41,027 nucleotides of DNA from a virus (Duplodnaviria; Caudoviricetes). Below are positions 1 through 41,027 of the stretch, in pieces. The stretch is taken from positions 1-41,027 of the IMG/VR virus record IMGVR_UViG_3300017548_000196. One strand, given 5' to 3'. How positions within the stretch are numbered: position 1 is the stretch's first letter; each line of letters opens with the position of its first letter. The notes under the pieces were generated by a model. It worked only from the letters and a program-made list of their open reading frames with translations, was not told where the DNA came from and made no database searches. The position numbers and the translations under genes are program-made.

Positions 1-342
1 ATGAAACCACTTATGTTAATCTCCATTCTCTTCGCGCTCGCAGCATGCAGCAAAGAAGAGCTGCAGCCCGAGCCACAAAAGCTCACTTACCGAATCACTG
101 CCGGCGTCGCATCCGAAGTCGTCATTTACCTGCACCGCACCGATATGGTAGTCCGCGACACCATCTACGGCCAGGTACTTTATTATGATGAAGCGCGCCC
201 GGGCGATATCCTTCGATTCCAGCTTCAATCCCTGGCGTCACCACACGTGTCGGTTAACATCGAGTACGGAGGCACTCATCTTTTACACCAGCAAGGCGGT
301 CCAGACGGCTTTATCCAAATCGATGGGAGGCTACCACGATGA
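1..342 (+). CDS. Putative lipoprotein
   Basis: Signal peptide MKPLMLISILFALAA followed by Cys (lipobox LAAC). Confidence 0.7.
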   Translation: MKPLMLISILFALAACSKEELQPEPQKLTYRITAGVASEVVIYLHRTDMVVRDTIYGQVLYYDEARPGDILRFQLQSLASPHVSVNIEYGGTHLLHQQGGPDGFIQIDGRLPR

Positions 343-635
343 AGCGCTCGGACCTCAAGCAAGGGACATTATTCCGATTAAAAAGACCGACGTCTATCTA
401 CTACGAAATAATGCGCAACCCAGCTGGGCTATATGTTTCTTCTTTAGTAGACGCTGAGCGCGAGAATCCCTTCGAAGGGTGTCTCAAAGAACTCGAAGGC
501 TACATCAATGAATCTCGCTTCGAAGGCTACCTCAAAGAAACCGACAGCAACAAAGGGTTCACACTTACGCGACACATACTTGGCAGGCAAGTCGGCGCCT
601 TCTTCCCCTTCAACAAATTCGAAGTAATCAAATAA
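339..635 (+). CDS. Hypothetical phage protein
   Basis: 98-aa ORF, ATGA overlap with upstream gene. Confidence 0.7.
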   Translation: MKRSDLKQGTLFRLKRPTSIYYEIMRNPAGLYVSSLVDAERENPFEGCLKELEGYINESRFEGYLKETDSNKGFTLTRHILGRQVGAFFPFNKFEVIK

Positions 636-640
636 TCATC

Positions 641-961
641 ATGGCAAAATCAGAAAACATCAACGTTATCATTCAAGACGTTCAACCCACAGAAACCCTG
701 CGCGACGGCCTCCAGCGGCAAACCATCATTCTGTTAGAACCGGGCTACGTCGACGACTTCGGCGAAAAGAAAGGTCGCGATAACCAATGGAAAGAGAGCA
801 TCTATGCGGACCGCATCCAAAAGTTCGGCATCACCACCGCTCACATCAATCGCAAAGCGAAAGTCCGGCTGGCGTTCACCTCCACCGAATCCATCATCAA
901 TGGCGGTATTCGTAAGTACGAAGTATCCGCCCGGTTGAACGATATCGATTTAATTCAATGA
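641..961 (+). CDS. Hypothetical protein, possible OB-fold/SSB-like (DUF3127-like)
   Basis: 106 aa, beta-rich pattern reminiscent of small Bacteroidota phage SSB-like proteins; family call tentative. Confidence 0.45.
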   Translation: MAKSENINVIIQDVQPTETLRDGLQRQTIILLEPGYVDDFGEKKGRDNQWKESIYADRIQKFGITTAHINRKAKVRLAFTSTESIINGGIRKYEVSARLNDIDLIQ

Positions 962-1533
962 GAGCCTTCACACCACCTACACCGCCAGTATTTCCGCCCG
1001 ATCGGAAGGAAAGGCACTTTGCAGACGATCCGGTCACCGGCGAAAGCTACTTCCATTTGCAGCCGGTCGAAAAAGTATCGCTATGGATACTTGTAGCCAT
1101 TCTATACATCGCCCATGCCTTCATCATCGGCATGCTGGCCATCCTTATTTACGAACAAAAAACCACCAACATGGACACAACACAAAAGACCGTATACATT
1201 TCCGGTCCCATCACGAAAATCCCACATGGCAACGTAACCACGTTTGCCGCCGTTACGCGGGCCGTGCGCAATCTCGGACACATCGCCCGCAACCCGCACG
1301 AGTTTTGTCACGATATACCCAAAGACGCCCCGTGGGAAACGTTTATCCGCCGCGGCATCCAACAACTCATGGACTGTACCGATATCGTTATGCTTCCCGG
1401 ATGGGAAAGCTCAGACGGAGCCGTGCTGGAGCAGATGACCGCCCAGTATGTCGGCATCACCTTACACAATAGCTTCGAAGAGTTCCGCTTGTCTACCATC
1501 AACGAAGAAATAAACGACATCGTCAATGGATAG
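958..1533 (+). CDS. DUF4406-like (nucleoside deoxyribosyltransferase-like fold) protein; alternative start at 1171
   Basis: VYISGPIT...NP...W...LMDCTDIVMLPGWESSDGAVLE pattern; N-terminal 71 aa carry a hydrophobic helix. Confidence 0.75.
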   Translation: MRAFTPPTPPVFPPDRKERHFADDPVTGESYFHLQPVEKVSLWILVAILYIAHAFIIGMLAILIYEQKTTNMDTTQKTVYISGPITKIPHGNVTTFAAVTRAVRNLGHIARNPHEFCHDIPKDAPWETFIRRGIQQLMDCTDIVMLPGWESSDGAVLEQMTAQYVGITLHNSFEEFRLSTINEEINDIVNG

Positions 1534-1642
1534 CGCCACACAATCCGTGGCTGTCGACTGGATACTGGGCAACGTTATCGGTATCCTGGTCGTCGCCGCC
1601 GCACTCATTTTCATTAAGCCACGTAAAATCAAAAACAAATAA
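1526..1642 (+). CDS. Small single-TM protein (38 aa, absent from ORF track)
   Basis: MDSATQSVAVDWILGNVIGILVVAAALIFIKPRKIKNK*; fills the gap, stops 2 nt before the DGR target ATG. Confidence 0.6.
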   Translation: MDSATQSVAVDWILGNVIGILVVAAALIFIKPRKIKNK

Positions 1643-1644
1643 TC

Positions 1645-2118
1645 ATGGATGAATTAAAAGTAACACGAGAAAACGCATTGGCTGCACACGCCGAAGCAAA
1701 TCAAAAGGGGAAAGCCCTGCTCGAAAACCTGTTTGGAAAGAAAGTCTTCCAACGCGAAGTGACCGAACGGATTAAAACATTCGACGATGTACTCGACGAA
1801 CTGGGCATATCAGCGGTCGAATTTGCTGCCGCAACCAAAGGTCTATCTCATGACGAAATCGCCTACCGGCAGATAAAACTAATCGTCCAGGCACTCAATG
1901 AAGGCTGGCAACCCGACTGGACCGATAGCGACCGGTACAAGTATTACCCCTGGTTCGACCTCTCATCCGGCCGCGGGCTGTCGTACAACGCTTGCGCTTA
2001 CGGTTATGCGCGCTCGGGTGTCGGCTCCCGCCTTTGCTTCAAAAGCCGTGAGCTGGCCGAGTACGCCGGAACCCAGTTCAAAGACCTTTACGAAGACTAT
2101 TTCCTCATAAGGCCTTAA
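1645..2118 (+). CDS. DGR target (variable) protein, 157 aa
   Basis: Contains VR encoding SGRGLSYNACAYGYARSGVGSRLC. Confidence 0.93.
   Translation: MDELKVTRENALAAHAEANQKGKALLENLFGKKVFQREVTERIKTFDDVLDELGISAVEFAAATKGLSHDEIAYRQIKLIVQALNEGWQPDWTDSDRYKYYPWFDLSSGRGLSYNACAYGYARSGVGSRLCFKSRELAEYAGTQFKDLYEDYFLIRP
1966..2037 (+). repeat. DGR variable repeat (VR)
   Basis: 72-nt ungapped match to 2161-2232; 15 mismatches, all opposite TR adenines. Confidence 0.95.
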
Positions 2119-2334
2119 CACAGCAGGTGGTGCGCCGCCATGGTTGCCGTTCCGTTCGTGTCCAGCCGCAGGCTGTCGTACAACGATTACGATAACGATT
2201 ATACGAACTCGAATGTCAGCTCCCGACTATGCTCACTTCGCGGCGCAGACCTTGCCAGCACGGCAAAAAACAACAGTTTAAACGGGTGCCAGTATCCCAT
2301 TTTGGTAGAGACCGCTCCCAATTAAAGCAAAGGC
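2119..2334 (+). ncRNA. Putative structured DGR template RNA (TR plus flanks)
   Basis: TGCGCCGC 2131-2138 complementary to GCGGCGCA 2240-2247; hairpin TTGCC-AGCAC-GGCAA 2252-2266; exact RNA ends unknown. Confidence 0.65.
2161..2232 (+). repeat. DGR template repeat (TR)
   Basis: tcc agc cgc agg ctg tcg tac aac gat tac gat aac gat tat acg aac tcg aat gtc agc tcc cga cta tgc; rich in AAC/GAT/TAC codons; intergenic, upstream of RT. Confidence 0.95.
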
Positions 2335-3453
2335 ATGAAACGATTAAATAACCTGTACGAAAAAATCACCAGCATCCACAACCTGGAGCTCGCAGACGAT
2401 ATCGCTTGCAAGGGCAAAGCCAACCAATACGGCGTCATCAAACACCGCCAAAACCGCGACATGAATCTGCTCGCCCTCCAAAACATGCTGCTCAATAAGA
2501 CCTACCGCACGTCGCCATACACCACCTTCAAAGTGTATGAGCCCAAAGAGCGCGAAGTCTTCCGACTGCCGTACTTCCCAGATCGCATCTGCCACCACGC
2601 CATTATGAATGTGCTTGAGCCGATCTGGGTCAAAACATTCACGGCCGACACATACAGCTGCATCAAAGGCCGCGGCATCCACAAAGCCAAAGCCAACCTC
2701 AAGCAGTACTTAAAAGATGTGCCTGGCACAACGTATTGCCTCAAGCTCGATATCACCAAGTTTTACCCATCAGTAGACCACGATATCTTAAAAGCCATCC
2801 TACGTCGCAAAATCAAAGACCGCGACCTCCTATGGCTGCTCGATGGCATCATCGACTCCGCTTCCGGATTACCCATCGGCAACTACCTCAGCCAGTACCT
2901 GGCCAATCTTTACCTTACGTACTTCGATCACTGGCTCAAAGAGCGGCAAGGCGTCAAGTACTACCTAAGGTACGCCGACGATATGGTCATCCTGTCATCC
3001 AGCAAGAAGCAACTGCACCAGTTGCTGGCCCGTATCCGCCAGTATCTATCCACCGAGCTGAAACTATCCATCAAAGGCAACTATCAGGTATTCCCGGTCG
3101 CCGCCCGCGGCATCGACTTCGTCGGATACAGGTTCTGGCACACCCACATCCTGTTAAGGAAATCAATTAAGAAGCGCTATGCGCGGATGATGGCTCGCCG
3201 TCCCAACAGGGCATCCATTGCCGCCTATTACGGTTGGGCCAAGCACTGCAATAGCAAAAACCTAATCAGAAAGTTCAATGATCAATTTCAAAGACCTCAA
3301 TATCAAAACCGAGGGCAAGCCGTTTGCCGGTCACAAAATCCGGATGGTCGATTTGCTAAACAAAGAAATCACCGTACGCGACTACAAAATCAAACAAAGC
3401 AAATTCAAGCAAGCCGAGGGGCAAACATGCCTGCATCTATCCCTCGAAGTTGA
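2335..3453 (+). CDS. DGR reverse transcriptase
   Basis: Motifs KGRGIH, LKLDITKFYPSV, GLPIGNYLSQ and YLRYADD; adjacent TR/VR. Confidence 0.95.
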   Translation: MKRLNNLYEKITSIHNLELADDIACKGKANQYGVIKHRQNRDMNLLALQNMLLNKTYRTSPYTTFKVYEPKEREVFRLPYFPDRICHHAIMNVLEPIWVKTFTADTYSCIKGRGIHKAKANLKQYLKDVPGTTYCLKLDITKFYPSVDHDILKAILRRKIKDRDLLWLLDGIIDSASGLPIGNYLSQYLANLYLTYFDHWLKERQGVKYYLRYADDMVILSSSKKQLHQLLARIRQYLSTELKLSIKGNYQVFPVAARGIDFVGYRFWHTHILLRKSIKKRYARMMARRPNRASIAAYYGWAKHCNSKNLIRKFNDQFQRPQYQNRGQAVCRSQNPDGRFAKQRNHRTRLQNQTKQIQASRGANMPASIPRS

Positions 3454-3580
3454 TGGCCAACTACGCGTGGCATTCTGCTCCGGAGCCGTGCTAACGCAGC
3501 AGCTCGAAGCCGTCCCGCGCGATAAATTCCCCTTCCGGGCAACCATCAAAAAATTAAACGACTGGTACGAATTCACATAA
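3278..3580 (+). CDS. Putative DGR accessory protein (non-Avd), 100 aa
   Basis: Starts where the RT core ends; beta-rich, ends FPFRATIKK...YEFT; recalled as similar to small genes following Bacteroidota DGR RTs (unverified). Confidence 0.6.
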   Translation: MINFKDLNIKTEGKPFAGHKIRMVDLLNKEITVRDYKIKQSKFKQAEGQTCLHLSLEVDGQLRVAFCSGAVLTQQLEAVPRDKFPFRATIKKLNDWYEFT

Positions 3581-3601
3581 CACAATAGCCGATAAAACAA
3601 C

Positions 3602-6595
3602 ATGCAGTACATAGACGCAGACGAAATACTAAGAGCCACCAACGGGGGGCTCGACATCATCAAAGAAGTATACCCCGATGCCGCCGAAAGCGAGCACAAG
3701 AAAAACCGTAAATTCAAAATTCGGCAAGAAAAGACCCCGTCTGCATCCCTCCATTGCAAAAAAGACAGCGGCAAGGGTATGGATATCTGGCTCGTTACCG
3801 ACTTCGGTGGCGATTCCAAACCACTCAACGGCATCCTATGCTACGCCAAAGAAAACGGCCTCACCTACATCGAAGCCATCCAACACCTCGCCCAGCAGTA
3901 CGGACTCACCTGCAACGATCCGCAAGACTTACCGCGCCCCGACTACAGCGAGCGGTCAGCCACCGCAGACGAACCCGAAGGCCACAAGTTCTTCGAGCTC
4001 CGCGAAAGCTTCACCGATGCCGAGATCGAAACCCTGTTCGCCCCCAATGCCCTACGGTACGTCGGCTGGTACAGCGGCGAAGAAAAACGCAAAAAAGCCT
4101 ACAGCAAAATAAAAGCAGTCACCACCAGGTACAACCTTTATCCAGCCGTAAGCCATAGCCTCGTCAAAAACCGCAAGGTCATGACCTTCGCCAGCAACGA
4201 GCGCTATCCCATCTTCATCTTCACCGAAGACGGATTCTCCAAAATCTACCAGCCCAAAAGCAAAGACCACCGGTTCTCATACATCGGCGAACGCACCAAA
4301 GACTATATGCACGGCCTGAAAGCCGCCCAGGCTGAATACAAAAAGCGCGAAGAATCCGCTCTTGCTGACGATGCCGACTACAATGACGACGATACCGAAA
4401 CCCAGCGCCAAAAGCGCAAGGTTGAGAAAATCCCCGAAATCATTCTCGCATCCGGCGGCTCCGATGCGCTCAATCTCGCACTGCTCGACTACTGGCCCGT
4501 ATGGCTAAATTCCGAGACCGCCGAGTTCACCGAAAGCCATTGGTTTGCTCTGCTCAAAATAGCCGATAAGGTCTACCAGCTGCAAGACATCGACGCCACC
4601 GGCCGCGCCGAAGCCCACAAGAAAGCCATGCGCTATCTCGATTTACACACCATCGAGCTGCCCGCCATACTCACCACTTACAAAGACCGCGGCAAGCCCT
4701 GCAAAGACCTTCGCGACTACCTCAGGTACTGGAAAGTTAAAGACTTCCGAGACCTCGTCACCACCGCGCTGCCATACCGATTCTGGGACCGCAAGCCCCA
4801 GTACACCGGCCGCGGTTCCGACCGCATACTCACCGGCTACAACTACGAGTTCAACAACGTGCAGGCGTATAATTTCCTATCCAAAAACGGATTCTACCGT
4901 CTTGCCACCGAAGCCAGGAAAACCGGCTATATGTTTATCAAAGTAGAAGGCAACATCGTGCGCGAAACCGAAGCCAACGAGGTCAAAAACTTCGTGCATG
5001 AGTTCCTCAAAGAGCGGCTACTTGATAACGATCTGCGCAACGCTATGTACCGCACCACCCAGCTTAGTGAGTCCAGCCTGAGCAACCTACCATTCATCGA
5101 AATCGAATTCAACGATACCGATAAGCACGAGCAATACTACATTTTCCAAAACACCACCCTGCAGATTACCGGTACCGAGATCATCCAGCACCAGCCCGGG
5201 GCCATCAATCGCTACGTATGGCAGCAAGATGTCATCGAGCACTTCTACAAAGCCGTAGACCCGGCGTTTACCATCACGTACGACGAAGAGCACGACCGCT
5301 ACGACATCACCGTCAACCACTGCGAAGACCTCTTTTTCAATTACCTCATACAAACATCCCGCATCCATTGGCGCAAAGAGCTGGAGCAACAAATCATGAC
5401 CCTCAAACCCGAAGAGCGCGAAGCCTACCGGCAAGAAAACAAATACAACATCGCCGGTCCGCTGCTTACCGACGAGGAGCGTGGCGAACAAAAGAAGCAC
5501 CTGCTCAATAAGCTATTCGCCATCGGCTACCTGCTACATCGGTTCAAAGATCCCCGCCGCCCCTGGTGCATCTTCGCGATGGACAACAACATCAACGACG
5601 ATGGCGGCAGCTACGGCGGTTCCGGCAAGTCCATCCTCTTCCACAAGGCCATACCCTACGTATTGCGCAAATATTTTTACCTCGGTGGCCGCAACCCGAA
5701 GATAACGGACAACCCACACATCTACGACGGCCTTACCGAGCATCATCGTTACGTCTACATAGACGATGCTGACGAATACATCAACTTCAAATTTTTCTTC
5801 GATGCCATCACGGGCGACCTCAAGGTCAACCCGAAAAACATGCAGCCCTATGTCATCCCGTATACCAAAGTGGGCAAGTACGCCATCACGTCAAACTTCA
5901 CGCTCCGCAACCTCGATCCGTCCACCGAACGCCGGTTGTTATACACCGTGTTTTCCGACTATTACCACAATGCAGGCGAAACCACCGACTACCACGAAAG
6001 CCGCTCACCCGGCGACGACTTCGGCAAGAACCTCTTTATGGATTTTACCGATGCCGAGTGGAATCACTTCTACGTCACCATGATGCATTCGTTGCGCCTT
6101 TACCTGAGCGTGGCCAACAAAATAGACCCACCCATGGGCAACGTGTCAAAGCGCAATTTGCTTTCCGAAATGGGGCCGGATTTCGAAGAATGGGCAACCG
6201 GATATTTCGATGTTAATGGCGACAAGGTGGACCGGCCCATCGTGCGCGAAGAGGCGAAAGCCGATTTCGACCACCGGTACCGAAACCAGTGGCGCACCAA
6301 TCGCTTCACGCGCGCGCTCCGTGCCTTCTGCAAGTACCACAATTACGTGCTAAACCCCAAAGAACTCATCAACACTACCGGCGCTACACCGCGCATCGTT
6401 ATGCGCGTAGATGCCCGTAAAATGGATAGGAACGGACAATGGATTGAGTCCGGCGAGAAAGTTAGTAAGGATATGATTTACATTCAAACCAAGTTTGATG
6501 TTCCCCCCACGCTCAACATCGACCCTGCACTGGATCTTCCGGAAGACCAGCGTCCGATAAAGCCAAAAGACGAAGACGACGATTTACCCTTTTAA
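3602..6595 (+). CDS. Phage primase-helicase
   Basis: N-terminal EKTPSA...TDFG domain, TOPRIM-like SGGSDAL / DIDATG / CKDLRDY, Walker A GGSGKS, Walker B YIDD, C-terminal DDLPF. Confidence 0.85.
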   Translation: MQYIDADEILRATNGGLDIIKEVYPDAAESEHKKNRKFKIRQEKTPSASLHCKKDSGKGMDIWLVTDFGGDSKPLNGILCYAKENGLTYIEAIQHLAQQYGLTCNDPQDLPRPDYSERSATADEPEGHKFFELRESFTDAEIETLFAPNALRYVGWYSGEEKRKKAYSKIKAVTTRYNLYPAVSHSLVKNRKVMTFASNERYPIFIFTEDGFSKIYQPKSKDHRFSYIGERTKDYMHGLKAAQAEYKKREESALADDADYNDDDTETQRQKRKVEKIPEIILASGGSDALNLALLDYWPVWLNSETAEFTESHWFALLKIADKVYQLQDIDATGRAEAHKKAMRYLDLHTIELPAILTTYKDRGKPCKDLRDYLRYWKVKDFRDLVTTALPYRFWDRKPQYTGRGSDRILTGYNYEFNNVQAYNFLSKNGFYRLATEARKTGYMFIKVEGNIVRETEANEVKNFVHEFLKERLLDNDLRNAMYRTTQLSESSLSNLPFIEIEFNDTDKHEQYYIFQNTTLQITGTEIIQHQPGAINRYVWQQDVIEHFYKAVDPAFTITYDEEHDRYDITVNHCEDLFFNYLIQTSRIHWRKELEQQIMTLKPEEREAYRQENKYNIAGPLLTDEERGEQKKHLLNKLFAIGYLLHRFKDPRRPWCIFAMDNNINDDGGSYGGSGKSILFHKAIPYVLRKYFYLGGRNPKITDNPHIYDGLTEHHRYVYIDDADEYINFKFFFDAITGDLKVNPKNMQPYVIPYTKVGKYAITSNFTLRNLDPSTERRLLYTVFSDYYHNAGETTDYHESRSPGDDFGKNLFMDFTDAEWNHFYVTMMHSLRLYLSVANKIDPPMGNVSKRNLLSEMGPDFEEWATGYFDVNGDKVDRPIVREEAKADFDHRYRNQWRTNRFTRALRAFCKYHNYVLNPKELINTTGATPRIVMRVDARKMDRNGQWIESGEKVSKDMIYIQTKFDVPPTLNIDPALDLPEDQRPIKPKDEDDDLPF

Positions 6596-6606
6596 TAACT
6601 ATTAAC

Positions 6607-6912
6607 ATGGAACCAATTACAGATTACAGACCGCCCTTTTACCTAGGCGAAAAATTCATCGACGGTAAAAGCCGCACGTTCGAAATTATCGAAACCCACT
6701 GGGGCCTTCCCGGTCAAGACGACAACAAAACGATCGGCAGCACAATCGAGATGTCCAACGGCCACAAAATCAATATTCATGGCTCGCCCGATAAGTCCGT
6801 GCTGAAAAAGGTCGGGTTTAAACAGCTCGATAACCCAACCGCCCACGTCAACACGCACCCAGTGGAGACCATGCAGGAACTGATTCAGGAACGGAAAATC
6901 GTAATGATATGA
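6607..6912 (+). CDS. Hypothetical phage protein
   Basis: 101-aa ORF in operon. Confidence 0.65.
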   Translation: MEPITDYRPPFYLGEKFIDGKSRTFEIIETHWGLPGQDDNKTIGSTIEMSNGHKINIHGSPDKSVLKKVGFKQLDNPTAHVNTHPVETMQELIQERKIVMI

Positions 6913-7229
6913 AAAAGCAGTCGTCGAATTTCGGTGAGGGGTTGGATTGGAATGTTTTTGTGGGGCCAAAACTCTATGAGAAAATTGAAACTGCCTTCGA
7001 AACCGAATGGGAGAAAGTTGACCGTATAAATGCTCAACGCCGCAAGTATCACCAGCGCCGTTACCGGCTCCATCGCATGGCCCGTCGGTACGGCATCAAG
7101 GTAAATGCCGAAATCCGCGAGCTGGATATCGCGCCCTATCGGACCCCTCAAGATTTCCCGGTCCCTGGTAGGTATTACCTCAACCAACTGCTTAAACTAG
7201 GCTACAACATCCAACTGAAACTATTATGA
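6909..7229 (+). CDS. Hypothetical basic protein
   Basis: 106-aa ORF with ATGA overlaps at both ends. Confidence 0.7.
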   Translation: MKKQSSNFGEGLDWNVFVGPKLYEKIETAFETEWEKVDRINAQRRKYHQRRYRLHRMARRYGIKVNAEIRELDIAPYRTPQDFPVPGRYYLNQLLKLGYNIQLKLL

Positions 7230-8107
7230 AATTAAGGAGCAATGGAAAGCCTACGCGGATAGCGTGGCCCCGGGAGGTAAAGCGCTTCATTAGGGAGTAT
7301 AAAGGAAAACTACACAATACGGAATTGCTCAAGCAGGTATCCGTGATGATGGGGCGAGAAATAAACATGTCCACCTTTCGCCACCAATTGGAGCGGATGG
7401 GGTATCGACCGAATAAGTTGGTGCATTGGACGCCAGGCCAAACGCAATTTCTCCTGGACAACTACCAAACGATGGGCAACCTCGAACTGGCGGACAAATT
7501 AAACGCGCTTAAGTTGTCGAAGCGAAAGTTTGTCAAGAAGCACATCGAAAAGAAGATGGTTTTACTCGGCCTGGAAAGAACCTCCGAAGAGCTCCGTGCA
7601 ATCGTCGAAAGCCACAAGAAGCGCCATCGTTACCCCGGGCGTGTAAAAGCGCATCCTGAGGGCGCAATCCGGATATGGTCGGTCAACGGTACGCCATTCG
7701 AGCATATAAAGATTAACGGTACGTTCACCAAATATGCGAGGCATGTATACGAGCAGCACCACGGCCCGATACCCAAGGGGCACATGATCGTGTTTAAGGA
7801 CTGCAATACGCTCAACACCGATATCAGAAACCTCCTAGTAATTCCCCGCAAGGGAATGGGCAAAGAATACCATCGCAAGATTAAACGGATCGCCAACCAA
7901 AACTGGAATCGGCTTACATTACTCAAAACGAAAATGGAGCCGACCGTTTCGCGGCCTGCGCTTCGCCCCCAAAGCCACAAAATAAAAGTCACCATAAAGC
8001 CGGGTTTAGACATTTATGTGAAGCCGGGCACCGATCTCAATGAAATTTATCGCAAGTACGACGTCCCGCTGAAAGAGCAGATCAGGGCGATCGATAACAG
8101 AATATAG
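7226..8107 (+). CDS. HNH-family (HNH_3-like) protein
   Basis: RHVYEQHHGPIPKGHMIVFKDCNTLNTDIRNL pattern; usual catalytic His positions look degenerate. Confidence 0.75.
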   Translation: MKLRSNGKPTRIAWPREVKRFIREYKGKLHNTELLKQVSVMMGREINMSTFRHQLERMGYRPNKLVHWTPGQTQFLLDNYQTMGNLELADKLNALKLSKRKFVKKHIEKKMVLLGLERTSEELRAIVESHKKRHRYPGRVKAHPEGAIRIWSVNGTPFEHIKINGTFTKYARHVYEQHHGPIPKGHMIVFKDCNTLNTDIRNLLVIPRKGMGKEYHRKIKRIANQNWNRLTLLKTKMEPTVSRPALRPQSHKIKVTIKPGLDIYVKPGTDLNEIYRKYDVPLKEQIRAIDNRI

Positions 8108-8124
8108 ACATATAGCAGGCTACA

Positions 8125-9327
8125 ATGATGAAATCACAACTCAATCTATTCAGTGCCTACCGCAGCACGTTCCACGAGCAAGAAGAGCTCACTATCCGAA
8201 GCATGCAATCATACGGACCGTTGTATGATCATTGGGTATTCGCGTGGAGCGGCGGCAAAGACAGCTCAGCTACACTAACATATATCATTTACTTAATCGA
8301 ATCTGGGCAAATCGTTGCCCCCAAAAAGATTACAGTATTGTTGGCAGATACTCGACTAGAGCTGATGCCCCTTTGGTTAACTGCACAAACGATAATCGAG
8401 CAGCTTCGTGCCCGAGGCATTGAGGTACACATCGTAACGTCAGAACTCGACAATCGGTTCTTCGTCTACATGTTTGGCAGGGGAGTGCCTCCACCATCCA
8501 ACACCTTCCGTTGGTGTACGCCTAAGCTCAAGATTGATCCGATGATGGGCAAGCTACACGATCTGTACGATCACAATGGCGGCAAATTTCTTTTACTTAC
8601 CGGCGTTAGGCAAGGCGAAAGTGCTCAACGTGATGGGCGCATAGCTATGTCGTGCGGAAAGAACGGCGCTGAGTGCGGTCAAGGTTGGTATCAGATTACC
8701 GCCCCGGATGATATCTGCGATAAGCTCGCGCCATTACTTCATTGGCGTGTATGCAGCGTATGGGATTGGCTCAAAGTGTTCGCCCCGTCTGCCAAATACG
8801 GTTCATGGGCCACGGCTGCGATTGCTGATTGCTACGGCGGCGATGCCGCCGAAGAAAAGAATGCGTGTACCGGTTGTGTCGGTTGCAATCTCGCCAGCAA
8901 AGACCTTTCGTTAATGCTCGTTTGCCAGCTGGCGGACTGGGAATACCTTTCGCCATTGTTCCGCCTCAGGCAAATTTATGCCGAACTCAAGAAGCCCCAG
9001 AACCGTCTTCGTAAAACAGGACTGCAAACCAAGAAAGACGGATCATTCGCAAAGAATCAAAACCGCATGGGTCCGCTCACGTTCGATGCTCGTTTGTGGG
9101 GATTAGGTCAAGTTCTGGACATTCAAAACGAGATCAATGACGCGGCGGCCGCTACGGACCGCCCGACCATCGACTTAATCAATTCGGAAGAAGAAGCCCG
9201 GATACGGCAGTTGGTTGACGACGGAACATGGCCACACGGATGGTCCGGAGATGAGCAACGCGCTGACGAGTTCTTTTTACAAACCTACGCGGATGGTTCC
9301 ACCCAGTACGCACTATTTGGAGAATAA
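8125..9327 (+). CDS. PAPS reductase family protein (DndC-like)
   Basis: PP-loop WSGGKDSS, ADT, PPPSNTFRWCT..LKIDP, GVRQGES..R, TGCVGC. Confidence 0.85.
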   Translation: MMKSQLNLFSAYRSTFHEQEELTIRSMQSYGPLYDHWVFAWSGGKDSSATLTYIIYLIESGQIVAPKKITVLLADTRLELMPLWLTAQTIIEQLRARGIEVHIVTSELDNRFFVYMFGRGVPPPSNTFRWCTPKLKIDPMMGKLHDLYDHNGGKFLLLTGVRQGESAQRDGRIAMSCGKNGAECGQGWYQITAPDDICDKLAPLLHWRVCSVWDWLKVFAPSAKYGSWATAAIADCYGGDAAEEKNACTGCVGCNLASKDLSLMLVCQLADWEYLSPLFRLRQIYAELKKPQNRLRKTGLQTKKDGSFAKNQNRMGPLTFDARLWGLGQVLDIQNEINDAAAATDRPTIDLINSEEEARIRQLVDDGTWPHGWSGDEQRADEFFLQTYADGSTQYALFGE

Positions 9328-9344
9328 ATAAAAGCAATAAAAGC

Positions 9345-9587
9345 ATGATTAAATCAAAACTAATTGAATTCGAAACCAAGCGCCAGTTTTACAAAGGCGA
9401 AAGGTACATGCGTGGCACGCTAGTATTCCAAAGAACTCTATTGGGCATCATCAAATGGCGCAAGACTATAGTTTACGACGTGACCATGTTCGGTGACTTT
9501 GCTACGTACAAAAAACATTGGCAATCAATGATAGACACAGGTGCAAACGTCCCATCGAATATTATTAAAAACAGGATAATATTCTAG
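9345..9587 (+). CDS. Hypothetical phage protein
   Basis: 80-aa ORF in tight operon. Confidence 0.6.
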   Translation: MIKSKLIEFETKRQFYKGERYMRGTLVFQRTLLGIIKWRKTIVYDVTMFGDFATYKKHWQSMIDTGANVPSNIIKNRIIF

Positions 9588-9589
9588 CA

Positions 9590-9811
9590 ATGAAACTCAC
9601 CCTACAATTCTCCGACGATGAAATCCTAGCATCACTCAAAGCCCACGGCTACGAGGTAGTAAGAATAGAGAAAAAGCATGAAGACCACATCCACGGAAGT
9701 AGGCACATCACAACAATTCGATGGGACTTTATCGCCATCAAAGACGGAACCGCCCTGCAATTCGAAAAAGCATTCGAACAATTAATCAAAAGCAAATTAT
9801 TAACACGTTAA
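9590..9811 (+). CDS. Hypothetical phage protein
   Basis: 73-aa ORF in tight operon. Confidence 0.6.
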   Translation: MKLTLQFSDDEILASLKAHGYEVVRIEKKHEDHIHGSRHITTIRWDFIAIKDGTALQFEKAFEQLIKSKLLTR

Positions 9812-9812
9812 A

Positions 9813-10121
9813 ATGGAGGATTACAAAATGGAAATCAACAATTTGAAAGAACAATTACGGTCCGTATGGAAGTCAGAAGGCTACGATGACGAGACAATCA
9901 ACCAAGTATTTGAGTTTATTGATAGAGAAACAATCGATGGAAGGGGAGATTGGGTGAAATTGCCTGATCTTAATTTTCTGTACTGTGTAAAACACCTTAC
10001 CGACAGCATGTGGCATGAAAGCTTCGAAGAGCCGTTTTACCGGCAGTTGGAGAAGGATATTAGAAGTGGAGTCACATTCGCCTTCTACATAGAAAATGGA
10101 TTGTTAGCATGGGAACGTTAA
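9813..10121 (+). CDS. Hypothetical phage protein
   Basis: 102-aa ORF in tight operon. Confidence 0.6.
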   Translation: MEDYKMEINNLKEQLRSVWKSEGYDDETINQVFEFIDRETIDGRGDWVKLPDLNFLYCVKHLTDSMWHESFEEPFYRQLEKDIRSGVTFAFYIENGLLAWER

Positions 10122-10142
10122 AATTTTAGGAGGAACCGAACA

Positions 10143-10406
10143 ATGAAACATAAACGTAGAAAGCAGACAAAACAGGGATATGTTCGGAGCATATACCGTA
10201 GAAACGGTGGAGTTTCAGCATTTATAGCCAGTTCCGTCGCCGTAATCGCTGGTATTGAACATGACATCAGTGTTACGGGGGCACTGGTTGCTGTAATAGC
10301 CTTCACCGCCATAATATTATGGTTCACCGGCATCACCGGGATAGATGAATTTGAAGATAGATACAGGGATTATGTCAAAGATTACGAAGAAAGGAACAAA
10401 CAATGA
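10143..10406 (+). CDS. Small two-TM membrane protein
   Basis: Basic N-terminus, two hydrophobic segments, charged C-terminus. Confidence 0.6.
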   Translation: MKHKRRKQTKQGYVRSIYRRNGGVSAFIASSVAVIAGIEHDISVTGALVAVIAFTAIILWFTGITGIDEFEDRYRDYVKDYEERNKQ

Positions 10407-10888
10407 AACTAACACCACAACAAGAAGCAATCATCGAACGGGCAACCAACGCCTACGTTAGTGTCGACCACCCCAGCGGCAGCCAGCAGGAATCAGTAGC
10501 CCGCGAGGCTCACAGTTACGGTATGCGCCGTATCCTGTCCACGCCTGAAAAGTACGGCTTAATACCGGTACCATCTAAAGAGCCAAATTGCAATGCGTTC
10601 GGATATAAAGCATTCAAAATCCTTTTTGGTGGCGAACGCTATTGGATATGTGCCCGGACGGATATCGAAGCGCTTCAGACAATGGTGACCGATGTAGGTA
10701 TCGATTTTTCCGATTTCGATCATGAAGACAGCATCGAAGTCATTCCCGCCGACCAATGGCCGCAACTCAACATTGTAGACCCAGAAACCGATCTGGAAGA
10801 GCACGCCGAACTGGAGATATTAGAAACCCTGGCTCAGCACATGGCCGCCGCCAAAACACCGGGATTTATCGCATCAACAGACTATTAA
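10403..10888 (+). CDS. Hypothetical acidic phage protein
   Basis: 161-aa ORF, ATGA overlap. Confidence 0.65.
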   Translation: MKLTPQQEAIIERATNAYVSVDHPSGSQQESVAREAHSYGMRRILSTPEKYGLIPVPSKEPNCNAFGYKAFKILFGGERYWICARTDIEALQTMVTDVGIDFSDFDHEDSIEVIPADQWPQLNIVDPETDLEEHAELEILETLAQHMAAAKTPGFIASTDY

Positions 10889-10889
10889 C

Positions 10890-11252
10890 ATGAAAACGAT
10901 AGAAATACCACATCCATACGAAACATGGGCCGAGTTCTTTGCAAGCAACCCCCAGCTTATCGAAAACCCACCAATGGGAGCAAACACTAAGGTTATATTT
11001 GATAAAGGGTTAGGAACAATTCGCCCAGACCTGGTTCTTCTTTTTGACTTATTACTTTTAGCAACAAAGGAGAAAACCCAGTCATTTTTTAATCATCAAG
11101 AATTGGATGTTCTAATACGTGCTTTGCATTTTATTCGGAATGATGTTAGGCAGATGCAACTTCCAGCCGACGAACGAAGCGTAACGTCATTACTTGATAA
11201 AATGTACGCGTTAAAAGATCGACAATATCAGTTAAATCGCCCATCAAAATGA
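10890..11252 (+). CDS. Hypothetical phage protein
   Basis: 120-aa ORF in operon. Confidence 0.6.
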   Translation: MKTIEIPHPYETWAEFFASNPQLIENPPMGANTKVIFDKGLGTIRPDLVLLFDLLLLATKEKTQSFFNHQELDVLIRALHFIRNDVRQMQLPADERSVTSLLDKMYALKDRQYQLNRPSK

Positions 11253-11776
11253 CGCTATCATTCTCCACCAAATGGCCAGCCCGCATGCAATCATGCGCTT
11301 GCCAACCCAACTACTTCCTAGAGAAGATATGGAGCGGATTCCACCACAAAGGAATGCTGGGCCCGCTTGAACGAATCGATTACGACCAAGAGCACAAAGA
11401 ACGATTTGGCAGCTATTGGGATGGATGGTACACTCCAGACACAACCCTGCCCAAGCTCCACACCATCCGCCATGGCCACCGATGGAAACCCGGCATGAAA
11501 ATACACATGGTCATCAATAACCGATCAGCCAACCGGTTCCAGTTCGCGCCGGTACTTACGGTTACAAGTGTACAGGATCTAGTAATTCGGCATTGGTCAG
11601 GATTTCGGGGGGGAAATCCGGTAGATGTGTATATCGACGGCCGTTATTTATTTCGGGATAATAAAAAGTTGGCATTGGCCAAAAACGACGGCTTTGAATC
11701 GCTTGAACATTTTTTCCAGTGGTTCAATACTGATTTCACCGGGCAAATTATTCACTGGACATCCTTAAGATACTAG
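11249..11776 (+). CDS. ASCH/PUA-like domain protein
   Basis: LSFS...KLHTIR...RWKPG...LAKNDGFESLEHFFQWF pattern. Confidence 0.6.
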   Translation: MTLSFSTKWPARMQSCACQPNYFLEKIWSGFHHKGMLGPLERIDYDQEHKERFGSYWDGWYTPDTTLPKLHTIRHGHRWKPGMKIHMVINNRSANRFQFAPVLTVTSVQDLVIRHWSGFRGGNPVDVYIDGRYLFRDNKKLALAKNDGFESLEHFFQWFNTDFTGQIIHWTSLRY

Positions 11777-11778
11777 CC

Positions 11779-12117
11779 ATGGAAAAGCAATTCATCGTTG
11801 CCCAAACACCGGACGGGAAAGTGCTTCGCCCCATCAACGTGCCCTATCCCAATGAAGATGACCAGGAAGAGGAAGGCATCTTCCAGTTAGCGGACGCCGT
11901 ACTGTACAAGCAGCTCACAGCCGACTTGCCGTACATCGGCCGGCGGCTGGTTGGTGACCACGTATGTGAATCGGAGATTAAAACCATAAAGGAAATCCGA
12001 TATACACCAAAATGGTTCACGTCCACCAACGATAAAAACTTCCTCTACGCAAAAAGCCGACCCGATCGGTATGAGACCAGGATAACCTACGCAGATATCG
12101 CACCACCGCCATCGTAG
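11779..12117 (+). CDS. Hypothetical phage protein
   Basis: 112-aa ORF, last of early operon. Confidence 0.6.
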   Translation: MEKQFIVAQTPDGKVLRPINVPYPNEDDQEEEGIFQLADAVLYKQLTADLPYIGRRLVGDHVCESEIKTIKEIRYTPKWFTSTNDKNFLYAKSRPDRYETRITYADIAPPPS

Positions 12118-12119
12118 TA

Positions 12120-12374
12120 TCACAGTCCGTGCCGCTCCCGTTCCAAGTCCATGGCCGCAAACATCACGTTGATGAAGTCTTGCGGCCATTTCAATTTATA
12201 GTTACCGCCCAACTCCCATTGTTTCTCGGATTTCCTGTAAAAAAATGTGTGGTGTACCCCATGCTTGTCTTGTATATAGATATGCGCACTACCGCCGAGA
12301 TTGTTCATGGTGTACGCCACCCGCTTATGCTCCCCGAAATACTCAAACGCCAAAAATCCATTATAACTTTCCAT
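12120..12374 (-). CDS. Moron-like hypothetical protein (84 aa, start revised to 12374)
   Basis: ATG 5 nt downstream of a canonical TAACTTTG -7 box. Confidence 0.6.
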   Translation of the reverse strand: MESYNGFLAFEYFGEHKRVAYTMNNLGGSAHIYIQDKHGVHHTFFYRKSEKQWELGGNYKLKWPQDFINVMFAAMDLERERHGL

Positions 12375-12379
12375 GCTAA

Positions 12380-12412
12380 CAAAGTTAGCTAAAAAATCCA
12401 CTGGAAAACAAA
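12380..12412 (-). promoter_or_regulatory. Bacteroidota housekeeping-type promoter
   Basis: Minus strand TTTG (12412-12409), 21-nt spacer, TAACTTTG (12387-12380). Confidence 0.7.
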
Positions 12413-12636
12413 CAGCCCTACAACCCAATATCCAACCCAACGCCCAGCCCCAAATCATATACGCCATTCTCAGCGCGTTAAAATCCGCCCCGTCACCCTT
12501 TCCTTATCGTACTCCCTTCAACATCGTACTGATGCTACAAGTGGCCGCCGGCCACGCCGCTTTCCATGCGCGCCTTTTGCGCGCCTCATGGCGGTTTTCG
12601 CCCCAAACCCCTCGGCATAATATTGCACCAAAAAAA

Positions 12637-12868
12637 TGTAATAATGTAATAGCTTCGCAAGAAAGACTATAAAAGGGCTGGAAGCGAATGTATTACAGTA
12701 TTACAGTATTACAATTTTTCTTGTAATAGAAAGAAGAGTATTACAAATAAAATGTAATGCAATTTCACGTTACAAAACGCTTCCCAGTCCGTTACAAACC
12801 GAAATTACTAGTTTGTAACGGGTAAAACACTGAAAAACAAAGCCTTATTACATTGTTACAACGTTACA
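12637..12868. repeat. Iteron-like TTACA/TGTAA cluster, candidate replication origin
   Basis: 14 copies in both orientations; GTATTACA x3 at 12690-12713; 11-bp inverted repeat 12789-12799/12811-12821. Confidence 0.65.
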
Positions 12869-12958
12869 CGATTTTCGTGCACTTTTACCACCACATATTT
12901 GGGAGAAAGGGAAAGCATCATATTTCGGACCGCGGTCGCACCCAACAAATTCACCTAA

Positions 12959-12994
12959 AATAAATACCATATTTTCAACTTTTTAGGTTGAAAA
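12959..12994. promoter_or_regulatory. Operator-like site 1 (TTTTCA-N11-TGAAAA)
   Basis: 31/36 identical to 13588-13623. Confidence 0.65.
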
Positions 12995-13041
12995 TCAGCC
13001 ACAAAACCCCTATATTAGTGTCATCATTTAACATTAGTCAG

Positions 13042-13587
13042 ATGATCGTTCTTATAGATATCAAAAAACCCATGCTCCGCGAATACCTGCATTCGCAGTT
13101 CGCTTATGAAAGCGAAGCATTCAGCGTATTCCGTCACAACACATTTGGCAAGGCCCTATGTGCAATGGTGAGCAAATCAGACCTGCCGGTCAAGCATCCC
13201 CAGTCAGACCAGACCGTCCGCATCCGGCTCCCCAATACCAAGTCCATCCGGAGCCACCGCAATCACTTCCTGTATTACACCACCGAAGACCAGCTCAAGC
13301 TAAACGACCTGTTAGAGGTCCGATTCGAAATAGACTTTGAGTCCTACTACCAGGCAGGCATCCGGCTGGGCATGATGCAAAAAGATGTCATCCACAATTT
13401 CATCGTACAGCGTAAATTGGTATCGATGATTGGCGATGTCGAAACGCTTAAGAAAAGGCAGTACCGCAAAGAGAAAAACGCCATCGAAAAGGTGGCAAAC
13501 CACCTGCTCCAGAAGATTCACTACAGGGATAGCATCATCAAAAAGACTTTACAAACGGCTTATCGGCTCAATGCCAGTCCGTTGTAG
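13042..13587 (+). CDS. Hypothetical basic protein, candidate late-gene regulator (ATG 13042 preferred over TTG 12988)
   Basis: Between the ori-like region and head genes, flanked by operator-like repeats; function inferred from position only. Confidence 0.55.
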   Translation: MIVLIDIKKPMLREYLHSQFAYESEAFSVFRHNTFGKALCAMVSKSDLPVKHPQSDQTVRIRLPNTKSIRSHRNHFLYYTTEDQLKLNDLLEVRFEIDFESYYQAGIRLGMMQKDVIHNFIVQRKLVSMIGDVETLKKRQYRKEKNAIEKVANHLLQKIHYRDSIIKKTLQTAYRLNASPL

Positions 13588-13623
13588 AATAAATACCCGG
13601 TTTTCAACTTTTTAACTTGAAAA
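13588..13623. promoter_or_regulatory. Operator-like site 2 (TTTTCA-N11-TGAAAA)
   Basis: Direct repeat of 12959-12994. Confidence 0.65.
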
Positions 13624-13629
13624 ACAGTC

Positions 13630-14019
13630 ATGAAACAACGCATCAATATCGTTTGCTCGCTCAAATTCACCAAACTGGCCGACGTCGTCCGATACATCGA
13701 TAACCACGACGGAACCGCCACGCTTGAAACCAGCCAGCTCACCACACTGCCTATTTACCCTGGCGGCGCCCGGATGACCGTCTCGGTCGACCATATAGAC
13801 GGTGTCGAGCAATTCTCCACGCAGATCACCGCCCGGCTCAAAGAAATCATCCCAACCAGGTGCGTCGGTATACTCGTGGTCGAAGTTTGCGACGACGCCA
13901 CCTATATAATAGGCACCGACGATCTTCCCGTCCGCTTCCAAACCACCTATGCAACCACCTCAAAAAACCTGCAAATCTCTCACGAAAACAATCATTTTCC
14001 GCTTGTAATGGCCGTTTAG
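13630..14019 (+). CDS. Hypothetical phage protein (possibly structural)
   Basis: 129-aa beta-rich ORF upstream of protease. Confidence 0.65.
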   Translation: MKQRINIVCSLKFTKLADVVRYIDNHDGTATLETSQLTTLPIYPGGARMTVSVDHIDGVEQFSTQITARLKEIIPTRCVGILVVEVCDDATYIIGTDDLPVRFQTTYATTSKNLQISHENNHFPLVMAV

Positions 14020-14020
14020 C

Positions 14021-14055
14021 GTCCTTTCTACCGCCAGCGCATCAGGGTAATCTTG
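14021..14055 (+). promoter_or_regulatory. Putative late promoter 1
   Basis: GTCCTTT-N20-TAATCTTG. Confidence 0.7.
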
Positions 14056-14071
14056 CTAAAACAAGATACCC

Positions 14072-14998
14072 ATGCAGCGCATTCTCCATTCCAACTGGCA
14101 ATTCCACCTTATAAGTACCCTTCTTCGGGGCCATTTTTTTATTGCCCCAGACCAGGCCGTGGCCATGGCCGGCTCAGTCCAGTCCATCATCAACCGCGAT
14201 TGGGATGGAATCGATAAGACCGTCGACTTGAATAGCATGGACGGGCGCGCCAAATTCCCCATCGCCGTGGGCAACGCAGTTAACGGCTTCTTCGGCGACC
14301 TGGACCAGGCACCCGATGGCTCCACAGCAATCATTCCTTTAAAAGGCACCATGCTCAAATATGGCACCTGGTGTAGCTACGGTACCGAAGAGGTCGCCTA
14401 TGCTATACGTACATCCGCCGTCCACGAAAAAATCAATTCCATCGTGCTCGATACCGATTCCGGTGGCGGAAGCGTGGATGCCGTCGCCCCAGTCGTACAG
14501 GCCATCGAGTTTGCTCGCTCACTAGGCGTACCGGTAGTAGCATCGGTAGATATGGCATGTTCCGCCGCCTACTGGGCCGCATCCGCTACAGACAGAATCA
14601 TTGCAGATAACAGCATTTCAGCAACCGTCGGTTCCATCGGCGTCATGATGTCGTTCTGGGATGTCAAAGGCTATTATGAGAAACTCGGATACAAGCTGCA
14701 TACCGTCTATGCGCCCGAGTCCGACCATAAGAACCTGGCATTCGAAAACGCACTCAAAGAAGACTACGACCTGCTCAAGTCCGAAGAGCTATCTCCCCTG
14801 GCCATCGGTTTCCAGAACGCGATAAAAACAAACCGGGCCGGAAAGTTAGACCTCGAAACCACGGGCCTGCTCAATGGAAAAACCTTCTACGCCCAGCAAG
14901 CACTCAACGTCGGCCTCATCGATGAGATCGGCAACCGCGAACGTGCGGTTGAGTACGCCCAGCAGCTGGCCATACGCAACGAATTTCTCAAATCATAA
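14072..14998 (+). CDS. S49 (SppA/ClpP-like) head maturation protease
   Basis: DSGGG, ACSAAYWAAS, VGSIGV, GLIDEIG motifs; precedes capsid gene. Confidence 0.9.
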   Translation: MQRILHSNWQFHLISTLLRGHFFIAPDQAVAMAGSVQSIINRDWDGIDKTVDLNSMDGRAKFPIAVGNAVNGFFGDLDQAPDGSTAIIPLKGTMLKYGTWCSYGTEEVAYAIRTSAVHEKINSIVLDTDSGGGSVDAVAPVVQAIEFARSLGVPVVASVDMACSAAYWAASATDRIIADNSISATVGSIGVMMSFWDVKGYYEKLGYKLHTVYAPESDHKNLAFENALKEDYDLLKSEELSPLAIGFQNAIKTNRAGKLDLETTGLLNGKTFYAQQALNVGLIDEIGNRERAVEYAQQLAIRNEFLKS

Positions 14999-15024
14999 TT
15001 ATTCACCCACAATCCCCAAAAGCC

Positions 15025-16668
15025 ATGTTTAAAAAGCTGATGACCATCTTCATGTCCGCGTTGAAAATTCAGGCGTTTTCAAAAGACGAATCTGGAAAGA
15101 GCGTGCTCACTGAAGACCAACGTACAGAACTAGAAGGTCTGTTCGGAAAAGATGCCGTATCCAAGTTTGAGACAAAACTTGCCGATTACAAAGAAGACGC
15201 TTCCGAAGAAGATGCCGACGATCTTGTCGCCGCCATCCGCGAGCACAACGCCACCACCGTAGCCACTCAGCTTACCCAGCTGCAACAACAATTGGCGCAA
15301 GCCAATAAAGACAAAGAGACACTGCAAGCCACAGTCGCCCGGTTGAGTGACGAACCCGAAGAAACTCCAAAGCCGGAAGGTAACGGCAATAAGCTGCCCC
15401 GTAAGGCTGGCGTAGCCAAGGTGATCAATGTCAACATGTCGTTGCCACATTATACGGCAGCTGCCGATTTCCTACGCAACGGTGTGTTCACCGGTGCTGC
15501 CACGGCAACAATCGACGTGATCGATATAAAGAATGAGTTTGGCACCTTCCTTAGCCAAAATCAACAAAACCTCGAAATCATCCGGCAATTGTTTCAGGAT
15601 TTCACGTCGGCAAAGTACTTCCGCACCGTGCCTGCAACCACGGAATACCGGGCCATGCAGGCACTGATCAACTCGGTGGTACAGCAATTCTCACCGAAAT
15701 GGACCCCGGCTGGTAATACCAAGTTCACCCCGTTGGTGATCAAAAACCGCCGCCACAAAATCAACTTCCCCATCATCCCGGCTCAAGTGCTCGATTCGTA
15801 CCTGTTCTACTTGTATGATGAATCCCTGGCACCTGACCAGATGCCTATCACCAAGTACATCTGGGATACGTTGATCTATCCTAAACTGCTTGAAGATATC
15901 GAGTTGCGTATGCTCGGTAAGGGTAAGTATGTCGAGCACGAGTGGAACTCCATCAATGAAGGCGATGCCGGTACTCCTCCGGAAGACGGCATGGACGGCG
16001 TGGAAACCATTCTCGTGCAACAGAAATCCCTTGGAGCAAACAGCAAGGTCAATTTCTTCACGCCATCATCTCCATTCGATTTTGCAACCGCCACTGACCA
16101 GGAAGTTCTTGATTTCGTGGAAGAGTTTGTCGACTGGATTAGCCCATTCTATCGCAATCGGACCATGAACATCCATTGTTCGCACGAATTCTGGAAGCGG
16201 TACCGCCGGGCGTATAAGAAAATATGGGGCACGAATTCCGGTCAGGCTGGAGATTTTGGAAACGACAAAGTCGATTTTTCCAACCAAACGCTCGTTCCGC
16301 TCGACTGCCTGTATGGTTCGCATATCCTTTGGAGCACACCCGCCGAGAACCAGGTCAAGTTGCGCCACAAGAACGATGTGCCCATGGTCATCAACGATGT
16401 ACAAAAAGTCAATTACGAGGTGCGCCTGTTCGGTGAGTTCTGGTTCGCCGCTGGATTTGCCATCGCTGAAGCCGTGTTCGCATATGTGCCCGATGGATAC
16501 AATCCGCAAGCAGTTCTCGCCAGCACCTACGGGTCATCCACCAAGTTCCGTGACGGGTCAGACCCACGGTCTGAATCCGACATCTATGTAGATATGCCGG
16601 GTGCCGCAGAAAGCTACGGGTCATCCAGCGCCAGCGCTTCATCCGCGGGTTCAAGCAGCAGCATCTAA
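15025..16668 (+). CDS. Major capsid protein with N-terminal scaffold-like coiled coil and Ser-rich C-terminal tail
   Basis: 547 aa after protease; coiled-coil N-terminus; ends SYGSSSASASSAGSSSSI. Confidence 0.75.
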   Translation: MFKKLMTIFMSALKIQAFSKDESGKSVLTEDQRTELEGLFGKDAVSKFETKLADYKEDASEEDADDLVAAIREHNATTVATQLTQLQQQLAQANKDKETLQATVARLSDEPEETPKPEGNGNKLPRKAGVAKVINVNMSLPHYTAAADFLRNGVFTGAATATIDVIDIKNEFGTFLSQNQQNLEIIRQLFQDFTSAKYFRTVPATTEYRAMQALINSVVQQFSPKWTPAGNTKFTPLVIKNRRHKINFPIIPAQVLDSYLFYLYDESLAPDQMPITKYIWDTLIYPKLLEDIELRMLGKGKYVEHEWNSINEGDAGTPPEDGMDGVETILVQQKSLGANSKVNFFTPSSPFDFATATDQEVLDFVEEFVDWISPFYRNRTMNIHCSHEFWKRYRRAYKKIWGTNSGQAGDFGNDKVDFSNQTLVPLDCLYGSHILWSTPAENQVKLRHKNDVPMVINDVQKVNYEVRLFGEFWFAAGFAIAEAVFAYVPDGYNPQAVLASTYGSSTKFRDGSDPRSESDIYVDMPGAAESYGSSSASASSAGSSSSI

Positions 16669-16693
16669 GCGCACCAAATCAGTAGCAATCAAC

Positions 16694-16717
16694 GCCGGTA
16701 CCCTTCGCGGTACCGGC
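16694..16717 (+). terminator. Hairpin after capsid gene (weak terminator or stabiliser)
   Basis: GCCGGTACC-CTTCGC-GGTACCGGC, poor U-tract. Confidence 0.6.
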
Positions 16718-16750
16718 ATTTACAAGAAAAACCGATAAAAATTTTCACTC

Positions 16751-17314
16751 ATGTACGTAAATGCATCAGTACCCAAAAAACGCGGTCCCGTTGGCGCTCC
16801 GCGTCCTAAAAATCCAACCATCCTGCTGTTCAATACCCGCGACGTAGTGGCCGATCCAGCCCGCGACGATAAAGGGGTGCTCATAGCTGGCGACCTCGAA
16901 CTCAAACCCGATGCCGTCGGTATAGCCGTCTATGCGACGTCATCCACCATCAGTCGCGGTAAAACCATCGAGGGAGATGAAGATGCCGAAGGAATCGTTG
17001 ACACGCTCACGTTTGCACACCCTGGCAATTCGCTGGAAATAGATGAATTCATTCAAAACAACCTTGGTGAAGGGTTCATCATCATTACCCGCGAATGCGG
17101 TGACGGACTCGGCAACCGCTTGCACGGCACCATCTGCAACCCGATGAAGTTCACGCTCGAAGGGCAAGACGACAACGAGGCCGTCCGGAATACCTTCACG
17201 TTCACACAACCATTACCATCGAATTTATTGCCCGCGCATTACCGCGGCGCAATCCCCGCCGTCGCGCCCGATCCCGAAGAAGGGTCAGCATCCGGCAGTG
17301 GTAGCAGCGTATAA
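16751..17314 (+). CDS. Putative major tail (tube) / structural protein with Ser-Gly tail
   Basis: 187 aa acidic beta-rich protein bracketed by hairpins; ends EEGSASGSGSSV. Confidence 0.55.
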   Translation: MYVNASVPKKRGPVGAPRPKNPTILLFNTRDVVADPARDDKGVLIAGDLELKPDAVGIAVYATSSTISRGKTIEGDEDAEGIVDTLTFAHPGNSLEIDEFIQNNLGEGFIIITRECGDGLGNRLHGTICNPMKFTLEGQDDNEAVRNTFTFTQPLPSNLLPAHYRGAIPAVAPDPEEGSASGSGSSV

Positions 17315-17335
17315 TTAGCCGTTGCATTTCCCCCG

Positions 17336-17368
17336 ACCCCGCGGTTCATCCATGGCCGCGGGGTTTTT
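17336..17368 (+). terminator. Intrinsic terminator
   Basis: ACCCCGCGG-N11-CCGCGGGGT followed by TTTT. Confidence 0.75.
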
Positions 17369-17393
17369 ATCCAATCACCAAAAACAAAACACC

Positions 17394-18347
17394 ATGGCAA
17401 CTCCAAAAAAAGTCACAGCAAAAAAGGCGACCAAAGCCACCACCAAAATAACCACCGATGAAACCAAACAAGAAGCAACTGCCCATATCGATGGCAACGA
17501 TACTGGAGCAACAGCAACCCTCGCAAAGACTAATAGCAAACCTACCGGCTCACCCGGTTCAATCGAAGAGCAAGCCATCACGGTCCTTATCCCATACCTC
17601 GCCAGTGCCGCCGCGGGCGACGAGCTGAAGTACGCATTGCGTGCCTGGGAGAAGAACTACGAAGGCCCAATCAAAGTCGTCGTAGTGGGCGATAAAGAAG
17701 ATTGGTTTTCCAAAGAAATCACGCACCTGCCTTTGGAAGTGCATACCATCCCCGAAGATTGCGGATGCCCCAACCCCAAACAAATCCGTAACCCGCAGGC
17801 CGACGTGGCTCACAAGCTGCTGTATGCCGTCACCAGCGGCGCGGTCGATGGCGAATTCATTCTCACCAATGATGATATCTTCCTGTTGGGCCCCACTACG
17901 CTGAGCGATCTCAAGCAACCCAAAATTTTGGGCAACTTGGCAGACATTACCAAAAAAGGACTGTATGCCGACAACGCCCGGCGTACCGCGGCGATGCTCA
18001 AATCGGCTGGAAAGGAAACGCTCAACTACGGCACGCACACCCCGATGGTGCTCGATTCGACCAATCTGGCAGACACCATCCGCGGGTACCAAGCCGACGA
18101 AAAAGGCATTCTGCTCACGTCCGCCTACTACAACCATCACCAGCCCGAGCCACGTGGCCTGATTAAGCTGAATGGTGGCTCCACCGGAACGATACTGTTG
18201 TCGGTGTATTCAGACACTCCGCCCACGGATATCGTGCTGAACGCCTTCAAACGGCGCAAATACCTCAATTGCAATTCCAAAGGATGGAAGGCCATCAGTT
18301 GGGTATTCAAATCCGAGTTCCCCGATAAGTCCCGATTCGAAAAATAG
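17394..18347 (+). CDS. Stealth-like (CR2) / GT-A-fold sugar(-phosphate) transferase-like protein; start revised to 17394
   Basis: DELKYALRAWEKN..KVVVVGD..W and EFILTNDDIFL resemble Stealth CR2 (ELRYSLRS...FLYFNDD); Lys/Thr-rich low-complexity N-terminus. Confidence 0.65.
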   Translation: MATPKKVTAKKATKATTKITTDETKQEATAHIDGNDTGATATLAKTNSKPTGSPGSIEEQAITVLIPYLASAAAGDELKYALRAWEKNYEGPIKVVVVGDKEDWFSKEITHLPLEVHTIPEDCGCPNPKQIRNPQADVAHKLLYAVTSGAVDGEFILTNDDIFLLGPTTLSDLKQPKILGNLADITKKGLYADNARRTAAMLKSAGKETLNYGTHTPMVLDSTNLADTIRGYQADEKGILLTSAYYNHHQPEPRGLIKLNGGSTGTILLSVYSDTPPTDIVLNAFKRRKYLNCNSKGWKAISWVFKSEFPDKSRFEK

Positions 18348-18360
18348 TTTGGTTTTGCCC

Positions 18361-18399
18361 GATGGTACTGGCCCCCGTGGTCGGTGCCATCAATTTTTT
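18361..18399 (+). terminator. Intrinsic terminator
   Basis: GATGGTACTGGCC / GGTCGGTGCCATC stem with G-U pairs followed by T-tract. Confidence 0.65.
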
Positions 18400-18406
18400 A
18401 TAAGCC

Positions 18407-18814
18407 ATGAAGAAAATAATCCTTTGCCGCACATACCATGTCAATGGCACCAACGGACTCCTATACGGTCCCGATGGTGAGCTGCTATGCTACACCATCG
18501 AATTACCCTGGCGAAACAACCGCGTCCGAGAATCCTGTATCCCCGAAGGCACATACCCGCTCACCAAGCGGTACAGCCAAAAATTCAACCACCACATCCA
18601 TCTGGAAGACGTGCCAGATCGTAGCCTCATACTCATCCACCCAGCCAACAATGCCGCCACCGAGCTGCTCGGTTGTATCGCACCCGTCACCACGCTCTCC
18701 GGCCCAGGGACCGGCAACAGCTCTCGCATCCAGTTCAACAAAATAAAAGATATGGTTTACAACTGGATTGACCGGGGCGAAGAAGTATACATCGAGATCA
18801 AAGAAAATAAATGA
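18407..18814 (+). CDS. DUF5675-family protein, putative endolysin
   Basis: TIELPW..N....SCIPEGTY, RSLILIHPAN...LLGCI motifs. Confidence 0.75.
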   Translation: MKKIILCRTYHVNGTNGLLYGPDGELLCYTIELPWRNNRVRESCIPEGTYPLTKRYSQKFNHHIHLEDVPDRSLILIHPANNAATELLGCIAPVTTLSGPGTGNSSRIQFNKIKDMVYNWIDRGEEVYIEIKENK

Positions 18815-19524
18815 CGTTTGTTGAAAAGGTAACCCACTGGCTGCAATCCGGTGCCGACTACGACGCCGGGCTGCAGCTCTATGTAAAGTCAGTAGGGAAG
18901 GGGCACCCGACCATCTACATCCTGCGAAAAAAATCAGAAGCCAATTACCAGCTGCTCGTAAAATCCCTATGCTACCGTGCCGGCATCCCTGAAACATACA
19001 AAAATCAAACAGCAAAGAGCAATCACCAAAAGCCAGAAAGCAAACAGCAAACCGCAAAGAGAAAACCGCTTAGGCAAGACTATACCTTCCTTTCCGAGCC
19101 CGGCACCCCCAACGAGCTCAAAGTACTCGTGTCGAACAAAATCACCGCCTACCACGAATACAAAGCCGCGCACGCCAAACTATTCGACAACCTTTCGCCC
19201 GACGAAGAATATGCCAACGTCCGCAACCTGGTTGAGAACTACATCGAAAACTACACCATCCACCAGGAATTATCCCATTATCAAAAAAACCGGACCATCC
19301 TCGGAAAACACCCGATTTTCGAAGAAATGAAGCGCCTGAAAAAGTACCGGCACACCAACAGCGTCGAACTATTCAAACAAAAGAAGCGCGTAGAACACAA
19401 TATCTGGCGCATTAGAAAACTAATCGATTCCGGCGACAAACCACACCTAAATTTCCAACGTCTCGCCAAAATCAAATCCTACGAATTGGAACTAGCCGAA
19501 ATAAAGAAACTTATCGGAGAATAG
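18811..19524 (+). CDS. Hypothetical phage protein
   Basis: 237-aa ORF, ATGA overlap, phage-like codon usage. Confidence 0.75.
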   Translation: MTFVEKVTHWLQSGADYDAGLQLYVKSVGKGHPTIYILRKKSEANYQLLVKSLCYRAGIPETYKNQTAKSNHQKPESKQQTAKRKPLRQDYTFLSEPGTPNELKVLVSNKITAYHEYKAAHAKLFDNLSPDEEYANVRNLVENYIENYTIHQELSHYQKNRTILGKHPIFEEMKRLKKYRHTNSVELFKQKKRVEHNIWRIRKLIDSGDKPHLNFQRLAKIKSYELELAEIKKLIGE

Positions 19525-19536
19525 TTATTTTTGTTT

Positions 19537-20097
19537 ATGAATGAATTTATAGAGAACAACTTAGAATTACTAATTGGGGTATCATTTACCGTAATTGGTT
19601 GGTTTCTAGGAATTGTAACCAGGCCGTTGGTAGACAAATTCTTTATTGACCGGCCACGAGTCCATATTAGTACCCGATTTAGAGCGGATCAGGCGGTCCA
19701 TGTGGCCCCGGGCACTGTCTTCATGACTTTACATGTAATGAATGAAATTCAAAACCATTCGATTCAAGACGTTTTCGGTTTTGAGATAACTCGCATCGAT
19801 TTCACACAAAGTGAAGACTGCAAAATTCATTATGAAAGAATGAAATCACCGGTTCATATCGACAGGTCTAAGCCTTTTAATTACAATTACAGTCTTAAAG
19901 TAAGGTTGTACAATGTGAGTGGCGACTATCAATATTTTGACTACAGCATTCCAGCGTTAAGAAAGCAACTCCCCTTATTTCAAACGATTTATTACTCTTA
20001 CAAAAATGCACACGGACGGGTGTTTTTGAAAAAGAGAAAGGTTACAATAAGCCCATCCGATGACATTGAAGAGGGATTCTGGGCACACGGATTCTAA
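19537..20097 (+). CDS. AT-rich moron, N-terminal TM protein
   Basis: Lower GC than flanks; TATTTTTG -7 box at 19526-19533; one N-terminal hydrophobic helix. Confidence 0.7.
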   Translation: MNEFIENNLELLIGVSFTVIGWFLGIVTRPLVDKFFIDRPRVHISTRFRADQAVHVAPGTVFMTLHVMNEIQNHSIQDVFGFEITRIDFTQSEDCKIHYERMKSPVHIDRSKPFNYNYSLKVRLYNVSGDYQYFDYSIPALRKQLPLFQTIYYSYKNAHGRVFLKKRKVTISPSDDIEEGFWAHGF

Positions 20098-20100
20098 CAC

Positions 20101-20135
20101 GTCCTTTCCCCACCACCCACCTACCCATACTTTAG
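20101..20135 (+). promoter_or_regulatory. Putative late promoter 2
   Basis: GTCCTTT-N20-TACTTTAG. Confidence 0.75.
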
Positions 20136-20165
20136 CCATTATCCGCCCAAACGCGGATTTTGGCA

Positions 20166-21104
20166 ATGTCAGACGTAACAATCCACCAAAACTTCGGCCT
20201 ATCCGAAGAAGAGCTCGAAAAGCTTGAAAAGCTGGCCGCGCTGGGGTACACCCAGCGCGAAATCGCCATGTTTTTCAAGCTGCCTGAAAAGCCGTTTGAA
20301 AAAATAGCATCCGACCCGACCACCCACATCAACTACCGCATCGAGCGCGGTAAATTTGCGGCACTCGCAAACGAGTCGCTCCGCATCCTGGATAAAGCCG
20401 AACGTGGCGACATTGACGCTTCAAAGCGCTTGCAGGACATCCGCCGAAACCGTGGCTTCAAAATCAGTAAAGACGACATCTTCGGCACACCGGACCGAAA
20501 AGCCATGCAGGCCTTGGAAGACTGGATACAGGGCGGAAGCAAGTCTGATCTGAAAACCGACGAAAAGATTTACCTCGAAGCGCTCACCCTTATCCATTCC
20601 ATGGACCGTAAATACGGACGTAAGCGTACCATCGATTTCTTTGTGAAAACCTACGGCCTCACCGGTCGGCGGGTGGCGGAAATGTACGACGAAAGCGTTA
20701 ACCTGTTTTATTCCGACCGCGCCATCGAGCGGAAAGCCCTGCGCATAAAAAAAGCGGAATTTCTGGAGGACCTGGCGCGCGAAGCGTTTGCCAACGCCGA
20801 AACCGCCAAAGACATCGAGGTGGCCGCGAATATTGAAATGAAAGCCGCAAAGCTGCGCGGACTCGACCAGCCAGACCCGGAAAAACTTGATCCAGGCAAT
20901 TACCGCAAGCAATTCCGACTATTCTCGCTAGACCCAACGGATATCGGACTGCCAGCGCCCGACCGTAACGCAGTGGCCAAACAAATTGAAGCCCTCGAAA
21001 TACCCGAAATGGACAAAGCGCGTATCCGCCGGGATGCCCGGCTCGATACCGTCAACATAGAACAATACCTCGATGAGCTGGAGACCGAAAGTAAAGAAAA
21101 ATAG
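20166..21104 (+). CDS. Putative terminase small subunit
   Basis: N-terminal HTH-like LAALGYTQREIAMFF; directly upstream of and overlapping terL. Confidence 0.6.
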   Translation: MSDVTIHQNFGLSEEELEKLEKLAALGYTQREIAMFFKLPEKPFEKIASDPTTHINYRIERGKFAALANESLRILDKAERGDIDASKRLQDIRRNRGFKISKDDIFGTPDRKAMQALEDWIQGGSKSDLKTDEKIYLEALTLIHSMDRKYGRKRTIDFFVKTYGLTGRRVAEMYDESVNLFYSDRAIERKALRIKKAEFLEDLAREAFANAETAKDIEVAANIEMKAAKLRGLDQPDPEKLDPGNYRKQFRLFSLDPTDIGLPAPDRNAVAKQIEALEIPEMDKARIRRDARLDTVNIEQYLDELETESKEK

Positions 21105-22824
21105 CCCCAACGTATCCGTGGTGTTTTCCAACTGGCTAGCACAGCTGGCCAATATGGTCATGCCCAAAACGCTGCTGCTCATCGCAGGGCGCGGCTCTTC
21201 CAAAACGACGGAATTCGTTGTTGAACGGCTTATCGAAATGGTCTACGACATGCCCGGCGCGCCGATATGCTGGGTGGCCGATACCTATTCCAACCTACAG
21301 CAAAACGTGCTGCCGATGGTCATGGAAGGGCTCGAACGCAAGGGGTACAAAGAAGGGGTTCATTACGTATTGGGCAAACAACCGCCCGAGTATACCGCCG
21401 CCGAAACCGAAGATCTTCCACCGGAAATCAAAGCGCACTTCTGGAAGCCGTACAACCGGCTGGCGTCTTACAAGCATACGCTGGTATTCTTCACCGGACT
21501 GAACATCACGTTCGGTTCACTGGACCGCCCGGCATCCCTCGCGGGAAGGTCGTACGTGCACGTATTCGGCGACGAAGTTAAATATTTCGCTGAGCATAAA
21601 ATAGCCAACCTGCTCAAAGCGGTCCGCGGTTATTTCGTCAAATATGGCAATAGCGTTTTCTACCGTGGCCAGACCTTCACAACCGATATGCCCAATACGG
21701 CAAACATCGGCGAATACGACTGGATCGTGCGCCAGGGCAAACGGATGAAGAAAGAAGCCATTATGCTCGTGGCCAAAACGGCATTCATACTCAACGACGC
21801 CTTGCAGGAATACGTGGTAGCATCTGAAAAGCCCAACAATACCGAAGAGGCTATCAAAAAGAAACGGACCTATGAGCGATGGTACGAACGGTGGGAGGTG
21901 GTGCGCAAGCGCAAAGAAGCCGAAACACTGTTCTACATCTCGTCTTCTTATGTGAACATGGATATCCTCACGCCGGATTGGTTCCGCGATGCCTACGAAA
22001 CCGATCTTGGCGATGCCAACACGGCAATCCTATCCATGAAGCCGTCACTCGAATCCGGCGACCGGTTCTATGCCAACATTGGTGAAAGGAACTTCTACAC
22101 CGACGGTAACGACGCGAAATGGGCGGAACGGTTCGGTATCCGCGATAAGGAAGATTGCCGTATCCTCAAACATCTTAATCTCGATAAAAGCATCGATATC
22201 GGCATGGACTTCGGCAACATGATGTCGATGATCATCGCCCAGCAAGGCACCAAGTATTACCGGTGCCTCAAATTCATCTATACCCTTTCGCCCGACTTTA
22301 TCCGCGAGCTGGCCGACGAATTCATCCGCTATATGAAACCGCACCGCGAAAAGACGGTCAACGTCTACTATGATCGTGCCGGCAACAACTTCGCCGAGGC
22401 CGGTCAGGATTATGCCAGTCAGCTCAAAGATGCTATCGAGAAAGACAAAGAAGGCAAACGGACCGGCTGGACGGTCATCCTCATGAGCAAGAACCAGGGC
22501 AACATCGGCCAGAACGAAGAGTACATCTTCATGCAGGAACTGCTCAGCGGCCACAACCACAAGCTGCCGAAAGTGCTTATCGACTTTTCCAACTGCAAGC
22601 AGCTGAAAGCATCCCTCGAAAACGCCCGCACCGAAAAGAACCGTAAAGGCCAGATCGTCAAAAACAAGAAGTCGGAAAAGCTGCCCATACACCGGCTACC
22701 GCTCGAATCTACCAACCCATCGGATTCATTCAAATACCTCATGATGCGCCGAGAATGGCGTAAGCTCATCCGGTCAAACGCAAACAGCTACGTAGGTGAT
22801 GTTTCAGTTAGGACGATCGGTTAA
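21073..22824 (+). CDS. terL: Terminase large subunit
   Basis: Walker A AGRGSSKT, Walker B VFGDE, nuclease GMDFG, YYDRAG and SDSFKY motifs. Confidence 0.85.
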   Translation: MSWRPKVKKNSPNVSVVFSNWLAQLANMVMPKTLLLIAGRGSSKTTEFVVERLIEMVYDMPGAPICWVADTYSNLQQNVLPMVMEGLERKGYKEGVHYVLGKQPPEYTAAETEDLPPEIKAHFWKPYNRLASYKHTLVFFTGLNITFGSLDRPASLAGRSYVHVFGDEVKYFAEHKIANLLKAVRGYFVKYGNSVFYRGQTFTTDMPNTANIGEYDWIVRQGKRMKKEAIMLVAKTAFILNDALQEYVVASEKPNNTEEAIKKKRTYERWYERWEVVRKRKEAETLFYISSSYVNMDILTPDWFRDAYETDLGDANTAILSMKPSLESGDRFYANIGERNFYTDGNDAKWAERFGIRDKEDCRILKHLNLDKSIDIGMDFGNMMSMIIAQQGTKYYRCLKFIYTLSPDFIRELADEFIRYMKPHREKTVNVYYDRAGNNFAEAGQDYASQLKDAIEKDKEGKRTGWTVILMSKNQGNIGQNEEYIFMQELLSGHNHKLPKVLIDFSNCKQLKASLENARTEKNRKGQIVKNKKSEKLPIHRLPLESTNPSDSFKYLMMRREWRKLIRSNANSYVGDVSVRTIG

Positions 22825-23135
22825 TTTTCTGTGTTTTCTAACATTTTGGAAAGCGCATCAATATACACCCGCGTATCTTTTTCAATGTGCGCATAGTCTG
22901 GGTACTCTAGGTTTTCAGGCGCGCATCCATGGTAGTCAACCATGAAGTCAAAGAGGTCAGGATTATCGTCCAAGTATTTGTTAGCTCTTTGGACCGCATA
23001 GTCTAAGTTCTTTTCTGCCGATTTCCGGATTTTAGCGTTTTTTCCCTCTCTAAAAAGGCGGGTTTGCCCAGATGTCTCTGATAAAATTTTTGATTTCAGA
23101 AAATCGATGTGTTTTTGGATTTCTTTCTTTTCCAT
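22821..23135 (-). CDS. AT-rich moron, hypothetical protein
   Basis: Antisense 104-aa ORF with TAAATTTG -7 box at 23167-23160. Confidence 0.65.
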   Translation of the reverse strand: MEKKEIQKHIDFLKSKILSETSGQTRLFREGKNAKIRKSAEKNLDYAVQRANKYLDDNPDLFDFMVDYHGCAPENLEYPDYAHIEKDTRVYIDALSKMLENTEN

Positions 23136-23186
23136 TTATGAATTTTTATTGATTCTAGGCAAATTTAATATTTCACCTCAAAACCT

Positions 23187-23221
23187 GTCCTTTCCACCGC
23201 TCGCACGTGCCAATACCTTCG
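23187..23221 (+). promoter_or_regulatory. Putative late promoter 3
   Basis: GTCCTTT-N20-TACCTTCG. Confidence 0.75.
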
Positions 23222-23225
23222 CTGT

Positions 23226-23498
23226 ATGGAACTATATGCCGCCATACGCGAAATGCGCCAACTTACCAAGCAAGGCAAAACATTCAGTTTTACCTTCATG
23301 AGCTACAACCGCACGCGCGGCAAATCCGAAGGCATCGTCGCGGTCAACAACGCACGCCTCCGAGCCCGCAGCCACGACCGATACAACCAACACGCCGAAC
23401 TACAGGAAGAATACCTCGATTTAGACACCAATGAGCCGCGCCGGTTCTGGCATCCGTGCCTCATGACCTTCAACGGCCAACGCGTACACATACCATGA
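23226..23498 (+). CDS. Hypothetical phage protein preceding portal
   Basis: 90 aa, ATGA overlap with portal. Confidence 0.7.
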   Translation: MELYAAIREMRQLTKQGKTFSFTFMSYNRTRGKSEGIVAVNNARLRARSHDRYNQHAELQEEYLDLDTNEPRRFWHPCLMTFNGQRVHIP

Positions 23499-24868
23499 GC
23501 GAAAACGTAAAGAAAATAGCCAGCAATGCCGCCGCCATCCATCTGGGTGGAAAGGTGTATACCGTCGCCCTGAATCGCAATAGGGATGACGCCTGGCATT
23601 CGACCAACCTGTTCGATTACAAGAACGACTGGGAGCGCGACCCAACCTACGTGATGGGCAAAAAAATCGTGCCTTACGGTCGCAATAACGATTTGCCCAC
23701 AGTCATCCGTAAACTGATGGATGAAAACAGCCTGGCACCGGGCATCATCGAACGGCAAATAGGACTGCTCTACGGCAACGGTCCGGCATTGTTCCGCTAC
23801 GCCATCAGCGAAAGTGGCCGCATCGAGCGCCGCTATGAGCGGCACCCGGAAGTAGAGGCGTGGCTCAAATCGTGGGATGTGCGCAAGTACATCGAAATGG
23901 CCATGGTGGAGTACAAACACACGAAAGGTATCTTCGTTCGCCATTACCGTAACCGCGGCGCCCGCATTGGCAGCAAGTCATACGTCGCCAAGTTGCAGGT
24001 TGTTTCAGCAACCGATGCCCGCCTGGGTTGGCCCGATACCGCGGACCAGCGGCTTGAAGACGTCGACGTGATCTATACCGGCGATTTTGAAAACAATTGC
24101 CTACGGACCGGAATCACGGCCTATCCCGTGTACAACAACAATAATCCCTTGCAGCACCGGGTGTCGATGAGTTACCATAACTCCTATACCTTCGGCCGCA
24201 ACTTTTACCCGGTGCCCGCATTCTTTGGCGCATTTGCATGGATTACGCGGTCAAGTGAGATACCGGAAATCCTCAATTACCTGACCGAAAACGGCATCAC
24301 CGCCGCATATCACATCCAAAGCCCGGCCGGCTATTGGGAAGACAAGAAAAACAAGCTTCGCGATAAATTCCCCGATAAGCCGGACGCGTACATCGATAGC
24401 AAACTCGAAGATCTCAAAGACCAACTATTCGAATCCATCAGTACCGCACTAGCCGGAAAAAAGAACGTCGGTAAATTCATTGAAACGCTGAGCTTCTACG
24501 ACGAGAACCAAAACCTTTGCGAATGGAAAATCGAGCCGATTAAGCAGGAAATCAAAGAATTTATCGAGGCCCAGATAAAAGTAGCTGAAAAGGCCGATAG
24601 CGCCACTACGTCCAGCATGGGTCTTCACCCGTCGCTGACCAACCTTATTGTAGGCGGCAAGCTGGCGAGCGGTTCCGAGCTGCTGTACGCGCTCAAAGCA
24701 CACATGCTATCGGACGTCAATATACCCGAAGAAATCATCTTTGAAGCCATCAATCAGACCATCGCCGTCAACTTCCCGGGCACGGATTTAAGGCTAGGGT
24801 TTTACCGCGACATATTGCAGGCGGAAGACAATGTGCCCGCCTCTGACCGAATCAAAAACAACGTGTAA
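23495..24868 (+). CDS. Portal protein (start revised to 23495)
   Basis: Size and position after terL; PYGRNNDLP, FYPVP, MGLHPSL, SGSE patterns. Confidence 0.7.
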   Translation: MSENVKKIASNAAAIHLGGKVYTVALNRNRDDAWHSTNLFDYKNDWERDPTYVMGKKIVPYGRNNDLPTVIRKLMDENSLAPGIIERQIGLLYGNGPALFRYAISESGRIERRYERHPEVEAWLKSWDVRKYIEMAMVEYKHTKGIFVRHYRNRGARIGSKSYVAKLQVVSATDARLGWPDTADQRLEDVDVIYTGDFENNCLRTGITAYPVYNNNNPLQHRVSMSYHNSYTFGRNFYPVPAFFGAFAWITRSSEIPEILNYLTENGITAAYHIQSPAGYWEDKKNKLRDKFPDKPDAYIDSKLEDLKDQLFESISTALAGKKNVGKFIETLSFYDENQNLCEWKIEPIKQEIKEFIEAQIKVAEKADSATTSSMGLHPSLTNLIVGGKLASGSELLYALKAHMLSDVNIPEEIIFEAINQTIAVNFPGTDLRLGFYRDILQAEDNVPASDRIKNNV

Positions 24869-24870
24869 CC

Positions 24871-25845
24871 ATGATCGTATCCTCATCCATCGAACTGCGA
24901 AACCTTACCGGTAGCTATTATGCCAACAATGATTTCACGAAGGCTAAAACCGACGTGGCGTTGGAAACCGAAGCCATCATCCGATTGGTAGGGAAACCGG
25001 TATACGAACGCGCCAAAGCCATCTATACACCGTCCGCTGACGGTGCGCAACCCGGCACCATCGACAGTGGCGCATCTGATACGGACAAAGCACTGCTCCA
25101 GCACCTGCAGCTGCCCATCGCCATGGGTGCCGCCATCCGATACATGCAGGCCAATCTGGTAAGCCACGACGACACCAGTCGCAAGGTGAAAATCGATAAA
25201 GATCGTGAGTCGATGCCTTGGCAGTGGATGCTGGATGCAGATGATCATGCACATATCCGGAAGAAACAACAGGTAACCGATCGACTTATCGCGTGGCTCG
25301 ATGCCGAGAATATTCTTGAATGGGCTAACAGCGACCAAAAGAAGGCAACAAAGCGGCTTTTCCTGCCCAGTACCGGCGCGTTTCAGGAACATTATCCAAT
25401 CGACCATTCAGGGTTGTTTTACCACACTGTCCGGCCGTTTATGGCCGATATCCAACGCCGTGATATCCGGAAGGCATTGGGCGACGACTACGGTGCCTTG
25501 TTGCAGGCGTTCATCGACCAAAACATCCAACCGGCACAGGAACCGTTGCTCGGACTCACCCAGCAGGCTCTGGCATTGCTCACCATGGCCAAGGCGCTCA
25601 AACGCCTATCCATACAGGTCATGCCGGAAGGCGTGATGCAACACTTCACGGCCGAACGGCACACCCAGAAGGCGTCGCAGATACCCACCACGGAAGACCT
25701 GCGCAAATATGCGCTGTACCTGGAACGCGATGCCGAAGATGCCATCGACGAAATCCGGAAATACCGCTATGAAAACCAGCCGGAATACAACCCCCAGGTG
25801 CTGATTCCCGCAAACGACCCGTGCCGCAAGTTTGCCCGGACCTAA
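24871..25845 (+). CDS. Putative head-tail adaptor (DUF6712-like)
   Basis: Follows portal; two similar helical halves. Confidence 0.55.
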   Translation: MIVSSSIELRNLTGSYYANNDFTKAKTDVALETEAIIRLVGKPVYERAKAIYTPSADGAQPGTIDSGASDTDKALLQHLQLPIAMGAAIRYMQANLVSHDDTSRKVKIDKDRESMPWQWMLDADDHAHIRKKQQVTDRLIAWLDAENILEWANSDQKKATKRLFLPSTGAFQEHYPIDHSGLFYHTVRPFMADIQRRDIRKALGDDYGALLQAFIDQNIQPAQEPLLGLTQQALALLTMAKALKRLSIQVMPEGVMQHFTAERHTQKASQIPTTEDLRKYALYLERDAEDAIDEIRKYRYENQPEYNPQVLIPANDPCRKFART

Positions 25846-25857
25846 CCATCCACACCC

Positions 25858-26787
25858 ATGCATACCATCGAGATACCCGACAACGATAAAGTCATCACCA
25901 TCCCTTCACACTGGGATGAATGCATGCCCGAGCAACTGGCCTACATCCTGCAACGGGCCTTCGAAGTCGTGTCCGGCACCATCGATGTCAACGCATTCCG
26001 GGTGCTGGTGTTTGCCAAACTCACCGGCTTCCAGCCGAACACCCGCTATTACTTCACCAAACGTATGGCACCGTCAAAACACGCGGAAGTCAACGCAATG
26101 ATTTACCAACTAGCCGAGCAACTATGCGGCTGGCCGTTTAGCGAGGTCTCGGCGAACGAAGATGACACACCACCAGCCATCGAGCTAAATATCGACACCG
26201 TGAAAAACCTGTTGCCTGTTATCCAGTGCCGGCGCACGAAGTTCGTCGGACCGGCAGACCTACTGGCCGATCTCACTTTTGCCGAGTTCCGCGCGGCTAT
26301 CCGCGAAATGGATATGCACATCGCGCACGCCAAAGACCCGGATAGTGTTTCGGAAGCCATGGACGCCCTGAATCGCTTCATGGCCGTATTGTATCGGCCC
26401 TGTAATGCAAGTGGCGTACGTACGCCGTTTGACGCGGACGAGTTGCCAAAATACGCCTTGCTCGCCAGCGCCATTCCGCTATGGCAAAAACAAACAACAC
26501 TCTTATGGTTCACCTACTGCATCAAGTACATTCAAACCGAAGACATCAACATCGATGGTCAAATCATCAACCTATCCGTGTTATTCCCAAAATCCAGCGG
26601 CGGTACCGGCACCGCAAAGAAAGGAATAGGGTGGGCCGGATTGCTGTATGACATCGCCAAAGAAGGTCCGTTCGGCAATGCCGAAAAAACCGATAAGGCC
26701 GGGCTGTTCGATATCCTACTGTACATGTACAAAAACCACCTCGACAATAAAGAGCTGGAACGCAAACTCAAGAAGAAAAAGAAATGA
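25858..26787 (+). CDS. Hypothetical morphogenesis protein
   Basis: 309 aa in structural operon. Confidence 0.65.
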   Translation: MHTIEIPDNDKVITIPSHWDECMPEQLAYILQRAFEVVSGTIDVNAFRVLVFAKLTGFQPNTRYYFTKRMAPSKHAEVNAMIYQLAEQLCGWPFSEVSANEDDTPPAIELNIDTVKNLLPVIQCRRTKFVGPADLLADLTFAEFRAAIREMDMHIAHAKDPDSVSEAMDALNRFMAVLYRPCNASGVRTPFDADELPKYALLASAIPLWQKQTTLLWFTYCIKYIQTEDINIDGQIINLSVLFPKSSGGTGTAKKGIGWAGLLYDIAKEGPFGNAEKTDKAGLFDILLYMYKNHLDNKELERKLKKKKK

Positions 26788-27221
26788 CCGTTACCGAAGT
26801 AAATACCGCATTCAAAGATATTGTCACGGTGCTGAAAGCCGACGGCCACAAGATAGGCGGACACGTGCTGATAGCGCACGACGGCCACGCCGTCAACCGG
26901 CTGCACGACCGACAAAACATATGGCTGGTGGTGGTGATGCCCAGCAAGTCATATTCAGGCAAACCAGACCAGTTTGTGCCCCACGATACATTGATGCTGT
27001 TCGTGCTCGAAAAAGACAATGCCGGGCAAACCGCAGAAAAAGAGCTCGACCAATACCAGCGCACCGAAGACGTGTTGCTCGCCATAATCGCGTACATTGC
27101 TGATCAGCAATCCGAAGGGTGTTCACCCTTCAATGAGTTCGACCCTTCATCCATCACCATTGATCCAGAATACCGCGAGTTCGGCGGCTGGAACGGCTGG
27201 TCTATGACATTGAGTTTCTAA
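26784..27221 (+). CDS. Putative tail completion/terminator-like protein
   Basis: 145 aa acidic protein ending GWNGWSMTLSF; position in neck/tail module. Confidence 0.5.
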   Translation: MTVTEVNTAFKDIVTVLKADGHKIGGHVLIAHDGHAVNRLHDRQNIWLVVVMPSKSYSGKPDQFVPHDTLMLFVLEKDNAGQTAEKELDQYQRTEDVLLAIIAYIADQQSEGCSPFNEFDPSSITIDPEYREFGGWNGWSMTLSF

Positions 27222-27236
27222 TGCTTATATTTGATT

Positions 27237-27545
27237 ATGAAATTACTTCGAAAAGCAAGTACACCGAATCCTAAGGTGACCATAGGCGACACGACCAAGC
27301 TTATACTGTCAATTGATGCATTGAAGCAAAAGGGAGCAATCAAAACCTCTCCTAACGGTGTGTTTTATACGTTTCCGGAACTCATTGAAGCCGGGGCGCG
27401 TCCTGACTTATTCGCAAAGAACCTATTCACCTATGCCCGGCATTGCAAGCTCATCAAGCAAGGGCAAACCTTGTACATCCGCGACATTGAAGAGAATGAC
27501 CTATTGTGCCAATACGACGAAAAAAACGGCTATGTTCCAGCATGA
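27237..27545 (+). CDS. Moron gene 1, hypothetical protein
   Basis: ATG 3 nt after TATATTTG -7 box (27226-27233). Confidence 0.6.
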   Translation: MKLLRKASTPNPKVTIGDTTKLILSIDALKQKGAIKTSPNGVFYTFPELIEAGARPDLFAKNLFTYARHCKLIKQGQTLYIRDIEENDLLCQYDEKNGYVPA

Positions 27546-28147
27546 AAGTTTCTGAAATAAACTTAGCTATTACGGACTTAGACGACGTGTTGAAATCCCC
27601 GGATGAAAAGCTACGCGAATTAGTGTCGGGTGGAATGGATGCTCTTTCAGGAGTTCCTGTTTTCTCATTACTATCGACAGCCTCTGACTTTCTCGGGCGG
27701 TGGGCCAATCGGAGATTTGCTGAGCGCCTATATAAATTTATGGTTGGAATTTCTGCTATTTCGGAAGAGGATCGATTTATTTTCTTTTCAGATTTAGAAG
27801 AATGTGAGGAAAAGCGTAGGACCGCAGCAGAAATTATAATGAGCATAATTTCTAAGCTAGATTCCGAATGGAAAGTCGATGTTTTGGTGAACTTGTTTGA
27901 ATCGAAAGTTAAAGGATTCATAAAATCGGATGTGTTTATCCGGCTTTCTTATTCTATACAATATTTGTCACTATCGGATATTAATACCCTCAAGACACAC
28001 AGAAAAGGCGTATATCTAGGCGGATCTTCAGACGCGTTGTTGTCCGCCGGACTTTTGCAACCTTATTCAATTGGACAGGGTTCTACATACGTAGTTAATT
28101 CCAATGGCCGCGCACTTTTGGCGCATGGGCTCTTAGAAAGAAAGTAA
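27542..28147 (+). CDS. Moron gene 2, AT-rich hypothetical protein (start revised to 27542)
   Basis: ATGA overlap; low GC; possible C-terminal winged-helix-like end. Confidence 0.65.
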   Translation: MKVSEINLAITDLDDVLKSPDEKLRELVSGGMDALSGVPVFSLLSTASDFLGRWANRRFAERLYKFMVGISAISEEDRFIFFSDLEECEEKRRTAAEIIMSIISKLDSEWKVDVLVNLFESKVKGFIKSDVFIRLSYSIQYLSLSDINTLKTHRKGVYLGGSSDALLSAGLLQPYSIGQGSTYVVNSNGRALLAHGLLERK

Positions 28148-28177
28148 TTACGTTTTCAATCAAATGTCAATAGGTAT

Positions 28178-28199
28178 CGCCCGTAGTCCGGGCGTTTTT
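28178..28199 (+). terminator. Intrinsic terminator closing moron operon
   Basis: CGCCCG-TAGTC-CGGGCG-TTTTT. Confidence 0.75.
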
Positions 28200-28281
28200 C
28201 GTTTAAAACACTTCGATTAATCGTATTAATCGCCCGAAACAACTTCAAAATAGGCCGTGTAATGTGCCTATACGACGACAT

Positions 28282-28309
28282 TTTTCATTACAAAATTTTG
28301 AAAATCAGC
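28282..28309. promoter_or_regulatory. Operator-like site 3
   Basis: TTTTCA-N11-TGAAAA-TCAGC, same spacing and 3' flank as site 1. Confidence 0.45.
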
Positions 28310-28452
28310 GAGTAGTCCGAACTCAAAGAAAAGCCGTTTTTCGCTCACAAACTCCGAACCCCGGCCCGCCCTGCCATTGATTTGCAATTGCAATCCGGTC
28401 GCGTTTGGCGATATATGACCCCCGCCCCCATGGGGACACCCCGCCACCCCCT

Positions 28453-28487
28453 GTCCTTTCCCCCGCCAGCACCCTCCAATACCTTCG
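28453..28487 (+). promoter_or_regulatory. Putative late promoter 4
   Basis: GTCCTTT-N20-TACCTTCG. Confidence 0.75.
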
Positions 28488-28506
28488 TTGTAAAAGACGA
28501 AACACC

Positions 28507-28908
28507 ATGTCCATCATTGAGAAACGGTTCATTGAGCATGTCCTAAAGGAAGAAGGCGTGCGCTTTCTTCGCAACCAAGGGCGGGAGATAAGGAAGCAAC
28601 TCGTCTTCCATACCAAGCGGTTGATTAACGACCGTGTTGCACGAGTGTACGGCAGCGGTGAAATGTCCGCCACGCTGGAGATCACACACCCAGCGTACCA
28701 ACGGTTCCTGGATATCAAGAAGGGTACCCAGCGGAAACGCAAGGGTGCCGGCAAACGCAAAAGCACCAAGGGCTACCGGATACACAACCGGTTCGTTATG
28801 GGCCATTACCTGTCGATTGCTTTCCGGGTACAGAATGACCTTACCGAAGAGATGCGTGCAATGATACGCCGTGAATGGCAGAAGGGAGGGTTGACAGATG
28901 GCCAATAA
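28507..28908 (+). CDS. Basic hypothetical protein, possibly neck/tail completion (start revised to 28507)
   Basis: ATG downstream of late promoter 4; overlaps tape measure start. Confidence 0.65.
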   Translation: MSIIEKRFIEHVLKEEGVRFLRNQGREIRKQLVFHTKRLINDRVARVYGSGEMSATLEITHPAYQRFLDIKKGTQRKRKGAGKRKSTKGYRIHNRFVMGHYLSIAFRVQNDLTEEMRAMIRREWQKGGLTDGQ

Positions 28909-31900
28909 ACTGAAACAAGAAGATCTTGTACTCAACATCATCGTTAATGGAAATAAGGCCCAATCTGACATCGGCAAGGTGTCTCGTGCCCTGCGTGATT
29001 CGAAGAGTGCGGCCGACGGCGTGGAGAACGAACTGAAGCTGCTCGAAAAGCAAGGGTTAAAGAACACTAAGCGCTACCGTGAATTAACAGCCGAACTTAC
29101 CAGGCACAAGAACGAAGTTGCCCGGAATGAAAAGGAGCTCGCTCGTTTGAACCAAAGCCTGAAGCTTGAAGACCAGTCTATCTCCACGCTGGAACGCTCG
29201 TTACGTAACCTAATCCGGCTTCGTAAACAATCGGTGCCTGATTCGGCACAGTATAAGGAATATACGAGGCAAATCGATATTGTACGCGGCAGGCTTAACG
29301 AATTACAGCATCAGGGCACCCGGACCGCCGGTGTGTTAAGTCGTATCGGCGGCGGCATCCGTAATTTTTTCAGTTCCACACTCGGCGGGTTGGCAACGAT
29401 TACCGCCCTGATTACTGGCGTCCGCAAGGCAACAGATGAGTTTTCTTCATTCGACGATAAGCTGGCCGATGTGATGAAGACCACGAATGCCGCCAGGGAA
29501 GAAGTTGTAGGGTTGAATGCGGAGTTGGAGAAAATCGACACGCGTACTAGTCAGGAGGATTTGTTAGGGCTCGCCAGAATAGGCGGAAAGCTTGGCATTA
29601 CCGATATGGATGAGCTGCGTGGGTTCGTAGAGGCTACCAATCAATTGGTCGTAGCGCTCAACGAAGACCTGGGTGGCGATGTGGAAGGCACCGTGCAAGC
29701 CGTCGGCAAGCTAGTCGATGTATTCAATATCGACGAGGTATACGGATACGAGCAAGGCTTATTAAAGGTTGGTTCAGCTATCAACGTGTTGGGGATGTCA
29801 TCCACGGCCAACGAGGGCTACATGGTCGAATTTGCCAAACGAATGGCCGGTATTGCTCCATTGGCCAATGTTACCGTACAGGAAATACTTGGATTGGGCG
29901 CGACGCTCGACCAATTCGGCCAAACATCCGAAGTCAGTTCCACGGCATTGAACAAACTATTTGTCAAACTGGCCAGCGATGCTGAAAACTACAGCCGCTA
30001 CGCCGGCATGGAGCTTAAGGACTTTCAAGAGCTACTCGAAAAGGATTTCATGGGTGCTTTCATCCGGGTGTTGGAAGGCGTCCGCGGCTCGTCGCAGGGC
30101 ATAAGCAACTTAGCGGCAACACTGGGCGACCTCGGTATCGATGCAACCCGTATTACAGGCGTTATTGGAACATTGGCCAATAACACGGATACGCTTCGCG
30201 AACAGATAGACCTTGCCAACGGTTCATTTGCTGAAGGAACATCGCTAACCGAAGAATATAATATCAAAAACCAAACAGCTGCAGCCCAGCTCGAAAAAAC
30301 CCGTAAAGAGGTTACCAAGTTCTGGCGCGAACTAGGCGAAAAGCTATGGCCGGTCATTACCGAGGGCAATAGTTTGCTGGTAGTTTTTCTTCGTTCGCTA
30401 ATTGCCATCATCGAATTCGTAACGGCAAATTACAAATGGATTTTGTCATTGACCGCAGCCATCGTGACGTATACAATAGCAGTAAATGCGGCCACGATTG
30501 CAACGAACGCCAAGGCTTTTGCGCTACGGACCGCAGCTGCAGCCCAAAGACTATTTAACGTCGCAGTAGCGGCCAATCCCATCGGGGCAATCATAGCCGT
30601 TATTGTCGGTGCGGCGACTGCCATTGCCTTATATTCACGCAGACTTACCGAAGCGGAATATTCGCAAAAAGCATTGAACGAAGCGGAAAAGGATGCTGAA
30701 GGCATAAGTCGTTCCCAAACTTCCGCCATTGAACGGTTCACAAAAGTACTGAGTGAAGAAAATCGCACGCGCGATGAAAAGCTGGCAGCTGTCAAAAGTC
30801 TACGCGACATCATGCCCGGTGTGCTCGACCAGTACACCGATGAAGAAGTGCTGGCAGGCAAGGCTACAAAGGCAATAAACGAGCAGACCAAAGCCATCAT
30901 CTTGCAGGCACGCATACGGGCTCGCCAGGATAAGATTCAGGAGCTTGAGTCGAGACGGTTGGAAATCGCTGATGGGGATTTAAGCCTTTTGGATGAATTC
31001 AGGGTAGGTGTAGCACGTTTAATTGGCGGCGCTGGGTTAGCAGCGACAGAAGCGGGAAAAGCAGCGATTTCGGAACTCAGCAATATAGAAAGCGCAATTT
31101 CTTCCCTCACGGACGGGATTATCGACGACCAAGGCAAACTAAATGACCTTTATAGAGCCAAGCCCGACAAAAACCCGATCACCGGCGAGCCAGTTACACC
31201 GGGCAATGATGATAAAAAAGAGAAGGGCAAAAAAACAGAAGCGGAAAAGCAGGCCGAACGGGACAAAAAGGCTTTAGAAAAGCGCCTGCAAGATGAAGAA
31301 GAGTATCAAAAAGAGGTGCTCAAAAAAAGTAAGACCCTGCGCGAACAGGAAAGTATTGAGCATGAAGAGCGGCTTAAGCGCGCTGGTTTATTTGGACTTA
31401 AAAGGGAGAATCTGACCAAACATCAGTTATCTGTTTTGGAGGCGCTGGAAGCGCAACACTTGGACAACATCAACAAGCTCGATGCCGAGGCCATGAAAAA
31501 GGGCATCGAAGATAAACAGCATGCCTTTCAAGATGAGCTGACCGACCTGCGTATCCGGAACAATGAAGAGCTGGCCCAGGTACGTACGCTGGAGCAAGGC
31601 AAACTGAAACTTTCGGAATCCTTAAGTCCGGAAGCGCTAAGGCAGATTAAAACACTCAATCAGGCGAAAAGGCTGTTGCAAAGCCAATATCAACAGCAAG
31701 AGGCCGATTTGACCCGGCAGCACCTTGAAGAGCTACGGTCCTTAATGCAATCGGTTCTGGAATCGGGTGAATGGGAAGGTATCGACTTGGCCGACAAAAT
31801 TCTTTCACCGGAAGAAAAGAAGCTGCTCGAAGACAAGCTGCGGGAAGTACGTGAATCACTAGCAAAACTCAAGAATCCCGATCAAACCGACCTGATTGAA

Positions 31901-32902
31901 GATAAGGCCAACAAAGTCGACATACTCGGCATGAGCATGTCTGATTGGGAACTACTGTTTTCTAATCTGGAAGCGGGTAAAATAGGTGTCCAGGATGTAG
32001 CGAATGCATTGCTGGCCATGAACCAGATATGGGCGCAATACAACGCGCTCGTTGCCGCTGGAGAAAAGCGTCGACTACAGGAATACGAAGAGGCCAACGA
32101 ACGCAAAAAGGATTTGCTCAAAAATCGGCTCGATGCCGAGACTATCAGCCAGGAATCTTACAACCGTCAGATTGAAAAATTGGACAGGGATATGGCAAAG
32201 AAACGCGCACGTTTGGAATACGACCAAGCGAAGCGCGAACGTAATATTGCGATATCCAATGCAATCGCCAATACGGCAGTCGCGGTTACAAAAGTGCTGG
32301 CCCAGGGAGGTATTGCCGGCATTGTATTAGCCGCTGTTGTCGGTGCCTTAGGCGCGCTTCAACTGGCCACCATCATGCGTCAACCATTACCGTCGTTATC
32401 CGGCCGCGAAGATGGCGGTTACCTGGTGAGTCGCTCACAGGATGGCAAGAAGTTCAACGCGACCTATGACCCGAATAAGCGCGGGTATGTGCACCGACCC
32501 ACGGTCATCACCGGCGAAGACGGCAGCGAGTTTGTAGCCAACAATCAAGCGGTCGCAAACCCAACGGTAAAGCCGGTGCTTGACGTCATCGATACCGCCC
32601 AGCGGAACGGCACTATTTCAACATTAAATCTTGAAAATGTATTGCCTCGTGGCCGCGAAATCCGTGCATCCATTCCCGGCCGGCAAAGTGGTGGCGCCCT
32701 GTCATCATCAGTGCCGGATGTCAGGTCTGCTGCCGATAACGCCGAAATGCGCGACCTTATCCGAAAAAATACGGAGGTAATGCAAGGCCTACAATCGGAA
32801 ATCCGGAAAGGCATCAAAGCCGAGGTGGCTCTTATTGGGAAAAACGGCTTTTACGAAAAAGACGCGGAGTACAAATCAATTCAGAATAGCGCAAACCTGT
32901 AG
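28898..32902 (+). CDS. Tail tape measure protein
   Basis: 1334 aa, helical Ala/Leu-rich, TP901-type core (FDDKLADVMKTT...), hydrophobic segments. Confidence 0.9.
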   Translation: MANKLKQEDLVLNIIVNGNKAQSDIGKVSRALRDSKSAADGVENELKLLEKQGLKNTKRYRELTAELTRHKNEVARNEKELARLNQSLKLEDQSISTLERSLRNLIRLRKQSVPDSAQYKEYTRQIDIVRGRLNELQHQGTRTAGVLSRIGGGIRNFFSSTLGGLATITALITGVRKATDEFSSFDDKLADVMKTTNAAREEVVGLNAELEKIDTRTSQEDLLGLARIGGKLGITDMDELRGFVEATNQLVVALNEDLGGDVEGTVQAVGKLVDVFNIDEVYGYEQGLLKVGSAINVLGMSSTANEGYMVEFAKRMAGIAPLANVTVQEILGLGATLDQFGQTSEVSSTALNKLFVKLASDAENYSRYAGMELKDFQELLEKDFMGAFIRVLEGVRGSSQGISNLAATLGDLGIDATRITGVIGTLANNTDTLREQIDLANGSFAEGTSLTEEYNIKNQTAAAQLEKTRKEVTKFWRELGEKLWPVITEGNSLLVVFLRSLIAIIEFVTANYKWILSLTAAIVTYTIAVNAATIATNAKAFALRTAAAAQRLFNVAVAANPIGAIIAVIVGAATAIALYSRRLTEAEYSQKALNEAEKDAEGISRSQTSAIERFTKVLSEENRTRDEKLAAVKSLRDIMPGVLDQYTDEEVLAGKATKAINEQTKAIILQARIRARQDKIQELESRRLEIADGDLSLLDEFRVGVARLIGGAGLAATEAGKAAISELSNIESAISSLTDGIIDDQGKLNDLYRAKPDKNPITGEPVTPGNDDKKEKGKKTEAEKQAERDKKALEKRLQDEEEYQKEVLKKSKTLREQESIEHEERLKRAGLFGLKRENLTKHQLSVLEALEAQHLDNINKLDAEAMKKGIEDKQHAFQDELTDLRIRNNEELAQVRTLEQGKLKLSESLSPEALRQIKTLNQAKRLLQSQYQQQEADLTRQHLEELRSLMQSVLESGEWEGIDLADKILSPEEKKLLEDKLREVRESLAKLKNPDQTDLIEDKANKVDILGMSMSDWELLFSNLEAGKIGVQDVANALLAMNQIWAQYNALVAAGEKRRLQEYEEANERKKDLLKNRLDAETISQESYNRQIEKLDRDMAKKRARLEYDQAKRERNIAISNAIANTAVAVTKVLAQGGIAGIVLAAVVGALGALQLATIMRQPLPSLSGREDGGYLVSRSQDGKKFNATYDPNKRGYVHRPTVITGEDGSEFVANNQAVANPTVKPVLDVIDTAQRNGTISTLNLENVLPRGREIRASIPGRQSGGALSSSVPDVRSAADNAEMRDLIRKNTEVMQGLQSEIRKGIKAEVALIGKNGFYEKDAEYKSIQNSANL

Positions 32903-32909
32903 GGAAATG

Positions 32910-33680
32910 CTAGTCTTCAAAACTTATTGATTCTACGGTAAGCACCGGCAACTCGATACGGAAATTTTTGACGCCTAATTTTGCATGTAACTTTTGACTT
33001 AGGTTGTCCAATTCGAGTCTAACATCGTTGAATTCAACAATATCCGTTCTAAGTTTCTTAATTGAATTTGGGGTGAGCTGGTGTGTGAATTCGGGATGTT
33101 GTTTACGCATATACCCTTCTAAGGATAAAGCAGATTCAATACTTTTAATTACGCCTAATCGCTCTATCTTTTTGATCGTATCAAAAGAAATTTCGTAATT
33201 TAATTCCTTTACATTATCGCAATACTTGCGTATTTTTTTGTGTGCATCCATTATATCTACTCCGGGGCTAATAGGCTCATTATCCCGTTTTATTCTAGCA
33301 AATTTTTTTGTTAATTTAAAATGTTCAGCGTGATGGCTTAAATCAAAATTGTCTCCTGATCTCAATCCAGTAATATATTGTTTATGAAACCCACATAAAT
33401 ACGATAAATACAAATTGATGATCGCCATATAAAATTGAATAAACTCGACGTTGTCGACCGTACTTTTCAAAATGTTTTCTTTGGCTCTTTTTTCGGGAAA
33501 AAAATAAACCACAAGATAAAATATCAAGCTTGCTATGTAACTCAAACAAAGGCTGAAAACCAAGTTTGCAAACCTTTCATTTATTAAAAATTTGTTTAGA
33601 TAATCGGCGTACAAACAATACCAAACACAAAAACCAAGAGCTGCAGCCCCTAGTGAGAATAGGATATAATTTCTTTTCAT
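32910..33680 (-). CDS. AT-rich moron, two N-terminal TM helices
   Basis: Antisense, low GC; TATATTTG -7 box 4 nt upstream of ATG. Confidence 0.75.
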   Translation of the reverse strand: MKRNYILFSLGAAALGFCVWYCLYADYLNKFLINERFANLVFSLCLSYIASLIFYLVVYFFPEKRAKENILKSTVDNVEFIQFYMAIINLYLSYLCGFHKQYITGLRSGDNFDLSHHAEHFKLTKKFARIKRDNEPISPGVDIMDAHKKIRKYCDNVKELNYEISFDTIKKIERLGVIKSIESALSLEGYMRKQHPEFTHQLTPNSIKKLRTDIVEFNDVRLELDNLSQKLHAKLGVKNFRIELPVLTVESISFED

Positions 33681-33712
33681 TCAACAAATATAATAGGTTG
33701 GGGGCTAGGCGT

Positions 33713-33747
33713 GTCCTTTAGGCGTGAAAATATACGAAATACCTTAG
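33713..33747 (+). promoter_or_regulatory. Putative late promoter 5
   Basis: GTCCTTT-N20-TACCTTAG. Confidence 0.75.
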
Positions 33748-33765
33748 CCCAAAAGCTTCGGTACC

Positions 33766-35685
33766 ATGCTCGAAATTTTCATATCCAACCAAAAGGTAGA
33801 CTTACCACCGGACATCCAAATCGCGCTCACCATCGAAAATCCGATGATGTTGCAAGACCGGGTGCCCGCGCCGTATAGCCTTACCTTCGATTTACCGCCC
33901 ACCACCCGCAACCTAAAAATTTTCACTTTCCCGAACCGCATCGCATCACATAAAAACAACACAACCATTACCCGCAGCTGCCGTATCCTATTTCAGGCCA
34001 TCACCATTGCCAATGGAGTCGTATCTATAACCCAGTTTGATGGCGGTATCAAAGCTGCGTTCAAAGGCGCCGACCTTACCGAAACCATGCGGGCGCACCT
34101 CTACGAAACGCCAATGCATGAGTATCAATTCCCGACACCGGACTGGACCAACCGAGATTTCGACAACCCAACCAACTACGCGGGCCAGTATCGCCAGATG
34201 GCTATTGATGCAGCCAATGGGCTCGACCCACGCATGGTGGTAGCCCCCATTAAAATCACGACCGCAAACATGCCGCTTCAATGGGTTTACGAACGCCAAT
34301 CACGCGTTAACCAATTCGTCACCTCAATCTATTATCCCCAGCGGATGATGGACACCGAATACATCAATTATTATAACCCCGAAACGGAAGAATTTGCCAT
34401 CCGGTCAGATACGCCCGCCGTCCGGGGTGAGCCATACGCTATTGTGCACGCACCTATCTTTCCTTTTGCACGTGTGCATTATATGCTTTCAGCAGTGTTT
34501 GGAAATGTCTTAGACAACAACGTTTTTGCCACACCCGAACTCGAAGACCTGGTCATACCGTCGATCTACTTCCAGAACTGGAAAAACAACTTCAATCCCC
34601 GCGTTCAGTTCAATGGTCCAGACGGTATGATGTTTCGAAATAAGCCGCCATTCGGAACCAACCCCGCGTATCCGCCTGGCTGGCCTACAGACCCCTTTTT
34701 CCGCATCAATGATTTTCTTCCGGCTTATCCAGGCCCCGACTTACTGAAAGAATTGCTGAAGCTGTTTTGCGCATCAATGGTCATAAAAAACGGCCGCTTC
34801 GCCCTACGCTTCAATAAAGACATCATTTCGGCGCCCATAGCCGCCAATTGGGATAGCAAGCTCATCGGCAAAGCAATCATCTCTACGGAGAAAAAACGAA
34901 TTTATAAGTATGGATATGATGGCGAAGAGACCTACATCCCTGAAGATGATGTGGAATCGATAAGCACCATCAGTGGTATGCTGTATAATGTTGAAGCGAT
35001 AGCGCCCGACCCTGGTGAGCAAGTCACCGTGATTTACCACATCACGGAGCACAATAGCTACTATGAAGTCATTGTAGACCAAACCGAAGACGAAAACGGC
35101 GACCCGGCCGATAAATACATAACCTATAAGCTTCTCGATGGCGGGTATGGAGCCACTGCCGACACAAATAAAGAAACATTCGATTCTGTAGTGTCGCTTA
35201 AGCCCTTGCCCTTGGTGCCACAACAGTACTGGGTTACCGCAGAAAACGACCTCGATAACCATCCCGAATTATACTTTTGGACGGTGCCCGTTTTCGAGGG
35301 CGACCGTGGCATCCGGCCGGATGGTGCCAATATCATGTTTCACCGGGGCATGGTAAAAGCTACCAACCTTTTTATTGATCACGAGTACCCATTGCTATCG
35401 CCATATCGCAAGGCGCCCGATGGTACATCCGTCGGTAACCTCGAACTAAGGTGGGAAGGCGACGACGGCCTACTCGCCAACTTCCACGCCGATTTCAAGA
35501 ACTGGATTGAACGCGACCGCGCCCGTGTGAGCAACAACTTCCTGCTCACCGCGCTCGACCTGCATAACCTCGATATTACGTCAAAGGTGCACCTTCATGG
35601 CCGCAACTTCTTCATCGAGCGCATACAGGTAAACATCCGGCACAACCGCATCGATCCCGCCTTGGTCAATCTAATCGAAGCCTAA
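33766..35685 (+). CDS. Tail tip / baseplate hub-like protein
   Basis: 639 aa after tape measure; N-terminal VDL...ENP...YSLTFDLP pattern. Confidence 0.65.
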   Translation: MLEIFISNQKVDLPPDIQIALTIENPMMLQDRVPAPYSLTFDLPPTTRNLKIFTFPNRIASHKNNTTITRSCRILFQAITIANGVVSITQFDGGIKAAFKGADLTETMRAHLYETPMHEYQFPTPDWTNRDFDNPTNYAGQYRQMAIDAANGLDPRMVVAPIKITTANMPLQWVYERQSRVNQFVTSIYYPQRMMDTEYINYYNPETEEFAIRSDTPAVRGEPYAIVHAPIFPFARVHYMLSAVFGNVLDNNVFATPELEDLVIPSIYFQNWKNNFNPRVQFNGPDGMMFRNKPPFGTNPAYPPGWPTDPFFRINDFLPAYPGPDLLKELLKLFCASMVIKNGRFALRFNKDIISAPIAANWDSKLIGKAIISTEKKRIYKYGYDGEETYIPEDDVESISTISGMLYNVEAIAPDPGEQVTVIYHITEHNSYYEVIVDQTEDENGDPADKYITYKLLDGGYGATADTNKETFDSVVSLKPLPLVPQQYWVTAENDLDNHPELYFWTVPVFEGDRGIRPDGANIMFHRGMVKATNLFIDHEYPLLSPYRKAPDGTSVGNLELRWEGDDGLLANFHADFKNWIERDRARVSNNFLLTALDLHNLDITSKVHLHGRNFFIERIQVNIRHNRIDPALVNLIEA

Positions 35686-35692
35686 ATACCGT

Positions 35693-35727
35693 GTCCTTTC
35701 GTTCCGGACCGTACTGGCGGATATTAG
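35693..35727 (+). promoter_or_regulatory. Putative late promoter 6
   Basis: GTCCTTT-N20-GATATTAG. Confidence 0.65.
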
Positions 35728-35745
35728 CAGCATACTAAGACGCCC

Positions 35746-36051
35746 ATGAAGGAATTTGTACTACAGAACTTTGACAAGTTCAAAAAATACCCGATACCAT
35801 TCATCGCGTTGGTATTCATCGCGCTATACATAAACGAGGCGTCCGAGAATCGCGAAGACTACCGCAATTGCCAATCGGAGTTGAAACGTAAGGACATCGA
35901 GCTGTCCGCCGCTCATGAGCGCGATAGACAAACCAATCAGCTACTCATGGAGTACGCCTTCGAGCTTCGGATGGTACGAGAACGGCACGGCGAATCAGAT
36001 TCCACCATAAAAAAAGAAACACAATCAAACGTCAAGAAAATATTGCAATGA
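35746..36051 (+). CDS. Single-TM coiled-coil protein (holin- or spanin-like)
   Basis: One short hydrophobic helix then charged coiled coil. Confidence 0.45.
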   Translation: MKEFVLQNFDKFKKYPIPFIALVFIALYINEASENREDYRNCQSELKRKDIELSAAHERDRQTNQLLMEYAFELRMVRERHGESDSTIKKETQSNVKKILQ

Positions 36052-36734
36052 AAAGGTTCATCATCGCCTCAGTTATGGTAGCCATGGCTGTCGCACTCTT
36101 CATAGTAGGCAGGGCATACCTTAATGAGCTCCGCGAAAACAAAACCCTTGCCGAGGCATTCGAAGCGCAGGTAGCGAAAAACGCCAATCAACCGCTCGAA
36201 ATCATCAAATACGTCAAAGACACGGTAACCAACCAAGCAGCAGCCACCGTAGCACCCATTGAGACCACAGACTTGTCGTTGTACGTTTCGCGCGGCTATG
36301 CCGATACACTTCGTACCGCGTTGAACATTGCTGTAAATAAGATAGAACGACTCGAACGTTTTACAGTCACCCTACAAGATTCAATCGCGGGTATAATAAC
36401 TACCGATACAAACGGTACCCAGTGGGCGAGCATGAAAGATAATGTATTCGACATTCGCTACAATTTCGCATCAAACATGTTTTACCCTCAGGTATCGCTT
36501 AACCTCGACGTTATATCTCACCAATATCGCCCCGGGTTTTTTAAACGAAGGCAAGTCCTATCCACCGTCGTCGCTTACGATAAACGGGTAGACATAAGCA
36601 ACATTCGCCAAGTAAATAAAATCACCCTTCCAAGCCGTTTCGGACTAGATGTCTTCGCTGGAGCCGTGATGACGCCTGGCGGACTCACGTACGGAGTAGG
36701 GGCGGGGTTGGGTTACCGCATCAAAGAGTTTTAA
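36048..36734 (+). CDS. Membrane-anchored protein with C-terminal beta-hairpin (spanin-like)
   Basis: N-terminal TM; C-terminus FGLDVFAG...YGVGAGLGYRIKEF. Confidence 0.5.
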   Translation: MKRFIIASVMVAMAVALFIVGRAYLNELRENKTLAEAFEAQVAKNANQPLEIIKYVKDTVTNQAAATVAPIETTDLSLYVSRGYADTLRTALNIAVNKIERLERFTVTLQDSIAGIITTDTNGTQWASMKDNVFDIRYNFASNMFYPQVSLNLDVISHQYRPGFFKRRQVLSTVVAYDKRVDISNIRQVNKITLPSRFGLDVFAGAVMTPGGLTYGVGAGLGYRIKEF

Positions 36735-36747
36735 TAGTAGCCACATC

Positions 36748-37797
36748 ATGACCATTACCCAGCAGCCATCGGCCGTCAATTTATCTGGCAACCTCGCCGA
36801 CTTCATTCTCGATGATGTGGCGGCGCCCGTTACCTTCAAACTCTACCAGGGCGCTACTCAGGTATTGGATGAACTATATCATCCCGATGTCAATGGCCGT
36901 ATCCAAATCAAATTCCGCGAACTGGTGGATATGCTGCTGTATGCCGAAGTGCCCGACTATTCGCAGACCGTATACCATCAGCAGTATGCCTACAGCGAGT
37001 TCACCGCCAACATAGCGGAAGAAGACCCAATCGTGTTCACCGTGGTGAAAGGTTTCCTGCAACGGGCCGATTTCGATGTCGATCAGTTCGTGTCATTCAA
37101 CTGGCTCACCACGCAGCCGACCAATAAGGCGGTTAAATTTCACGACCCCGAATGGCTCACTTGTTATCCGTTGGAGGCAGTCAACGTCCGCATCCGAGCT
37201 ACATTTTCCAACGGCACCACCCAGACCATCACCTACGCCACGCTCGAAGCAAATAAAGTTCAATCCATCAATCTTAACCCAGGGTTGATCATCGGCCAGT
37301 TCAGTGCCGAGCCGGTCAAATGGGATGTGTATACGGAAGCTTCAGGCCAGCAACGCCAATACATCCAAACGTATCGCTATAGCACGGTGTGCGATGAGTA
37401 CGACGATCTATTCATCTTCCAGAACCGTCTCGGTGGTATCGATACCATCCGTTTCATCGGCACGGCTACCCGCGCGGATAGCACCCTGTTCGAAAACGCG
37501 CGGTTTGATGAATACGTTGTCGATTTCTTTGCGGAGCCTGAGCTGGCCATGCAAAAGAGCACCGGTTCCCTAGCCACCCGCGCCGAGCTCGACCACGCGT
37601 TAGACTTCTTCCGGTCCATGCGTAAACACCACCTAACCCGCGGTTATATCGCCGGAATATACATCGCTGAAAAACCCGCACTCGAAAGCACAAAAGGCTT
37701 ACTCAACAATTATCGATTTGGATTTTCATACAGCGATTTCAAGATCGCGTATCCCGAAATAGCCACGCCGCCACAATTATTGGAATTACCCGAATAG
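36748..37797 (+). CDS. Tail structural protein
   Basis: 349 aa beta-rich with FQNRLGGIDTIRF pattern. Confidence 0.6.
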   Translation: MTITQQPSAVNLSGNLADFILDDVAAPVTFKLYQGATQVLDELYHPDVNGRIQIKFRELVDMLLYAEVPDYSQTVYHQQYAYSEFTANIAEEDPIVFTVVKGFLQRADFDVDQFVSFNWLTTQPTNKAVKFHDPEWLTCYPLEAVNVRIRATFSNGTTQTITYATLEANKVQSINLNPGLIIGQFSAEPVKWDVYTEASGQQRQYIQTYRYSTVCDEYDDLFIFQNRLGGIDTIRFIGTATRADSTLFENARFDEYVVDFFAEPELAMQKSTGSLATRAELDHALDFFRSMRKHHLTRGYIAGIYIAEKPALESTKGLLNNYRFGFSYSDFKIAYPEIATPPQLLELPE

Positions 37798-37807
37798 ATA
37801 TATCGCC

Positions 37808-39745
37808 ATGTTACAACCGCAATTCAATAAATACCCGAAACCAACGGATTTAAACAGCCTTTACTTTTTGGCACAGCAGGCTTTTGAAGCCGGATTCCGT
37901 GGTACCACGTTCATAGAACTGGTGAACTATATTGTCGATTTCCTTCCAGAGCGACTTGCACAATTCCAGATTCTCGATGTAGGTCCGTCCGATTCGCCCG
38001 TAGCGACCGATGATATTACCCGGACATATCAACCAACGGAAAGTGGTACGTATGTCAATTTTTTAGACAGTGACAACAATTCTTTGGAAGTGGATTTGAC
38101 TAATGGTTTTGTTACTATCACTGGGAATGCGGTTGATGGGTTTAAGACCGTAACGACCCCCATCAACCTAGCGGGATACCTCCAGACATCGGAGATAATC
38201 AAGACGGCGATTGGATTCCGGATATCCCTAGCTGACCCGGACAGCTTCGTGCTTAATTCCAGAGTGGTAATAGCCGATGGAACGATAATAGGTGACGGTT
38301 CTGGTAATTACGTTAGGACCCCGTTTATAGCCATAGACGGCGGTAAGGATGTAGTGATGACCCGGGGCATCAATACGGCACAGTCGATAGCTTTCTATTC
38401 ATCAGCAAACACCGGTGACTGGATTTCCAGCATAAGCGGCGGACCCGCGCCCACGACCACGATAACTCCGCCACCGGGCACCACGCACATGATGACCAAC
38501 CCTTCGACGCAAAGCTCGACAAGGGCGGCGGATATAGCGGCATTTGGCATCTACCAAGACGGGGAGCCAGTGATAGGCACGATAGAAGGGGTAAGTCTGT
38601 TGGCTAAGGGGTTAAGTAGTAAGACAGATATAATAACGCAACCGTCCATCCTGTACAGGAATGATAGCGAGAACATCTATTCGGTCGGGCAGGTACAAGA
38701 TGACATGTACGTATTCTCTTCGGGGGCGTTAGGAGTGGGCGCCAGTAGGCCAATTACCGATTATTCAATGGCCCGTGTGCCAATTGACCGCAGTAAGGGC
38801 ACGGAAGTGTCATGGCTACGACTGGCTACGCCCGGAACATTTGGCTTTTTCTTCGACGCCAACCACAGGCCGATATCCGGTATAACCGGCCTCAATTCCG
38901 AGCCTACGGGTACGGCAGCTATTCCAGAAGGCGCGGAGTGGCTATATGTGAACGTGTCTCAACAACCACTCGCCAGGGACAAGCAGAAGAACCAGATGAC
39001 CATCGTCTACGGAGACACCATTCCTACGGAGCATATCCCGCAACGTTCACTATCTGCGGTAGGCAGCACACTCATCTCTCATCCTTACTCGGGCAAGACG
39101 GTAGTCGCCATCGGTGACAGTATAACCACATATGAGCGAATCGAGCCGGATACACAGAACACCGATAGCAATTACGTGGTCAGGATGTGCAGCGAGGTCG
39201 GTGCATTGCTTCTAGAAAACTATTCGATAGGAGGTAGCACGATAAGCCAGAGATCGTCAGACCCGACTGGCCGCAATCCAATCAGCATCCGCTATGTTGA
39301 TATGCGCGATGACGCAGATTTGATTATTGTGTCGGCAGGAACTAACGACTGCACACACGCATGGACGCCGTTGGGGGCTTTCGAGGATTCAACGGTTAAT
39401 ACCTTTTATGGGGCAATGCATGTGCTTTGTGAAGGCCTTAAAGAGAAATACGTAGGTGGCCAAATAATATTTTTAACGCCAATAAGGAGATACCACGCTC
39501 CTGCGGGTATGACGACACCCACATCGCCCAACGCCAACGGTGAGACGCCACAGCAATATGTCGATGCAATCATTGAGGTGTGCAACTACTACGGCATACC
39601 GGTTCTTGACAATTACCGTACATGTATCCTGAATCCTTTTATTTCCGAATACAGAAGTGAGTATATGAGTGACGGTACCCACCCGAACGCGGCCGGACAT
39701 ATTATCATGAAGGATAGGCTTGTTAACTTTTTAAGGCAGTTGTGA
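37808..39745 (+). CDS. Tail spike / receptor-binding protein with C-terminal SGNH (GDSL) hydrolase
   Basis: Blocks GDSIT, GGST, GTND, DGTHPN; last gene of tail module. Confidence 0.8.
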   Translation: MLQPQFNKYPKPTDLNSLYFLAQQAFEAGFRGTTFIELVNYIVDFLPERLAQFQILDVGPSDSPVATDDITRTYQPTESGTYVNFLDSDNNSLEVDLTNGFVTITGNAVDGFKTVTTPINLAGYLQTSEIIKTAIGFRISLADPDSFVLNSRVVIADGTIIGDGSGNYVRTPFIAIDGGKDVVMTRGINTAQSIAFYSSANTGDWISSISGGPAPTTTITPPPGTTHMMTNPSTQSSTRAADIAAFGIYQDGEPVIGTIEGVSLLAKGLSSKTDIITQPSILYRNDSENIYSVGQVQDDMYVFSSGALGVGASRPITDYSMARVPIDRSKGTEVSWLRLATPGTFGFFFDANHRPISGITGLNSEPTGTAAIPEGAEWLYVNVSQQPLARDKQKNQMTIVYGDTIPTEHIPQRSLSAVGSTLISHPYSGKTVVAIGDSITTYERIEPDTQNTDSNYVVRMCSEVGALLLENYSIGGSTISQRSSDPTGRNPISIRYVDMRDDADLIIVSAGTNDCTHAWTPLGAFEDSTVNTFYGAMHVLCEGLKEKYVGGQIIFLTPIRRYHAPAGMTTPTSPNANGETPQQYVDAIIEVCNYYGIPVLDNYRTCILNPFISEYRSEYMSDGTHPNAAGHIIMKDRLVNFLRQL

Positions 39746-39746
39746 C

Positions 39747-41027
39747 TTAACTGATTCCTTTCACGCGCCCCCTTCCCGCCACATCCTCAAACCCCTCCTG
39801 CAATTTCATGACCTGAGCCATATTATATTCCTCATCCAGGTGAGCATAACGCTCGGTGGTTGCTATTTTCTTGTGGCCCATAATTTTTTTGAGCCCATAC
39901 AGGTTGCCAGATGTCGTCATGTAAAGATAACCAAAGGTGTGCCGGCCAACATGGCTCTTTAAATTCTTGCGGATTTCAGCTTTTATTGCCAATTCTTTGA
40001 GCGTCCGGTTATATTCCTGCTCACTTGGCAATTCGAAGAAAGTTTTTGCGGTATCATCCACCAACGACTTTGCCATTGCATTCAGTGGGATGTGCACAGT
40101 AGTCGGCGACTTGCGCCGATTTTTCCACTGCGTAAAAACGAGTAAGTCATCTGTAACCAACCATTCCGAGTTTGAACGATATAGATCAGAAATCCGAAGA
40201 CTGGTAAAACACGTAAAAAGAAACGCCTTTAATACGTTCCGTTGCACTTCCGTAAGACGCCCCGATCTTAGCACAATCATCATCCGCCTGAGCTCATCCC
40301 TATTCAGAAAAACAGTTTCCTCTTCCGGTGGTGGATTTGGAAATTCAACCGCCTCTTCCGATACGTATATTTGTGGGTCGTCACTTGCCAGCTTTAAGTA
40401 AGCTTTTAAATCTTTCATTCGCCGCCATATTGTCCCCGGTTTCCGGTATCTAGGTGGCTTATCTTGCGCGGCGATATTCTTGCTTTGCAGGTGTATTTTA
40501 AACCCATTCATCCACTTCGTATCCAGTTCCGAAAACGAAATGAATTCCTTATAATCGGTTAGTAGATTAATCAGTGTACCCGCGCTTTCTTTAGTTTCGG
40601 CAGAAATATCGCCGTCTTTGAACCGCTCCCTACTGGCCAATTCGATGTATCGAACCACTGATTTGGTCGGGTCAGCAAATTTTAACGCTCGCCTAAACAG
40701 TTTAATGGTCAAAGCCTGGTTAGACAGCCGGTAACGTTTCGCGATGTCGTTATATTTGGCACGCTCCGACATGATGATCATGTTATAATCATTCACATCC
40801 GGATCATCGCGGAACCTGGGAAGCAATACGCTGGCCTTACAGTCCACCTTATCGGCTGGCCACCGCAGCTTTAATGGAAAATTGTCGTCTTCGTACCGGC
40901 CGGGCACACTGATATACACGTATAGGTAAATCGAGACCTCACCGGTCTTTTTTGAAATCGCATGTTTATGGAAAAACAGCCTGCTAGAAAAGGAAAACAT
41001 TTTGGTTTCTACAACAGATTCAACCAT
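39747..41027 (-). CDS. int: Tyrosine recombinase / phage integrase (start may be 41000)
   Basis: TSLRISD, HVGRHTF, MGHKKIATTERYAH catalytic motifs; N-terminal arm-binding-like domain. Confidence 0.93.
   Translation of the reverse strand: MVESVVETKMFSFSSRLFFHKHAISKKTGEVSIYLYVYISVPGRYEDDNFPLKLRWPADKVDCKASVLLPRFRDDPDVNDYNMIIMSERAKYNDIAKRYRLSNQALTIKLFRRALKFADPTKSVVRYIELASRERFKDGDISAETKESAGTLINLLTDYKEFISFSELDTKWMNGFKIHLQSKNIAAQDKPPRYRKPGTIWRRMKDLKAYLKLASDDPQIYVSEEAVEFPNPPPEEETVFLNRDELRRMMIVLRSGRLTEVQRNVLKAFLFTCFTSLRISDLYRSNSEWLVTDDLLVFTQWKNRRKSPTTVHIPLNAMAKSLVDDTAKTFFELPSEQEYNRTLKELAIKAEIRKNLKSHVGRHTFGYLYMTTSGNLYGLKKIMGHKKIATTERYAHLDEEYNMAQVMKLQEGFEDVAGRGRVKGIS

Follow-up and report, generated by a model that had tools for sequence, protein, structure and literature searches.

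We describe a diversity-generating retroelement (DGR) whose target is a small, probably intracellular phage protein with a predicted helical and dimeric architecture. The element was found in the 41,027-nt IMG/VR record IMGVR_UViG_3300017548_000196 (positions 1 to 41,027), the whole of which is referred to here as the window. The variable regions of DGRs are regarded as lying nearly always in C-terminal C-type lectin (CLec) folds and, in phages, in tail fibres. We tentatively propose, at a little under an even chance, that the loops diversified by this DGR form a composite surface of a cytoplasmic dimer, with which the protein binds a rapidly changing host protein. The elements that we consider new are the predicted homodimer with both variable repeats at its axis, the tandem paralogues of the target, and the differences between paralogue forms at the predicted interface helix.

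The target gene (1645..2118, plus strand, as are all features of the element) encodes 157 residues and represents the long form of its family, which consists of an N-terminal helical hairpin and a helical core. Its variable repeat (VR, 1966..2038) covers codons 108-131, leaving 26 more codons (132-157), as an earlier sequence-only reading of this DNA had counted. The gene is followed by the template repeat (TR, 2161..2233), which comprises 73 nt with 20 adenines, by the DGR reverse transcriptase (RT, 2335..3453; 372 aa with a YADD motif, RVT_1 E 2e-21, phrog_1423 E 2.4e-130) and by the gene of a 100-aa basic protein (3278..3580; phrog_19665), a candidate RT accessory factor. Comparison of VR and TR over the 73 nt demonstrated that 53/53 non-adenine TR positions are identical while 15 of the 20 TR adenines differ, and an intact RT adjoins the TR, starting 101 nt after the TR end. 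The element is beyond doubt a diversity-generating retroelement. Its 20 TR adenines give about 4e10 possible protein variants. A Pfam analysis of the 49 ORFs of the window returned no match to Avd, and only 216 nt separate the target stop from the RT start. The RT frame overlaps the 100-aa gene by 176 nt (3278-3453), as compared to about 10 nt in most relatives; the long overlap is common to the window, its complete relative G001 and locus L193. Contigs of four public runs carry a VR identical to that of the window; the window may derive from some of these contigs, and rare variants are lost in contig assembly.

The sequence-only reading had also spotted no second VR copy in the tail genes. 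A search of the whole 41,027-nt record on both strands with the TR adenines masked bore this out, as the second-best match reached only 27/53, leaving no tail VR. G001 is a 100%-complete provirus that is collinear with the window and carries two tandem targets. Since BLAST of the window TR against G001 gave no match, the G001 search used that genome's own TR, which matches only those two targets (40/40, next best 23/40). With an adenine-specific VR in the 157-aa ORF and no remote tail VR in either genome, the view that the DGR target is not the tail spike stands. The supposed spike (37808-39745; phrog_5240) is a tail fibre gene with a SGNH/GDSL hydrolase domain, possibly a capsule de-acetylase, and has no VR.

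Comparison with G001, which is about 1.8 kb longer at the left end, identifies the record as a provirus lacking that segment. Genes of the replication side occupy its left part; head and tail genes extend from the middle to the right, and a minus-strand integrase closes the record. The target gene was confirmed to lie upstream of a 997-aa primase/helicase-like gene and 35.7 kb from the tail fibre gene in the linear record; 'primase' is our label for a gene that matched only weak DUF5906 and PHROGs without assigned function. In the excised circle the tail gene and the target gene would be only about 4.7 kb apart, across the oppositely oriented integrase. Hydropathy agreed with the claim that the protein has neither signal peptide nor transmembrane (TM) segment: no hydrophobic N-terminus was detected (KD10 maximum 0.08, against 2.99 for the lipoprotein-like ORF1 of the window) and no TM-like stretch (KD19 maximum 0.93), and the pI is 5.5. 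Gene position and hydropathy together suggest an early, cytoplasmic protein. The gene order of the window recurs in L193, a Parapedobacter MAG, which hints at a Sphingobacteriaceae host.

Several other features of the window were recorded. A DUF4406/nucleoside 2-deoxyribosyltransferase-like gene (958-1533) lies upstream of the target; it falls inside the examined flank in 10 of 79 GTDB loci and is not fixed to the cassette. A PAPS-reductase-family gene occupies 8125-9327, and a gene among the head genes (17322-18347) has a weak Stealth CR2 match. Just before the head genes, a 52-nt AT-rich direct repeat (12956-13007 and 13585-13636, 81% identical) flanks a 199-aa ORF; the repeats are possibly late promoters. 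A promoter and terminator scan performed at chance level.

In an effort to place the target among known proteins, we compared it with phage, genomic and functional collections. The target belongs to phrog_11581 (E 6e-33), a PHROG without functional annotation. Relatives at E<=0.001 numbered 1,456 among 1,550 candidates, and a family profile search returned 5,293 clusters at 50% identity. TM-like stretches were detected in 3/308 members and a hydrophobic N-terminus in 1/308. PADLOC (defence systems), NCBIfam and Pfam gave no match that assigns the target a function, no Pfam family was matched by more than one of 60 members, and a PDB sequence search with the family profile gave a best E of 0.086 to an unrelated protein. 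Within the loci examined, members occur only in phages and prophages of Bacteroidota.

Analysis of 79 GTDB loci, chosen by the target, nearly all titled Bacteroidota and including Flavobacterium, Chryseobacterium and Epilithonimonas isolates, identified an RT just downstream in 62, no RT despite room in 13 and truncation in 4. Within the 62 cassettes, 140 of the 142 members upstream of RTs have an adenine-specific VR. Members within 2.5 kb number one in 6 cassettes, two in 44, three in 8, four in 3 and five in 1; 2-5 tandem paralogues are therefore found in 56/62 cassettes, and the single target of the window is a minority state. The VR is followed by a median of 25 codons in 138 relatives and lies at about three quarters of the length, as in the window. 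The target or targets, TR, RT and 100-aa gene stay together, while flanking genes vary widely; because no flanking gene is conserved across cassettes, the context names no binding target. The 34 recurring neighbour families include replication initiators, exonucleases, HNH nucleases, a methyltransferase and a sliding clamp, and neighbours also include PAPS-reductase genes as well as terminase and head/neck genes, the last two kinds usually on the opposite strand. Among 79 viral loci, an RT was present in the examined flank in only 16, many of the others being longer gut-type members. Three pairs of related gut phage members (L049/L050, L054/L055 and L056/L059) have identical loops and no RT nearby, and their loops are possibly no longer diversified. 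One gut-type member (L053:5794-6516) ends in GSRLCFIPA-stop like a CLec3 tail VR and lies directly before a TR and RT; this arrangement stems either from a chimeric assembly spanning the VR repeat or from genuine recombination through the VR.

A non-tail DGR target is not unprecedented. Roux et al. 2021 (PMC8144416) catalogued cluster PC_00007 as 'Phage_other' with at least 1,694 occurrences, and such targets have been discussed for Quimbyvirus and other gut prophages. PC_00007 is the same family as judged by eye rather than by alignment: its targets 2576065990, 2576065991 and 2585424986 carry ALNEGW..PDW..YPWF..GSRL, and the window target shares the core motifs and family HMM of PC_00007/phrog_11581. 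Among 15 rows listed for the cluster, the VR lies at 0.64-0.82 of the length, with tandem targets beside the RT. PhANNs called 1.6% of PC_00007 structural, and Roux et al. judged it non-structural or unknown, with the caveats that clusters of this kind could be structural proteins that escaped recognition and that uncharacterised VR domains are expected to be new C-Lec variants. The portion of that report available to us gives no fold, oligomer or function for PC_00007, whereas the models presented below are helical and dimeric. Non-tail DGR targets are thus known, and a fold or function for this one was not found in print: the literature searched, with subscription journals mostly outside it, contained no paper on the family's fold or function and no virion proteomics detecting the target.

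Distal second VRs have also been described in gut prophages. Dahlman-type work on these prophages (PMC12629997) reports that in four species a second, distal VR lies close to counter-defence genes. Benler et al. 2021 (PMC8008677) located a second Quimbyvirus target among methyltransferases and a tRNA ligase, called this remote target a C-type lectin and inferred a conflict role; judging from this neighbourhood, Quimbyvirus ORF80/84 may belong to the family described here. A 2026 preprint on the gut virome (10.64898/2026.03.05.709809), in the part available to us, saw none of the known anti-defence proteins among DGR targets. The remote target of LoVEphage (MW660583.1:33613-34197) is a homologue of the window target (33% over 98%) and sits among methyltransferase, PAPS reductase and RtcB genes. 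Over 113 nt, it differs from the TR of the tail DGR at 19 adenines and at no other position. In LoVEphage the homologue is only the second target of a DGR that acts on the tail, lies 15 kb away and has a 113-nt repeat, whereas the window protein is a sole target with a dedicated, adjacent 73-nt TR.

The BPP-1 DGR (mtd-avd-TR-brt) shares with the window, by the mechanism established in the literature, TR-templated adenine-specific mutagenesis and a dedicated RT. In BPP-1, the DGR acts on the trimeric CLec tip of the tail fibre, the VR is C-terminal and Avd is present. Neither such a target, nor a C-terminal VR, nor Avd is found in the window. Wu et al. 2018 (PMC5758913) described CLec3 VRs that end in GSRLCF and Lineage 3 DGRs without Avd; the window has in common with these the VR end GSRLC(F), the lack of avd and the occurrence in Bacteroidota phages. 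The CLec3 VRs shown there, however, end 3-6 residues before the stop of tail-type proteins, whereas 26 codons follow in the window and the domain is predicted to be helical. Neither ALNEGW nor any of three NEGWxP variants turned up in the portion of the Wu et al. supplement available to us.

To model the fold, AlphaFold2 was run on 119 close sequences (pLDDT 81) and on 148 diverse sequences (pLDDT 91.2, pTM 0.81). Both models contain helices at 8-17, 20-30, 32-35, 39-42, 46-53, 57-63, 69-85, 135-144 and 146-153, which amounts to nine helices with no strand of three or more residues and with single bridges at 100 and 132. The VR was modelled as a loop, with block mean pLDDT of 69-81 in the better model, below that of the core. 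A CLec fold is defined by two helices and five strands, the first and last strands being paired; the predicted topology of the target is not that of a CLec. The sequence-only reading had suggested a minimal CLec fold with GSRLC as its terminal GFR-like strand. The motif itself does end CLec3 VRs, but both models are helical and without CLec topology, and the similarity to CLec3 tails is confined to the VR: hhalign to the CLec3-type tail of LoVEphage aligned 28 VR columns only, and PHROG tail matches of gut members span only about 40-45 VR residues.

Structure searches with these models gave no significant match to solved proteins. Foldseek against the PDB returned no match at E<=0.001 for either model, an absence that does not prove a new fold, and a VIA search reached a best Z of 3.8-3.9 with 0/48,161 chains at Z>=5; no CLec domain was among the structural matches listed by either method. 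The top VIA row, an SSV19 tail chain with an rmsd of 3.7-3.8 over 68 residues, was taken as noise. In BFVD, 7 matches at E<=0.001 were all uncharacterised phage proteins, including crAss-like ones. A single viral protein, L079, has the same scaffold without a GSRL-type loop (hhalign 97%, E 9e-12), and a search from it for further VR-less relatives returned only L079 itself. Because the CLec3 similarity stops at the VR, the L079 scaffold lacks the loop and the BFVD neighbours are phage proteins, we infer that the VR may have been grafted into an older helical phage domain.

Prediction with two copies of the target scored 0.63, as compared to 0.00 for the best of three controls, and the dimer runs agreed in at least 89% of contacts with pLDDT of at least 81. 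The mark used for a dimer was reached by 20/30 solved one-chain pairs and 1/23 solved single chains, counts that hold roughly for the alignment used. The target is predicted to be a homodimer, a prediction that speaks for binding without demonstrating it. The predicted interface comprises residues 70-71, 74-75, 78, 89-95, 101-109, 116, 118, 122-129 and 152-155 and is lined by the conserved W88, P90, W92, F104 and R129, of which the near-invariant R129 contacts D70 of the other copy. Across the interface, residues 123-126 touch 101-105 and 125-126 of the partner copy, and these interface contacts of VR residues would place both VRs at the two-fold axis. An inter-subunit strand pair is possible in the predicted dimer, and it does not amount to CLec topology.

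Paralogue forms were compared in 160 members from the GTDB loci, comprising 85 long and 64 short forms with 11 intermediates left out. Long forms mostly have D70, E71, Y74, R/K75 and K78, short forms have A70, I/M/L71, H74, A/Y75 and V/I78, and positions 72-73 are common to both. A long and a short form occur together in 49/77 loci, and natural long-short fusions exist (P0121, P0122, P0157, P0166 and P0194). These differences at the predicted interface helix suggest combinatorial heterodimers, and they also fit homodimers that avoid each other. The window phage has one paralogue, so a heterodimer step does not apply to it.

The composition of 138 VRs was then analysed at the positions of TR adenines, where G was read 1,039 times, A 848, T 658 and C 304. 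AAC codons gave Tyr in 84/372 cases where about 26 were expected, Cys in 13 against 31 and Pro in 0 against 4, and TAC was kept as Tyr in 132/218 against 65; the Tyr expectation is rough, with pooled substitution rates, loci that are not independent and a possible contribution of RT context bias. Amino-acid use at the variable codons is non-random. Tyr enrichment is typical of protein-binding surfaces. Although the TR has adenines in the codons of G127 and R129, these two positions hardly vary among VRs (AGC to Gly in 143/165, CAC to Arg in 106/107), which may reflect selection or the edge of cDNA integration.

The 100-aa gene follows the RT in 54/60 target-selected cassettes with room for it; in loci chosen by the 100-aa gene and not dereplicated, the RT abuts in 75/80 and lies further upstream in the other 5. 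In LoVEphage the 100-aa family domain is joined to an RT fragment, and in vir525 a gene of this family follows an RT that is preceded by a tail gene. Because of this fusion and this gene order, the 100-aa gene tracks the RT and not the target. The LoVEphage DGR RT region (L082:7565-9519) is annotated as several ORFs, the last with the 100-aa family domain, and recalls the frameshifted RT described for Quimbyvirus. The 100-aa protein is a candidate substitute for Avd in retrohoming. An Atlas lead pointed to PF17427, which is phi29-SSB-like (44% share, score 0.93); neither PF17427 nor any other significant Pfam match was found in 27 homologues, a PDB sequence search gave no match of value, the Atlas contained no structure for it, and an SSB/OB identity is a lead only.

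The TR is flanked by sequences that probably act at the RNA level. The 5' flank (2126..2138) is predicted to pair with 2240-2251 in a long-range stem enclosing the TR, and the 3' flank (2240..2266) holds this stem partner and a TTGCC-N5-GGCAA hairpin (2252-2266), followed by an A run. Across 61 loci, flanks paired with their own partner averaged -20.6 kcal/mol, versus -15.0 (sd 4.6) for shuffled and -16.6 (sd 4.3) for foreign flanks, and by eye the stem arms change together in relatives. The whole TR region was no more stable than its shuffles (z -0.01). Stem, hairpin and A run are likely the DGR RNA core.

Under the proposal of a cytoplasmic dimer with a diversified surface, the DGR would rewrite the adenine-templated positions of the 24-codon loop by mutagenic retrohoming as established for DGRs, with the 100-aa protein probably assisting in place of Avd. 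The all-helical dimer would set both variable loops at the two-fold axis, with the 123-127 strand at the 3' end of one VR packing on 101-105 of the other copy and the R129-D70 contact alongside. In the commoner cassettes with two genes, a long chain would join a short one, and two independently mutated loops would form one site. During infection or induction, the resulting variable surface would likely bind a host protein inside the cell that itself changes, in all likelihood one that serves in defence or regulation. The intracellular binding role proposed by the sequence-only reading is plausible, and a non-structural role is supported by the replication, methyltransferase and recombination neighbours, the PhANNs result and the few TM-like members. 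The structural-protein caveat of Roux et al., the C-type lectin call of Benler et al. and the low pLDDT of the VR count against this reading, as do the preprint result on anti-defence proteins, the lack of a conserved flanking gene and the lack of a database match that assigns a function. A more elaborate version, in which a helical scaffold captured a DGR loop, paired long and short chains form an antibody-like combinatorial site against host immune proteins and the RT-linked protein replaces Avd, seems doubtful to us.

Six variable codons (116, 118, 122, 123, 125 and 127) lie within the predicted dimer interface, which fits a self/non-self code as well. In such a code the VR would set subunit pairing and a phage would recognise or poison the copies of related phages with no host partner, leading to superinfection exclusion, lysis-lysogeny decisions or inter-phage conflict. 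The paralogue classes that differ at interface residues and the restriction of the family, within the loci examined, to phages and prophages of Bacteroidota are consistent with this code. We nevertheless consider it unlikely: the closest VR contacts (123-127 with 101-105) appear to run in an antiparallel backbone register tolerant of side-chain change, variable codons 114, 115, 117 and 119-121 fall outside the listed interface, and Tyr enrichment suits an exposed binding surface. Small oligomeric phage proteins such as Tad1, Tad2 and Acb2 sequester signals at subunit interfaces. With this precedent, and with conserved W88, P90, W92, F104 and R129 lining the predicted interface, the ligand of the dimer could be a nucleic acid or a small molecule, such as an immune signal nucleotide in a pocket between the subunits, and the DGR would then retune ligand specificity; about 4e10 variants far exceed the diversity of signal molecules, and an acidic protein of pI 5.5 argues against DNA binding, making this quite improbable.

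Diversification could also be incidental, the gene having captured a tail-type VR and hitch-hiking on the RT without benefit, as the scaffold without a GSRL-type VR (L079) and the resemblance of gut members' VRs to CLec3 tail VRs might indicate. This is equally improbable in our estimate, given that 62/79 loci keep a dedicated TR-RT and 56 have 2-5 targeted paralogues, that amino-acid use at variable codons is non-random and that the window phage and G001 have no other target. Somewhat less remote, though still less likely than a self/non-self code, is a minor virion component or an ejected protein that has escaped recognition and whose VR contacts the host envelope or an entry factor. One LoVEphage TR templates both a gene of this family and a tail-collar fibre, in some cassettes terminase or head genes come directly afterwards, and Roux et al. 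2021 (PMC8144416) allow for unrecognised structural proteins. In the window and in LoVEphage, by contrast, the gene belongs to a replication-side operon, the sizes and fusions seen include no tail-attachment domain, and PhANNs called so few members of the same cluster structural (PMC8144416).

This large family points to a second DGR scaffold, one that tolerates on the order of 1e10 variants, is dimeric by prediction and is probably intracellular. With a small soluble protein and cultured hosts, the role of non-structural phage DGR targets becomes testable. The family also offers a compact natural library scaffold, together with a candidate helper for Avd-less retrohoming.
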